Origin: an uncultured Bacteroidales bacterium
GTDB taxonomy: Bacteria; Bacteroidota; Bacteroidia; Bacteroidales; VadinHA17
Length of the DNA stretch: 41,810 bases
Direction of reading: 5' to 3'
Assembly (NCBI GenBank): GCA_937871625.1
Contig: CALMRD010000069.1
Coordinates: 1-41,810 of the forward strand
Every line of letters starts with the position of its first letter. Within the stretch, counting starts at the first letter, position 1. This document shows positions 1-41,810 of this stretch, piece after piece. A model generated the notes under the pieces. The model had not been told where the DNA came from. It saw only the letters and a list, made by a program, of their open reading frames with translations, and made no database searches. The position numbers and the translations under genes are program-made.

Positions 1-11
1 CCTAATTTTAC

Positions 12-19
12 TATCTTTG
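12..19 (+). promoter_or_regulatory. Bacteroidota-type -7 promoter element (TATCTTTG, consensus TAnnTTTG) upstream of prfB
   Basis: Exact match to TAnnTTTG, 19 nt upstream of the ATG at 38. The same octamer type recurs upstream of several other genes in the window. Confidence 0.45.
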
Positions 20-37
20 CGCCAGACAGAAAGAGCC

Positions 38-1130
38 ATGATAACCAATGACCAGCTAAAAGAGCTCACTGAACGCCGGGATGCGTTAAGGAGGTATCTT
101 TGACATCGACGGGAAGAGAACAGAGATAAAGGAGAAAGAGGAGATCACACATGCCCCCGGCTTCTGGGATGACCCCAGGAAGGCCGAGGAGCTGATGAGG
201 GAGATATCCGCTGTAAAGAGCTGGACCACCGCCTTTGATACCGTCGACACCGCCGTCGAGGACCTGGTGGTCCTTTACGATTTCTATAAAGAGGGTGAGG
301 TCACCGATAAAGAGCTGGGGCAGCAGTATGATGTTGCCCTTGCCGCCATCGAGAAGCTCGAGGTGCGCAACATGCTCCGCAATGAGGAGGACCGCCTCGG
401 GGCGATGCTCAAGATCAATGCCGGTGCCGGAGGCACGGAGAGCAATGACTGGGCACAGATGCTCATGCGCATGTATCTCATGTGGGGAGAGAAGAACGGC
501 TATAAGGTCACCGAAGCATACTACCAGGAAGGTGATGAGGCAGGCATCAAGACCGTCACCCTCGAGTTCGAGGGCGACAACGCCTACGGATACCTCAAGA
601 GCGAGAACGGTGTCCACCGCCTCGTGCGTATCTCGCCCTTCAACGCCCAGGGTAAGCGGCAGACGACATTTGCGTCGGTTTATGTGGCTCCGCTGGTGGA
701 TGACGAGATCACCGTCGAGATCAACCCCGCCGACATCACCTGGGAGACCTTTCGTTCGTCGGGTGCCGGCGGCCAGAACGTCAACAAGGTGGAGACCGCG
801 GTGCGACTCCGCCATGCACCCACGGGGCTGGTGGTAGAGAACCAGGAATCACGGTCACAGGGACAGAACAGGGAGAATGCGCTGCGCCTGCTCCGGTCGC
901 ATCTCTATGAGATGGAGCTGAGGAAGAGACAGGAGGCACAGGCAAAGATTGAAGGGTCAAAGAAAAGGATAGAGTGGGGCTCGCAGATAAGGTCATACAC
1001 ACTCCACCCCTTCAAGCTGGTGAAGGACCTGCGTACCGGATTTGAGACCGGCAATGCCCAGTCGGTACTAGACGGCGAACTCGACGGGTTCATCAAGTCG
1101 TACCTCATGGAGTTCGGTGGCAGCCAGTGA
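38..1130 (+). CDS. prfB: Peptide chain release factor 2; expression needs a programmed +1 ribosomal frameshift (frame-0 ORF 38-100 stops at TGA 101-103, frame +1 continues from GAC 102 to stop 1128-1130)
   Basis: The track ORF 195-1130 carries the RF2-specific SPF tripeptide ([13 protein letters not shown]) and the GGQ motif ([15 protein letters not shown]). Upstream, ATG 38 gives [21 protein letters not shown], then TGA. Shifting +1 at CTT TGA C continues [36 protein letters not shown] in the same frame as the 195 ORF ((195-102)/3 = 31). The joined length of about 363 aa is typical for RF2. Confidence 0.93.
89..104 (+). promoter_or_regulatory. prfB autoregulatory +1 frameshift cassette: internal SD-like AGGAGG (89-94), TAT spacer, slippery CTT (98-100), in-frame TGA (101-103) followed by C
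   Basis: The sequence AGGAGGTATCTTTGAC is nearly identical to the classical E. coli prfB recoding site AGGGGGTATCTTTGAC. Confidence 0.88.
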
Positions 1131-1203
1131 GGCTCCATGACAAAAAGCATGATTTAAAAGGCTAATAATCCGTTTATTTACCCCATCAGGAACAAGCATA
1201 TCA

Positions 1204-3069
1204 ATGGATAGTAAAGAAAGGTTATTCGGCGATTTTCCGCCTGTCACCACGGAAGAGTGGATGGCAAAGATCACTGCCGACCTCAAGGGGGGTGATTTCA
1301 GGAAGAAACTGGTGTGGAAGATGCGTGACGGCATCGAGGTCATGCCCTTCTACAGGCAGGAGGATCTCAACAGCCTCCCACTCACCAATCTCCTGCCTGG
1401 TGACTTTCCCTTTCTCAGGGGAAACAGGCTCTCCGGCAACAGCTGGCTGGTGCGGCAGGATATTTCCGTCACCGACTTTGCAGAGGCAAACCGCAAGGCT
1501 CTGGAGATACTCATGAAGGGGGTCTCCGCCCCAGGCTTCATCATTGAAGATCCGCAGTCGGTCAGCGATACCAACATCGCCACCCTGCTGAAGGGGATTC
1601 ACGCGGAGAGTGCAGAGCTCAATTTTGTCACCGCCGGCAGGGCGAAGGAGCTGACCGCCGCCATCAAAAAGGTAGTGACCAACATGGGCAGCGATCCCAG
1701 CGCGGTGAACATCGTAGTATCGGCAGATCCGCTGGGCAGGCTGCTGGCCAACGGCAGGCTGTGCGTCTCCGTGGAGGAGGGTCTCGATTATCTCGCTGAC
1801 CTGGTAAGGGAGAGAGCCTCGTTGCCCGGGCTGAAGTGCGTGGAGCCCTCCGGCACCCTCTTCAGCAATGCAGGGGCAGGGCCGGTGGCAGAGCTTGCTT
1901 ACACCCTGTCGCTGGGCAATGAATACATGGCGGCACTGACATCCCGGGGCATAGACCCCGATATGGCAGCAGGGGCCTTCAGGTTCACCTTCGGCATCGG
2001 TCCCGACTTCTTCCCGGAGATCGCCAAGCTTCGTGCGGCACGACTGCTCTGGGCAGTGATTGTCAAAGGCTACAGCCCTGCCACCGCAGAGGCCTCCTCA
2101 ATGCACATACACTCCGTGACCGGAAGATGGAACAAGACCCTCTATGACGCTTATGTAAATATGCTGCGCACGCAGACAGAGGCTATGTCTGCCGTACTCG
2201 GAGGGGCAGAGACGATTACCGTGGAGCCCTTTGACACAGTCTTCCGCACTGCCGGTGAATTCTCCGAGAGGATAGCCCGCAACCAGCAGCTGCTGCTGAT
2301 GGAGGAGTCTCACCTCGACAAGGTGGCGGACCCCGGTGCCGGATCATATTACCTCGAGGAGCTCACCTCGGCCATCGCTCATGAAGCATGGCGTCTCTTC
2401 CTGGAGATCGAGAACGAGGGCGGTTTCCTGGCGGCAGCGCGGAAGGGGCTGATACAGGAGAGGATAGATACTACATCTGCCTCACGCGAGGGTGATGTGG
2501 CTCGTCGGCGCGCCATACTGCTGGGCACGAACCAGTACCCGAATTTCACCGAAAAACAGGCACCCCGGTACGATAAGGAAAAGCTCTTCCCGACAGCCGG
2601 GGCCACCGGGGATGAGGAGGTGACACGCATCATGCCCCTCCGCGGGGCACAGGAGTTTGAAAAGCTCAGGCTGGCAACAGAGAGGGCCGGTCGCAGACCG
2701 CTGGCTTTCATGCTCCCCATAGGCGACCGTGCCATGAGGATGGCCAGGGCGCAGTTCTCGACCAACTTCTTCGCCTGCGCAGGATACGAGGTGAGAGACA
2801 ACAACGGCTTCGGCTCCCCGGAGGAGGGTGTCGCTGCCGCCCTGGAGGCAAAAGCAGAGATAGTGGTCATCTGCAGCTCGGATGAGGAGTATGCCACGCT
2901 GGTGCCGGAGATACATAAGCTGATTACCGGTAAGGCAATTGTGGTGGTGGCTGGTAACCCGCCATGTACGGATGACCTCAGGGCACTGGGGGTGGAGCAT
3001 TTCATCAGCATCCGCTCGAATGTGCTGGAGACACTGCAGATGTTCAACGGATTACTGGGAATAAAGTGA
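1204..3069 (+). CDS. mutA: Methylmalonyl-CoA mutase, small (beta) subunit
   Basis: 621-aa ORF immediately upstream (6 nt) of the large subunit. N-terminus FPPVTTEEWMAKITADLKGGDF...VWKMRDGIEVMPFY and the central TIM-barrel-like region are typical of MutA. The C-terminal B12-domain-like fold lacks the DxHxxG ligand. Confidence 0.85.
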   Translation: MDSKERLFGDFPPVTTEEWMAKITADLKGGDFRKKLVWKMRDGIEVMPFYRQEDLNSLPLTNLLPGDFPFLRGNRLSGNSWLVRQDISVTDFAEANRKALEILMKGVSAPGFIIEDPQSVSDTNIATLLKGIHAESAELNFVTAGRAKELTAAIKKVVTNMGSDPSAVNIVVSADPLGRLLANGRLCVSVEEGLDYLADLVRERASLPGLKCVEPSGTLFSNAGAGPVAELAYTLSLGNEYMAALTSRGIDPDMAAGAFRFTFGIGPDFFPEIAKLRAARLLWAVIVKGYSPATAEASSMHIHSVTGRWNKTLYDAYVNMLRTQTEAMSAVLGGAETITVEPFDTVFRTAGEFSERIARNQQLLLMEESHLDKVADPGAGSYYLEELTSAIAHEAWRLFLEIENEGGFLAAARKGLIQERIDTTSASREGDVARRRAILLGTNQYPNFTEKQAPRYDKEKLFPTAGATGDEEVTRIMPLRGAQEFEKLRLATERAGRRPLAFMLPIGDRAMRMARAQFSTNFFACAGYEVRDNNGFGSPEEGVAAALEAKAEIVVICSSDEEYATLVPEIHKLITGKAIVVVAGNPPCTDDLRALGVEHFISIRSNVLETLQMFNGLLGIK

Positions 3070-3075
3070 CAGGAG

Positions 3076-5232
3076 ATGAGCAACAGACCAAAATATACAG
3101 AGCACGATATTGACAGGGTCACGGTGCCCCGGCGCAATATCAACGAATGGGAGAGGGAGAACGGCATCCCGCCGCTCTGGGATACTCCCGAGCGCATACG
3201 CGTGAAGAGCGTATACACACGTGCTGACCTGAGTGAGATGGAGCACCTGGACTATGCGGCCGGAATACCGCCCTACCTGGGAGGCCCCTACTCTGCCATG
3301 TACGTCATGAAGCCGTGGACCATCAGGCAGTATGCCGGCTTCTCCACCGCTGAGGAGTCGAATGCCTTCTACCGCAGGAACCTGGCGGCAGGACAGAAGG
3401 GTCTGTCGGTGGCTTTTGACCTGGCAACGCACCGCGGCTATGATTCGGATCATGAGCGTGTCGTCGGTGACGTGGGCAAGGCAGGCGTCGCGGTGGATTC
3501 GGTGCTTGACATGAAGATACTCTTCGACCAGATACCCCTGAACAAGATGTCTGTCTCCATGACGATGAACGGTGCCGTGCTTCCCGTGCTGGCGTTTTAC
3601 ATCGTCGCCGGCCTCGAGCAGGGGGCCAGGCTTGAGGAGCTGCAGGGGACGATACAGAACGACATCCTGAAGGAGTTTATGGTGCGCAACACCTACATCT
3701 ATCCCCCGGCCTTCTCGATGCGCATCATCGCTGACATCTTCAGGTACACCTCAGAGAAGATGCCGAAGTTCAACAGCATATCGATTTCAGGCTACCATAT
3801 GCAGGAGGCCGGCGCCACCGCTGACATAGAGCTGGCCTATACCCTCGCCGACGGGCTCGAGTACCTGCGTACCGGCGTCAATGCCGGGATGAGTGTTGAC
3901 GATTTTGCTCCCCGTCTCTCTTTCTTCTGGGCCAGCGGGCTGAATTTCTTCATGGAGATAGCCAAGATGAGGGCGGCACGTATGCTCTGGGCAAAGATCG
4001 TCAGCGGCTTCAACCCGAAAAACCCCAAGTCGCTTGCCCTGCGCACGCACACCCAGACCTCGGGATGGAGTCTCACAGAGCAGGATCCGTTCAACAATGT
4101 GGGACGTACCTGCATCGAGGCCATGGCTGCCGCCCTGGGACACACACAGAGCTTGCACACCAACGCCCTTGATGAGGCGATAGCGCTGCCTACCGATTTC
4201 TCTGCCAGGATAGCCCGCAACACCCAGATCTTCCTCCAGGAGGAGACCAGCATATGCAGGGCTGTAGACCCATGGGCCGGATCATACTACGTGGAGACGC
4301 TCACCAACGAGATAGCACACCGGGCATGGGAGCTGATAGAGGAGGTGGAGAGCCTCGGCGGGATGGCCAAAGCCATAGAGTCAGGCATACCCAAGATGCG
4401 GATTGAGGAGGCTGCTGCCAGGGCACAGGCCAGGATTGACTCCGGGGCACAGACCATCGTCGGTCTTAACAAATACAGGCTGGAGAAGGAGGACCCACTT
4501 GAGATACTGGAGGTTGACAACAGTGCCGTACGTGATTCCCAGATAAAGAGGCTCCAGCAGCTCAAGGCTTCCCGTAACGAAGAGGAGTGCGGCGCAGCTC
4601 TCGAGGCCATCACCAGGGCAGCGGAGACGGGTGAGGGTAACCTCCTCGCACTCGCCGTGGAGGCTGCATCAAAAAGAGCTACCCTGGGTGAGATATCATA
4701 CGCATGTGAAAAAATAGCAGGAAGATACAAAGCAGTGATAAGGACAATATCAGGAGTATATTCGTCGGAGTACAAGTCGGACTCCGACTTCGAAGAGGCA
4801 AAGGCCATGGCGGCCGAGTTTGCCTCCAGGGCCGGCAGACAGCCCAGGATCATGATAGCAAAGATGGGGCAGGACGGCCATGACCGCGGTGCCAAGGTGA
4901 TATCCACAGGCTATGCCGACATCGGCTTCGACGTCGATATAGGGCCTCTGTTCCAGACCCCTGCCGAAGCTGCCCGCCAGGCAGTCGAGAATGATGTGCA
5001 TCTGCTGGGTGTCTCAAGCCTTGCCGCCGGACACAAGACCCTGATACCGCAGGTGATCAACGAGCTTAAGAAGCTGGGGCGCGAAGACATACTGGTCATC
5101 GCCGGGGGCGTGATACCCCCGCAGGATTACCAGTTCCTGTATGATACCGGCGTGGCAGCCATCTTCGGTCCCGGAACGTCAGTATCGAAAACAGCAAAAG
5201 AGATACTATCTTTGCTGTTGCAGACAGTATGA
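3076..5232 (+). CDS. mutB: Methylmalonyl-CoA mutase, large (alpha) catalytic subunit, adenosylcobalamin-dependent
   Basis: Hallmark motifs [46 protein letters not shown] and the B12-binding [11 protein letters not shown] (DxHxxG). 718 aa. Confidence 0.95.
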
Positions 5233-5900
5233 GAACTATCAGTATCATCACCATCATTGCCGTTCTGGCCCTCGTGGCCGGATGCGGCACATCCCGCAAG
5301 CATGCAGCAGGGGCAGCAGAGCCTGCACCCGTTGCGGCACAGGATCAACCTGCACCGGATGAGACAGTTCCGGAGACAGCACCGTTCGGCAATGCCGCCA
5401 TGGCAGGCAAAGAGGAGGCAGGGGGTGAAGCCGCCACTCATGTGTGGGACTTCCGTGACGCCACCACCTGGCTTCTGGGTGACATAAGCCTGCAGCGGCT
5501 GGCAGAACCACCCCATTCATCATGGTTTCTGGAGGGTTACGCGAGCTACATCCCGGATGCTGTATGCCTGGAGCAGCTCAGGAATACCGACATCAGCGAC
5601 ATTACGATCACAGTGGTGCTCGGCACATGGTGCCCCGACAGCCGCAGGGAGGTGCCGCGGTTCATGAAGCTGGCCGACCTGTGGGGCTTCCCGACAGAGA
5701 AGATACGGTTTATCGGCGTCGACATCAACAAGGTGGCTCCACTGGATGAGTATGCCAGCCTGGGCATAGAGAGAGTCCCCACCTTCATCTTTTTTGAAAA
5801 TAATTCGGAGAAAGGACGCATCATTGAGATTCCGGTATCGTCTTTAGAACAGGATAGCAGAGATATCCTCGAAGGAAAATATGAACCGATAAAATTTTGA
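5229..5900 (+). CDS. Thioredoxin-fold lipoprotein with single-Cys WCPDS (CxxS) motif
   Basis: Lipoprotein signal [19 protein letters not shown], an Ala/Pro-rich linker, then a thioredoxin-like core ([17 protein letters not shown] ... VPTFIFF). The ATG overlaps the mutB stop (ATGA at 5229-5232). Confidence 0.7.
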
Positions 5901-5904
5901 ACCA

Positions 5905-6420
5905 ATGGAAGAAGAAATAACCAACAAGCAGTCCGGAGTGGGCGTGGGCGCCCTGGTGACAGCCATCATAGCGTTTCTGCTGGCAGTAGTGCCATGTATT
6001 GGACTTATCGCAATCATTCCTGCAGTCATAGCCATCGTTCTGGCCATTGTCGGTCTCTCACGGTCGAATGGCAACCAGGGGATGCTTGTCGGCGGTCTGG
6101 TCGTGGCCGTAATAGCCCTCATGATCTCAGTATCACAAAGCTTTGTGATAGGCAAGATCGCCAATAACTCAGGCAAATGGTCCAACGATATCGAGAAGGT
6201 GATCAGGGATGTGACCGATGATATCGAGAAGGAGTTCGGTGATAACGAGATCACAATCCGTATCAACAACGATGACGAGACTGTTGAGATCAAGGCTTCG
6301 ACAAAGAGGGATGAACTCAAGGACAGGCTTGAGGAGCTTGAGGGCACGGCTGACACCGTGAAGGGTGACGCTGAGAAGGAAACTGAAAAGGAACCGGAGA
6401 AGGAAGAAGTGCAAAAGTGA
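5905..6420 (+). CDS. Small membrane protein (two hydrophobic helices, DUF4190-like) with acidic coiled C-terminal tail
   Basis: Hydrophobic segments GALVTAIIAFLLAVVPCIGLIAIIPAVIAIVLAIVGL and GGLVVAVIALMISV are followed by a D/E/K-rich tail. Starts 4 nt after the previous gene. Confidence 0.6.
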   Translation: MEEEITNKQSGVGVGALVTAIIAFLLAVVPCIGLIAIIPAVIAIVLAIVGLSRSNGNQGMLVGGLVVAVIALMISVSQSFVIGKIANNSGKWSNDIEKVIRDVTDDIEKEFGDNEITIRINNDDETVEIKASTKRDELKDRLEELEGTADTVKGDAEKETEKEPEKEEVQK

Positions 6421-6905
6421 AGCTGTCATCTTCCCGGAGAGCTTACTTTACCGTAAACGCGATATTTGCCGGAGTGATCCTGTTTATCATGGGTTACTCC
6501 GTTTTTTATTCCCCCGACACCGGGAAGTACCCCGTCTCCTGCATCCATGAGAAGCTTACGGGGGAGCCGTGTCCCTCCTGCGGACTCTCACATGCGTTCT
6601 CCCTGATCGTCAGGGGAAGGATCGACGAGGCGCTGGAGTGGAACAGCTTCTCACTGAGAGTCTTCCTCTTCTTTGCTCTTCAGCTGTTAATGCGGGCCGC
6701 GCTGGGGACGTGGACTCTGCTGGGTGGCAGGGGGTCAGGAGCCTCTGCCCGGACGGGGCAGGCTGCGGAGAGAGGAGAGGCTGCCGGAACCGGACATCTG
6801 TCGGGTCTGAGGCAGGTGACGACCGCCGACGCAGTCATCTCGTCAGCGATGGCCCTCTATGCATTCTACCCTTTCCTGAGGGCACTGTGGATATCACTCT
6901 TTTGA
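6417..6905 (+). CDS. DUF2752-like membrane protein (CPSCG motif)
   Basis: GTG start overlaps the preceding stop (GTGA 6417-6420). Has an N-terminal TM, then the EPCPSCGLSHAF motif characteristic of DUF2752. The C-terminal half carries a Gly/Ala/Arg-rich insert. Confidence 0.55.
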   Translation: MKLSSSRRAYFTVNAIFAGVILFIMGYSVFYSPDTGKYPVSCIHEKLTGEPCPSCGLSHAFSLIVRGRIDEALEWNSFSLRVFLFFALQLLMRAALGTWTLLGGRGSGASARTGQAAERGEAAGTGHLSGLRQVTTADAVISSAMALYAFYPFLRALWISLF

Positions 6906-6908
6906 CCG

Positions 6909-7382
6909 TCATTCGTCGAACAGTGAGTTTATCACCCTGTAGACAAGATCACTCTCAAACCCCCTGCCCAGGGCGTGCCTCAGCAGCTTTCCCTTCAGAT
7001 CATACCTGTTCTTTGCCCTGATCTTCCTGCGCTGATCTTCCACCGTCTTTCGCAACAGGGCCATATATTCCTCATCATCAATGGCTTCCAGTCCTGATGC
7101 GATTGCCTCCGGAGACACCTTCTTGTTCCGCAGCCCCATGGTGATCTTCACCTTTCCCCAGTGGCTGTGCCTGAAGTGATCCAGGACAAAAGCCCTGCTG
7201 TACCTCTGCTCGTCGATGAATTTTTCCTTAAGCAGCCGGTTGATAATATGCTCCTGAGTGGTCTCATCCTCTGCTCCCCACCGGTCGAGCATTGCCCTGA
7301 TGTCACTTATGCAGTATTCTCTTCCCGAGCATGCCTTCATGGCCTTCTGAAGCAGCTCCTCCCTGTCAGCTTTGTCTCCCAT
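6909..7382 (-). CDS. recX: RecA regulator RecX
   Basis: 157 aa. Repeated three-helix RecX-like pattern (CSGREYCISDIRAMLDRWG..., IDEQRYSRAFVLDHFRHSHWGKVKI, LLRHALGRGFESDLV). Confidence 0.8.
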   Translation of the reverse strand: MGDKADREELLQKAMKACSGREYCISDIRAMLDRWGAEDETTQEHIINRLLKEKFIDEQRYSRAFVLDHFRHSHWGKVKITMGLRNKKVSPEAIASGLEAIDDEEYMALLRKTVEDQRRKIRAKNRYDLKGKLLRHALGRGFESDLVYRVINSLFDE

Positions 7383-8241
7383 GTCTCACAGCTTTGATAA
7401 ACCTCTCTTTCCCCCTGATATCCCTGATGATGTTTATGCTCTCAAAAATATTACCGTGCAGCAGTGAGGCCGTCTCCTCCGCGAGCTGTTCGTTAACCTC
7501 CAGCCACAGTACACCTCCGGGTACAAGACGGGCATCGGCTATGGCTGCTATGGTGCGGTAGTAGAGCAGAGGGTCGTTGTCAGGCACGAACAGGGCCTCA
7601 TGAGGCTCCCACTCCATGACATTGCGGTGCATGGCGACCATCTCACTCCTCCTCACATAGGGCGGGTTGCTGACTATGATATCACTCACTGGCACCGTCT
7701 CCGGTGCCTGGCTCAGGATGTCAGCAGTGATCAGCTCTACTGAGGTGCCGGTAAGGTTTATGTTGCGTGCTGCAGCCCGCAGTGCTGCGTGTGCATTCTC
7801 TGTAGCCACTACCGTTGCCTCCGGAAAGGCAGCCGACAGTGCGATGGCTATGCACCCTGACCCGGTGCAGAGGTCGGTGACGGTTCCTGAGAAACAGCCG
7901 TTCTCCGCGATGATCATGGCAGTCATCTCTTCTGTCTCAGGCCGGGGTATAAGCACACCGCTCCCTACCTCTATCCTCTGTCCGCAGAAGAGGGTATAGC
8001 CAAGGATATACTGCAGCGGTTCGCCGGCGGCGGCCCGGCCGGCGGCGGCAAGTATCCTTTCCATCTGCTCCTTCTCTGCCGTACGGTCGCCAAAAGCCAG
8101 CTGCGCGCCACGGTTCATTCCGGTGTACTCCAGTATGATGGAGGAGGTCAGGGCCGCGGCCTCCTCCGGGGGCCACAGGCGGCCAAGCATTCGTGAAAGA
8201 TGGCGCTGAATGTCGCTTATTGTTTGTAACTTTTCGGCCAT
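7366..8241 (-). CDS. prmC: Release-factor glutamine N5-methyltransferase PrmC/HemK
   Basis: SAM-binding DLCTGSGCIAI and catalytic NPPY (IIVSNPPYV). Start assigned to MAEKLQTISD (ATG 8241-8239). The 148 upstream codons of track ORF 7366-8685 overlap ribD antisense and look non-proteinaceous. An alternative start at Met18 (8190) is possible. Confidence 0.85.
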   Translation of the reverse strand: MAEKLQTISDIQRHLSRMLGRLWPPEEAAALTSSIILEYTGMNRGAQLAFGDRTAEKEQMERILAAAGRAAAGEPLQYILGYTLFCGQRIEVGSGVLIPRPETEEMTAMIIAENGCFSGTVTDLCTGSGCIAIALSAAFPEATVVATENAHAALRAAARNINLTGTSVELITADILSQAPETVPVSDIIVSNPPYVRRSEMVAMHRNVMEWEPHEALFVPDNDPLLYYRTIAAIADARLVPGGVLWLEVNEQLAEETASLLHGNIFESINIIRDIRGKERFIKAVRHGRQS

Positions 8242-8266
8242 GAACCAAAGATAGGCATTTGCTCTC

Positions 8267-9331
8267 ATGACACACACCGATGACCTGGCCTTCATGCACC
8301 GTTGTCTTGACCTGGCGCGCAATGCAGAGGGAGCCACAGCCCCCAACCCCATGGTGGGGGCGGTGATAGTGCATGACGGCGTGATAATAGGCGAAGGATA
8401 CCACCTTAAGGCAGGCACCCCCCATGCAGAGGTCCATGCCCTCAATGCGGTGAGCGACAAGTCGCTGCTGCCACGGTCAGTGATGTATGTCAGCCTGGAG
8501 CCCTGTTCACACCACGGGCGTACGCCGCCGTGTGCCGATCTGATCATCAGCAGCGGCATACGAAAGGTGGTGGTGGGCTCGCCAGATACCAGCCTCAGGG
8601 TGGCCGGCAGGGGTATAGCACGGCTGCGGGAGGCGGGTGTGGAGGTGATAACAGGGGTGGCAGAGAAGGAGTGCCGTATGATCAACAGGAGGTTCTTTAC
8701 ATGGCATGAGAGAGAGCGTCCCTATGTGATACTTAAATGGGCCCGCAGCGCTGACGGATTCATAGACCTGGTGCGCAAGGCCGATGACCCCGTGGAGCCT
8801 CACTGGATCACCGGCATGACGGAACGGATACTGGTACATCGCTGGCGCGCAGCAGAAGATGCCATCCTCGTCGGGGGAGCCACGGTGCGCGCCGACAACC
8901 CGTCGCTCGACGTGCGCTTCTGGCACGGGAAGAACCCCCTCAGGGTGATAGTAAGCCGCAGCGGTAACATTGACCCGCATTCAAAGGTTCTCGACGGGTC
9001 AACGGAGACACTGCTCTTCACTACAAATGCGGGTCTCAGCCTGCCCGGCGTACAGATAATCAGGCTGACAGGTGAAAACGATTTTATCCGGGAAATACTG
9101 CACACACTTCATGCCATGGATGTGCAGTCGCTCTTCGTCGAAGGCGGATCCTTCATGATACGAAGCTTCATCGAGGCCGGAGCCTGGGATGAGGCCAGAC
9201 GATTCACCGGCATGATGAGCTTCGGCAACGGGGTGCCGGACCCCTGTCCCGGGATGACACCGGAAAAAATGTTCCTTTTTGAGAAAAGTAAACTGGAAAT
9301 TACGTATCATTTTGACGGGAACTCCGTATAA
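8267..9331 (+). CDS. ribD: Bifunctional riboflavin biosynthesis protein RibD (pyrimidine deaminase / uracil reductase)
   Basis: Zinc-deaminase motifs HAEVHAL and PCSHHGRTPPC, followed by a reductase domain (ILVGGATVRADNPSL). Confidence 0.92.
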   Translation: MTHTDDLAFMHRCLDLARNAEGATAPNPMVGAVIVHDGVIIGEGYHLKAGTPHAEVHALNAVSDKSLLPRSVMYVSLEPCSHHGRTPPCADLIISSGIRKVVVGSPDTSLRVAGRGIARLREAGVEVITGVAEKECRMINRRFFTWHERERPYVILKWARSADGFIDLVRKADDPVEPHWITGMTERILVHRWRAAEDAILVGGATVRADNPSLDVRFWHGKNPLRVIVSRSGNIDPHSKVLDGSTETLLFTTNAGLSLPGVQIIRLTGENDFIREILHTLHAMDVQSLFVEGGSFMIRSFIEAGAWDEARRFTGMMSFGNGVPDPCPGMTPEKMFLFEKSKLEITYHFDGNSV

Positions 9332-9377
9332 CCCTACTGTTAGTAACTGCTATTATTTGTTAATAAATAATAATTCG

Positions 9378-9385
9378 TATTTTTG
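9378..9385 (+). promoter_or_regulatory. -7 promoter element TATTTTTG
   Basis: Matches TAnnTTTG, 30 nt upstream of ATG 9415, in an AT-rich spacer. Confidence 0.45.
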
Positions 9386-9414
9386 AGACCCAATCTTAAA
9401 AAGGATCTAATATC

Positions 9415-11796
9415 ATGAAACGAGGATTCTCAATTCTTGTAATGGTTCTTTTAGTTGCCGTTATTGATCTGAGCGGACAGACAGCGCGCAAATATATCAA
9501 GGCCGGGGACGAGTTTGTGCGCAGCGGTATGTTCGAGGATGCCATTGACCAGTTCTCGAGGGCCATAGATGAGGCGCCAGCCTCTGCCGACGGCTATGTC
9601 AGGAGAGCGATGGCTTATGAGCTGACAGGCGATTACGGCCTGGCGTGTGACGACTACAGGAGAGCCGGCAACTTCAAACCCGACGATACCGGAATACTTT
9701 ATAACCTGGCACGCATGTGCAACAGGCTCGGGGCAGAAGAGAAGAGCACCCCGGATGAGAAGGACAAATTCTATTCTGAAGCTGTGTCTTTGTTACAGAA
9801 GGCCATCAGTGCTGAGTACCGCAACGGCAAGCTATACACGGAAAAGGTTGTGTCACTGATAGGTATGGGCCTGTGGGACCAGGCTCTCGGAGCCTCCGAC
9901 ACTGCCCTGCAGATGAGGGACGATGCCCTGAACTACTATTACCAGGGGATCATTTACCAGAAAAAGAGTGATTACAACACTGCCAGGCGGCAGCTTGAAA
10001 AGGCTGTGACCAAGGACAAATCGTTTACCGAGGCCCGCCTCGAGCTGGCCAGGGTACTCGTCCGCCAGGGCGACGTGAACAGTGCACTGGGACAGTGCAA
10101 TATGGTTATGAAGCAGGATGACAGGAATGTTGATGCTTACCTGACAAGAGCAATGGCATATGAAGCCAAGCTCGACTATCCGGCAGCCATCAATGATGTT
10201 TCCACTGCAATACTCCTTGATCCGGCGACGGCCGCCCATTATGTCACCAGGGGCACCTGCTATCAGAAGTTCAACCAGCATCTGGCCGCGGTGAACGATT
10301 TCACCAAGGCACTGGCCATTGACCCCTACATCACGGAGACATACCTGCTGCGTGCCAGGTCTTACGAAGAGATGAACGACTTCGAAAAAGCAGGGGACGA
10401 CTATTCGCGGGTCATCGTCATGAATGAAAGCAACTCGTCGGCAAAGCAGATGCTTAAGGAGGCCAATGAGAGGCTTTTTGCCATCAACCGCGAGACTGTC
10501 AGTCCTGAGATCATGATAGAGTCGCCCACAATCATCTCAGGACGTGAGATAGAGGTCGGTCTTGACAGGGAGAGCGTGCTCATCACCGGCAAGATCACAG
10601 ACAAGAGCATGCTTGCAGAGTTTTCCATCAACAGCCAGCCGGTTGCCTTCGAGGGCAAGGGCACCATTCCCTTCTCGGCGGAGGTGGAGATATCCGAAGA
10701 CGAGATGGTCAGGATCGTTGCCCGCGACATCTACAACAACGAGAGCGCACTTACCTACCATGTAAGGCGCACCGAGGTGGATCCTCCGGAGATAGAGATC
10801 CTCGCGCCTTACCTGGCGGGTGAGAACATGCTGGTGATAGACAGTATCGCCACCCGCATCGATATAGAGGGCAAGATCCTTGACCAGAACATGATCAAGT
10901 CGGTCATGATTGAAAACATCAGCGCGCAGTTCTCGCAGGACAACCTGAACCCGGAGTTCATTGCCAGGGGGGTTGACATCAGGAACAGCGACAAGGTCAC
11001 CATCCTTGTTGAGGACAAGTATGGCAACAGGACCATCAGGGATTTCGCCCTGAACCGCAACGGCACAACCATCTCCGAGTCGAACCCCATGGGAAACACT
11101 CTCGTGGTCTTCATTGAGAACAGCGATTACAGGAACTTCGCCGAACTGCAGGGTCCGCCCAAGGATGCCAGTCTTGTAACTTCAGTCCTGGAGGGCGACT
11201 ACCAGGTGCTGCCTGTGCGCAGGTTAAAGAACCAGACGAAGCAGCAAATGGAAAAGTTCTTTTCCATCGATCTTCGTGATGAGGTCAGGGCCAAAAAGAT
11301 CAAGTCGCTGGTGATATGGTTCGCCGGGCACGGCAAGTTCATCAACGATGTCGGTTACTGGATACCTGTAGATGCCCGCCGCGATGAGGAGTTCACCTAT
11401 TACAGCCTCAACACTCTCAGGGCTTCGATGGAGACCTACATGAACTACCTGACTCACGTCCTGGTCATCACCGATGCCTGTGAATCGGGCCCCAGCTTTT
11501 ACCAGGCCATGAGGTCTGACGTCAAGCCGCGCAACTGTTCCGACTGGAGGGCCACGCAGTTCAAGTCGAGCCAGGTATTCTCATCGGCCGGCTATGAGCT
11601 GGCGGTTGACGACTCGCAGTTCACCCGCACCTTCGTGAACACTCTCAGGGGTAATCCCAACACCTGTATCTCCATCGAGGAGATAGTGATGCAGGTCACA
11701 ATGGCCGTTGCCGGGAACACCCAGCAGAAGCCCAAATTCGGTAAAATTACCGGCCTGAAAGATGAAGACGGCACCTTCTTCTTCGTAAAGAAATAG
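9415..11796 (+). CDS. Secreted TPR-repeat / tandem Ig-like / caspase-family (peptidase C14) protein
   Basis: Signal peptide MKRGFSILVMVLLVAVIDLSGQ, then about 330 aa of TPR-like repeats (AMAYELTGDYGLACDDYRRA, AMAYEAKLDYPAAINDVSTAILLDP, ARSYEEMNDFEKAGDDYSRVI). Two beta-sandwich repeats of about 93 aa follow. The C-terminal caspase fold has His639 in WFAGHGKF (CAC 11329-11331) and Cys689 in ITDACESGPSF (TGT 11479-11481). Confidence 0.8.
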   Translation: MKRGFSILVMVLLVAVIDLSGQTARKYIKAGDEFVRSGMFEDAIDQFSRAIDEAPASADGYVRRAMAYELTGDYGLACDDYRRAGNFKPDDTGILYNLARMCNRLGAEEKSTPDEKDKFYSEAVSLLQKAISAEYRNGKLYTEKVVSLIGMGLWDQALGASDTALQMRDDALNYYYQGIIYQKKSDYNTARRQLEKAVTKDKSFTEARLELARVLVRQGDVNSALGQCNMVMKQDDRNVDAYLTRAMAYEAKLDYPAAINDVSTAILLDPATAAHYVTRGTCYQKFNQHLAAVNDFTKALAIDPYITETYLLRARSYEEMNDFEKAGDDYSRVIVMNESNSSAKQMLKEANERLFAINRETVSPEIMIESPTIISGREIEVGLDRESVLITGKITDKSMLAEFSINSQPVAFEGKGTIPFSAEVEISEDEMVRIVARDIYNNESALTYHVRRTEVDPPEIEILAPYLAGENMLVIDSIATRIDIEGKILDQNMIKSVMIENISAQFSQDNLNPEFIARGVDIRNSDKVTILVEDKYGNRTIRDFALNRNGTTISESNPMGNTLVVFIENSDYRNFAELQGPPKDASLVTSVLEGDYQVLPVRRLKNQTKQQMEKFFSIDLRDEVRAKKIKSLVIWFAGHGKFINDVGYWIPVDARRDEEFTYYSLNTLRASMETYMNYLTHVLVITDACESGPSFYQAMRSDVKPRNCSDWRATQFKSSQVFSSAGYELAVDDSQFTRTFVNTLRGNPNTCISIEEIVMQVTMAVAGNTQQKPKFGKITGLKDEDGTFFFVKK

Positions 11797-11800
11797 CCTG

Positions 11801-14800
11801 ATGTACCTGGGAAGCGCCAATCACGGGAACTCACACTCTCTCCTCTCGGCGTGCCTGCTTCTCGTATCCTTCATGCTGCCCCTGCATTTATCCGGGCAGC
11901 ATTACTATTTCGAACACTACAGCTCCAAGGAGGGGCTGAGCGCATCCAAGGTCTACACTGTCATACAGGACGCCAATGACTTCATCTGGCTTGGCACAGG
12001 CAGCGGGGTGACACGGTTTGACGGGCTGAGGTTTGAGAACTTCTCCTCCTCTGACAGTCTTGCCCCGGGAGGAGTCAAGAGTATCTTTGAGGACAGCCGC
12101 GGACGTCTCTGGCTTGGCCATATCGGTGGAGGCATGTCAGTCCTGGAAGACAACCTCTTCCGGCGCGTGAGCTTCTCACCCTCACTATTCATCGGGGTCG
12201 ACTCTGCCCGTATCACCGACCCGCTGAGCCCGGTGATGAGTCTCACGGGAGACATTACCGCCATTGTTGAATATGAGGGTTCCCTATGGGTGGCAACATC
12301 ACTGGGAGGGGCACTGCGTCTTGAGATCCCGGAAAACGGAGGTGCCGTGATGACCGGACAGCAGTATATGGGGAGGCAGGGACTGAGCAATGATGCCTTC
12401 GGCCTCTTCAGCGACAGCCGCGGAAGCCTCTACTGCATCACTGACATCGGCATCAAAAAATATGATCATGCCAGCGACAGGTTCATCCCCTTCCACCCGG
12501 AAGGACTGACAAAGTATTTTCTGACAACCACCATCTTCGAAGACTCAAAGAACAACATGTGGTTCGGCACCTTCAACGGGGGGCTTTACCGGCTTGACAG
12601 CGAGACAGGAGAGATGGGCTTCTATGATACACGCAATGGCCTGTGGGGGAACTTCGTAACCTACATTACCGAGGATTACCGTGGGAACATCTGGGTTGCA
12701 TCAATGGAAGACTGGGAGAGCAGGGGCGGGCTAACGGTCTTCACACCTGATGGTTCCAGGGTCTTCAACAGCACCAACGGGCTCATGGCACGGCATATAC
12801 TGTGCATGACCGAAGACAGGGAGAGAAACATCCTGATAGCCGACAGGGATGCCGGTTTCTTCATCTACAAGGGAGATCACTTCACCTCGTTCCCTGCACC
12901 CGAGTATCTCCCCTCGAATGACGTCTTTACCCTTGCACAGGATACCACGGGTCGATACTGGTTTGGCACCAGCAAGGGGCTGTCGTTGTACGACCCGGAG
13001 AAGAGGGGAGAGGAGCGTTTGATACTCAGGGGATTCCCCTCAGCCCTTGAAGAGGTGCACATAAGCATCATAAGGCCAGACGGCTATGGCAATGTCTGGA
13101 TCGTCACCTCCGGCGATGAGGTCTACAGGTATGATCTCCTGGAGAAGACCTACAGGTATGACCTCGATCTCAACGCCAGCCTGCGGTCTCTGAGGATAGC
13201 TGCGCTGGCTGCCGACGGCAGCCACAACCTCTGGCTGGGCACTGACCGCGCCCTGATCTCGTGGGATGAGGAGAGGAAGCAGGTCACCACCTATACCCAG
13301 ATCAACGGGCTGACGGGCAACAACATCACCTCACTCTTCTGTGACAGCCGCGGGGTGATGTGGATAGGCACCGAAGAGCGTAACGGCCTGACGAAACACG
13401 TTCCCGGCAGCGGGATCTTTACAGCTGTTGATTTCGGCGCTGATGTCAGGCCGACGGCTATCAGTGAGACTGCCGACGGCACCCTGTGGGTGGGAACCAT
13501 CGACGGGCTCTACGGGCTGAGAAATGATACGGTCTGGAAGAGGCTGACAGAGGCTGACGGGCTGCTGATGAACTCTGTCAACCTGCTGCAGCCTGACGCC
13601 GACGGCAACCTCTATATAGGCACCAGCCTCGGACTGAACAGGTACGACTGCACTACGGGACGTATATCTTCATTCACGGAGAAGAGCGGCTTTACAGGGA
13701 TAGAGACCAGGCCCGGCGCCTCATTCAGGGATGAGAGGGGCGATCTGTGGTTCGGCACAGCCAACGGAGCCATAAGGCTTAATCCCGCGCTGATGCCCCC
13801 CGTGGTGACAGAGCCGGCGACACATATATGGAGGACGCTGGTCAACTATGAGACCTTCCCGATGTATGACGGCATCCGTCTTTCACACACGCAGAACAGG
13901 ATCATCTTTGACTTCCTCAGCATCTGCCTTGTGAACCCTGAGACCGTCAGGTACCAGTTTATGCTTGAGGGTGCCGATGAGGAGTGGGTGACAACCGACC
14001 AGACACGGGCCATGTACTCCTCCCTCAGTCCCGGGAGGTATCTCTTCAGGGTGAAGGCATCAAACAACTACGGCTACTGGAACGAAGAGCCTGTTGAGCT
14101 GTCCTTCTCCATCAAGGGGCCTGTCTATCAGACGGCGTGGTTTATAATACTGTGCATCACGGCCCTGCTGAGCGCCATATACATATTCATAAGCCTGAGG
14201 GAACGCACACTCCGCAGGGAGAAGGAGTTGCTGGAGCAGAAGGTAGATGAGCGGACGGCGGAGGTCGTGACAAAGAGTATCGAGCTCGAGGAGAGGAACA
14301 GAGACACCACCGCCAGCATCAGGTATGCCGAGCGGATACAGGCCGCCATGCTTCCTCCGGAGAACTTCTTCAATGACACCTTCGTGCTTTTCATGCCCCG
14401 GGATATCGTCAGCGGCGACTTTTACTGGATGTATGACAGCGGATTCAAACAGTATATTGCTGCCGTAGACTGTACCGGCCACGGCGTCCCCGGCGCCTTC
14501 ATGTCAATTATCGGACACAACTCCCTCAACAAGATCGTCAGGGAGAGCGGTATCACCAGGCCGTCTGAGATCCTCGACCGTCTCAACACCGAGGTGGTGC
14601 ATGCGCTGCTTCAGAGGAGCGAGAAGGCAGTGCGCGACGGCATGGACATCTCGGTAATATCATATGATATACTGGACCATTATGTTGAGTATGCAGGTGC
14701 CTACCAGCCCCTGTATCATGTGAGGAACGGGAAGGTGACCGTCGTCAGGGCTGACCGTTTCCCTATAGGCATGATCGACGGACAGGCCAGGAAGGTCTTC

Positions 14801-15046
14801 ACCAACCACAGGCTGGATGTCATGAAGGGCGACATGCTTTATATCTTCACCGACGGCTTCGCCGATCAGTTCGGGGGGCCCGGGGAGAAGAAGTTCAAGA
14901 CTGTGAACATACGGTCCCTGCTGGCGGAGATATACATGCTCCCCGTTGATGAGCAGAAGAGGCTGCTTGAGAAATCCATCCGCGACTGGATGGGAGATCT
15001 TTCCCAGATAGACGATATCCTGTTCATCGGAACGAGGATACCGTAG
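11801..15046 (+). CDS. Membrane sensor: periplasmic two-component-regulator beta-propeller + Y_Y_Y domain, one TM, cytoplasmic PP2C/SpoIIE phosphatase
   Basis: Repeated propeller signatures (D..G.LW.GT / WFGT..GL.RYD), Y_Y_Y-like YQFMLEGADEEWV...GRYLFRVKASNNYGYW and TM AWFIILCITALLSAIYIFISL. After a coiled coil comes the SpoIIE core (SGDFYWMY...AAVDCTGHGVPGAFMS...FTDGFADQFG). Confidence 0.85.
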   Translation: MYLGSANHGNSHSLLSACLLLVSFMLPLHLSGQHYYFEHYSSKEGLSASKVYTVIQDANDFIWLGTGSGVTRFDGLRFENFSSSDSLAPGGVKSIFEDSRGRLWLGHIGGGMSVLEDNLFRRVSFSPSLFIGVDSARITDPLSPVMSLTGDITAIVEYEGSLWVATSLGGALRLEIPENGGAVMTGQQYMGRQGLSNDAFGLFSDSRGSLYCITDIGIKKYDHASDRFIPFHPEGLTKYFLTTTIFEDSKNNMWFGTFNGGLYRLDSETGEMGFYDTRNGLWGNFVTYITEDYRGNIWVASMEDWESRGGLTVFTPDGSRVFNSTNGLMARHILCMTEDRERNILIADRDAGFFIYKGDHFTSFPAPEYLPSNDVFTLAQDTTGRYWFGTSKGLSLYDPEKRGEERLILRGFPSALEEVHISIIRPDGYGNVWIVTSGDEVYRYDLLEKTYRYDLDLNASLRSLRIAALAADGSHNLWLGTDRALISWDEERKQVTTYTQINGLTGNNITSLFCDSRGVMWIGTEERNGLTKHVPGSGIFTAVDFGADVRPTAISETADGTLWVGTIDGLYGLRNDTVWKRLTEADGLLMNSVNLLQPDADGNLYIGTSLGLNRYDCTTGRISSFTEKSGFTGIETRPGASFRDERGDLWFGTANGAIRLNPALMPPVVTEPATHIWRTLVNYETFPMYDGIRLSHTQNRIIFDFLSICLVNPETVRYQFMLEGADEEWVTTDQTRAMYSSLSPGRYLFRVKASNNYGYWNEEPVELSFSIKGPVYQTAWFIILCITALLSAIYIFISLRERTLRREKELLEQKVDERTAEVVTKSIELEERNRDTTASIRYAERIQAAMLPPENFFNDTFVLFMPRDIVSGDFYWMYDSGFKQYIAAVDCTGHGVPGAFMSIIGHNSLNKIVRESGITRPSEILDRLNTEVVHALLQRSEKAVRDGMDISVISYDILDHYVEYAGAYQPLYHVRNGKVTVVRADRFPIGMIDGQARKVFTNHRLDVMKGDMLYIFTDGFADQFGGPGEKKFKTVNIRSLLAEIYMLPVDEQKRLLEKSIRDWMGDLSQIDDILFIGTRIP

Positions 15047-15048
15047 TT

Positions 15049-15084
15049 ACTGTATACGCGATCAGCACTGTATACATGATCAGC
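15049..15084. repeat. Two tandem copies of an 18-bp unit (ACTGTATACGCGATCAGC / ACTGTATACATGATCAGC)
   Basis: Read directly from the sequence: 16/18 identity, and each unit contains GTATAC and GATC. Lies between the convergent 3' ends of the sensor gene and LOG. Confidence 0.8.
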
Positions 15085-15128
15085 GGCAGGCTACTTCTCG
15101 GTTACCGGGCGACAGCTGCGTATCAGGA

Positions 15129-15704
15129 CTAAATTCTGGCTATTACCTTCGGGTCAGCATGCCAGCCGGTATAATTGGTTATTGCCGGCACCACCTCCTC
15201 GGCTGATGTGACTATCTGCCATATGTCCTTGTGCTCCAGCCTGATGAAGTTACCCCTGAACATGTGCTCGAAGAATTCTATGAGATGGTCATAGAAACCG
15301 TTGACGTTCACGATGATGATGGGCTTGTTGAACTGCCCCAGCTGCTTCAGGGTGATCACCTCTGTCAGCTCCTCCAGGGTACCCACGCCACCGGGCAGGG
15401 CCACCGCAGCATCAGACATGGCAAAGATCGCCTTCTTCCTCTCCGACATGTCGGCAGTCACGATCATATCACTGACACCGGCATGTCCCCAACCTTCATC
15501 AATCATGAAACCCGGGATTACGCCCGTAATCTTTCCACCGGCTGCAAGCATACTGTCGGCGAGGATGCCCATCAGGCCTATGCCGCCGCCGCCGAAGACA
15601 GCATGAACGCCCTCGCGGGCAAATACGGTACCGAGTTCACCGGCGGCCTGCAGGTATGCACTGTCAATGCGGCTGCTTGATGCCGCGAATACACAGACTC
15701 TCAT
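15129..15704 (-). CDS. LOG-family (TIGR00730-type) nucleotide phosphoribohydrolase
   Basis: Motifs GGGGIGLMG and PGGVGTLEE. 191 aa. Confidence 0.85.
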   Translation of the reverse strand: MRVCVFAASSSRIDSAYLQAAGELGTVFAREGVHAVFGGGGIGLMGILADSMLAAGGKITGVIPGFMIDEGWGHAGVSDMIVTADMSERKKAIFAMSDAAVALPGGVGTLEELTEVITLKQLGQFNKPIIIVNVNGFYDHLIEFFEHMFRGNFIRLEHKDIWQIVTSAEEVVPAITNYTGWHADPKVIARI

Positions 15705-15710
15705 GAGCGA

Positions 15711-16028
15711 TCAGAGAAGAGGGGTGAGCTTGGCTTCGAAAGCTGACATGGCGGCAGCACCCACCTGCTTGTCAACAACCTCACCTCCCTTGAAATAGAG
15801 CACCGTGGGGATGTTTCTTATACCGAACCTTCTTGCGATATCGGGGGAGCTGTCCACATCACATTTAACGACAAGGGCCCTGTCACTGTATGTTTCACCT
15901 ATCTTTTCAATATAGGGGGCTATCATCCTGCAGGGACCGCACCACTCTGCCCAGAAATCCACTATCACCGGTTTGTCTGACTTAAGAACAACCTCATCAA
16001 AGTTACTGTCGTTAACATGCTGTGCCAT
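15711..16028 (-). CDS. trxA: Thioredoxin
   Basis: 105 aa with the canonical WAEWCGPCR active site. Confidence 0.95.
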   Translation of the reverse strand: MAQHVNDSNFDEVVLKSDKPVIVDFWAEWCGPCRMIAPYIEKIGETYSDRALVVKCDVDSSPDIARRFGIRNIPTVLYFKGGEVVDKQVGAAAMSAFEAKLTPLL

Positions 16029-16078
16029 AATATTATATCATTTTTTGTTTGTACATCTTTCCGAGTCCGCAAATATAT

Positions 16079-19000
16079 CTAATTTACTTTAAAATCAAGC
16101 TCCGGGTTGTCTTCAATCCATCCGATGAGCTCATCGGTAATGCCTGCCTTGATGGTTCGCGAAAACAGAGGAACTGTAATCTTGTCTTCATGGTCTATCA
16201 ACAGGAATTTGACCGTTTTGTTTCCCGGGTTGTCGCTGATAAGTGATTTCAGGTTCTTGATGAACTCCGTGTTGACGAGCTCTGCCTTCAGTTTTATGGT
16301 TATGGAGTTGATCAGCTCGTCCCGCACGGTGGAGAGCAGAAATATCTCCCGGATCTTGAACTCAAGCTCATCGGGGTTATAGTGTCTTCCCTGCACCCTG
16401 CCTTTGACAAGAAGCTGGTAATCAGTGTTGAAGAAGTTGCTGAATGAGACATATTCCTTGTCAAAGAGAAGGAAGGAGAAGGAGTCAGTGTAATCCTGCA
16501 GCGTGAAGCCGCCAAAGGGCTTCCCGTTTTTTGTGACTCCGTTTCTTGTCTCGGTGACGATACCTGCCACCGTGACTTCGCGGTTGGCAAATTCATGGAG
16601 GTTTTGCAGATCGGCAAGGGTCGCATTGCAGAATGTATTGATCTCAAGCCTGTAATCGTCGAGGGGGTGTGACGAGAGGTATATGCCGATAACCTGTTTC
16701 TCCTTGTTGAGCTTCTCCAGCTTCGACCAGTCGGCACACGGTGCCGGCTCAGGCTTCACCAGCTCAAAGCCTGCCGCCTCTCCGAAGAGCGACTGCTGGC
16801 TGCTGTTGCGTATGTTTTTTACGCTGGTGCCGTAGCGTATCAGGCTCTCAAGGAAGCTGATGCCCTTGCTGTCGGCAGAGAAGTACTGTGCACGTGTGAT
16901 GCCCGGCAGGCCGTCGAGGGCTCCGGATACCACCAGGGCCTCCAGCATCTTCTTGTTGACGGTGTTCAGGTTGACCCGTTCGACAAGGTCATAGATATCG
17001 CTGTAGGGCCCGTTGTTCTCACGCTCCTCCACGAGGTGAAGCACGGCGTTCTCACCTACCCCCTTAATGGCACCCAGGCCGAACCTGATGTTACCGTTAC
17101 GGTTGACGGTGAATTTCAGGAGACTCTCGTTCACATCGGGGCCCAGCACCTCGATACCCATCCGTTTTGTCTCCTCCATCATGACGGTGATCTTCTTTAT
17201 GTCACTGATGTTGCGGCTGAGGACTGCAGCCATGAACTCCGCAGGGTAGTTGGCTTTCAGATACCCGGTCTGGTAGGCTATCAGGGCATAGCATGTAGAG
17301 TGCGACTTGTTGAAGGCATACTCAGCGAACGACTCCCAGTCGGACCAGATCTTGTTGATGGTGTTCTGATCATAGCCGTTCCTGTGACAACCCTCGATGA
17401 ACTCTATCTTCATCCGGTCCATGATGTTCCGCTTCTTCTTTCCCATGGCCTTACGGAGAGAGTCGGCCTGTCCCTTGGAGAACCCTCCCAGCTCCTGCGA
17501 GAGGAGCATCACCTGCTCCTGGTAGACGGTGATGCCATAGGTCTCCTTCAGGTACTTCTCCATGGCGGGCACCTCAAAACTGATCTTCTCCCTGCCGTGC
17601 TTGCGCCGGATGAACTGAGGGATATAATCCATGGGGCCGGGCCTGTAGAGGGCGTTCATGGCTATCAGGTCACCGAACTGGTTGGGCTTTAACTCGCGGA
17701 GGTATCTCTTCATCCCCACGGATTCAAACTGAAACACCCCGGTGGTCTCGCCGTTGCTGAAGAGCTCATAGGTGGCCCTGTCTTCCAGCGACAGTGACGG
17801 GAGGTCTATGGTGATGCCCTTTGACTTACGCACGTTCTCGACGGCATCCTTGAGGATCGACAGTGTCTTCAGGCCCAGGAAATCCATCTTCAGCAGACCT
17901 ACTGATTCCACATAGTTACCTTCATACTGTGTGACGTAGAGCTCGGCATCCTTGGCCGTGCAGATGGGGATATGTTCGCACAGGTCATCCTTGCTGATGA
18001 TGATGCCGCAGGCATGCACGCCTGTCTGTCTGACGCTTCCCTCGAGCACCTCGGCATATTTGAGTGTCTGTGCCACCAGCAGCTCTTTGGAGCTCCTCTC
18101 CTTAAGCAGTTCGGGCACCTCCTCATATGCTGTTGCGAGGGTCATGCCGGGCCTGTCGGGAACGAGCTTCGTCAGCCTGATGGCTTCGGGCAGCGGCAGC
18201 TTCTGCACCCGGGCCACATCCCGGATCGCCATCTTTGCTGCCATGGTGCCGAAGGTAATGATGTGGGCCACACGGTTGTGGCCGTATTTGTCGACAACAT
18301 ATTTCAGCACCTTCTCCCGCCCGTCCTCATCGAAGTCGATGTCGATATCGGGCATCGAGATGCGGTCAGGATTGAGGAAGCGCTCAAACAGAAGGTTATA
18401 TTTGATAGGGTCTATATCAGTTATCTTCAGGCAGTAGGCTACGGTGCTGCCGGCGGCTGATCCTCTCCCGGGGCCGACCCACACTCCCATCTCGCGTGCC
18501 GCCCGCAGGAAGTCCTGCACTATCAGGAAGTACCCCGGGAAGCCCATGTTCTTTATTACCGAGAGCTCAAAGTCGATCCGTGCCTGCAGCTCGGGGCTGA
18601 TCTCACCCCAGCGCTCCGCAGCGCCCTGCAGCGTCAGGTGACGCAGGTAGGCATCCTTGTCGGGGAACTCGTCCGGAATGGCAAAGTCAGGCATGATGGG
18701 ATCGCTGGAGAGCGAGTAGTACTCAACCTTGTCGGCTATCTCCCGGGTGTTTGTCACTGCCTCGGGCATATCGCGAAAAACTTCCAGCATCTCCTCCTCG
18801 CTCTTGAGGTATTCCTGCTTGGTATAGCGCAGGCGTTTGGGATCGTCAATGTCTTTGCCGGTATTGAGGCAGATGAGCCTGTCATGCGCCTCGGCCTCAT
18901 CCTCCATGATGAAGTGAACATCATTCGAGGCAATGATCTTCACATTGTGCTTTGCCGCCAGCTCACGGTAGGCTGCAATGACCCTCTGCTGCTGCGGGAA

Positions 19001-19564
19001 GACGGTGGTGTCTGCCGTCGGGTCGGAGGTCTCATGGCGCTGCACCTCGAGATAGTAATCGTCGCCAAATATCTCCCTGTATGATAGCAGAGCCTCTTCG
19101 GCCCCCTTTATGTTTCCCGAGAGTATCTCCTGGGCTGCCTCTCCTGCAATGCATGCCGATGAGACTATCAGCCCCTCACTGTGCTCACGGAGAAGCTGCT
19201 TGTCGATACGGGGCTTGTAGTAAAAGCCCCTGATCCATGCCTCGGAGACAAGCTTCACCAGGTTATGGTAGCCTGTGAGGTTCTTGGCAAGCAGTATCAG
19301 GTGATCGCCGGAACGGTCCTCAACGGATGTCTTGTCTTCAAGATTGGTGCGCGCCACATAGATCTCGCACCCGATGATCGGCTTGATGGAGGCCGCCGTG
19401 GCAGCATCATGAAACTCCTTTACGCCAAACATGCTACCGTGATCGGTGATGGCCAGGGCATCCATGCCCAGGTCGGCAGCCCTCCTGACAAGTGCCTTTA
19501 CACCTGATGCCCCGTCAAGAATGGAATACTGTGTATGTACGTGTAAATGAACAAATGAAGACAT
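16079..19564 (-). CDS. dnaE: DNA polymerase III alpha subunit
   Basis: PHP domain [15 protein letters not shown], polymerase core and OB fold. Start moved to MSSFVHLH (ATG 19564-19562), because a -7 promoter motif lies inside the 16 extra codons of the track ORF. Confidence 0.93.
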
Positions 19565-19600
19565 AATCTCGGGATTTTGACCAATGCCGGTGGCTGGAAA

Positions 19601-19608
19601 CAAAAATA
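19601..19608 (-). promoter_or_regulatory. -7 promoter element (TATTTTTG on minus strand) for dnaE
   Basis: Plus-strand CAAAAATA, 36 nt upstream of the dnaE ATG at 19564. Confidence 0.4.
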
Positions 19609-19687
19609 TCAAAAAGGTTGTTGCCCGTTCAATTTTTTTATTAACATGACGGCGGCTGATTATTTTTGTAACATCGATTTATTGTGA

Positions 19688-19695
19688 TATCTTTG
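19688..19695 (+). promoter_or_regulatory. -7 promoter element TATCTTTG for rpsP
   Basis: Matches TAnnTTTG, 45 nt upstream of ATG 19740, in the AT-rich divergent dnaE/rpsP spacer. Confidence 0.45.
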
Positions 19696-19739
19696 CACCC
19701 TCATAAAAAAACAGGTATCAATTAAACCGTAAATTTTAA

Positions 19740-20507
19740 ATGTCAGTAAAAATCAGATTAGCTAGGAAGGGCCGCAAAAAACAGGCCTACTACCACGTGG
19801 TGGTAGCGGATAGCAGTGCGCCACGTGATGGCAGATTTATTGAAAAGATCGGGATGTACAATCCTCTTACCGACCCGGCAACGATAGATATCGATTTCGG
19901 TAAGGCTCTGGATTGGCTCCAGAAGGGTGCCCAGCCCACAGAGACATGCAGGGCGATCCTTAAGTACAAGGGTGTCATGATGAAGAAGCACCTGCTTGAA
20001 GGAGTAAAGAAGGGTGCCTTTGACGAGGCCGAGGCTGACCGCCGTTTCAATGAGTGGATGAAGTTCAAGGAGGAGCAGATCGAGACCAAGAAGACGGGCA
20101 TCGAGAAGAAGGGCGAGGAGACCCGCCAGAAGAGACTTGAGGCAGAGACTGCTATCAAGGAAGCCAGGGCAGCCGAATATGCCAAAAAGATTGCTGCTCT
20201 TGCCGCCGAGGCTGAGGCTGCCGCCAGGGCTGCCGCAGGAGGTGAGGCTACAGCAGAGGAGCCCGTGGCAGAAGCTGTCGCCGGGACCGAAGAGGCTGAA
20301 GCCGTAGCTGAAGAGACCACCGCCGCTGAGGCAGTAGCAGAAGAGGAGGCACCTGTTGAGGTTGCCGCTGAAGAAGCTCCTGCAGAGGCAGCACAGGAAG
20401 AACCGGCCGCAGCAGAGGAAGCTGCCGCTGAACCTTCAGAAGAAGAGGCACCGGCTGCCGACAAGGCAGAGGAAGAGAGTGCCGAAGAGACTGAGAAGCC
20501 TGAATAA
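19740..20507 (+). CDS. rpsP: 30S ribosomal protein S16 with long C-terminal helical + acidic Ala/Glu/Pro-rich extension
   Basis: N-terminus MSVKIRLARKGRKKQAYYHVVVADSSAPRDGRFIEKIGMYNP is canonical S16. Residues from about 150 to 255 are low-complexity A/E/P. Confidence 0.9.
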   Translation: MSVKIRLARKGRKKQAYYHVVVADSSAPRDGRFIEKIGMYNPLTDPATIDIDFGKALDWLQKGAQPTETCRAILKYKGVMMKKHLLEGVKKGAFDEAEADRRFNEWMKFKEEQIETKKTGIEKKGEETRQKRLEAETAIKEARAAEYAKKIAALAAEAEAAARAAAGGEATAEEPVAEAVAGTEEAEAVAEETTAAEAVAEEEAPVEVAAEEAPAEAAQEEPAAAEEAAAEPSEEEAPAADKAEEESAEETEKPE

Positions 20508-20534
20508 AGCGCTTCTCATCCCCGCCGCCTGACA

Positions 20535-21029
20535 GTGAAAACCGTTGGCAGAATAACAAAAACATACGGCTATGAAGGAGCCGTGGTGGTGAAGATGCAG
20601 GGCGGCATCACAGGGGAACCGGAACAGGGAGAACCGGTATTCGTCGTTACTGACGGGATACCGGTTCCCTTTTTTGTCAGGGAGGCTTACTGCCCTGCAC
20701 CAGATACACTTATAATTTCGTTCGATGATTACCTGACGGCCGAATCGGTTGCCGTCCTGAAGGGATGTGAACTCATCATCGCCGGCGAGACGGAAGAGGG
20801 CGATGAGCTGCAGGACCTGGCGGGCTTTACCCTTACCGACACCGTCAGCGGCTTTAGCGGAAGGGTCATTTCTGTGATAAGCAACCCCGGTCAGCTGCTT
20901 GCCGAAGTAACCTCCCCGGCAGGTGTGATCCTCGTTCCCCTGCACCCGGATCTGATAATATCTCTTGACAGGCGGAAAAAGATCATAGAGATGACACTGC
21001 CTGAGGGACTGACCAGCCTGAACGACTAA
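20535..21029 (+). CDS. rimM: 16S rRNA processing protein RimM
   Basis: GTG start. GRITKTYGYEGAVVV N-terminal barrel and C-terminal PRC-barrel-like region. Conserved rpsP-rimM synteny. Confidence 0.8.
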   Translation: MKTVGRITKTYGYEGAVVVKMQGGITGEPEQGEPVFVVTDGIPVPFFVREAYCPAPDTLIISFDDYLTAESVAVLKGCELIIAGETEEGDELQDLAGFTLTDTVSGFSGRVISVISNPGQLLAEVTSPAGVILVPLHPDLIISLDRRKKIIEMTLPEGLTSLND

Positions 21030-21206
21030 CTCCTCTTTTTAACCGTTTCATGCAGCACTGCGTCACCGGTGCCGTCTTTTATCTGGTTACCGTTAATCCG
21101 GGAATGGTGCAGTCATGAGATCTGCAATGGCATAAGCTGACAACAGGATTTGATTATTTGATCTCATGCAGGTTCCATACATACAACAAAATAAAAATAT
21201 AATCGA

Positions 21207-21902
21207 ATGAAAAAATCAATTCTTTTTGCAGCTCTGCTGGTCGTTGCGGTCCAGGTATCACAGGCACAGGACACTTACAGGGAAACAAGAGATGTCTCCG
21301 GTTTCAGCGAGGTGGCCTTCGCTGTGGCAGGAGAGGTGTCCATAGACATCGGTGATAAGTACAGCGTTATCCTTGAAGGTGACAAGAGTTATATCAGTGA
21401 GATAGAGACGAAGGTCTATGGTGATGAGCTCAAAATAAAGAGGGAGAAATGGTTTGATTCCGGGAACAAAAAGGTCGTTGTGCGTATCACTATGCCGAAG
21501 CTTGAAGGTATCAGCTTGTCAGGGTCCGGGAAGGTCACAGTCAATGATCCTCTCACGGGGGGAGACCTGGACATAGGTATCAGCGGCAGCGGAAAAGCAT
21601 TTCTGAAAGAAGTAGCTCTGCAGGATGTAGAGTGCTCGATCTCAGGATCAGGCAGTCTGAATATTGCCGGAAGCGGCACCATCGGAAGCCTTGAGATAAA
21701 TATTTCAGGTTCGGGTGATTATTTGGGGGAAGCCACCAGGGTGGGAACGCTGGAGGCAAATATTTCCGGCAGCGGCAGCTGCGACTGTTATGTTACAGAT
21801 ATGCTCAGGGCTGCCATCTCCGGCAGCGGGAACATAGTCTATTCGGGTAACCCGAAGATTGATGCAGCTGTTTCAGGCTCCGGCAAGGTGCGGACGAAAT
21901 AG
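21207..21902 (+). CDS. DUF2807 / head-GIN-domain beta-helix protein (secreted)
   Basis: Signal peptide MKKSILFAALLVVAVQVSQA and repeated ISGSG/SGSGK strands (LSGSGKV, ISGSGKA, ISGSGSL, ISGSGDY, ISGSGSC, ISGSGNI, VSGSGKV). Confidence 0.8.
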   Translation: MKKSILFAALLVVAVQVSQAQDTYRETRDVSGFSEVAFAVAGEVSIDIGDKYSVILEGDKSYISEIETKVYGDELKIKREKWFDSGNKKVVVRITMPKLEGISLSGSGKVTVNDPLTGGDLDIGISGSGKAFLKEVALQDVECSISGSGSLNIAGSGTIGSLEINISGSGDYLGEATRVGTLEANISGSGSCDCYVTDMLRAAISGSGNIVYSGNPKIDAAVSGSGKVRTK

Positions 21903-22478
21903 TCAGCCGCGCAATATCTTAACGACTCCATTCCCGGATACTTTGATGACCGAAGAGGCCTCTGCGCTGCTTCGGTCATCCTGTCTCCAGAGGCATACAT
22001 AATCGGCAGCACTCCTGATCTCCCCGGCTATCTCATCAAAAAAAGCCGGGGCAGGTGTGCCGCTGATGTTGGCTGAGGTAGAGACCAGGGGCTTACGGAA
22101 GGCAGCTATCAGGTCGTCGCAGAAGGGATCGGTGCAGAGCCTCACTGCCAGTGAGCCGTCATCGGCTGCCACACCGTCAGCCACACCCCGCCCGCGGTCA
22201 TAGATGACGGTCAGCGGAGTCTCGCTCCATTCGGCTATCTGCAGGGCCACCTCCGGCGGATCAACAACATAACGTGTAAGCATGGAGAGCGAATTTACCA
22301 GGATGATAAGGCCTTTTTTATCAATCCTCTGCTTGATCTCACTGATCCTTCTTACTGCCTCACCGTTCAGGGGATCGCACCCCAGTCCCCATACAGTGTC
22401 TGTAGGATAGAGTATAACCCCGCCGTCACGCAATACCTTCAGGGCATTCCTGATATCATCCTCATATTCCTTTTTCAT
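21903..22478 (-). CDS. tsaC: L-threonylcarbamoyladenylate synthase (TsaC/YrdC family)
   Basis: VILYPTDTVWGLGCD and STSANISG motifs. 191 aa. Confidence 0.88.
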   Translation of the reverse strand: MKKEYEDDIRNALKVLRDGGVILYPTDTVWGLGCDPLNGEAVRRISEIKQRIDKKGLIILVNSLSMLTRYVVDPPEVALQIAEWSETPLTVIYDRGRGVADGVAADDGSLAVRLCTDPFCDDLIAAFRKPLVSTSANISGTPAPAFFDEIAGEIRSAADYVCLWRQDDRSSAEASSVIKVSGNGVVKILRG

Positions 22479-22617
22479 GGCTGATGCTTTTTTCCGGTTT
22501 GGCCGGGAGGGCTCACTGCTCCGGGCCGTGCTGACCTGTCACCGCCCTGTGGAGGCAGTGAAAAGTTAAAAAACAATAATAGCAGTTATTTGGTATATAT
22601 ACTTTAATACATAAGTA

Positions 22618-22625
22618 TAATTTTG
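22618..22625 (+). promoter_or_regulatory. -7 promoter element TAATTTTG
   Basis: Matches TAnnTTTG, 23 nt upstream of ATG 22648. Confidence 0.45.
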
Positions 22626-22647
22626 AACCAAAGCTAAAACAACCGTC

Positions 22648-25059
22648 ATGATAAGAAAAATTCTCCTCACCGCCATCATCATCGGATCAGCTCTGGCTGT
22701 CAGAGCCCAGGATAACCCGGGGTACCAGCTTCCTCCCCCTGAGATAGTATCAATTGTTGACGCACCGCAGACACCGGGTGTGCTTGTCAGCCGCGACAAT
22801 AAAAGCATTCTCCTGCTTGAGCGTCCGGAGCTGCCATCCATTGCCGATCTCTCCAAACCGGAGCTGCGTCTTGCCGGCATCAGGTTCAATCCCTCCACCA
22901 ACGGCAGCAGCCGCGGGCAGGGAGTGGTAAGGATCTCCGCCATGAACATCGACGGCACCAACCTTCGCGAGCTTAAGGGAGTGCCGGTTGATCCTCATAT
23001 TGGCGGGGTCACATGGTCAGACGACTGCAGTATGTTCGCTTTCACCAACACCACCGATGCCACGGTGGAGCTCTGGGTGGCCGATCTGGAGACCATGACC
23101 GCACGCAGGATCGATGAGGGGCTGAATGACATATTCAGGAGGACCATGACCTGGCTTCCCGACGGATCGATTGTTTACCTGCGCACACTGAGTGACAGGG
23201 GCAAGGCTCCGGAGGCATCGGGGGTGCCTGAGGGACCGGCGATACAGGAGAGCGAAGGCGTCAGGGGAGAGTCACGCACCTTCCAGGACCTTATCAGGAA
23301 CCCTGACGACGAAAGGATATTTGAGTATTATGCCACCTCCGAACTGATCCGCTGGAGCGACGGCAGCAGCACGGCTTTGGGCAGCCGTGGCATGATCATC
23401 GACCTGTCGCCTTCACCTAACGGGCAGTATCTTCTGATTACCAAAATCGACAGGCCATTTTCATATATAGTACCCTACTATCTTTTTCCCTCATCCACGC
23501 AGGTATGGGATCTGCAGGGTAATGTCGTCACCACGCTGCTCGAGAAGCCCCTGCAGGAGAACCTGCCGCGCGGCTACGATGTGGTCAATACCGGTCCCCG
23601 CAACTACAGCTGGCGTAGCGACAAACCTGCAACCATCATGTGGGTGGAGGCACTCGATGAAGGTGACTACCATGCCAATGAGATGCAGTATCATGACCAG
23701 GTCTATATGCTTGATGCTCCCTTTGCAGGAGAGCCGGTGCCGTTCATCGCAACGGAGAAGCGCTACCAGGGTATTGTCTGGGGCAATGACAATCTGGCTA
23801 TGCTCAGCGAGGGGCTCTCCAAAAGCCGCATAAGGGTCACCAGCACCTTCAGCCCGGCCAGCCCGCAGGCGACGCTTAAGAAGATCTTCGAGATCAATGC
23901 TGACGACCGTTACAATAACCCGGGCTTTCCCCTCACCGTGGCCAACAGCTACGGAAGACAGGTGCTGCTGCTGGCCGACAGGGGCAGGAGCCTCTATCTC
24001 TCCGGCCAGGGCGCCTCTCCCGAGGGTGACAGGCCATTCATCGACAGGTATGACCTCAGGTCGGGCAAGACCACACGCCTGTGGCGTTCAGAGGCACCCT
24101 ATTATGAAACTGTCAATGAGCTTATTGACCCGGCGAAGCAGGTGATGCTCACCGTCCGGCAGTCGGTCACCGAGGTTCCCAACTACTTTATCCGCGATCT
24201 GAAGAAAGGGACTCTGAAGCAGGTGACCCATTTTGAGAACCCCTATCCGCAGCTTGACGGAGTGCACAGGGAGATGGTCACATACAAGCGCAATGACGGC
24301 ATCGATCTATCATTCATGCTTTACCTTCCGGCAGGCTACGACAGGGAGAAGGACGGTCCTTTGCCAACGATACTGTGGGCCTATCCGCGCGAGTATAATG
24401 ATCCCTCAACAGCCGGGCAGATCAGCGGCTCACCATACAGCTTCACAAGGGTGAGTCCCTCCTCAGTGCTCGTATATGTCACCCAGGGGTACGCCATCCT
24501 CAACAACGCAAGCTTCCCCATAATCGGGGCTGAGGGAGAGGAGCCCAATGACACTTTTGTCAGTCAGCTTGTCGCCAATGCCGAGGCTGCCATAAACAAG
24601 GCTGTGGAGATGGGTGTCACAGATCCGCAGAGGGTAGTGGCCAGCGGCCACTCGTACGGTGCCTTCATGACGGCTCACCTGCTCTCGCACTCAAGGCTCT
24701 TCGCTGCCGGCATAGCGCGCAGTGGTGCCTACAACCGTTCGCTGACACCCTTCGGGTTCCAGAGTGAACGGCGCAGCTTCTGGGAGGCGCCGGAGCTCTA
24801 TCTTGAGATGTCACCCTTCACCCATGCCACAAAGGTCAAGGACCCCCTGCTGCTGATACACGGCATGGCCGACGACAACCAGGGCACCTTCCCGATACAG
24901 AGTGAGAGGTACTATGCCGCTCTCAAGGGGGCCGGTGCCACGACAAGGCTGGTGCTGCTGCCTGCCGAGGCCCATGGTTACGACGCCCGCGAATCTTTGC
25001 TGCACATGCACTGGGAATATGTCAGGTGGCTTGATAAATATGTAAAGAACAAAAAGTAA
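22648..25059 (+). CDS. S9-family serine peptidase (beta-propeller + alpha/beta hydrolase), secreted
   Basis: Signal peptide, N-terminal propeller region and a C-terminal catalytic triad: GHSYGAFM (Ser), HGMADDN (Asp), AEAHGY (His). Confidence 0.85.
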   Translation: MIRKILLTAIIIGSALAVRAQDNPGYQLPPPEIVSIVDAPQTPGVLVSRDNKSILLLERPELPSIADLSKPELRLAGIRFNPSTNGSSRGQGVVRISAMNIDGTNLRELKGVPVDPHIGGVTWSDDCSMFAFTNTTDATVELWVADLETMTARRIDEGLNDIFRRTMTWLPDGSIVYLRTLSDRGKAPEASGVPEGPAIQESEGVRGESRTFQDLIRNPDDERIFEYYATSELIRWSDGSSTALGSRGMIIDLSPSPNGQYLLITKIDRPFSYIVPYYLFPSSTQVWDLQGNVVTTLLEKPLQENLPRGYDVVNTGPRNYSWRSDKPATIMWVEALDEGDYHANEMQYHDQVYMLDAPFAGEPVPFIATEKRYQGIVWGNDNLAMLSEGLSKSRIRVTSTFSPASPQATLKKIFEINADDRYNNPGFPLTVANSYGRQVLLLADRGRSLYLSGQGASPEGDRPFIDRYDLRSGKTTRLWRSEAPYYETVNELIDPAKQVMLTVRQSVTEVPNYFIRDLKKGTLKQVTHFENPYPQLDGVHREMVTYKRNDGIDLSFMLYLPAGYDREKDGPLPTILWAYPREYNDPSTAGQISGSPYSFTRVSPSSVLVYVTQGYAILNNASFPIIGAEGEEPNDTFVSQLVANAEAAINKAVEMGVTDPQRVVASGHSYGAFMTAHLLSHSRLFAAGIARSGAYNRSLTPFGFQSERRSFWEAPELYLEMSPFTHATKVKDPLLLIHGMADDNQGTFPIQSERYYAALKGAGATTRLVLLPAEAHGYDARESLLHMHWEYVRWLDKYVKNKK

Positions 25060-25098
25060 TATCTGCAATAAGCAGTTAGGTTATCAGAAAAAACTGAT

Positions 25099-25106
25099 TA
25101 GTTTTG
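25099..25106 (+). promoter_or_regulatory. -7 promoter element TAGTTTTG
   Basis: Matches TAnnTTTG, 29 nt upstream of ATG 25135. Confidence 0.45.
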
Positions 25107-25134
25107 TCACTCTAATCTTAAAAAACCTAAGCTT

Positions 25135-27429
25135 ATGATCAGTAGTTTGTTCTGGATAGCACCTGTAGCAGCGGTGCTGGCCCTGCTCTTTGCATGGATA
25201 TTCTACAGGAGCATGATGAAGTCACCTGCCGGCAACGACCGGATGCAGGAGATCGCCGGTTACGTCAGGGAGGGTGCGATGGCCTACATCAAACGCCAGT
25301 ACGGTGTTGTTTTCAAGGTCTTCATAGTTCTTGTTATCTTACTTGTGATACTTGCCTACCTGGGGGTTCAGAACCCCTTTGTTCCGGTAGCGTTCCTTAC
25401 CGGCGGGTTCTTCTCCGGCCTCTGCGGTTACCTGGGAATGAGAACGGCAACCAACGCCTCCTCAAGGACAGCCCAGGGTGCCTCCGAATCACTCAACAAG
25501 GGTCTTAAGATTGCATTCCGCAGCGGTGCGGTGATGGGACTGATAGTTGTCGGTTTCGGACTGCTTGACATTGTATTATGGTTCCTCATACTCAACAACT
25601 GGGTCTTCTCTCCGGAGAACATGCTTGAGGGATGGAAGTGGCTGGGCCTGACCTTCGTGCATCCGGGCACTACTGACCACCAGAAGATGATAGAGATCAC
25701 CGCCACCATGCTTACCTTCGGGATGGGTGCCTCCACACAGGCTCTCTTCGCCCGTGTCGGCGGCGGCATATTCACCAAGGCTGCCGACGTAGGCGCTGAC
25801 CTCGTAGGGAAAGTAGAGGCCAATATACCCGAGGATGACCCCCGCAACCCCGCAACCATAGCCGATAACGTAGGCGACAATGTGGGTGATGTGGCAGGCA
25901 TGGGTGCTGACCTCTATGAATCATATGCCGGATCAATACTGGCGACGGCGGCTCTCGGAGCAGCCCTGCCGCTCCTGACGGCCGCTGACCAGATGAAGGC
26001 TGTCATCGCCCCGATGATAGTGGCAGCAATAGGAATACTGCTCTCCATTGCAGGTGTATACATGGTGCGCACCAGGGAGCAGGCTACACAGAAGAACCTG
26101 CTGAACGCACTGCTGCTCGGCACGGGCGGCAGCTCGGCACTTATACTTGTGGCCCTTGCTGTCATGGCCTTCACCGGATGGATCACCTGGGGCGTCTTCG
26201 GCGCCGTGATCGCCGGCCTCGCTGCCGGAGTCATCATTGGACAGTCGACTGAATACTTCACCTCCGATGAATATAAGCCTACCAGGGGCATCGCAAAACA
26301 GACACAGCAGGGACCTGCCACCACCATTATCGAGGGTATAGCCGTCGGTATGCAGTCGACATGGATTCCTGTCCTCACCATTGCCATTGCCATCATCGCT
26401 GCCTACGGATTCGCAGGCGGGTTCCAGGACTTTGCAGCAGGGGTATATGGTATAGGCTTTGCCGCAGTGGGGATGCTCTCCACACTTGGTATCACGCTGG
26501 CCACCGACGCCTTTGGTCCGATAGCTGACAACGCAGGCGGCAACGCCGAGATGGCGCACCTGCCAAAAGAGGTGCGCGAGCGCACTGATGCACTGGATAT
26601 GCTTGGCAACACTACAGCTGCAACCGGAAAAGGATTTGCCATCGGTTCGGCAGCTCTTACAGCCATGGCCCTGGTGGCAGCATACATGGAGGAGGTCAAG
26701 CTCTGGCTCGGACGCCTCGCCGACGATACCGTCGAAGGATACAAGCAGATTGGCGACGTACTCTTCTACAAGAGCACCGTTCCCTCGGTGATACCTGAAG
26801 GGATGACGGCCGTCGATGTAAGCACAGCTAATGTGAGTGACTTCGTGGCAGCATATGACCTGTCACTGTTCAACCCGCTGCTTATCGGCGGCATCTTCAT
26901 CGGCGCCATGATGGCGTTCCTCTTCAGCTCTATGTCGATGAAAGCCGTAGGTCGCGCAGCCGGTAAAATGGTTGACGAGGTGAGACGCCAGTTCCGTGAG
27001 ATCAAAGGCATCATGGACGGTTCCGGTAAGCCTGACTATGCAACGTGTGTTGCCATCTCCACCAAGGGTGCACAGCAAGAGATGATGCTCCCGTCACTGA
27101 TAGCCATCGCTGTTCCGCTGGCCATAGGGCTCACGCTGGGCGTGGCCGGTGTGGTGGGACTGCTGATAGGAGGCATGACTGCCGGCTTCACGCTGGCGAG
27201 CATGCTCAACAACTCCGGCGGTGCATGGGACAATGCCAAGAAATTCATTGAGAAGGGCAACTACGGCGGCAAGGGCAGTGAGTCTCACAAGGCCGGCGTG
27301 GTGGGTGACACCGTCGGTGACCCCTTCAAGGATACCTCAGGCCCCTCGCTCAACATCCTCATCAAGCTCATGTCAATGGTCTCGGTTGTTATGGCCGGTC
27401 TGACCGTGACGTGGAGCATAATGGGATAA
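25135..27429 (+). CDS. hppA: Membrane-integral ion-translocating pyrophosphatase (K+-dependent signature)
   Basis: Motifs DNVGDNVGDVAGMGADL, GNTTAATGKGFAIGSAAL and GDTVGDPFKDTSGPSLN. 764 aa, multi-TM. Confidence 0.95.
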   Translation: MISSLFWIAPVAAVLALLFAWIFYRSMMKSPAGNDRMQEIAGYVREGAMAYIKRQYGVVFKVFIVLVILLVILAYLGVQNPFVPVAFLTGGFFSGLCGYLGMRTATNASSRTAQGASESLNKGLKIAFRSGAVMGLIVVGFGLLDIVLWFLILNNWVFSPENMLEGWKWLGLTFVHPGTTDHQKMIEITATMLTFGMGASTQALFARVGGGIFTKAADVGADLVGKVEANIPEDDPRNPATIADNVGDNVGDVAGMGADLYESYAGSILATAALGAALPLLTAADQMKAVIAPMIVAAIGILLSIAGVYMVRTREQATQKNLLNALLLGTGGSSALILVALAVMAFTGWITWGVFGAVIAGLAAGVIIGQSTEYFTSDEYKPTRGIAKQTQQGPATTIIEGIAVGMQSTWIPVLTIAIAIIAAYGFAGGFQDFAAGVYGIGFAAVGMLSTLGITLATDAFGPIADNAGGNAEMAHLPKEVRERTDALDMLGNTTAATGKGFAIGSAALTAMALVAAYMEEVKLWLGRLADDTVEGYKQIGDVLFYKSTVPSVIPEGMTAVDVSTANVSDFVAAYDLSLFNPLLIGGIFIGAMMAFLFSSMSMKAVGRAAGKMVDEVRRQFREIKGIMDGSGKPDYATCVAISTKGAQQEMMLPSLIAIAVPLAIGLTLGVAGVVGLLIGGMTAGFTLASMLNNSGGAWDNAKKFIEKGNYGGKGSESHKAGVVGDTVGDPFKDTSGPSLNILIKLMSMVSVVMAGLTVTWSIMG

Positions 27430-27446
27430 TTACTGAACAGGATTAT

Positions 27447-27482
27447 GTAACGACGCCCTGACCGGGCGTCGTTACTTGTTTT
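27447..27482 (+). terminator. Rho-independent terminator after hppA
   Basis: Perfect 12-bp stem GTAACGACGCCC / GGGCGTCGTTAC with a 5-nt loop, followed by TTGTTTT. Confidence 0.85.
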
Positions 27483-27494
27483 AAACCGTGACAG

Positions 27495-28454
27495 GTGATG
27501 TTCATTCCGGAATTCAGAGATATTGAATCGGCCATGGAGCTGATAGCGCAGCATGTGCACCGGACTCCGGTTTTAACCTCCCGGCAGCTTGATGTCATCA
27601 CCGGTGCCAGGCTCTTCTTCAAGTGCGAGAACTTCCAGAGGGTGGGGGCCTTCAAGTTCAGGGGTGCCACCAATGCAGTGCTGAGTCTGTCAGACAGCCA
27701 GCGCGCCGCCGGCGTGGTGACGCACTCGTCGGGCAATCATGCCGCCGCCCTGGCGCATGCCGCGGTATCGCGCGGAGTGAAGGCCTATATTGTTATGCCC
27801 TCAACGGCTCCGGAGGTAAAGAAGAGGGCGGTGGCGGGTTACGGTGCGGATATCACCTTCTGTGAGCCCACGCTGGCGGCGCGGGAGGCCGCCGCCGCAG
27901 AGATCATCAGTCGTACCGGCGCCACCATGATACACCCCTATGACAACTTTTTCATCATCGCCGGTCAGGGTACCGCCGCGATGGAGATGCTGGCCGATAT
28001 CCCCGACCCCGATGCGGTCATCGCCCCCGTGGGCGGTGGCGGCCTCCTCAGCGGCTCGGCGATAGCCACCAGACACCTCGCTCCCGCAGCAAAAATATAC
28101 GGCGCCGAGCCGCTGCTGGCTGATGACGCAGCCCGGTCACTGCATGCCGGAGCCATACAGCCGGCACTGCCCCCGGGAACCATCGCCGACGGGCTACTAA
28201 CATCGCTATGCGAAAGGACATTCACCGTCATCAGGGAGAAGGTCGATGATATCCTGACGGTGAGCGAAGAGCAGATCATAGAGGCGATGACCCTCATCTG
28301 GACGAGGATGAAGATTGTCGTTGAACCATCAGCGGCCGTGCCGTTGGCCGCAGTGCTGGCCAACAGGGCGCTCTTCAGCGGCAGAAGGGTGGCGATTATT
28401 CTTTCGGGGGGGAATGCTGACCTGTCGAAGCTGCCTTTTTCTCAAGACGCCTGA
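27495..28454 (+). CDS. PLP-dependent serine/threonine dehydratase (serine racemase-like fold-type II enzyme)
   Basis: PLP-lysine motif FQRVGAFKFRGA and HSSGNHAAALA, plus the glycine loop VGGGGLLSG. GTG at 27495, first ATG at 27498. Confidence 0.85.
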   Translation: MMFIPEFRDIESAMELIAQHVHRTPVLTSRQLDVITGARLFFKCENFQRVGAFKFRGATNAVLSLSDSQRAAGVVTHSSGNHAAALAHAAVSRGVKAYIVMPSTAPEVKKRAVAGYGADITFCEPTLAAREAAAAEIISRTGATMIHPYDNFFIIAGQGTAAMEMLADIPDPDAVIAPVGGGGLLSGSAIATRHLAPAAKIYGAEPLLADDAARSLHAGAIQPALPPGTIADGLLTSLCERTFTVIREKVDDILTVSEEQIIEAMTLIWTRMKIVVEPSAAVPLAAVLANRALFSGRRVAIILSGGNADLSKLPFSQDA

Positions 28455-29583
28455 AGTAGGCAATCACCGGATAGTGATCCGAATAGCGCACCTTGACGAT
28501 GTCAAAATCGGTGCACTCTATCTCTTCGTTGTAGAGAACGTAATCAATACGGTTGGGAGGATACTTGCCACGGTATGTGAATCCGGCACCGTATCCGGCC
28601 TCCACGAAGGCATCCTTCAGCCCGCGGCGCATACGCCGGTAGGTGTATGATACAGGCGTGTCATTGAAGTCACCGGCCACGATGACCGGGTAGGGTGAGC
28701 TCTCAATATGCCTCCTCACCCTGTCTACCTGCAGGGCCCTGCTGGCAAAACCCTCCGTGAGACTCCGGTAGAGCCCCCTGATGTTGTCAACCGATCTTCC
28801 CTGAACCTCACCGGTGATGTCGCTGAGGAGCGTACCTTCGACGCGGCGGAGGCGGAACGACTGCAGGTGGGTGTTGTAGACCCTGAAGGTGTCGGCATCT
28901 ACAATAATATCCGTGAAGATGGTGAGCGATGACGAGCCCGGGTGGACAATATCGCCACGGTACACAATGGGGTAGCGGGTGAGGGTGGCTATGCCGTAAC
29001 GACTGGCAGTGCCGCTTTTTATGAGCTTGAAGTGGGTTGACCACCTTCCTCCCAGCCCGTTCTTCAGCTTACGCTCGCCGGCAGCCGGATCACCCCTGAC
29101 AAAATATTCCTGGAGACAGAGTATCCCGGGATCTTCCTTCCTGAGAAGCTGCAACATCTTGCTGTGAGTGTTGTGCTCACTCTCCTCGTAGAAGTTGAAG
29201 AGCCTGACGTTGTAGCTCATCAGTTTAAGTTCGTGATGCTCTTCGTTGCCGTGATTGGTGAACCTGATGAAGTTGTGTATGTAGCCGAAGCCGAGCACAA
29301 TGGCGGCAGCTGAGATCAGGGCATACCATCTCCTGAAGATTATCCAGAAGAGGACCATGGCTATATTCGCGGCGGCGATATATGGATATGCCAGCCCGAA
29401 GAGAGCGGGGACGGCTGTTGTGGCGGGGTTGACGAAGATGGAGAGATAGGCGGTCATGAGCATGAGGACGAGAACGATGTTCACGGCCAGGAGGATGTTA
29501 CGCGTAAACCGTTTTATCCCTCTATCCTTTTTTCTGGCTTTCACTGAAAAGGATCTCTTTTTCTTCCCTGGTGAGACTGTCAT
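28396..29583 (-). CDS. Membrane-anchored endonuclease/exonuclease/phosphatase (EEP) family protein
   Basis: N-terminal TM helices, then an EEP core (LMSYNVRLFN, LCLQE, TFRVYNTHL, VIVAGDFN, SDHYPV). The track ORF starts at a TTG (29607); the first ATG is 29583. Either start overlaps the upstream rhomboid gene. Confidence 0.8.
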   Translation of the reverse strand: MTVSPGKKKRSFSVKARKKDRGIKRFTRNILLAVNIVLVLMLMTAYLSIFVNPATTAVPALFGLAYPYIAAANIAMVLFWIIFRRWYALISAAAIVLGFGYIHNFIRFTNHGNEEHHELKLMSYNVRLFNFYEESEHNTHSKMLQLLRKEDPGILCLQEYFVRGDPAAGERKLKNGLGGRWSTHFKLIKSGTASRYGIATLTRYPIVYRGDIVHPGSSSLTIFTDIIVDADTFRVYNTHLQSFRLRRVEGTLLSDITGEVQGRSVDNIRGLYRSLTEGFASRALQVDRVRRHIESSPYPVIVAGDFNDTPVSYTYRRMRRGLKDAFVEAGYGAGFTYRGKYPPNRIDYVLYNEEIECTDFDIVKVRYSDHYPVIAYFRRLEKKAASTGQHSPPKE

Positions 29584-30439
29584 AACCTCCTTTTGAGATC
29601 TTGTCAAGTATGTGATCTATGGCCTTCTGCCTCTCTGCCTTCGCCGCGTTGTACCCGTAGTCTGTCTTCGTCTTCCTGGCATCAAACTGCGTGCCGGTAT
29701 TTTTGTAGGTGACCTTCATGCGCCTCTTGCCCGGTTTGAAGAGGGTAACAAGGAAATCGATGAAACTGTTCAGCCATGCCCCGATATCAGTGCCGTTCTT
29801 CAGACTGTACCCGTAGGCGAACCCCATCATTGCCCCTCCGATGTGCGCTATCTTGCCCCCGGTGTTGACAGAGAAGTCGAACACGGAGGTGATGAGGAAG
29901 GTTATCAGCGCCAGGTATTTCAGTTTCACCCTGCCGAAGAAGAGGAGATGGAGCTCCAGGTCAGGCAGGTAGACAGCGGTGGCAACCACCAGCGCCATCA
30001 CCGAGGCTGAAGCCCCCAGTGCCATGGATACGTGCACCATGCCGGCAAAGGCGGGGAAGATGTTGAATACGGCGATGTACAGCACTGCTCCAGCCAGTCC
30101 GCCCATGATGTATAGCGACACCAGCTTGCGCTGATCGAGGTAGCTCATGAATATCTTCCCGAACCACCATAGCCACAGCATGTTAAAGAGGAGGTGGATG
30201 AAGCCCTGGTGGGTGAACATGTAGGTGAGGGGCGTCCATGGCTTCAGGGCCAGGGCGCCGATGGAGGCCGGGACCGACAGAAAGGAGATCACCGTCGGTG
30301 CCAGTGCCGGACTGGCCGACAGGACACCTATAACCTCTATTATCTTTATCAGGAGGAATATGGCGGCGTTGATGTATATGAGCCTGGTGAGGGCTGAACC
30401 GCGTTTGAATGACCCCTTTATTTCATCCCATATACTCAT
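29522..30439 (-). CDS. Rhomboid-family intramembrane serine protease with cytoplasmic C-terminal extension
   Basis: HLLFNMLWLWWFG, catalytic GASASVMALV (Ser) and AHIGGAMMGF (His). A soluble tail of about 85 aa ends ...IDHILDKISKGGYDSLTREEKEILF. Confidence 0.88.
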   Translation of the reverse strand: MSIWDEIKGSFKRGSALTRLIYINAAIFLLIKIIEVIGVLSASPALAPTVISFLSVPASIGALALKPWTPLTYMFTHQGFIHLLFNMLWLWWFGKIFMSYLDQRKLVSLYIMGGLAGAVLYIAVFNIFPAFAGMVHVSMALGASASVMALVVATAVYLPDLELHLLFFGRVKLKYLALITFLITSVFDFSVNTGGKIAHIGGAMMGFAYGYSLKNGTDIGAWLNSFIDFLVTLFKPGKRRMKVTYKNTGTQFDARKTKTDYGYNAAKAERQKAIDHILDKISKGGYDSLTREEKEILFSESQKKG

Positions 30440-31173
30440 CAGTAGAGTGTTTTTGTTGTCTTGCGCCAGTATCTTATCAGGAGATATCCGAAGATCATGC
30501 CGCCGAGATGGGCTGTGTGGGCTATGCCGCTGCCGGGACTGGTGATGGCAAGATAGAGTTCAATGGCAGCATAACCAATGACCACATACTTGGCCTTGAC
30601 GGGTATGGGCGGGAAGATGAACATCAGCTGAGTGTTGGGGAAGAGCACTCCGAAGGCCAGCAGGACACCGTAGACGGCTCCTGAAGCCCCCACAACGGGA
30701 ACATTCAGTATCGAGTTAAGCCTTCCCATCTGGGCATCGGTGAAGTTCTTGCCCTGGCTGACGGCCTCGCTGCCCGAGTCATATACATACTGCAGCTGTT
30801 CCGGTGTGAGCAGGTCCATCACCTTGTTGTACTGTATCCACTGCACCAGCTCGAAGAAGAAGGCCGCACCCAGCCCGGTGACAAGATAATAGAGCAGGAA
30901 TCGCTTCGGTCCCCACACCTGTTCCAGTATCCTGCCGAACATCCACAGTGCGAACATATTGAACAGCAGGTGCACGAAGCCGCCGTGCATGAACATGTGG
31001 GTAACTATCTGCCATGATCCGAAGAACTCCGATTTGGGGAAGTAGAGTCCCAGGATTCCGTTCAGGTTAAGTCCGGAGGTGAATCTCAGCAGTTCATTAA
31101 GGAGCAGCATGACCACGTTGATGATGATGAGGTTCTTCACCACCGGTGGCGTGCCTGATAATATTCTGTTCAT
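30439..31173 (-). CDS. Rhomboid-family intramembrane serine protease
   Basis: HLLFNMFALWMFG, catalytic GASGAVYGVL and AHLGGMIFGY. Its stop overlaps the next rhomboid start (TGATG). Confidence 0.9.
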   Translation of the reverse strand: MNRILSGTPPVVKNLIIINVVMLLLNELLRFTSGLNLNGILGLYFPKSEFFGSWQIVTHMFMHGGFVHLLFNMFALWMFGRILEQVWGPKRFLLYYLVTGLGAAFFFELVQWIQYNKVMDLLTPEQLQYVYDSGSEAVSQGKNFTDAQMGRLNSILNVPVVGASGAVYGVLLAFGVLFPNTQLMFIFPPIPVKAKYVVIGYAAIELYLAITSPGSGIAHTAHLGGMIFGYLLIRYWRKTTKTLY

Positions 31174-31224
31174 AATTGGTATTCTCTTGTTTCAGACGGC
31201 AAATTTAGCCATTCTGAGGAAAAA

Positions 31225-33027
31225 TCAGATGAATCTTCTGTCGAGCTCTTCCAGGGTGATGATATTCATCACCGTTTTGCCTGTGGGAGAGTAGTTTGGC
31301 ATGGTGCACGCAAAGAGCATGTCAAACAGCTCTTCCATCTCGGTATGTGTCAGCGGCATGCCGTAGGGTATCGCCGCAGCCCTGGCCATTGAGAGTGCCA
31401 CCCTCTCACGGGCGCCGATAGAGGGGTCGGAGAGTGTCTGGCGGTATTCGGCTATCAGAGTCTCGAGCATGGCCAGAGGGTTGGCATTGCGACTGTCGGC
31501 AGGGTGGCTCTTTATGGTGACCATGTTGTCTGGGCCCGGTTCTATCTCGAAGCCTATGGTCCTGAGCTGGTCGTCTATCTCCTGTATTATGACCATATCG
31601 CCGGGGTTCAGCTCGGTGGTGACGGGGAAGAGCGACACCTGTGCCGGGCGCGGTCCGTCGCTGAGGGAGGTGAGGTACTTCTCATACAGCACCCGCTCGT
31701 GTGCCCTTCGCTGGTCAATCATCATGATGCCTGATATCACCGGGCACATTATGTACCTGTTTTTTACCTGGAAGAAGCGGCGCTGGCCTTCTGCAGCCCC
31801 GTTGCCCTCCTGTTGTTCGCTGCGGGCGGTGATGGTGAATAGCGACTCCCATCCGCGGGCGTTGCCGCGGTCACGCTCACCTTCCCACTTCGTCTCCGGC
31901 CGCCGGTATTCCGTCCCGTCGAAGGGGTTGAAGGTATGGTCCACCTCCACCTGCGGCGGGGGCGGCGCCGTCATGCTGCCGGTGATGACGGGTATCTCCA
32001 CGGCGCCCTCCGGCCCGAAGTCGAGCGACGGCACCACATTGAACCGGCCGAGGGCCTCGCGCAGGGAGGCCAGGATTATCTGCCACACCGAGCGCTCATC
32101 CTCGAACTTGACCTCTGTCTTTGTGGGATGTATGTTGACGTCTATGGCCGAGGGATCGGCGGTCATGTAGATGAAATAGGCAGGCACCGTGTCGGGCGGC
32201 AGGATGCCCTGGTATGCCTCCAGCACTGCCCGGTGCAGGTAGGGGTGCCTGATAAAGCGGTTGTTGATGAAGAAGAACTGCTCCCCGGCGGAGCGGCGGG
32301 CGTTCTCAGGCTTGCCGGCAAAGCCGCTGATGGAGATGATGGTGGTGGTTGTCTCCACGGTGACCAGGTTCTGGTTGTAGTGTTTGCCGAAGAGGGAGAT
32401 GATACGCTGGCGTCGACTGCCCTGAGACAGACGGTATATCTCCTGGTCGTTGTGTATCAGGGTGAATTTTATGTCAGGGTGTGCCAGCGCCACACGCTGG
32501 AACTCTGTTATTATGTGTCTGAACTCGGTATTGTCGGTCTTGAGGAACTTGCGGCGTGCAGGGACATTGTAGAAGAGGTTCTTGACGCTGAAGACTGACC
32601 CTGCCGCGCAGGAGCACGGCTCCTGTCTTATCACCCTCGAGTTGTTTATCTCCACCAGCGTGCCTGCCTCGTCCTCCTCACGACGGGTGCGCAGCTCGGT
32701 CATGGAGACGGCGGCGACGGATGCCAGCGCCTCGCCGCGGAACCCCTTGGTGGTGATGGTAAAGAGATCGTCGGCCGATGATATCTTGGAGGTGGCGTGA
32801 CGTTCAAAGGCCAGGCGGGCGTCGGTCTCGCTCATGCCGCAGCCGTTATCTATCACCTGCACCAGGGTGCGGCCGGCATCGCGTATCACGATGCTGATCT
32901 CCGTGGCTCCGGCGTCGACGGCGTTCTCCGTCAGCTCCTTGACCACGGAGGCCGGCCGCTGTATCACCTCGCCGGCAGCTATCTGGTTGGCAACGGAGTC
33001 GGGAAGAAGCCTGATAATATCACTCAT
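31225..33027 (-). CDS. mutL: DNA mismatch repair protein MutL
   Basis: N-terminal GHKL ATPase motifs (IAAGEVIQRPASVVKELTENAVDAGAT, DNGCGM, GFRGEAL) and a C-terminal dimerisation domain with IDQRRAHERVLYE. Confidence 0.93.
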   Translation of the reverse strand: MSDIIRLLPDSVANQIAAGEVIQRPASVVKELTENAVDAGATEISIVIRDAGRTLVQVIDNGCGMSETDARLAFERHATSKISSADDLFTITTKGFRGEALASVAAVSMTELRTRREEDEAGTLVEINNSRVIRQEPCSCAAGSVFSVKNLFYNVPARRKFLKTDNTEFRHIITEFQRVALAHPDIKFTLIHNDQEIYRLSQGSRRQRIISLFGKHYNQNLVTVETTTTIISISGFAGKPENARRSAGEQFFFINNRFIRHPYLHRAVLEAYQGILPPDTVPAYFIYMTADPSAIDVNIHPTKTEVKFEDERSVWQIILASLREALGRFNVVPSLDFGPEGAVEIPVITGSMTAPPPPQVEVDHTFNPFDGTEYRRPETKWEGERDRGNARGWESLFTITARSEQQEGNGAAEGQRRFFQVKNRYIMCPVISGIMMIDQRRAHERVLYEKYLTSLSDGPRPAQVSLFPVTTELNPGDMVIIQEIDDQLRTIGFEIEPGPDNMVTIKSHPADSRNANPLAMLETLIAEYRQTLSDPSIGARERVALSMARAAAIPYGMPLTHTEMEELFDMLFACTMPNYSPTGKTVMNIITLEELDRRFI

Positions 33028-33036
33028 CTGCAGCGA

Positions 33037-33432
33037 TTAAAAACGTAGGTATAAATAGACAACAAGGACAATTATTATTATGATGACCAGGAGCCTTATG
33101 GTGGTATGTCTCTCGACACGTTCCTTTCTTCTCTGAAAGTGGTTGCGCATGTCACCGCGCATGATCCTGGAACGGTAGGGCTGGCGGCTATCGGCACCTG
33201 GCATGGCGGAGACGGGTCCGCCCTCCGGCCCCGTCGCACCCTGTCCGGTTAGTGGGCCGGGGTCCGTAACTTTAGCGGAGGAGGGCCCGTCCCCTGTATC
33301 TTCAGCGGAGGAGGACTCCTTACTCCACGCCTTGCGTCTCTGCTCCAGCTCCTCCCTCGCCGGGTCATAATATCGTGGCATGTAGTTAAAGCCGCGCGGT
33401 TTATTCTGTTTAAAGAAACTGGGGATAGCCAT
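33037..33432 (-). CDS. Small tail-anchored membrane protein of unknown function (first gene of the mutL block)
   Basis: N-terminal FFKQNKPRGFNYMPRYYDPAREELEQRR, a disordered Gly/Pro/Ser middle and a C-terminal TM (LLVIIIIIVLVVYLYL). Lies 9 nt upstream of mutL. Confidence 0.55.
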   Translation of the reverse strand: MAIPSFFKQNKPRGFNYMPRYYDPAREELEQRRKAWSKESSSAEDTGDGPSSAKVTDPGPLTGQGATGPEGGPVSAMPGADSRQPYRSRIMRGDMRNHFQRRKERVERHTTIRLLVIIIIIVLVVYLYLRF

Positions 33433-33445
33433 GACTCACTTTTTG

Positions 33446-33453
33446 CAAAAATA
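33446..33453 (-). promoter_or_regulatory. -7 promoter element (TATTTTTG on minus strand) for the mutL block
   Basis: Plus-strand CAAAAATA, 13 nt upstream of ATG 33432, implying a very short leader. Confidence 0.35.
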
Positions 33454-33520
33454 GTAAGAAAAGCCTGAATTATGAACTCCGGCACTGACGGGCGGAATTT
33501 TAGAATTGTTCACTTTTTGT

Positions 33521-33528
33521 TACATTTG
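33521..33528 (+). promoter_or_regulatory. -7 promoter element TACATTTG
   Basis: Matches TAnnTTTG, 28 nt upstream of ATG 33556. Confidence 0.45.
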
Positions 33529-33555
33529 GGTTGCTAAAAACCTGATACCTGAACG

Positions 33556-34107
33556 ATGAAGATCCTTGTCACTTATGCCGGCAGTGCAGGTGTGACATCA
33601 AGTGTGGCTTACCGCATTGCCAGAGTGATGACCGGTCTGGGGGCGGAGGTGACGCTGCTGCCCATGAGCGGTGCCAGGACAGTCAAGGGTTTTTCTGCGG
33701 TTGTTGCCGGGAGCATGGAGCAGGGCAGGGGATGGCTGCCGGAGGCGATGGAGTTTGTCAGGGTCAACCAGGCACTGCTGAAGAAGAAGCCCCTGGCGCT
33801 TTTTACAGTCATACCGGCACTGGGGTCCGAGAAGGGAGCCGAGTCGCGCATGGTTATAATGCAATACACGGCTCATGTACGTGGCATGGTCCATCCGGTC
33901 AGTGAAGGGTTCTTCAGCGGTGAGGGTGTCAGAGAAAAGAAGGCTGAACCCGGTGAGAGGTCGAGGTTCAAGCTGAGGATATTGCTCGGACTGTTAAAGG
34001 AGAGCGAGTCGCGCAGTCACGAGGTGGAGACCTGGGCAGCAAGGTTGCATGAGAAGCTGCTGCAGGTCACTGGCAAAGGCGCCAGCGGCCCTCTGCACGG
34101 AGCCTGA
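33556..34107 (+). CDS. Flavodoxin-like fold protein (HemG/flavodoxin-domain family)
   Basis: N-terminus MKILVTYAGSAGVTSSVAYRIARVM resembles the flavodoxin-like phosphate-binding loop. 183 aa. Assignment by eye only. Confidence 0.5.
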   Translation: MKILVTYAGSAGVTSSVAYRIARVMTGLGAEVTLLPMSGARTVKGFSAVVAGSMEQGRGWLPEAMEFVRVNQALLKKKPLALFTVIPALGSEKGAESRMVIMQYTAHVRGMVHPVSEGFFSGEGVREKKAEPGERSRFKLRILLGLLKESESRSHEVETWAARLHEKLLQVTGKGASGPLHGA

Positions 34108-34371
34108 TCAGCCGGGAGAGGACATGCAACTGGTGCGCGTTGCCTGAATTACGACAGATCTCTTGCCACCGGTGCACGTAACCTGATCAACCGTGTGAGG
34201 ACCTGCCACCAAAGCACAGTACATGCATTACCACATAAGTCTGGTCCCGGTCCCCGGGATCTAAATGATCAAGGATATCTCAGATGCAGCTTCACTAGTA
34301 TCGATGAAGATGGTTGCCCTCCTCCCAATGTAGAGTTGCATAAGATTCAGAAGAGGTGAGGCTCTATCCTC

Positions 34372-34812
34372 TCACTTCACCTTAACGTACTTCTCGCTGG
34401 TATAGTTGCTCTTGTCAACCACTCCCAGCTCATCGGCAGGCCATACCTGGATAAGGGTGTCATTCTGAACCACAATCCTCATCCGGAGGGTTTTCCCTTC
34501 ATAGTCTTTGCTGACGTGGTATTTGATCGACTCCTTATACACAATACCTTCCAGCGTATAGGATCCGCCTCCGTAGCTTACAAATTCGGTGGTATCCATG
34601 ATGTAATTACCCATGACCATCCAGTAGTTATTACACCACATTTTAACCCCGCTTCCCTGGTAGTCTCCGGGGAAGGTAGATATGATCGAGTCGTTTTCCA
34701 CCTGTCTGGCATAGATCAGATCCCATGCGCCAACGACAGGATTAACCGGTTCCTGGTTGCATCCGGCAAGGATGAGCAGGAGCAGAGTACCGAAAAATAA
34801 TGTCTTCTTCAT
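34372..34812 (-). CDS. Lipoprotein, lipocalin-like/beta-barrel type
   Basis: Lipobox MKKTLFFGTLLLLILAGC, followed by a GAWDLIY motif typical of lipocalin-like domain lipoproteins. 146 aa. Confidence 0.6.
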   Translation of the reverse strand: MKKTLFFGTLLLLILAGCNQEPVNPVVGAWDLIYARQVENDSIISTFPGDYQGSGVKMWCNNYWMVMGNYIMDTTEFVSYGGGSYTLEGIVYKESIKYHVSKDYEGKTLRMRIVVQNDTLIQVWPADELGVVDKSNYTSEKYVKVK

Positions 34813-35105
34813 AATTTACCTGTTCTTTTGTTATTTTTCATGTTCAAACACTGCTTTCATAGCTTCGTTTTCCTTTTCAACATCGATTTTCTTCTCACAG
34901 GAAGTAAATGCGATGAAGATCATTGCGGAGAATGGCAGCATCCAGTTCTCTATAGTGCTGATTTATTATGTTTGTGCAATACAGTTGAATATGAGTAAAT
35001 TTACGCAAGCAATCAATGCAAGTCAAATTTATTTAACCATGCCATGTCTTTTGTTTAAATTTGAATAGTAATAGCCATTTAGCAAAAACTTAATAGAGAG
35101 GTAAA

Positions 35106-36971
35106 ATGAAAAAGAGTGACACAGCAGTTCTCATGAGCTGCCCGGAAAACAGGCCTGGCAAAAGAAGGTTCTGCCTTAAGGTTTCATTGATTGGTTTTAT
35201 GCTGATAATTCTGTCAGGATTCTTCATGACAGCTCTGTCGCAACCGACCGACATCAGCAAGAAGCTCAAAGGATTTGACCAGTATATGGAAAAGACCCTT
35301 AAGGACTGGAATACACCCGGTGCGTGCGTCGGTATTGTTGTAAAAGACAAGCTTGTCTTTGCAAAGGGATATGGTTACCGGGATTATGGAAAAAAACTGC
35401 CGGTGACTCCCAGTACCCTGTACCAGATTGCTTCAAACACAAAACTATTCACAACCGTAGCATCGGGATTGCTTGTTGAGGAAGCCAAACTGGATTGGGA
35501 TACTCCGGTGAAGAACCTTGTGCCTTCAATAAAATTCTATAATAATGAGCTTGACAACACGGTGACGCTGCGTGACATGCTTGCTCACCGTACGGGTATA
35601 TCAAGGCATGACCTTATCTGGTACAAATCAGATTTCTCGAGAAAAGATCTCTTTGACCGTCTTAAATATCTTGAACCCAGCCAGCCTTTACGGACAGGGT
35701 TTCTATACAACAACCTGATGTACGTCGCCGCAGGATACATTATTGAACTGCAAAGCGGAAAAACATGGGAGCAGTTTGTCCAGGAAAAGATCTTTGATCC
35801 GCTGAAAATGGAGAGGACCTATTTTAAAGTCAGCGATATGGTTGCCGATCCTGATCATGGAGTGCCGTACAATGAAAAACGTGACACAACCATTCTTTAT
35901 GAGATCCCGATTTATGAGGATCAGGCGGCTGTCGGACCTGCCGGATCAATCATCTCAAATATAAATGATATGTCGAAATGGCTTATCGCGCTGATGAATG
36001 GCGGCAGGTATGAGGGCAAGCAGATCATTCCTGAGGCAGTTTTGAAAGCCACGCTGGCACCTTCGATCGCGTTGCCCAACACAGGGCTCGAGAACAAGGG
36101 GTACAAGGAGATTCTGAACAGTGTATACGGTATGGGCAGGCAGATGGCCTCCTACAGGGGCCACCTGCTTGCATTTCACGGAGGGGATCTTCCCGGCTTT
36201 CACTCTCAGATATCGATGATGCCCACAGACAGTATCGGCGTGATCGTGTTTATCATCGGAGACCAGGGCCAGCCTTTATATAACACAATAACCTATAATG
36301 TCTATGAACGCCTTTTAGGTATGGATCTGACGCCCTGGAGCGAGAGGAACCTTGCTGATCGTGACAAGGGAAAGGCTGTCGGCAGGGAAGGGAGGAGCAA
36401 AGCCGGTGAAGACAGGGTTGCAGGTGCAGGACCTTCTCACAAGCTGGCTGATTATGCGGGCGAGTTCGAGCACCCGGCTTACGGGATAATGAAAATCAGT
36501 CTAAAGGCGCCGGATTCTCTGCAATTTGATTTTCATAATATAGTGCTTCCTCTTTCGCACTATCATTATGACCGTTTTGATACGCCAAATGATGAGGAGT
36601 ACGGATTATGGTCGCTGAACTTCATGACCAACCCGGCTGGTGAAATCAGCGGGTTCGTTGTATCTGTTGATGAGGGGCAGGTGACCTTTACCAGAAGGGC
36701 TGACCCCGGCCTCAGCGACCCTGTTGTCCTGCAGGCTTATGAGGGCAAGTATCTCATGGGAGGGACGACATTCACCATCGAGGTAACAGGTAGTGAGATT
36801 TTTATAATCTTACCCGGCACACCGCGTATCAAGCTCATACCTGTCTCAAGAGACACCTTCCGGATAAAGGAATTTGCTGACGTCAGTATCATCTTTGTCC
36901 GTGAGGATGGCATTGTCACCGGGATGAAGCAGAAGGATCCGTCTGGTGAATATGCGGCAAAGAAGCAATAG
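35106..36971 (+). CDS. Serine hydrolase of the beta-lactamase/PBP (class C-like) family with C-terminal beta-rich domain
   Basis: SxxK motif in YQIASNTKLFT and a YxN-like YNN (FLYNNLMY). Has an N-terminal TM/signal (LIGFMLIILSGFFMTALSQP) and a C-terminal extension of about 150 aa. Confidence 0.8.
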   Translation: MKKSDTAVLMSCPENRPGKRRFCLKVSLIGFMLIILSGFFMTALSQPTDISKKLKGFDQYMEKTLKDWNTPGACVGIVVKDKLVFAKGYGYRDYGKKLPVTPSTLYQIASNTKLFTTVASGLLVEEAKLDWDTPVKNLVPSIKFYNNELDNTVTLRDMLAHRTGISRHDLIWYKSDFSRKDLFDRLKYLEPSQPLRTGFLYNNLMYVAAGYIIELQSGKTWEQFVQEKIFDPLKMERTYFKVSDMVADPDHGVPYNEKRDTTILYEIPIYEDQAAVGPAGSIISNINDMSKWLIALMNGGRYEGKQIIPEAVLKATLAPSIALPNTGLENKGYKEILNSVYGMGRQMASYRGHLLAFHGGDLPGFHSQISMMPTDSIGVIVFIIGDQGQPLYNTITYNVYERLLGMDLTPWSERNLADRDKGKAVGREGRSKAGEDRVAGAGPSHKLADYAGEFEHPAYGIMKISLKAPDSLQFDFHNIVLPLSHYHYDRFDTPNDEEYGLWSLNFMTNPAGEISGFVVSVDEGQVTFTRRADPGLSDPVVLQAYEGKYLMGGTTFTIEVTGSEIFIILPGTPRIKLIPVSRDTFRIKEFADVSIIFVREDGIVTGMKQKDPSGEYAAKKQ

Positions 36972-36988
36972 TTGATTTCACTCTACAG

Positions 36989-37014
36989 GGCCACGCCTCA
37001 GCGTGGCCTTTTTT
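36989..37014 (+). terminator. Rho-independent terminator
   Basis: Stem GGCCACGC / GCGTGGCC, loop CTCA, followed by TTTTTT. Confidence 0.9.
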
Positions 37015-37134
37015 ATATATAGCACTCCTCTGGTAGCAGCTTCCCCCGGTGAAGAATCTTCTTTTTCCTATCGTTGATATTTGATGCGGCAAAAGAATTT
37101 TAGAAAAAAGCTTGACTTTTTAAAAGTACTATCT

Positions 37135-37142
37135 TAAATTTG
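37135..37142 (+). promoter_or_regulatory. -7 promoter element TAAATTTG ahead of the HTH gene / GG-peptide locus
   Basis: Matches TAnnTTTG, 28 nt upstream of ATG 37170. It lies inside the TTG-initiated extension of track ORF 37140-37415. Confidence 0.45.
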
Positions 37143-37169
37143 AGATGCTGCATTTTTAAAACTATTCAC

Positions 37170-37415
37170 ATGTCGTTGTCCAAGTACATTGCACGATTGC
37201 AACGGATGGATCTACTAATTGCCTTGAAGGCAACCGGTTCCCCGGAAGCATTTGCCAATAAGATGAACCTCAGCCGAAGCACTCTTTTTGAGACGCTTCA
37301 GGAGATGAAAGGAATGGGTGTTGATATCAGGTATTCCAACATCAGGGAGACATATTATTATGGCGATGCCAGGCGAATAATAGTCAGGGTTGAGAAAGCC
37401 GGTGAGAAACAATGA
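37170..37415 (+). CDS. Small helix-turn-helix protein (putative locus regulator)
   Basis: 81 aa from the first ATG (MSLSKYIARLQRMDLLIALKATGSPEAFANKMNLSRSTLFETLQEMKGMG). Winged-HTH-like pattern with recognition helix LSRSTLFETL. Confidence 0.6.
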   Translation: MSLSKYIARLQRMDLLIALKATGSPEAFANKMNLSRSTLFETLQEMKGMGVDIRYSNIRETYYYGDARRIIVRVEKAGEKQ

Positions 37416-37500
37416 CAGCCCGGACACAACAGTGTGTACCATCCCTTGATGGTGAAGTCATTTGAGAGGCTTGAATTCTAAACAATCAAATTAGAAGGAT

Positions 37501-38157
37501 ATGGTAGAACGACTCTTGTCACTTAAAGGCTGGAAGCTATTTGGCGGAATAGTATTGGTAAATCTGCTCATTCTGTTTTTATCCCAGACAACTCTGATTA
37601 ACGAGATAGTATTCTTCAATACTTACAGTGAACAGCTTACATACGACAGAGCTATGGAGGTATTCAGCCAGATGCGCTCTTTCTCATGGGTCAGTTACAT
37701 CATTGCTCCTATACTTCTACTGCTCAAATTCTCAGTGATGAGTGTACTTCTCTATATCGGGATATTCTTCAGTGACCTTCATAAAGAGATTACCCTGGGG
37801 AAGATATTTAAAGTGGTGATTGCTAGTGAACTGGTGTTTATTGTTGCCTCAATTGTTAAACTATTGTGGTTCATCTTTTTTGCGGGCAACTACACTCTGG
37901 AAGATATGAGCTTCTTCTATCCGCTCTCGTTGATTAATCTGTTTAGCCGGTCGGAGGTAGCCGCTTATTGGATATATCCTCTGCAAACAGTGAATTTTTT
38001 CCAGTTGATTTATATCGTTATGCTTGCACTGGGGCTGTCTAAAATCAGTACAATTAGAAAGGAGGCTGCTGACAAAATTGTGCTTTCCACTTATGTCCCG
38101 GCCATGGCGGTCTGGATTGCACTGGTAATGTTTCTTTCAATTGATGTACAGGCATGA
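37501..38157 (+). CDS. Polytopic membrane protein, Cys-free, family not recognised (Yip1-like topology)
   Basis: 218 aa with about 5-6 hydrophobic helices and no cysteine. Its stop overlaps the next start (ATGA 38154-38157). Confidence 0.65.
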   Translation: MVERLLSLKGWKLFGGIVLVNLLILFLSQTTLINEIVFFNTYSEQLTYDRAMEVFSQMRSFSWVSYIIAPILLLLKFSVMSVLLYIGIFFSDLHKEITLGKIFKVVIASELVFIVASIVKLLWFIFFAGNYTLEDMSFFYPLSLINLFSRSEVAAYWIYPLQTVNFFQLIYIVMLALGLSKISTIRKEAADKIVLSTYVPAMAVWIALVMFLSIDVQA

Positions 38158-38681
38158 AAAAACGGATTGGCAAGGTTTTGCTTGTATTGGTGGGAGGATT
38201 TCTGATCTTTCTTATAGCTGGCATAGTGATAAGAAAAGTAAAAGGGGAGCAAGCTGCTGAGAAAATAAGAACTCTTCCCGTACTTGCTATGAAAGATATC
38301 TGGGGAAATTCCTTCACGACTGAAAAGATACCCTCCGGGCCTCTGTTAATCACCTTTTTCCATCCGGAGTGTGACCACTGCAAATATGAAATATCGTCAC
38401 TTATTAGCACTGATTTGATTGACAGCCAGTTAGCAATACTACTTGTTAGCTATGCTAAGGTTGATGATATTCAGTCTTTTATACAAGAAGTTGGGAATAT
38501 TGATGCATTAAACATGCATATCCTGCATGATCCTGATTTCAGGATGAGTGATCTGTACAGAGCCGACATCCTTCCGTCAAACTTCATTTACAATAAGGAG
38601 CTTAAGCTTGTAAAAGTATTCAAGGGGGCAACCAAGCCGGAGACCATCATGAAATACCTGAATGGGAATGATAAAGATTAA
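38154..38681 (+). CDS. Membrane-anchored thioredoxin-fold thiol:disulfide oxidoreductase (TlpA/redoxin-like, CDHC active site)
   Basis: N-terminal TM VLLVLVGGFLIFLIAGIVI, then a redoxin core with LLITFFHPECDHCKYE (CxxC). 175 aa. Confidence 0.8.
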   Translation: MKKRIGKVLLVLVGGFLIFLIAGIVIRKVKGEQAAEKIRTLPVLAMKDIWGNSFTTEKIPSGPLLITFFHPECDHCKYEISSLISTDLIDSQLAILLVSYAKVDDIQSFIQEVGNIDALNMHILHDPDFRMSDLYRADILPSNFIYNKELKLVKVFKGATKPETIMKYLNGNDKD

Positions 38682-40854
38682 GAGGGTTAAAGAAGCATCA
38701 TTGCTTCAGCACGACTCCACCGATTGTGGTGCGGCTTGTCTGGCATCTGTAATCAGGTATTTCGGCGGAGAGTCCGGAATAGAAAAAATTCGCAGGCTTA
38801 GTGGTACAACTCAGTCAGGAACTACGATGCTGGGATTATATCAGGCTGCACGCGAATCTGGTATGGAGGCTACTGGTTATGAGGCTTCCGTGAATGATAT
38901 TAAGGAATTCAATGGTATTCTAATTCTGCATGTGACTCCGGAACCTGGATATGAGCATTATATCGTCTCTTATGGTTTCTATGATGGCAGGTTTGTCGTC
39001 TGGGATCCTGCAAAAGGTTTGGAGTTAAAGACAGCATCGGAAGTTGAAAAGATTTGGGCGAGTCATAAATGTCTTGCAGTCAGTCCGGGCAAAGATTTTG
39101 TCCTGGAGAAAGTATCAAAAAGAAGTAAACGCAGGTGGATAGTTGATACAATTATGCCGGAGTACGAATTACTCCTGGTCAGTGTTGTCGTAGGTATAGT
39201 CATTTCACTGCTCGGTGTTGTAATGGCAGTCTATACGCAAAAGTTACTTGACCGGATTCTCCCTTCAGGTGATGTGAGAATGCTTGTTGTTTCAGTGGCA
39301 TTGGTGTTTCTGCTTCTTGGGGTTAGGGTTCTGCTGACTGCAGTCCGACAATCCATGTTATTGTCTCAGGGAAAGACTTACAACATCCGTGTTGTTGACG
39401 GATTTTACAGTTCATTGCTGGGATTGCCGAAGCCGTTTTTTGATACCAGAAAAACCGGCGACATGGTTGCCCGACTTAACGACACCATGCGAATCCAGCG
39501 TGTCATCTCCGACGTGGTCAGCACCTATGTGATCGATTTTCTGATTGTGATGATTACAATGGTCATGATCTTCATTTATTCTTCTGTTGCAGGCATTATT
39601 TCAGCTTTAGCAATTCCTCTCTTTTTTCTGCTGGTTTACAGTTGGAACAAGCCGGTTATCAAATCGCAGCAGGACCTCATGGCAGGTTATGCCATGAATG
39701 AAAGCAATTTCATAAATACTCTCAGGGGCATTACGGAGATCAAGAGCATGCAATGGCAGCGTTATTATGAGAAAAAAAATAAATCGGTATTCACTATTTT
39801 TCAGGAGAGGGCTTTCTCATTGGGGAAGATCAAAATAAAGCTTGGGATGATTACAAACCTTGCAGGCACTCTATACCTGATGGGGTTATTAATGTACACT
39901 TCGCTTGAGGTAATGGAGATGCGGATGACTCAGGGCGAACTGATGGCTATCATTTCACTTAGCTCTGCCCTGCTGCCGTCAGTGATGAACCTGGCTCTCG
40001 TCTCCATTCCTCTGAGCGAGGCTAAGGTCGCTATCGAAAGAATGTTTGAATTCACGCAGTTACAGCCGGAAGAGCCTGATGAAAAAACAGAAAAGCCAGG
40101 ATTACCTTTTTCCCGGATTACACTTGACAGCATTACCTTTCGGTTCCCCGGTCAGAAGTTACTTCTTTCTGATGTGAACCTTGAGATTGAAAAAGGTACT
40201 GCAACTGCTTTGGTAGGGGAGTCGGGTTCGGGTAAGAGTACTCTGGTAAACATTCTGATGAGATTTTACCAGCCGGAGTCAGGCTCTGTAAAGGTTAATG
40301 ATGAGACGCCTTGTCAGGATGTGCCGCTCGATTGCTGGCGAAGGTCGATAGGTCTGATTCCACAGGAAATTCATCTTTTCAATGGCACAGTATTGGAGAA
40401 TGTTGTACCTGATGCTGATGAGGATAAAATCAGGAAGTTGGGCAGTCTGATCATTGAATACGGGCTTGAGCCTTTCATAAAAAGCCTGCCCCTGGGTTTT
40501 GCTACCTTAACTGGCGAAGATGGTGTCAAATTATCTGGCGGGCAAAAGCAGGTTATTGCATTCATGAGGGCCTTGATCAATGATCCGGAAATTCTTCTTA
40601 TTGATGAAGGCACCTCCGGGATGGACCGGGACACGGAAGCTATTTTTCTCAAGATTCTGATGCGATTGAAAGGATCTATTGGCATATTGTTGGTTACCCA
40701 CCGGATAAATATTATAAGAAAGTTATGTGACAGGGTTTACCTGCTTGAGGGAGGTGCTATTTCAGACTCAGGCACGCATAATGAGCTTTTAATGAATGAT
40801 AACCTCTACAGAAGATATTGGGAGGAATTTGATTTGGCGGGGGCGATCAGATGA
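38662..40854 (+). CDS. Peptidase-C39-domain ABC transporter (PCAT; double-glycine leader processing exporter)
   Basis: C39 catalytic Cys in LQHDSTDCGAACLASV, with a His/Asp region (EHYIVSYG ... VWDP). Six-TM ABC membrane domain. Walker A GESGSGKST, signature LSGGQKQ, Walker B ILLIDE, H-loop LVTHR. Overlaps the previous gene by 20 nt. Confidence 0.92.
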   Translation: MGMIKIKRVKEASLLQHDSTDCGAACLASVIRYFGGESGIEKIRRLSGTTQSGTTMLGLYQAARESGMEATGYEASVNDIKEFNGILILHVTPEPGYEHYIVSYGFYDGRFVVWDPAKGLELKTASEVEKIWASHKCLAVSPGKDFVLEKVSKRSKRRWIVDTIMPEYELLLVSVVVGIVISLLGVVMAVYTQKLLDRILPSGDVRMLVVSVALVFLLLGVRVLLTAVRQSMLLSQGKTYNIRVVDGFYSSLLGLPKPFFDTRKTGDMVARLNDTMRIQRVISDVVSTYVIDFLIVMITMVMIFIYSSVAGIISALAIPLFFLLVYSWNKPVIKSQQDLMAGYAMNESNFINTLRGITEIKSMQWQRYYEKKNKSVFTIFQERAFSLGKIKIKLGMITNLAGTLYLMGLLMYTSLEVMEMRMTQGELMAIISLSSALLPSVMNLALVSIPLSEAKVAIERMFEFTQLQPEEPDEKTEKPGLPFSRITLDSITFRFPGQKLLLSDVNLEIEKGTATALVGESGSGKSTLVNILMRFYQPESGSVKVNDETPCQDVPLDCWRRSIGLIPQEIHLFNGTVLENVVPDADEDKIRKLGSLIIEYGLEPFIKSLPLGFATLTGEDGVKLSGGQKQVIAFMRALINDPEILLIDEGTSGMDRDTEAIFLKILMRLKGSIGILLVTHRINIIRKLCDRVYLLEGGAISDSGTHNELLMNDNLYRRYWEEFDLAGAIR

Positions 40855-41052
40855 TGGGTTTGCCGTCACTCTGTGGAACGGCAAGAGGTAATGAAAAAAA
40901 AAGAGATGAGGTCAAAAAAACTACACCAATCCTGTATTATTGGACTGCCCGGTTTTTATTTTGAAAGTGCCGACCGGTTTTCGAAACCATCGTCGGCAGG
41001 CCGATACCGAAAAGCCTGAAATAGAGTAGGTGTAAGAAAAACATGTCTCGCT

Positions 41053-41268
41053 ATGAAAGAATTAAACTTTGACCAGATGGAGGTTACTAATGGAGGTTCA
41101 GTTATCAAAGTCGTGGGATGTACGATAGGATCGATCCTTCTTGTTTCTGCTTTTGCATCTTTGTTTGCCCTTACGGCAGGAGCCGGAGCAATAGCTATTG
41201 CAGCTGCTGCTACTGGAGCATCACTTAGTCCTGCTGGTTGGGGGCTTGCTTGTTTTACGCAATATTGA
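41053..41268 (+). CDS. Double-glycine-leader precursor peptide (bacteriocin-like); predicted cleavage after Gly15 gives a 56-aa hydrophobic core
   Basis: MKELNFDQMEVTNGG|SVIKVVGCTIGSILLVSAFASLFALTAGAGAIAIAAAATGASLSPAGWGLACFTQY. The leader fits the CFB-type LNxxQMxxIxGG pattern. Lies directly downstream of the PCAT gene on the same strand. Confidence 0.75.
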   Translation: MKELNFDQMEVTNGGSVIKVVGCTIGSILLVSAFASLFALTAGAGAIAIAAAATGASLSPAGWGLACFTQY

Positions 41269-41313
41269 TTAAATATTTATGTTTTAAGTTTGAAAGATTA
41301 ATAAGAGACAAAA

Positions 41314-41538
41314 ATGAATAAATTGTTAAGAAGGGACGTACTAAGTATAGCCTTTATTCTGAGCCTGATTGTTTTTGGAGTATCGATTGTGGTATCTGCA
41401 GCCTATGATCTATCTCCAAAAGGCAGGCTGGTATTCTTAATAATCACGATCGCCTCTTTCTTTTCAAGCCTTTCCTCAATTCTGCAGTTAAGAGCAAGAA
41501 GACAGAGATTCGACAGTGAAGAAAAAGCTAGACCATAA
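41314..41538 (+). CDS. 74-aa two-TM mini-protein (candidate immunity protein)
   Basis: Two hydrophobic helices (LSIAFILSLIVFGVSIVVSAA, LVFLIITIASFFSSLSSIL) and a basic C-terminal tail. Lies 45 nt downstream of the precursor gene. Confidence 0.55.
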   Translation: MNKLLRRDVLSIAFILSLIVFGVSIVVSAAYDLSPKGRLVFLIITIASFFSSLSSILQLRARRQRFDSEEKARP

Positions 41539-41595
41539 GTTCCATCCTTCTACAGCAGTTTACTCTTTGCTGAAACTCGGTGGGTCGTTAAAACT

Positions 41596-41627
41596 ACGGG
41601 AGGGTTTAATAATATTTACCCTCCTGT
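41596..41627 (+). terminator. Hairpin, possible terminator closing the GG-peptide locus
   Basis: Stem ACGGGAGGGT / ACCCTCCTGT (10 bp including one G-U), 12-nt AT loop, followed by a weak T-tract (CTTATT). Confidence 0.45.
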
Positions 41628-41810
41628 CTTATTAGGACTATCTTCATATTTTAGCTTTCTAACACTGACTGGGATTAATGAATTTGCTTCTTAAGCCCAA
41701 CTTGGGACTGTCCAAATCAGTGTGTCCAATATGTCCTTTTAGTTGCCATTTTCAAGTGTCGATTAGGGGGTGCGAGCACAATTGTCATCCGTCTAAATAA
41801 GAGAAATATA

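Follow-up and report, generated by a model that had tools for sequence, protein, structure and literature searches.

Bacteroidetocin-type export machinery and a putative hydrophobic two-cysteine bacteriocin in an uncultured environmental Bacteroidales bacterium

The closest described systems are the bacteroidetocin A (Bd-A) and B (Bd-B) loci of Bacteroides/Phocaeicola, for which the name 'class IIf' has been proposed (Coyne et al. 2019, PMC6671954; Matano et al. 2021, PMC8546649). Full toxin activity of these loci requires the peptide as well as both the membrane protein and the oxidoreductase, and in E. coli the set of four genes is sufficient (PMC6671954). No immunity protein accompanies Bd-A or Bd-B, whose producers are themselves killed (PMC6671954). 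Bd-A, Bd-B and Bd-D kill other Bacteroidales through BamA on the cell surface (PMC8546649), Bd-A and Bd-D being the other characterized, water-soluble members (PMC6671954).

The locus described below also shares a GG leader of about 15 residues, a C39 ABC exporter, a hydrophobic Gly/Ala-rich core and a small membrane gene, putatively for immunity, beside the peptide gene with the class II bacteriocins of Gram-positive bacteria (PF10439, TIGR03949). However, its host is diderm, its precursor matches neither of these models, and the accessory protein of the Gram-positive systems is replaced by an oxidoreductase and a Yip1-like membrane protein. Cerein 7B has a Cys close to its N-terminus and a second one at the C-terminus. 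The microcins of Enterobacteriaceae are exported by a membrane-fusion protein together with TolC and acquire their disulfides from the general DsbA/B system; the present locus encodes no membrane-fusion protein, no TolC or other outer-membrane component and no DsbA/B. Class II microcins, for example microcin V, otherwise resemble it in their Gram-negative hosts, GG leader, exporter dependence, Gly/Ala-rich composition, single disulfide (predicted here) and small adjoining immunity gene (a candidate here), and the microcin search pipeline missed the bacteroidetocins, which have leaders distinct from those of Enterobacteriaceae (PMC12219008).

Gene content and boundaries of the locus

The window, by which we mean the whole stretch of DNA analysed, 41,810 nt of an environmental Bacteroidales chromosome, carries six genes on one strand, present in its list of open reading frames at the coordinates given here with the associated signals. 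The view of downstream genes stops at the window end, 41810.

36987..37010, + strand: intrinsic terminator belonging to the beta-lactamase-family gene upstream, left edge of the locus
37135..37142, + strand: promoter-like box TAAATTTG, fitting the Bacteroidota -7 promoter consensus TAnnTTTG
37170..37415, + strand: small helix-turn-helix (HTH) protein, putative regulator, 81 aa from the ATG at 37170
37501..38157, + strand: Cys-free membrane protein, 218 aa, five hydrophobic segments
38154..38681, + strand: CxxC AhpC/TSA thiol-disulfide oxidoreductase, 175 aa, PF00578, thioredoxin fold
38662..40854, + strand: C39-peptidase ABC exporter, 730 aa, Peptidase_C39, ABC_membrane and ABC_tran
40855..41052, + strand: intergenic spacer of 198 nt between exporter and precursor, conserved with relatives
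41053..41268, + strand: precursor gene, 71 aa, GG leader plus 56-aa core
41053..41097, + strand: leader-coding part, MKELNFDQMEVTNGG, 15-aa leader ending in GG
41098..41268, + strand: core-coding part including the stop codon, 56-aa hydrophobic peptide with Cys8 and Cys52
41285..41292, + strand: second -7-like promoter box, TAAGTTTG, from a motif scan
41314..41538, + strand: two-helix protein, 74 aa, two hydrophobic segments, putative cognate immunity protein
41596..41627, + strand: hairpin after the last gene, 10-bp stem and 12-nt loop

Reading of the sequence bore out the positions of the six open reading frames, the two gene overlaps and the two flanking hairpins reported in the initial annotation, with the upstream terminator, formerly placed at 36989-37014, found at 36987-37010 plus a T-run. 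This terminator has a 10-bp stem with seven GC pairs, followed by the T-run, and a folding energy of -18.3 kcal/mol (z -5.1). The hairpin at 41596-41627 folds at -16.5 kcal/mol (z -3.3, equalled in 0 of 200 shuffles); its 12-nt loop and lack of a T-tract mean that it is not a canonical terminator, and it marks a possible transcript end. The GC content across the locus is 41-45%, against about 55% around it, and a GC content below that of the surrounding genome is shared with bacteroidetocin loci (PMC6671954).

The box TAAATTTG lies 28 nt 5' of the regulator ATG, close to the point (37112-37134) at which DNA similarity to the closest relatives restarts, and its fit to the consensus makes it a putative promoter; the motif TAnnTTTG occurs 29 times in the whole window against 11.7 expected. 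The mechanically called open reading frame of the HTH gene (37140-37415) starts from the TTG at 37140, which falls within this box, so that the ATG at 37170 is the more likely start. Similarly, TAAGTTTG, 22 nt 5' of the ATG of the two-helix mini-protein, is the putative promoter of that gene. The spacer at 40855-41052 contains no match to TAnnTTTG in the motif scan, and a weak hairpin within it (40968-40998) is not significant (z -1.2). The HTH protein matches HTH_11 and the BirA-repressor-domain weakly in a profile search (E about 0.006-0.009), and across the Bacteroidales clade a protein 47-99% identical to it is encoded directly 5' of the membrane-protein gene. A look-alike, judged by eye, is present at the Cytophagaceae locus L012.

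Relationship of the export machinery to bacteroidetocin loci

The Bd-B locus (L101) was recovered via the published cloning primer and compared directly with the window, the peptide comparison with bacteroidetocins being confined to Bd-B. The initial annotation had noted a likeness to bacteroidetocin clusters, and this holds: the TM protein, oxidoreductase and exporter all have homologues at the Bd-B locus, and the accessory membrane proteins that had been taken for unrecognized families are in fact the very ones by which bacteroidetocin loci are known (PMC6671954). On these homologies, a known bacteroidetocin-type export machinery appears to serve a previously unannotated peptide.

The membrane protein belongs to a family of 862 representative clusters at E<=1e-3. 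In pairwise BLASTP alone its similarity to the Bd-B TM protein is not significant (E 0.057), and it is the comparison of its profile with that protein by hhalign (probability 97.3%, E 2e-11, 199 of about 220 columns) that identifies it as a homologue of the bacteroidetocin 'TM protein'. Its AlphaFold2 model (pLDDT 90, pTM 0.83) finds no fold match among PDB structures. Eight of 35 family members match PF04893 Yip1 over nearly the whole model, all at or below 24.1 bits against a gathering cut-off of 28.6, and profile searches with PF04893 match neither the window protein nor the Bd-B TM protein; the family is possibly a remote relative of Yip1.

The oxidoreductase, whose start codon overlaps the membrane-protein stop codon as ATGA (38154-38157), matches PF00578 above cut-off (E 1.5e-8) with the motif C-D-H-C, has a ResA-like match in NCBIfam (E 4.5e-7), carries a single TM segment at residues 8-26 as an N-terminal anchor and is similar to the Bd-B oxidoreductase (BLASTP E 4e-6). 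Its gene overlaps that of the exporter by 20 nt (38662-38681). In the exporter, Peptidase_C39, ABC_membrane and ABC_tran each exceed their Pfam cut-offs, and profile searches of Pfam and NCBIfam showed the earlier domain calls for the proteins of the locus to be correct. The exporter is 29% identical to that of Bd-B over its full length (E 2e-107). Its best PDB relative, again over the full length, is PCAT1 of Clostridium thermocellum (4RY2, E 1e-102), with which it shares its architecture and identical residues at the Cys (DCGAAC), His (H-[YF]-[IV]-V) and Asp (DP-KG) motifs of the peptidase; PCAT1 is nevertheless a distant relative and has neither an accessory oxidoreductase nor an accessory membrane protein. 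ComA is also among the PDB relatives of the exporter. The best NCBIfam match, TIGR01193 bacteriocin_ABC, covers the full length (E 2e-110) at 370.3 bits, under the curated cut-off of 523.85. Despite this score, the domain architecture and the aligned catalytic motifs assign the exporter to the peptide-cleaving type.

The locus therefore contains what marks a bacteroidetocin locus: an adjacent five-TM homologue of the Bd 'TM protein', an adjacent thiol oxidoreductase, an ABC exporter with an N-terminal double-glycine (C39) peptidase, and a small peptide with a GG leader (15-16 aa in bacteroidetocin loci, 15 aa here) and at least two Cys, all in a Bacteroidota host. It differs from Bd loci in gene order, which is membrane protein, oxidoreductase, exporter, peptide here but membrane protein, peptide, oxidoreductase, exporter there, and in its additional HTH and putative immunity genes. 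It occupies a fixed chromosomal site, whereas Bd-B resides on an ICE and Bd-A on a 25-kb element, and its machinery proteins are only 18-29% identical to those of the Bd locus.

A conserved precursor and a co-occurring mini-protein

The core of the precursor has a net charge of +1 with a single charged residue, 38% Ala+Gly and a GRAVY of 1.41, and a predicted monoisotopic mass of 5325.82 Da when oxidized. With this GRAVY and a hydrophobic segment, the precursor can be likened to a fragment of a membrane protein. Its homologues form 29 clusters, and in 24 of these the protein has a length of exactly 71 aa. Among the homologues the GG site never varies at its second Gly and hardly ever at its first; Met is almost fixed at leader position 9 (-7), most homologues have Leu, Ile or Met at position 4 (-12), and all 30 sequences compared keep Cys8 and Cys52 of the core. 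Pairwise dN/dS values of 0.04-0.10 indicate purifying selection, and together with the conserved homologue clusters they establish the precursor as a real gene. A core-only HMM matches L001, L004 and L029 (about 113 bits) and L022 (48 bits), with the rest at shuffle level.

The window precursor matches no Pfam or NCBIfam model, and PF10439 Bacteriocin_IIc and TIGR03949 give no match to it even at E<=10, so that the search against curated bacteriocin models proposed earlier came back empty; its homologue at L022, 56% identical, has a weak TIGR03949 match (E 0.044, 13.6 bits against a cut-off of 21.5). In the Pfam, NCBIfam and Bd-B comparisons the core shows no significant similarity to characterized bacteriocins. 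It also lacks the N-terminal YGNGVxC motif of class IIa (pediocin-like) bacteriocins, and its net charge of +1 does not fit their cationic core. The suggestion of a new peptide family therefore stands at the level of sequence, with no Pfam or NCBIfam match and no similarity to Bd-B, and does not carry beyond that level. The AlphaFold2 model of the precursor is of low confidence (pLDDT 57.6), which leaves the stapled-hairpin geometry proposed below without structural backing.

The peptide could be a bacteroidetocin proper, a diffusible toxin that kills other Bacteroidales by binding BamA, given the same three-protein machinery, the same phylum and the 15-aa GG leader (PMC6671954; PMC8546649). 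We regard this as highly improbable, as hhalign gives a probability of 1% for the precursor family against Bd-B, and as the 56-aa core, hydrophobic and neutral with two Cys and one charged residue at a GRAVY of 1.41, contrasts with the 42 aa, four Cys and many charged residues of Bd-B. In the comparison with Bd-B, the strict attributes of a bacteroidetocin (Bd-A/Bd-B similarity, 42-48 aa in the mature peptide, and the four similarly placed Cys of the closest relatives) are absent and, unlike Bd loci, the present one has a dedicated immunity candidate.

This candidate, the mini-protein, has a basic, Lys/Arg-rich C-terminal tail, which together with its two hydrophobic segments makes it resemble small class II immunity proteins. 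A mini-protein 45-68% identical to it is encoded 47-63 nt 3' of every precursor homologue (L001-L007, L022, L029), and it is missing from nearly all loci with other cargo, with one weak match of 25% at L023. At L033 the precursor is frameshifted while the mini-protein gene is intact, and L028 retains only a remnant. The mini-protein is likely, by analogy, to be a dedicated immunity protein; as Bd-A and Bd-B lack such a protein, the grounds for this role are only the parallel with Gram-positive class II systems and the co-occurrence. The strict co-occurrence and adjacency of the two genes would also suit a two-component membrane-active system formed by precursor and mini-protein, with immunity encoded elsewhere or not at all, for which there are precedents in the GG peptides that stand side by side at many sibling loci, as in two-peptide class IIb bacteriocins, and in bacteroidetocin producers without immunity (PMC6671954). 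Yet the exporter offers no route for the mini-protein, which lacks a GG leader, its two hydrophobic segments and Lys/Arg-rich tail resemble those of small class II immunity proteins, and it persists beside a frameshifted precursor, so that we consider such a system very unlikely.

Cargo exchange at a fixed site and the proposed pathway

A species survey covered the best 80 of 196 confirmed loci. About 66 of these 80 best-matching species genomes, which come from across Bacteroidota (Flavobacterium, Pedobacter, Aquimarina, Spirosoma and others), carry the genes for the membrane protein, the oxidoreductase and the exporter next to one another in that order; most exceptions have no detectable oxidoreductase or lie on cut contigs. 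Hydrophobic GG-leader peptides with at least two Cys were found at 63 of the 80 loci, 102 peptides in all, with a median core of 48 aa, exactly two Cys in 91 of the 102, a first Cys at median position 6, a last Cys a median of 4 residues from the end, a GRAVY of about 1.0 and a charge of about 0. The window peptide lies near these medians, and its uncharged, Ala/Gly-rich core, at first regarded as an oddity, turns out to be the usual cargo. Two sibling cargos, at L085 and L089, score just under the Bacteriocin_IIc cut-off of 27.1 bits (26.3 and 26.9), and a small hydrophobic ORF lies 3' of 69 of the 102 cargo genes, compared with 11.7% at random positions.

Within the clade, the core genes keep to one chromosomal position, downstream of mutL and of a flavodoxin gene, and about seven different cargo types, grouped by eye, are found there. 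The window is 88-89% identical to L008 and L015 (blastn) in an unbroken block, spacer included, that runs from 37112 to 41065-41082 and ends within the leader codons; beyond the break L008 and L015 encode other GG peptides. The regulator, membrane protein, oxidoreductase and exporter thus form a conserved chassis whose place in the chromosome is fixed, and the precursor core and mini-protein form a swappable pair. The six genes do not come and go as one cassette, a possibility that the initial annotation had put up for testing. Exchange of the core and immunity cassette would take place by recombination in the conserved leader-coding sequence and in the spacer upstream of the leader.

These observations bear on whether the peptide is a toxin at all. 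GG leaders and C39 ABC exporters also serve pheromones, as in ComC/ComAB, and the peptide might instead be a signal, or a structural or membrane peptide, for example of the envelope or of vesicles, with the mini-protein as its partner or receptor; its resemblance to a membrane-protein fragment (GRAVY 1.41) and the lack of an outer-membrane export route encoded at the locus would both suit such a role. Known pheromones are, however, much shorter peptides, the conserved unit includes no histidine kinase or response regulator, and in relatives the closest LytTR regulators are encoded on the opposite strand, at a distance of about 9 kb and past unrelated genes. The swapping of a core together with a small membrane gene between near-identical chassis, and the decayed precursor beside a kept partner gene, are typical of toxin-immunity evolution, and sibling cargos come near the Bacteriocin_IIc model. 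A non-toxin role is accordingly rather unlikely.

We consider it probable that the product of the locus is a class II GG-leader bacteriocin, unmodified except for one disulfide, for which the locus also supplies export and dedicated immunity; the logic first proposed, of GG precursor, processing exporter, disulfide enzyme and probable immunity protein, fits the evidence. A point against this reading is that the locus supplies neither a membrane-fusion protein nor an outer-membrane component to take such a hydrophobic 56-aa peptide out of a diderm cell. On this reading, a promoter at about 37135 would drive the gene for the HTH regulator and the three translationally coupled genes for membrane protein, oxidoreductase and exporter. 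The 15-aa leader would be recognized by the C39 domain of the exporter, which would cut after Gly-Gly, and the peptide would be pumped across the inner membrane, where the anchored oxidoreductase, with a catalytic domain that in the predicted topology is probably periplasmic, would join Cys8 to Cys52. This bond would staple the ends of the 56-aa core into a closed helical hairpin. The Yip1-like five-helix protein would be needed for active peptide to be released, a requirement established by genetics for its bacteroidetocin homologue, and the peptide would then exert its presumed antibacterial activity on a target, while the two-helix mini-protein, maybe from its own promoter, would shield the membrane of the producer.

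More tentatively, and as a possibility that we do not favour strongly, the survey as a whole could be read as a phylum-wide class of disulfide-stapled helical-hairpin bacteriocins combined with a five-helix/oxidoreductase release device. The peptides of this class, represented by the two-Cys cargo of 63 of the 80 loci, may act in a manner unlike that of the BamA-binding bacteroidetocins, and the device may be of a new kind, accepting very hydrophobic peptides from the exporter, oxidizing them and letting them out of a diderm cell with no need of TolC or a membrane-fusion protein.

As a single locus the finding is routine, one more putative bacteriocin of an uncultured environmental Bacteroidales bacterium with a Rikenellaceae-like genome. 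Beyond it, the bacteroidetocin machinery is spread across the phylum, and its usual cargo is hydrophobic with two Cys, unlike the charged, four-Cys Bd-B. A membrane-protein gene with a two-Cys GG-leader ORF nearby provides a search rule for anti-Bacteroidota peptides. In the clade of the window, one chromosomal chassis hosts about seven interchangeable peptide/immunity cassettes, and chassis and cassettes together amount to a natural plug-in design for peptide expression.

Organization of the locus and proposed maturation of the peptide

The six open reading frames of the locus lie on one strand and were all found at the coordinates claimed by the initial annotation, and the ATGA and 20-nt overlaps that it described (38154-38157 and 38662-38681) can be read straight from the sequence. 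The upstream terminator and downstream hairpin that it had also proposed both fold far above shuffled sequence, the latter being without a T-tract, while GC content falls from ~55% to 41-45% across the locus.

Features of the locus (forward strand)
36987-37010, forward: upstream terminator
37135-37142, forward: TAAATTTG box of the TAnnTTTG type, consensus match, preceding the regulator gene
37170, forward: ATG, probable start of the HTH regulator
37501-38157, forward: membrane protein, 218 aa
38154-38681, forward: CxxC oxidoreductase, 175 aa
38662-40854, forward: C39-ABC exporter, 730 aa
41053-41268, forward: precursor, 71 aa (15-aa GG leader, 56-aa core)
41285-41292, forward: second −7-like box, TAnnTTTG, consensus match, preceding the mini-protein gene
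41314-41538, forward: mini-protein, 74 aa, putative immunity protein
41596-41627, forward: downstream hairpin

The ATG at 37170 probably corrects the earlier coordinate for the start of the regulator, since the TTG at 37140 sits within the TAAATTTG box, a match to the Bacteroidota −7 promoter consensus. This consensus (TAnnTTTG) is matched 29 times in the whole window against 11.7 expected from shuffles, and many of these matches, judged by eye, fall just upstream of ORF starts. As for the 198-nt spacer ahead of the precursor gene, an attenuator or other RNA element was rejected, the hairpin there being no better than shuffles (z −1.2). An anti-phage defence system was likewise rejected, PADLOC giving zero matches.

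The exporter carries Peptidase_C39, ABC_membrane and ABC_tran domains, each above the Pfam cut-off, with a peptide cleavage/export ABC transporter family as its best NCBIfam match (370 bits, below the curated cut-off). The oxidoreductase has an AhpC/TSA domain (Pfam) and one hydrophobic segment, an N-terminal anchor; the mini-protein has two such segments and the membrane protein, which contains no cysteine, has five. HTH matches of the regulator are weak in both Pfam and NCBIfam.

Exporters of this type cut the leader after Gly-Gly during export. The exporter aligns with PCAT1 (4RY2; E 1e-102) and has the same residues as it at the three peptidase-domain motifs (Cys, His and Asp) that are catalytic in PCAT1; by analogy the precursor leader would be cut after Gly-Gly while the peptide is exported. 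The basic N-terminus of the oxidoreductase, followed by its single anchor, suggests that the catalytic domain lies in the periplasm. A dedicated oxidoreductase would be explained by the absence of general disulfide machinery from Bacteroides (Coyne et al., PMC6671954). A disulfide between Cys8 and Cys52 would hold the two ends of the 56-aa peptide to each other; a monoisotopic mass of 5325.82 Da is predicted for the oxidized form. No outer-membrane component is encoded at the locus.

Relationship to the bacteroidetocin machinery

Bacteroidetocin loci consist of four genes, which are sufficient in E. coli and contain no immunity gene; toxin activity is weakened when the gene for the TM protein, the oxidoreductase or the peptide is deleted (Coyne et al. 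2019, PMC6671954). A bacteroidetocin B locus was recovered by searching metagenome contigs for exact matches to the DNA of a cloning primer (PMC6671954, Supplementary Table 2); seven contigs, all from human gut, carry the primer sequence. One of these loci (L101) encodes intact bacteroidetocin B, consisting of MKKVSNKVLSRAFGG followed by a 42-aa core with four Cys; flanking genes encode a membrane protein (221 aa), a CxxC protein (173 aa) and an exporter (707 aa). A second human-gut contig (L099, 7780-7960) has a frameshift in the gene for bacteroidetocin B. No more than a 13-codon ORF begins at the ATG of the published pET16b forward primer, ~100 nt ahead of the ORF for the 221-aa membrane protein.

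Comparison of window proteins with their bacteroidetocin B counterparts in L101
Protein; method; result
Membrane protein, family profile; hhalign; probability 97.3%, E 2e-11, 199 columns
Membrane protein, single sequence; BLASTP; E 0.057, not significant
Oxidoreductase; BLASTP; E 4e-6
Exporter; BLASTP; full length, 29% identity, E 2e-107

These matches establish that the resemblance to bacteroidetocin clusters, pointed out in the initial annotation, is real homology. Its further statement that the accessory proteins belong to no recognizable family is wrong, as they are members of the bacteroidetocin set, although the membrane protein is indeed unmodelled in Pfam and NCBIfam. Full-length Yip1 matches occur in 8 of 35 members of its family, all sub-threshold, and a confident AlphaFold2 model (pLDDT 90, pTM 0.83) gave no fold match against the PDB with Foldseek (best E 5.4). 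The FYPLS and YPLQxxNxF motifs are strongly conserved in the family.

At E<=1e-3 the membrane-protein family comprises 862 representative clusters. When one genome per species was scanned with membrane-protein sequences sharing the FYPLSL/YPLQ motifs as query, 196 relatives were confirmed, the best 80 of which come from Bacteroidales, Flavobacterium, Pedobacter, Aquimarina, Spirosoma, Runella, Pontibacter, Kordia and others. The gene is directly followed by those for the oxidoreductase and exporter in ~66 of these best 80, the remainder being mostly loci in which the oxidoreductase went undetected or the contig is cut; the same arrangement is present in Emticicia and Cytophagaceae contigs. The sole relative in the plasmid collection is a weak one from Flammeovirga (24% identity).

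A metagenome-assembled genome (MAG) contig labelled 'Clostridiaceae bacterium' (L021, DUNL01000079.1) nevertheless carries the Bacteroidales locus with proteins 52-81% identical to those of the window (77% for the membrane protein), and the label is likely to reflect mis-binning. In Cytophagaceae bacterium BCCC1 (L012, 4886-5242) an ORF homologous to the HTH regulator continues into ...LSDSQMAEISGG and then a short Cys-containing tail, and may represent a regulator fused to, or mis-called with, a GG-leader peptide gene.

The precursor and the usual cargo of the machinery

The precursor gene is real and conserved, with 29 homologue clusters (65-97% identity), 24 of exactly 71 aa; apart from one evident mis-annotation none has a functional name. 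Both Cys are invariant, as is the second Gly at the cleavage site, with the first Gly almost so. In comparisons of the window with three relatives pN is 0.07-0.19 at a pS of ~0.7, which is near saturation, with dN/dS of 0.04-0.10. An AlphaFold2 model of the precursor (pLDDT 57.6) was too uncertain for use.

Scanning the best 80 of the 196 loci for GG-leader ORFs identified 102 hydrophobic peptides with at least two Cys in 63 of the 80, and exactly two Cys in 91 of the 102.

Cargo peptides (n=102; best 80 of 196 loci) and the window peptide
Property; median of 102; window peptide
Core length; 48 aa; 56 aa
First Cys position; 6; 8
Residues after last Cys; 4; 4
GRAVY; 1.02; 1.41
Ala+Gly; 34%; 38%
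Net charge; about 0; +1

The medians are close to the window values, and the window peptide is therefore typical cargo of bacteroidetocin-type machinery. Bacteroidetocin B, with 42 aa, four Cys and many charged residues, is by contrast not typical, and no similarity was found between it and the window core. Homology of the window core to other cargo cores was also rejected, the best score with the leader removed (13.7 bits) equalling the best of 5300 shuffles. A core HMM built without the leader scored ~113 bits in three related loci (L001, L004, L029) and 48 bits in a fourth (L022), with no others above shuffles. The relationship to other cargo is a likeness of design for which descent is not demonstrable, and the window core is a distinct sequence family on a common design. 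Two sibling cargos fall just short of the Pfam Bacteriocin_IIc cut-off, and a 56%-identical precursor homologue has a weak lactobin A/cerein 7B match.

A different kind of peptide adjoins the same membrane-protein and exporter genes in Aquimarina (L070, 2072-5606; L082, 1912-5514), where six Cys-rich (3-5 Cys), non-hydrophobic peptides have long Lys-rich leaders, e.g. MKSKKKLSLKKMNVAQLDSIKGG. One representative gave sub-threshold PF14406 Bacteroid_pep and TIGR04149 matches. By tblastn the oxidoreductase has no match in L070 and a weak one in L082 (25%).

A fixed chassis with an exchangeable cassette

The window is ordinary chromosome, encoding methylmalonyl-CoA mutase, DNA polymerase III alpha, H+-pyrophosphatase and MutL. 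The gene order 5′ of the locus (H+-PPase, PALP enzyme, exo/endonuclease-phosphatase family protein, two rhomboids, MutL, flavodoxin) recurs in related MAGs and metagenome contigs that bear it, and the locus therefore has a fixed position in the chromosome within a clade of environmental Bacteroidales. Among the best 80 of 196, the nearest records are 'Bacteroidales bacterium UBA4772' and MAGs under the label uncultured Rikenella or Rikenellaceae. An extra ~2.3 kb segment of the window (34814-37111), carrying a 621-aa beta-lactamase-family gene (35106-36971; PF00144 and DUF3471), is absent from its otherwise collinear closest relatives L008 and L015, and so is an insertion or deletion right at the left edge of the bacteriocin locus. 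The right flank of the variable cargo region, lying past the end of the window, is conserved in the clade (L001, 10921-15409; equivalents in L004, L008, L023 and L026) and encodes two paralogous 136-aa membrane proteins, a TonB-dependent receptor (CarboxypepD_reg and Plug) and a DUF4249 protein. These were not counted as part of the system, being conserved flank within the clade and represented in the distant L013 only by a 40%-identical receptor fragment.

The six genes do not form one cassette but are a four-gene chassis plus a two-gene cassette. By tblastn the regulator, membrane protein, oxidoreductase and exporter are present throughout the Bacteroidales clade, whereas the precursor and mini-protein are found only in the window and nine relatives (L001-L007, L022, L029), always together with a gap of 47-63 nt. 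In L008 and L015, whose membrane protein is 94% identical to that of the window, DNA identity of 88-89% extends from 37112/37134 to 41065-41082, ending a few codons into the leader, and other two-Cys GG peptides replace the window core. About seven cargo types, by our own grouping by eye, occupy this site within the clade, some as two-peptide pairs. At the cassette position in L008 (13551-15700), genes for two polytopic membrane proteins and an ABC ATPase come after that of the two-Cys GG peptide. In L013 (5479-7733) a two-Cys GG peptide, again different from that of the window, lies upstream of the membrane-protein gene and precedes genes of the same kinds; in both loci the polytopic pair and ATPase look like an ABC-type immunity transporter.

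Decay is also evident. One related locus (L033, 9650-10133) has a frameshifted precursor, next to which the mini-protein gene is intact and may be an orphaned immunity gene, and another (L028, 10400-10480) retains only a C-terminal remnant of the precursor (...GWGLTCFMDY). More widely, in the best 80 of 196 loci a small hydrophobic ORF lies within 260 nt 3′ of 69 of the 102 cargo genes, against 11.7% at random positions; it is another GG cargo in 23 of the 69 and a 1-2-helix protein, often with a basic tail, in ~50, a few of which are GG peptides missed by the filter.

Toxin-immunity pairs typically show exchange of cassettes, partners left orphaned and toxin genes in decay. The occurrence of these features here is the main argument for an antibacterial peptide and a protective mini-protein over the main rival explanation, an exported but non-toxic peptide, and we consider the antibacterial reading of the locus fairly likely. 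The locus combines a bacteroidetocin-type export chassis with a class II peptide, hydrophobic and unannotated, and with a gene that probably confers immunity. As a single locus it is of modest interest, but the comparative results (machinery distributed phylum-wide, hydrophobic two-Cys cargo predominant and cassettes exchanged at the leader) may help the mining of genomes for peptides active against Bacteroidota.

Follow-up and report, generated by a model that had tools for sequence, protein, structure and literature searches.

A probable bacteroidetocin-type peptide locus of an uncultured Bacteroidales bacterium with a Yip1-like membrane protein, and no HlyD gene, beside its C39-ABC exporter

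The window analyzed here is a stretch of 41,810 nucleotides that represents an entire contig (CALMRD010000069.1) of an uncultured Bacteroidales bacterium (assembly GCA_937871625.1; 411 contigs, 93% complete). Three genes on its forward strand occupy positions 37501-40854, in agreement with the preliminary description of this DNA, with overlaps of 4 nt and then 20 nt: a 218-aa Cys-free protein with five transmembrane (TM) segments (37501-38157), recognized from its ORF, hydrophobic segments and an AF2 model; a 175-aa TM-anchored thioredoxin-like protein with a CDHC motif (38154-38681); and a 730-aa exporter composed of a C39 domain, a transmembrane domain and an ATPase (38662-40854), which ends 956 bases short of the contig break. 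Two further forward-strand ORFs encode a precursor peptide with a double-glycine (GG) leader (41053-41268) and a 74-aa protein with two hydrophobic segments (41314-41538), giving the 5′ to 3′ order TM protein, CDHC redoxin, C39-ABC exporter, GG-leader peptide and small 2-TM protein. On the other side, a terminator-like hairpin followed by a T-run (36987-37010, forward strand; 10-pair stem, seven GC pairs) lies 3′ of a beta-lactamase-family gene and is likely to be the 5′ boundary of the locus. A small ORF upstream of the TM gene (37140-37415, forward strand) encodes 91 aa if translation starts at a TTG codon and about 81 aa if it starts at the ATG at 37170. Its product has a weak match to Pfam HTH_11 (E = 0.0089; 16.3 bits, below the cut-off of 25), and tblastn detected a homologue upstream of the TM gene in all 17 related loci; this putative DNA-binding protein is a candidate regulator.

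The three domains of the exporter all scored above their Pfam cut-offs (C39, 90.3 bits; ABC_membrane, 108.6 bits; ABC_tran, 102.2 bits). Across 21 sequences, the C39-site residues H99 and D115 never vary and Q16 and C22 hardly do, and the protein matched the solved PCAT1 (4ry2) over its full length (residues 9-723, E = 9.6e-103). The NCBIfam model for peptide cleavage/export ABC transporters (TIGR01193) gave 370.3 bits, below its cut-off of 523.85. Judged by its domain make-up, the exporter is a PCAT that would fall outside this curated subfamily model. The 175-aa protein has a single TM segment (residues 8-26) and a Pfam AhpC-TSA match (35.1 bits; cut-off 26), and its C73, C76 and cis-proline P141 are invariant in 14 sequences. 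Among solved structures it comes closest to ResA and to putative thioredoxins (E values from 2.5e-6 to 1e-2), and with the NCBIfam ResA model it scores 29.9 bits, where the cut-off is 170; these matches suggest a ResA/TlpA-like thiol-disulfide oxidoreductase rather than a ResA orthologue.

The 218-aa protein is predicted by AF2 to form five long helices (pLDDT 96, pTM 0.89), which agrees with its five hydrophobic segments. The protein itself matched no Pfam family, the best PDB match of the model in Foldseek had an E of 6.2 against a threshold of 0.001, and a wide VIA-align search found no solved relative (best Z 6.8, below the level that is meaningful for helical bundles). Its relatives comprise 862 clusters at E ≤ 1e-3. 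Pfam Yip1 (PF04893) was matched by nine of 70 relatives (best E 1.5e-4) and not by the window protein; one distant member of the family exceeded the Yip1 cut-off (33.4 versus 28.6 bits), 17% of the members of the nearest ESM Atlas cluster carry Yip1, and some UniRef relatives are named Yip1 domain-containing. The protein therefore appears, from sequence relationships, to belong to a distant Yip1-like family, for which we infer a role in export. A function as a DsbB/VKOR-type reoxidant, already discounted in the preliminary description for want of cysteines, or as another redox partner was considered and rejected: the protein has no Cys, and no column contains Cys in more than 40% of 70 aligned relatives, so that the protein, lacking any conserved Cys, is not a reoxidant of this type.

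The peptide gene and the 2-TM gene, which the preliminary description leaves unmentioned, belong to the same locus as the three genes described above. The leader of the peptide has 15 residues and ends in TNGG, and the mature part of 56 residues is rich in Ala and Gly (GRAVY about 1.45), with two Cys located near its two ends. A homologue with 56% identity is found 3′ of the exporter in one related locus (L012). The window and 10 relatives together encode 15 such GG-leader peptides immediately after the exporter; all contain 2 or 3 Cys, their mature parts span 46-56 residues with a GRAVY of 0.9-1.5, and their sequences are variable. The 74-aa protein, a candidate immunity protein, matched no Pfam family above its cut-off, and L012 and L020 encode relatives of it after their peptide genes. 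The small TM proteins encoded downstream of the peptides are likely to be immunity proteins.

The order HTH, TM, redoxin, exporter is kept in all 17 related loci of Bacteroidales MAGs, as far as the contigs reach, and these loci lie at the same chromosomal site, mutL being adjacent in 13 of them. Among Bacteroidota, the TM family was found in 37 of 401 genomes; in 15 of 20 fetched distant loci a TM-family gene and a C39-ABC gene lie no more than two genes apart, and a thioredoxin-like gene is present in 10 of these 15. In a Bacteroidales sample the family occurs in 17 of 401 genomes, and among the 16 other than G000 the exporter is adjacent in 12, with two more broken by contig ends. On the Flammeovirga pectinis plasmid NZ_CP034564.1, the corresponding annotations are hypothetical, redoxin and ABC transporter. 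The phylogenetic linkage of the membrane protein and the redoxin to PCAT genes, on which the preliminary description depended, is strong, as the order conserved in the close loci and the exporter-linked distant loci show. Three of the five distant loci without an exporter adjoin a TMEM260-like glycosyltransferase, and in L088 the TM-family gene is near a MacB/FtsX-HlyD pump with no C39 exporter. Because of these five loci and the one member beside a MacB/HlyD pump, the TM family is not exclusive to PCATs. MauE, considered as a candidate for the reoxidant that is lacking here, was observed in two distant loci (L056 and L070), and the sole copy in the present genome is on contig C74 near housekeeping genes.

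It had been claimed that neither the locus nor the window encodes a membrane-fusion protein (MFP) or an outer-membrane factor (OMF). Pfam detected no HlyD or OEP in 25 large ORFs from the remainder of the window or in the 8 ORFs around the locus, and a local HlyD HMM, built from PCAT-adjacent HlyD proteins and with positive controls of 3/3 and 20/20, had no match in all six-frame ORFs of the window, both of which uphold the claim. HlyD/TolC genes might have been located just past the window end; contig C388, which when read in reverse carries on the neighbourhood order found in relatives, bears neither HlyD (Pfam and local HMM) nor OEP (Pfam). Neither gene was seen in the 17 close loci; the local HMM gave no match in these or in the 20 distant loci, and the Pfam HlyD and OEP models none in the 226 ORFs of the distant loci. 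Elsewhere in the genome, HlyD_3 matched 10 times, spread over 8 contigs, and OEP 21 times, over 10 contigs; none of these matches accompanies this locus, and no contig of this genome bears both a C39 match and an HlyD_3 match.

A comparison with other exporters of the same domain composition places this absence in context. In 20 other C39-ABC loci, which are the best-scoring other C39-ABC matches and not a random sample, HlyD adjoins the exporter in every case (19 by Pfam and the twentieth by the local HMM), OEP is also present in six, and the TM protein in none. HlyD had 454 matches in a set of 38 genomes; adjacency was read from these 20 fetched loci. Because HlyD always adjoins these 20 exporters, its absence from the 37 TM-type loci is systematic and not an accident of the present contig. 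Among the Bacteroidota sampled, C39-ABC exporters have a neighbour of one kind only, HlyD or the Yip1-like protein, and in no case both. An HlyD-HMM match by the TM-family gene of L088 was examined as an exception to this split and dismissed, as it belongs to the MacB/FtsX-HlyD pump of a locus without a C39 exporter. In a tree obtained by a quick search only, and in which relatives also share labels, a single branch (SH-aLRT 99) separated 20 TM-linked from 20 HlyD-linked exporters. No paper describing the split was found among the best matches of literature searches on Yip1, bacteriocin, bacteroidetocin and HlyD.

Structure prediction provided a further hint. The TM protein modelled with a dimer of exporter residues 150-470 scored 0.42 (runs 0.45, 0.42 and 0.38), compared with 0.00 for the best of three controls, in a set-up that differs from the calibrated one by its own alignments and two copies of one domain; at least 93% of contacts are common to the runs, and the partner has a pLDDT of 71 or more. 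In the benchmark, 116 of 157 complexes of solved structure reach the mark, as do 2 of 215 mismatched pairs; at scores of 0.60 or less only 18 of these 157 complexes passed, and both passing mismatches are found there. The prediction weakly suggests that the TM protein may bind the membrane domain of the exporter.

Taken as a whole, the locus is probably a bacteroidetocin-type (class IIf-like) peptide production locus without a dedicated HlyD partner. The C39 domain, whose catalytic residues are in place, would cut the 15-residue leader during transport across the inner membrane. Because no membrane-fusion protein is attached, the peptide would emerge at the periplasmic face, where the anchored CxxC redoxin may join its two Cys. 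Exporters of this clade would have the five-helix protein as their constant partner, in the genomic place that HlyD holds beside all the other sampled exporters. The protein would most likely bind the exporter membrane domain and aid the release or hand-over of a very hydrophobic cargo; the chances that it is an accessory subunit of the exporter appear to us roughly even. Passage across the outer membrane, if any, might occur by lysis, by vesicles or through an unlinked channel. It is reasonable to infer that the peptide is released into the periplasm and oxidized there, considering that the redoxin domain lies outside the membrane and that DsbB and VKOR had no match in the bacterium's own genome (completeness 93%). 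However, 3 of the 20 HlyD-type exporters have a VKOR-thioredoxin fusion as neighbour, so that HlyD is compatible with oxidation in the periplasm, and its absence here is not accounted for simply by a peptide that must be oxidized.

The locus might also serve ordinary tripartite type I secretion, in which MFP and OMF act in trans and the TM protein and redoxin are only maturation helpers, which we regard as unlikely. HlyD_3 or OEP proteins encoded elsewhere in this genome could act in this way, the assembly is fragmented and incomplete, and TolC of E. coli is known to be unlinked to microcin exporters (PMC12219008), but this reading has to account for the HlyD gene that adjoins all 20 other C39-ABC exporters and is absent from the 37 TM-type loci, for the separate branch of the TM-linked exporters and for the lack of any C39/HlyD_3 pair on one contig here. 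In addition, four bacteroidetocin genes are reported to suffice in E. coli, without a cognate MFP (PMC6671954).

It is slightly less probable that the peptides stay in the envelope of the producer, in the outer leaflet of the inner membrane or the periplasm, and serve signalling or a membrane function for which no outer-membrane route is needed. The extreme hydrophobicity and Ala/Gly-rich composition of the mature parts, the stable and syntenic position of the locus across the whole clade, which is not that of a strain-specific island, and the lack of an encoded outer-membrane route are all consistent with such residence. Hypervariable cargo combined with conserved machinery, multiple peptide genes and small TM genes are nevertheless the usual marks of bacteriocins, and the published members of this architecture are described as diffusible toxins (PMC6671954; PMC8546649).

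That the 218-aa protein is an immunity protein of the producer, as had been proposed among several roles, or a receptor-blocking one, outside the export machinery, is very unlikely. In favour of this reading are its polytopic nature, its lack of an enzyme signature, the position of its gene inside the operon and the membrane immunity proteins found in many bacteriocin loci. According to the published account, however, toxin activity is attenuated by deletion of the TM, thiol oxidoreductase or peptide gene, and neither the TM protein nor the oxidoreductase of the bacteroidetocin B region, when expressed, protects a sensitive strain (PMC6671954). Moreover, the 218-aa protein (47-94% identity among close relatives) is far more conserved than the hypervariable peptides it should match, the exporters partnered with it group on a single branch, and immunity candidates exist in the separate small TM genes 3′ of the peptide genes and in ABC-2-type transporters of distant loci.

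Returning to export without a dedicated HlyD partner, a further step, possible if rather doubtful, would be that the Yip1-like protein represents an unrecognised class of PCAT accessory protein that replaces HlyD in diderm Bacteroidota, in a two-step route in which the peptide reaches the periplasmic face and is disulfide-bonded by the anchored redoxin before a separate outer-membrane passage. More generally, Yip1-domain proteins of bacteria may partner ABC exporters; one distant member adjoins the MacB/HlyD pump mentioned above. The split makes a testable hypothesis of what the required TM protein does and of how the peptide leaves a two-membrane cell, and it offers an initial clue to what Yip1-domain proteins do in bacteria.

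Several known systems share parts of this organization. Colicin V and class II microcin systems (the PCAT CvaB, the MFP CvaA and TolC) and the HlyD-linked PCATs of Bacteroidota have the same exporter architecture and GG leaders, whereas the present locus has no MFP or OMF gene, its exporter belongs to a separate branch, and a Yip1-like TM protein, usually together with a thioredoxin-like protein, is found instead. PCAT1 of Clostridium thermocellum (4ry2, 6v9z, 8vp3) and ComA are also similar, the match to PCAT1 being full-length and the C39-site residues Cys, His and Asp being conserved; however, PCAT1 is from a monoderm, its solved structures include no accessory membrane protein, and it is not known to have a Yip1-like partner. 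In Gram-positive bacteria, the bacteriocin loci for sublancin (sunT-bdbA-bdbB) and pediocin (the accessory protein PedC) join a PCAT to thiol-disulfide oxidoreductases and place, as here, a dedicated thioredoxin-like enzyme beside the PCAT for a disulfide-containing peptide. Their hosts lack an outer membrane, and BdbB is a DsbB-type Cys-containing reoxidant, unlike the membrane protein of the present locus, which has no conserved Cys.

Bacteroidetocin regions of Bacteroides, Prevotella and other Bacteroidota share with the present locus the set of peptide, exporter, oxidoreductase and five-TM protein. This four-part architecture was published by Coyne et al. in 2019, and the locus is therefore not itself a discovery (PMC6671954). 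The class IIf features found here are a precursor with a 15-residue GG leader (15-16 residues in the class) and two Cys in its mature part (at least two in the class), a C39-ABC exporter, a thiol oxidoreductase and a 5-TM protein. Consecutive tags for TM protein, oxidoreductase and ABC transporter are given for Flavobacterium sp. ABG, Chryseobacterium limigenitum and Nubsella, among others (PMC6671954, supplement 4). The 218-aa protein may be homologous to the bacteroidetocin TM proteins (EH213_01845), as suggested by architecture, taxa and similar divergence; a profile search and a distant-member search returned mostly unnamed proteins or proteins of Flavobacterium, Emticicia and Leptobacterium, and among the matches listed none came from the strains of that study. 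According to its authors, Bacteroides have no general machinery for disulfide formation; the outer-membrane passage of bacteroidetocins is left unresolved in their account, and the paper does not mention HlyD (PMC6671954). The additions of the present analysis are the mutual exclusivity of HlyD and the TM protein and a weak computational hint that the latter binds the exporter. The two kinds of locus also differ in arrangement and cargo: in Bacteroides the peptide gene lies between the TM and oxidoreductase genes, whereas here it is 3′ of the exporter, and the very hydrophobic cargo of 56 residues and two Cys contrasts with bacteroidetocins of 42-48 residues, of which A and B have 42 residues and four Cys and are somewhat basic. 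The locus described here occupies a conserved chromosomal site with an upstream HTH gene and is not a mobile element, and the architecture is extended to uncultured Bacteroidales, in which a stable chromosomal site carries a fast-changing, very hydrophobic cargo.

The source assembly (3.48 Mb, 411 contigs, 93% complete) contains the window as the whole of contig C69, towards the end of which a terminator-like hairpin (36987-37010) precedes a row of genes on the + strand. These encode a small protein with a weak HTH (37140-37415), a 218-aa membrane protein (the TM protein, 37501-38157), a 175-aa thioredoxin-like protein (the redoxin, 38154-38681), a 730-aa C39-ABC exporter (38662-40854), a 71-aa precursor peptide (41053-41268), and a 74-aa protein (41314-41538), after which the contig ends at 41810. 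Overlaps of 4 and 20 bases join the TM protein, redoxin, and exporter genes. Over the last 7 kb of the window (34000-41810), G+C falls from approximately 0.56 to 0.41-0.45; since the locus adjoins mutL at the same site in 13 of 17 related loci, which were fetched from Bacteroidales MAGs for synteny, it is best regarded as a long-standing resident whose composition deviates, and not as a recent island. A gene for a 621-aa beta-lactamase-family protein with DUF3471 (35106-36971, +) lies between a lipoprotein gene and the locus. Its presence in only 4 of 18 syntenic loci (the window and the related loci L009, L018, and L020) indicates an insertion or deletion inside a conserved neighbourhood.

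In the exporter, Peptidase_C39, ABC_membrane, and ABC_tran are each above the Pfam cut-off and the solved PCAT1 is a full-length match (E 9.6e-103), while the score against the best NCBIfam model (peptide cleavage/export ABC transporter) is 370 bits, below its cut-off of 523.85. Among 21 aligned sequences, H99 and D115 are invariant and Q16 and C22 nearly so, and the peptidase therefore looks active. The redoxin combines a single N-terminal hydrophobic segment with an AhpC/TSA-type thioredoxin fold, its nearest solved structures being ResA and putative thioredoxins; across 14 sequences, neither C73 and C76 (CDHC) nor the cis-proline P141 varies. The precursor peptide has a leader of 15 residues with GG at its end, followed by a mature part of 56 residues that is Ala/Gly-rich and very hydrophobic, with one Cys towards either end.

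The preliminary description held that the exporter lacks a membrane-fusion protein (HlyD) and an outer-membrane factor (OEP/TolC), a claim that depended on what follows the contig end. The order HTH, TM protein, redoxin is kept in all 17 related loci, and the exporter is also visible in 16 of them, two being cut by the contig end; the remaining one, L019, stops within the redoxin gene. In L020 (10848-13369) and L021 (10702-13344), the redoxin and exporter matches are fragmented across frames, reflecting either decayed copies or assembly indel errors. The exporter is followed on its 3′ side by one or two GG-leader peptide genes and several small membrane proteins and, farther downstream, by a TonB-dependent receptor and in some loci an oxaloacetate decarboxylase beta subunit or a YhcG nuclease. 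Another contig of the source genome, C388, when reversed, aligns to this downstream region of the closest relative over 4.6 kb at 87% identity, and contains small TM proteins, a TonB-dependent receptor, DUF4249, and CreD. All matches of the genome to HlyD_3 (10) and OEP (21) are on contigs other than C69 and C388. In addition, a local HMM built from 19 HlyD proteins adjoining other Bacteroidota exporters recovered HlyD on 3/3 control contigs and in 20/20 control loci, and gave no match in the window, in C388, in 256 kb from the 17 close loci, or in 322 kb from 20 distant ones. Judging by synteny, no HlyD/TolC gene lies just past the contig end, and the claim is upheld for both the window and its continuation.

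Such an exporter is unusual for Bacteroidota. Of 151 genomes sampled, 44 encode C39 domains, and the 20 best-scoring full-length C39-ABC genes outside the source genome and the loci in which an exporter accompanies the TM protein (TM-type loci) were used as a comparison set, which is a non-random sample. HlyD_3 adjoins 19 of these exporters according to Pfam and the 20th according to the local HMM, OEP is adjacent as well in six, and the TM protein is absent near all 20. In a quick maximum-likelihood tree, a branch with an SH-aLRT of 99 splits 20 TM-linked from 20 HlyD-linked exporters, the groups being set by neighbours, so that relatives share labels. The second C39-ABC exporter of the source genome (727 aa; contig C221, L001:7388-9571, +), flanked by a TPR-CHAT protein of 1050 aa and a DUF349 protein of 817 aa, falls with the HlyD-linked group, yet has no HlyD within the 15 kb examined.

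The co-occurrence of the three proteins across Bacteroidota, proposed as a check in the preliminary description, was also examined. The TM family comprises 862 clusters (50% identity, E<=1e-3), and its profile matches 37/401 Bacteroidota genomes in 29/180 genera and 17/401 Bacteroidales genomes, the source genome being counted in each case. Among 20 distant loci with 8-kb flanks, the TM gene lies no more than two genes from a C39-ABC gene in 15, ten of which also have a thioredoxin-like gene alongside (one just below the Pfam cut-off), and GG-leader peptides containing two or more Cys are encoded nearby in 12 of the 20. Leaving out the source genome, 16 Bacteroidales genomes match; in 12 the exporter lies inside 1.5-kb flanks, and in two more the contig ends straight after the redoxin. 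An annotated example is present on a plasmid of Flammeovirga pectinis. TM protein, redoxin, and exporter are linked in evolution. The earlier observation proved right: neither of the two results named there as refuting it, HlyD/TolC genes straight past the contig end (judged by synteny) or a lack of linkage to PCAT genes, was obtained.

Members of the TM family also occur outside PCAT (peptidase-containing ABC exporter) loci: five of the 20 distant loci have no exporter, three members lying by a TMEM260-like glycosyltransferase, one by a family-less 1142-aa protein, and one alone. Members of a paralogous branch without exporter (L062:8030-8662, L064:7956-8585, and L065:7965-8606) directly adjoin a TMEM260-like O-mannosyltransferase of approximately 980 aa and polysaccharide genes; all three come from family f15, in which 12/12 sampled genomes match the profile. 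In one TM-type locus, a glycosyltransferase sits between redoxin and exporter (L060:6012-7505, -), and in the Flammeovirga plasmid a LanC-family gene and a glycosyltransferase are found downstream (L091:12565-15436), implying that the same export set may also serve modified peptides. Outer-membrane beta-barrel/CarboxypepD_reg proteins (L072:3440-5860, -; L055:1964-4204; L071:8966-9907; L091:15466-16642) recur near TM-type loci, in the clade of the window and in three distant loci; their placement is too inconsistent to count them into the system, and they are considered outer-membrane candidates only.

The TM protein has five hydrophobic segments and a predicted fold of a bundle with five long helices (pLDDT 96, modelled with 70 diverse aligned relatives). 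It has no family match in Pfam or NCBIfam, including the Pfam Yip1 model, and structure searches found no solved structure resembling the predicted one. A distant kinship with Yip1-domain proteins is probable: Pfam Yip1 is matched by 9 of the 70 relatives (best E 1.5e-4), some relatives bear the Yip1 name in UniRef, and 17% of members of the nearest ESM Atlas cluster have Yip1. A distant member above the Pfam Yip1 cut-off (L142:6226-6915, -) shares an operon-like arrangement with genes for HlyD and a MacB/FtsX permease (6941-8014, 8014-9225), a hint that other ABC exporters, too, may have bacterial Yip1-like proteins as companions. A role of the membrane protein as a DsbB- or VKOR-like reoxidant is dismissed, as had been anticipated, since it has zero cysteine and the share of Cys among the 70 relatives exceeds 40% in no alignment column. 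Conservation in the TM family falls on K76, E110, the stretch F139-P141-S143, and Y159-P160-N165-F167-E168; the last two groups would be placed close to the outer end of helix four, where the peptide and redoxin domain would be, according to our own reading of the positive-inside rule rather than a computed topology.

The domain make-up, catalytic residues, topology features, gene linkage, and HlyD absence are observed directly. On the reading built on them, the exporter would remove the leader and carry the peptide over the inner membrane; lacking an attached fusion protein, it would deliver the peptide to the periplasmic face, where the anchored thioredoxin-like protein may then join its Cys-Cys bond. 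Neither DsbB nor VKOR has a match in the source genome, in which a DsbD-type and a MauE-type gene, one of each, lie away from the locus. MauE/DoxX-type membrane proteins, possible redox partners, are present within two distant TM-type loci (L056:11690-12151, -; L070:7607-8023, -, the latter beside the redoxin), and the sole copy of the source genome lies at a contig edge beside thymidylate kinase (C74:76-474, -). Oxidation alone does not explain the missing HlyD, since VKOR-Thioredoxin_4 fusions of 506-544 aa, a different disulfide solution of HlyD-type loci, lie just upstream of three HlyD-linked C39-ABC genes (L122:1618-3252, L127:2516-4102, and L129:2689-4209). Unlinked HlyD and OEP genes could also act in trans. 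As for the TM protein, its most likely role, to which we give an even chance, is that of an accessory exporter subunit; a predicted complex with a dimer of the exporter membrane domain scored 0.42, the highest of three controls reaching 0.00, which is a weak hint of such an association.

The published counterpart is the bacteroidetocin gene regions (Coyne et al. 2019, PMC6671954), for which that paper lists the same gene set in 35 genomes of four classes, with the oxidoreductase in most but not all. Toxin activity was attenuated when the TM, oxidoreductase, or peptide gene was deleted, a sensitive strain gained no protection from the TM protein or from the oxidoreductase, and the four genes were enough in E. 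coli (PMC6671954). According to the authors, Bacteroides is without general disulfide machinery, and active passage of the outer membrane was not demonstrated, lysis being possible (PMC6671954); the target of bacteroidetocin A was identified by the same group in 2021 as BamA (PMC8546649). HlyD is nowhere mentioned in PMC6671954. The published TM proteins have 24-44% similarity to each other (PMC6671954, supplement 4), and we infer from architecture, taxa, and similar divergence that the 218-aa protein is homologous to them. What makes the system of interest is that HlyD and a Yip1-like protein systematically exclude each other, a pattern of which no published description was found among the matches listed; the system itself is a member of an already published kind and not a new one, with a peptide cargo unlike bacteroidetocins A and B.

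Follow-up and report, generated by a model that had tools for sequence, protein, structure and literature searches.

Organization of the locus

The last part of the window (the whole 41,810-nt stretch of DNA analysed here, from an uncultured Bacteroidales bacterium) carries the following genes and features, listed in order along the forward strand:

37140..37415, + strand, small HTH-type regulator gene; likely true start at ATG 37170 (MSLSKYIARLQRMD...)
37501..38157, + strand, TM218, a Cys-free membrane protein of 218 aa; five TM segments predicted by hydropathy
38154..38681, + strand, membrane-anchored TlpA/ResA-like thioredoxin-fold protein (Trx); TM helix at residues 8-26, CDHC at residues 73-76
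38662..40854, + strand, peptidase-containing ABC transporter (PCAT), with C39 double-glycine peptidase, TM and ATPase domains (Pfam, TIGR01193, PCAT1)
40928..40964, + strand, promoter-like block: imperfect inverted repeat AATCCTGTATTATTGGACT (consensus AGTCCGGTATTATTGGACT), then TTTTTATTTTGA
40969..40997, + strand, predicted 5'-terminal RNA hairpin, GCCGACCGG...CGTCGGC (dG -12.8 kcal/mol, z -2.75)
40997..41032, + strand, DUF805b cis-regulatory motif, Rfam RF02914 (40.2 bits, E 1.1e-9; gathering score 35.6)
41053..41268, + strand, GG-leader peptide precursor ORF of 71 aa, MKELNFDQMEVTNGG followed by SVIKVVGCTIGSILLVSAFASLFALTAGAGAIAIAAAATGASLSPAGWGLACFTQY
41053..41097, + strand, double-glycine leader of 15 aa, MKELNFDQMEVTNGG; G15 codon at 41095-41097
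41098..41268, + strand, hydrophobic core of 56 aa plus stop codon; S16 codon at 41098-41100, turn at about T26-A31
41314..41538, + strand, imm74, putative immunity gene; two-TM ORF of 74 aa, basic at both termini

An earlier, sequence-only reading had described the ORF at 41053-41268 as a precursor with a 15-aa leader, and this description was borne out: the leader has Met, Leu and Met at positions -15, -12 and -7 and Gly-Gly at -2/-1, and the codons proposed to flank the predicted cut (41095-41097 and 41098-41100) are those of G15 and S16. Position -4, canonically hydrophobic, is Thr in the window copy and Val in the family consensus. The core is Ala/Gly-rich with two Cys, again as had been claimed: it contains 14 Ala and 7 Gly (38% A+G), has a GRAVY of 1.41, and includes 6 Ser and 4 Thr besides Cys8 (41119-41121) and Cys52 (41251-41253). 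Its calculated monoisotopic mass is 5325.82 Da in the oxidised form vs 5327.83 Da in the reduced form. Lys4 is the only charged residue in the core of the window copy (no Asp, Glu, Arg or His; net charge +1), but this property, also put forward before, does not extend to the family, as position 55 of the core is Asp or Glu in most homologues.

The same reading had likened the small-xxx-small runs of the core to the helix-packing motifs of class IIb peptides. Such motifs number 14 in the core vs 11.9 +/- 1.9 in composition-matched shuffles (P = 0.19), so that their abundance is an effect of composition only. No second GG-leader ORF was found at the locus, which has a single peptide gene. The helix-packing argument fails because of these two results, and a class IIb two-peptide bacteriocin was ruled out on the same grounds.

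The peptide gene is real and defines a new family

Scans of the peptide against Pfam and NCBIfam gave no significant family, bacteriocin families included, with 0 Pfam matches at E <= 1, and full-text literature searches on its motifs found nothing relevant. The source record does not list the exact peptide among its called proteins, an example of how such genes escape annotation. Homologues of equal length were found in 29 clusters at 90% identity, 65-97% identical to the window peptide, with 18 family representatives among 1.84 billion proteins. The family is a small one of uncultured Bacteroidales, and the locus is missing from most Bacteroidales.

Comparison of the peptide gene with its counterparts at three related loci (L001, L004 and L011) gave dN/dS values of 0.04-0.10, with pS at about 0.7 and synonymous sites near saturation. 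Its short length, its lack of a protein family and its absence from the called proteins would suit a chance intergenic reading frame, but this explanation is refuted by the dN/dS values and is further opposed by the equal-length homologues, the conserved leader and Cys, and a conserved 5' leader whose spacing from the ATG is constant; its probability is practically nil. The peptide ORF is a real gene under purifying selection.

The family consensus of the leader is MKxLxxEQMExVNGG, in which G15 is invariant and G14 is conserved in at least 90%. The leader diverges more than the core (pN 0.18-0.34 vs 0.03-0.16). Across 39 sequences, with identity down to 27%, no core column other than C8 and C52 is invariant, although T26, G28 and P45 come close. 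The sequence-only reading had staked itself on the conservation of these cysteines in homologues, and their invariance therefore leaves it standing. The peptide is a new sequence family; the gene set for its export and maturation is already known from gut Bacteroides toxins.

A conserved 5' leader precedes the peptide gene

The element TTTTTATTTTGA of the promoter-like block resembles the Bacteroidetes -7 box; the inverted repeat before it lies at 40928-40946, and transcription is predicted to start at about 40968-40971. The block is kept in an alignment of 10 loci (A2), some of them exporter-less, and in 33 GG-peptide loci, and it may function as a promoter. When the upstream regions of 124 DUF805b instances were submitted to a position-specific promoter search, a weak cluster of -7-like boxes appeared about 40 nt upstream.

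The hairpin that follows was assayed by folding each sequence individually against shuffles. The equivalent segment folds in 26/26 loci, with a median of 10 bp and a mean z of -2.9 (Wilcoxon P 3e-8); the sequence of its inner stem varies between loci. RNAalifold recovered the base of the stem alone because the lengths of the hairpin arms vary.

The DUF805b motif ends 20 nt before the start codon, and the 5' leader keeps a fixed distance from the ATG across loci. This motif, an orphan candidate cis-regulator in Rfam named for downstream DUF805 genes, offers no covariation to assess, its 4-bp stem being identical in every copy. It precedes both homologous and unrelated GG-leader peptide genes (L004, L008 with two copies, L011-L016, L020 and L021); 38% of the sampled instances stand before small ORFs for GG-leader peptides, and others lie upstream of lipoprotein and other genes. 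Compared with this Rfam description, the instances seen here differ in the many GG-leader peptide ORFs downstream and in the extra conserved hairpin upstream. Full-text literature searches for DUF805b found nothing relevant.

A 5' leader made of the hairpin and DUF805b is a conserved feature common to many GG-leader peptide genes. As a practical search handle, it may lead to further small GG-leader ORFs, given the proportion of sampled instances that precede them.

The upstream cassette encodes an exporter and a dedicated thioredoxin

Upstream of the peptide gene, the HTH regulator, the 5-TM protein, the CxxC thioredoxin and the C39-peptidase ABC exporter follow one another on the same strand. 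The HTH gene shows weak matches to Pfam HTH_11 (E 0.009) and to the BirA N-terminus. Syntenic copies with 75-85% identity are found in L001, L004, L011, L017 and L020, and the gene also occurs beside other cassettes.

TM218 belongs to no Pfam or NCBIfam family. Its homologues form 443 clusters. At the loci compared, the gene always immediately precedes those for the thioredoxin and the PCAT. The TM218-Trx-PCAT order recurs on a Flammeovirga plasmid, where the equivalent gene is 24% identical to TM218. The UniRef name of this Flammeovirga protein, 'Yip1 domain', was not reproduced by Pfam, and a homology search with the protein returned only the query itself. By analogy of gene arrangement, TM218 would be the counterpart of the 'unknown 5-TM protein' encoded at bacteroidetocin loci.

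The stop codon of TM218 and the start of the Trx gene overlap (ATGA). The Trx product matches Pfam AhpC-TSA (1.5e-8), NCBIfam ResA (4.5e-7), and PDB 2l5o and ResA structures (2.5e-6 to 7e-6). It has a single TM segment and a K/R-rich N-terminus, and its only two Cys are those of CDHC. Across loci the motif is CDHC, CEHC, CEYC or CQFC, mostly C-x-H-C. TlpA/ResA-type thioredoxins are usually reductants, which counts against the oxidase role proposed for the protein of this locus. The sequence-only reading had pointed to an adjacent CxxC thioredoxin; the protein does belong to the same gene cluster, but it is not adjacent to the peptide gene, as the 2.2-kb exporter gene lies in between.

The PCAT gene overlaps the Trx gene by 20 nt at its start and lies 198 nt upstream of the peptide gene. 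Its product matches Pfam Peptidase_C39 (1.2e-25), ABC_membrane (6e-31) and ABC_tran (4.6e-29), and aligns over its full length with PCAT1 (4ry2, E 9.6e-103); the match to TIGR01193 (2e-110, 370 bits) is under the curated cutoff of 524. Its motifs DCGAACL, EHYIV and WDPAKG align with the catalytic Cys, His and Asp regions of PCAT1. The leader pattern and the presence of a nearby PCAT with conserved catalytic-residue contexts mark the peptide as a candidate GG-leader PCAT substrate.

No HlyD/MFP or outer-membrane-factor gene was found among the window ORFs from 33.5 to 41.8 kb, and no outer-membrane export component was found within about 8 kb in the syntenic loci. Likewise, no modifying enzyme besides the thioredoxin was detected at the window locus or at the syntenic loci, and the exporter-less peptide-imm74 pairs are also free of modifying-enzyme genes. 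These last results weigh against a RiPP precursor with a modification beyond a disulfide (thioether, lanthionine, or radical-SAM chemistry on Cys or Ser/Thr), as does the limitation of invariant residues to the two Cys. Such a precursor would fit the Ser, Thr and Cys content of the core, and a LanC-family gene and a glycosyltransferase do lie downstream of the analogous cassette on the Flammeovirga plasmid; on balance, we regard it as very unlikely.

Cargo exchange, cysteines and the partner gene imm74

In L017-L020 and in many metagenome loci the cassette carries unrelated cargo peptides and different downstream genes, a form of cargo swapping typical of bacteriocin loci. When the association was counted by cargo family (10 vs 5 families), cargo with at least two Cys was found in 10/10 families behind Trx-containing cassettes vs 0/5 behind Trx-less PCATs (Fisher P = 3.3e-4), the cargo of the latter having no Cys. 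The presence of the thioredoxin predicts Cys in the cargo. This simple rule makes the role of the enzyme testable in a lineage reported to be without general disulfide-forming machinery.

The partner gene imm74 lies 45-70 nt 3' of the peptide gene in every locus with downstream sequence, including three exporter-less contexts, and is missing where the cargo differs (L017-L020). Its pN/pS is 0.32-0.46, and Pfam and NCBIfam scans gave no significant family. In L015, the peptide gene has a nonsense codon and imm74 is intact. From its position and conservation, imm74 is likely to encode an immunity protein.

The exported and processed peptide could instead be non-toxic, serving as a signal or as another extracellular or envelope peptide; imm74 would then be its receptor or partner, and the HTH protein would act as response regulator. 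Part of the literature describes the export of non-toxic GG peptides, including pheromones, by PCATs in other bacteria; the gene for the small HTH regulator keeps close company with the cassette, and the occurrence of DUF805b before lipoprotein and other genes points to a regulon broader than a switch dedicated to a toxin. However, a 56-aa uncharged peptide of this hydropathy (GRAVY 1.41) is unlike known diffusible pheromones, the locus has no histidine kinase or receptor gene, and the swapping of cargo together with a downstream membrane-protein gene, plus the decayed peptide gene beside an intact partner in L015, form a toxin/immunity pattern. A non-toxic role of this kind is in our view improbable.

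Structure prediction of the core

Modelling of the core alone with AlphaFold (AF2), an analysis that the sequence-only reading had proposed, yielded a two-helix hairpin at moderate confidence (pLDDT 73), in a helix-break-helix arrangement with helices H2-29 and H32-53. The hairpin geometry would set Cys8 opposite Cys52. The model of the full precursor was poor (pLDDT 57.6) and was set aside. A Foldseek search of the PDB with the core model gave nothing significant (best E 6.9). The best geometric matches, also not significant, were TM hairpins (ATP synthase c-subunit and CyoD, TMq 0.63), and the Foldseek result served only to confirm the hairpin geometry.

These structural look-alikes are integral-membrane hairpin subunits, which raises the question of whether the peptide, once its leader is removed, stays in the inner membrane of the producer as a small structural or functional protein, partnered for example by imm74 or the 5-TM protein, with the PCAT as insertase or maturase and not as a secretion system. 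Such a role would match the extreme hydrophobicity of the core and its two TM-length helices, the missing outer-membrane export component, and a core more conserved than its leader, which is unusual in diversifying toxins. The unrelated cargo in the cassettes of close relatives is nevertheless hard to square with a housekeeping subunit, the family is small and its locus is missing from most Bacteroidales, and the published four-gene systems release a toxic product. A resident membrane subunit therefore seems unlikely.

Proposed function of the peptide

The ORF probably encodes a bacteriocin-like peptide precursor of the bacteroidetocin type (class II, unmodified, GG-leader). The central proposal of the sequence-only reading, a GG precursor cut by the PCAT and clamped by a Trx-made Cys8-Cys52 bond, gains support from the comparative evidence, from which we infer both the cleavage and the disulfide.

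According to this proposal, the peptide gene would have its own promoter, and its transcript would carry a structured leader composed of the 5' hairpin and DUF805b. The C39 domain of the upstream PCAT would recognise the 15-aa leader of the 71-aa precursor and cut after Gly15, and the PCAT would move the peptide across the inner membrane. The CDHC thioredoxin, predicted to face the periplasm, would then oxidise Cys8 and Cys52. The resulting disulfide would staple the hydrophobic hairpin (helices at about residues 2-29 and 32-53) at its open end, so that only 7 residues at the N-terminus and 4 at the C-terminus would lie beyond the ring. Being uncharged, the hairpin would most likely insert in the target membrane, unlike the charge-dependent BamA binding of bacteroidetocin A, and the co-inherited 74-aa two-TM protein would shield the producer.

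The exit of such an uncharged and hydrophobic 56-aa peptide from a diderm cell, and its passage to a target, are a puzzle for the toxin reading, given that no outer-membrane export component was found within about 8 kb.

More tentatively, and with less chance of being right than of being wrong, the peptide may belong to a large and so far unrecognised class of Bacteroidota peptides, made up of disulfide-stapled, near-uncharged TM hairpins. These peptides would be 'pseudo-cyclic', with a Cys pair near the termini standing in for the peptide bond that closes circular bacteriocins. They would be matured by the cassette with swapped cargo-plus-immunity modules, would kill through insertion in membranes rather than through BamA, and would share the hairpin plus DUF805b leader. 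If this were true, the leader would co-regulate a regulon of secreted peptides and lipoproteins, giving the orphan motif a biological context, and DUF805b would be a sequence handle for unannotated peptide toxins.

The peptide toxins of Bacteroidota have been explored far less than those of Firmicutes or E. coli. The locus suggests that a cassette of the kind known from bacteroidetocins can also mature and export a very hydrophobic two-Cys cargo with an immunity-like partner.

Comparison with known peptide systems

The closest known systems are those of the bacteroidetocins, from the same phylum Bacteroidota, of which bacteroidetocins A-D and 19 bacteroidetocin-like peptides have been described (Coyne et al. 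2019, PMC6671954; Matano et al. 2021, PMC8546649). Bacteroidetocin-like peptides are defined by a GG leader of 15-16 aa, at least 2 Cys and defined neighbour genes (Coyne et al. 2019, PMC6671954), and the window peptide has a 15-aa GG leader, two invariant Cys and 5-TM, Trx and PCAT neighbours. In the bacteroidetocin region, which Coyne et al. cloned in E. coli, four genes are enough to make the toxin, and each of the three genes tested proved necessary (PMC6671954; PMC8546649). Both systems share the 15-aa MK..-type leader, a first Cys near core position 8-9 and a last one at or near the C-terminus, and a gene set of 5-TM protein, thiol oxidoreductase and C39-ABC exporter, likewise without an outer-membrane export gene.

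The cargo, in contrast, is different. Bacteroidetocins have cores of 42-48 aa vs 56 aa here and four Cys vs two (9/17/19/42 in Bd-A, 9/16/18/41 in Bd-B). Bd-A (+6) and Bd-B (+2) are charged and soluble, whereas the window core is uncharged and very hydrophobic. The window peptide is encoded after the exporter and not between the TM and oxidoreductase genes, its locus has a two-TM putative immunity gene whereas Bd-A/B producers have none, and the organism is environmental and not from the human gut. When the core was compared with bacteroidetocins A and B, BLASTP aligned the leader only (E 0.40), and hhalign of the family profile against Bd-B gave a probability of 3.5%, again over the leader only. 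Membership of the bacteroidetocins sensu stricto was ruled out by this lack of core similarity, together with the two Cys, the 56-aa length and the net charge of +1. Searches with Bd-A and Bd-B against plasmids by tblastn, plus viral-contig scans, produced no match.

Only four bacteroidetocins have been tested, all of them soluble and cationic. Bd-A kills Bacteroidales via extracellular loop 3 of BamA, and this binding is Asp-dependent; a similar interaction is unlikely for the window peptide because its core is almost uncharged. Since no immunity gene accompanies Bd-A or Bd-B, and both peptides are basic and soluble, the likeness suggested by the gene architecture would be one of machinery and not of cargo.

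Class IIa microcins of Enterobacteriaceae (such as microcin V/colicin V and microcin L) resemble the window system in their diderm producers, their 15-aa GG leader, their PCAT (CvaB) and their Gly/Ala-rich, hydrophobic cores of low charge. Microcins have disulfides, one in MccV and more in others, and a small membrane immunity gene adjoins the toxin gene. The MccV disulfide is local, at the C-terminus, whereas the Cys pair of the window peptide brackets nearly the whole molecule; microcins use the general DsbA/B system whereas the window locus has a dedicated thioredoxin, and they are exported by a PCAT with a membrane-fusion protein and TolC, whereas the window locus has no MFP/TolC-type gene. 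Pfam and NCBIfam revealed no sequence similarity to class IIa microcins, and membership of this group was rejected, there being no HlyD/MFP or outer-membrane-factor gene nearby.

In pediocin-like class IIa bacteriocins, PedC or another accessory thiol-disulfide oxidoreductase, encoded with the PCAT, ensures the correct disulfides, and the window locus likewise combines a dedicated thioredoxin-like protein with a PCAT. These bacteriocins come from Gram-positive producers, are cationic, carry a YGNGV box, target the mannose PTS and have no 5-TM protein.

Subgroup-ii circular bacteriocins (gassericin A/acidocin B type) are about 58 aa long, very hydrophobic, Ala/Gly-rich and near-uncharged. They have short non-GG leaders and are joined head-to-tail through a peptide bond by dedicated machinery. 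A circular bacteriocin was ruled out here by the GG leader, the lack of any Pfam match at E <= 1 and the lack of cyclisation or DUF95-type genes. Circular bacteriocins are closed by a peptide bond, whereas the window peptide would be closed by a disulfide, with 7 + 4 residues left free. The general view of class II bacteriocins is unchanged by this locus, which adds to it one family and some rules.

Organization of the locus and its peptide gene

Four genes of the same orientation, whose stops and starts overlap, precede the peptide gene, and a second small ORF follows it. The features are listed below.

37140-37415, +, small HTH protein
37501-38157, +, 218-aa protein with five predicted TM segments, Cys-free
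38154-38681, +, thioredoxin-fold (Trx) protein, ResA/TlpA-like (Pfam AhpC-TSA, 1.5e-8; PDB ResA, about 1e-5)
38662-40854, +, 730-aa peptidase-containing ABC transporter (PCAT), matching PCAT1 over its full length (E 1e-102)
40969-41032, hairpin plus DUF805b leader
40969-40997, +, hairpin directly 5' of DUF805b (dG -12.8 kcal/mol)
40997-41032, +, match to Rfam RF02914 (DUF805b; 40.2 bits, gathering score 35.6)
41053-41268, +, peptide precursor ORF, leader MKELNFDQMEVTNGG and core SVIKVVGCTIGSILLVSAFASLFALTAGAGAIAIAAAATGASLSPAGWGLACFTQY
41314-41538, +, 74-aa ORF with two TM segments and basic termini, downstream of the peptide

The Trx-fold protein has a single N-terminal anchor helix and holds its only two Cys in a CDHC motif, a C-x-H-C arrangement comparable to the CPHC of DsbA and the CGHC of PDI. 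Its gene lies two genes upstream of the peptide gene and not next to it, as the sequence-only reading had it. In the exporter, the sequence around the catalytic Cys, His and Asp is retained in an alignment with PCAT1.

The whole block is flanked by mutL/flavodoxin and by a TonB-receptor cluster, a synteny kept in many metagenome contigs. Between a 146-aa conserved lipoprotein gene and the HTH gene, the window carries a 621-aa serine beta-lactamase-family/DUF3471 gene (35106-36971, +). In syntenic loci this position is empty (L001, L004) or occupied by a DDE transposase (L017-L019), which suggests a hot spot for insertions at this junction.

The predicted GG-S junction of the precursor falls between codons 41095-41097 and 41098-41100. 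The 56-aa core contains 38% Ala+Gly (GRAVY 1.41), Lys4 as the sole charged residue and exactly two Cys, at positions 8 and 52, so that translation and composition agree with the earlier description of this ORF. The richness in small-xxx-small runs, which had been likened to helix-packing motifs, is accounted for by composition alone (14 observed versus 11.9 +/- 1.9 in shuffled sequences, P = 0.19).

Conservation of the peptide gene

Among 5.8 billion protein clusters, 29 homologues with 65-97% identity were found, nearly all of exactly 71 aa. A profile search of 1.84 billion representatives yielded only 18 clusters; therefore, the peptide family is small. All its genome matches were uncultured Bacteroidales or Bacteroidia MAGs. 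Family scans gave no match between the peptide and curated protein families, and its sequence motifs did not occur in the searchable literature. The exact 71-aa peptide was absent from a collection of 15 billion proteins in which the neighbouring 74-aa ORF of the same contig was present, the gene having apparently been missed by gene calling in the source annotation.

A spurious ORF was considered as an alternative. In codon comparisons with the related loci L001, L004 and L011, dN/dS was 0.04-0.10 at a pS of about 0.7, near saturation, and constraint was stronger in the core (pN 0.03-0.16) than in the leader (pN 0.18-0.34). These substitution patterns indicate that ORF 41053-41268 is a real gene. 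Lack of Cys conservation had been named as an argument against the sequence-only reading; the reading survives, because Cys8 and Cys52 are the only core columns without variation among 39 aligned sequences, which go down to 27% identity. In the same alignment T26 and G28, at the turn, and P45 were nearly invariant.

The representative search also returned P0041, a 198-aa relative in which a 147-aa N-terminal region replaces the GG leader and is joined to the hydrophobic core domain, with the C-terminal Cys missing. It may be a mis-called ORF or a true fusion.

A conserved leader upstream of the peptide gene

The non-coding DNA upstream of the gene is conserved even between loci whose peptides are only 48% identical. 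The orphan motif DUF805b also precedes peptide homologues and unrelated GG-leader peptide genes, including one from Flammeovirga, so that this leader spans several unrelated core families and two classes of Bacteroidota. Further sites are found at L004 7947-7981, L008 3760-3794 and 5663-5697(-), L012 9946-9980, L014 1940-1974, L020 10480-10514 and L021 9307-9341. No literature on DUF805b was found beyond its listing.

A motif scan of metagenomes gave at least 125 DUF805b instances, 110 of them usable. Among the instances listed, the distance to the ATG was nearly fixed (mostly 18-27 nt), and small GG-leader ORFs lay downstream in 42 of 110 (38%), 23 of these 42 having a 15-aa leader of the same type. 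All 20 genuine unique peptides with 15-aa leaders, a count that leaves out the false positive L066, contained at least two Cys. Lipoprotein-like genes followed the motif in 22/110 and true DUF805 proteins in 3/110 of the instances listed.

An equivalent hairpin folds in each of the 26 loci tested (median 10 bp, mean z -2.9 versus shuffles, Wilcoxon P 3e-8), with inner-stem sequences that vary from locus to locus. As structure is kept while sequence varies, and G.U pairs occur on the + strand, an RNA-level element is favoured. A T-rich element, TTTG, is found 5-8 nt upstream; the transcript therefore probably starts with the hairpin. The 4-bp DUF805b stem is invariant and thus gives no covariation evidence.

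Two further types of peptide were also seen after DUF805b. In L081 (three copies within 1,079 bp) and L043 the motif is in tandem, and the peptide behind each copy, an odd type about 60 aa in length, combines a long GG leader with a core of poly-glutamine (for example, a leader ending in DAVRGG before RMTASQQQQQQQQQQQQSTPSTPSTPQPPRIR). In L068, L071, L109 and L141 the motif is followed by very short peptides rich in Cys, such as MLTEVYNVNEAASNATAGCCDCFGYGCSCACNNS; these are possible precursors of modified peptides.

The 74-aa partner ORF

In related loci, peptide and 74-aa ORF always occurred as a pair, 45-70 nt apart, also in three contexts without a nearby exporter (L008-L010, L014, L015). 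Purifying selection acts on the 74-aa ORF (pN/pS 0.32-0.46), which nevertheless evolves faster than the peptide. In L015, the complete MAG chromosome OY970276.1, the peptide homologue (10001-10192) carries a TTA-to-TAA in-frame nonsense codon and its 68-aa two-TM partner (10264-10470) is intact. This looks like the pattern expected for an immunity gene kept after toxin loss, from a single case and a possible sequencing error. Toxin plus immunity is a somewhat favoured reading of the two ORFs; one alternative is an exported but non-toxic peptide.

Cargo swapping and the association between Trx and Cys

In close relatives (L017-L019, about 10563-10820; L020, 10533-10736) the HTH/5-TM/Trx/PCAT cassette is conserved at about 70% identity, but the GG-leader cargo behind it is hydrophobic and unrelated, and the small downstream gene differs or is missing. 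Metagenomes provided many further cases (among them L028, L045/L056, L046, L069, L080, L084/L090, L095 and L105). At least two Cys were present in 10/10 cargo families behind Trx-containing cassettes, with L084/L090 as an eleventh, versus Cys in 0/5 cargos behind distant Trx-less PCATs (L015, L048, L089, L110). The P value of this association (Fisher P = 3.3e-4) is only indicative, because cargo families are phylogenetically non-independent.

A Flammeovirga (class Cytophagia) plasmid has the TM-redoxin-PCAT order of the window, at 24%, 27% and 35% identity, respectively. After its cassette comes a 51-aa peptide, leader MKKLTFNQMGKINGG and core GTC...NMVC, which has two Cys, one at core residue 3 and one as its final residue. 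Judged from gene order and homology, this locus design recurs in another bacterial class. On this plasmid (L021, Flammeovirga pectinis NZ_CP034564.1, 6001-12642), GLPGLI-family, LanC-family and glycosyltransferase genes follow the two-Cys peptide, a hint at possible additional modification of some cargos of such cassettes. The corresponding alternative for the window peptide is a RiPP with further modification.

Predicted structure and proposed mechanism

The AlphaFold model of the full precursor was poor (pLDDT 57.6). The core alone, with the 39-sequence alignment, reached a pLDDT of 73.1; residues 2-29 and 32-53 are helical, with an interruption at G30-A31. Searched with Foldseek, the core model gave no significant match in the PDB; the only two superpositions (TMq 0.63, 55-56 columns) were with ATP synthase subunit c and cytochrome bo3 subunit IV, both antiparallel TM hairpins. 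A membrane subunit retained by the producer is a further alternative here. In such a hairpin, with moderate confidence, residue 8 would face residues 52-54; a disulfide between Cys8 and Cys52 that closes the open end is therefore plausible on geometric grounds, within a model of that confidence.

In the proposed mechanism, the PCAT would cleave the precursor after Gly15 and export the core, and Cys8-Cys52 would be oxidised by the anchored, periplasm-facing Trx. The uncharged, disulfide-stapled hairpin would most likely act on membranes, with self-protection by the 74-aa two-TM protein. The bacteroidetocin counterpart of the 5-TM protein is needed for toxin activity, and Bacteroides have been argued to be without general disulfide machinery (Coyne et al., PMC6671954). 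A PCAT cargo with a Trx-made disulfide is highly probable, and the mechanism in its entirety is reasonably likely. The observation made in the sequence-only reading is confirmed and its interpretation largely supported.

Comparison with known systems

The bacteroidetocin region consists of four genes, encoding a 5-TM protein, the peptide, a thiol oxidoreductase and a GG-peptidase ABC transporter, which are enough for toxin production in E. coli; a wider set of 19 peptides has 15-16-aa leaders, at least two Cys and ancillary genes nearby (Coyne et al., PMC6671954). By leader, Cys and neighbouring genes, the window locus falls within this operational definition of bacteroidetocin-like peptides. 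Bacteroidetocins A and B (Bd-A and Bd-B; sequences from Supplementary Figure 2 of PMC6671954) share with the window core an outer Cys bracket, their own first Cys lying at core position 9 and their last at or next to the C-terminus. Both are 42 aa, basic and soluble, with four Cys and without immunity genes, and they target BamA through an Asp-dependent contact. No similarity was detected between the window family and the Bd-A/Bd-B cores (BLASTP E 0.40 and hhalign probability 3.5%, leader only). By its set of genes the machinery is of the known bacteroidetocin type, and on these core comparisons the cargo is a new family, physically very different.

Class IIa microcins resemble the window peptide in being hydrophobic and Gly/Ala-rich, and their disulfide and small adjoining immunity protein have putative counterparts at the window locus, but they have MFP/TolC export genes, which the window locus is without. 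Class II bacteriocins already predicted in Bacteroidota by large-scale mining number 4,494, and therefore the kind is not new. What is new is the family, within a type of system already known; the Trx-Cys rule, cargo swapping and the link to DUF805b may be of use to specialists.
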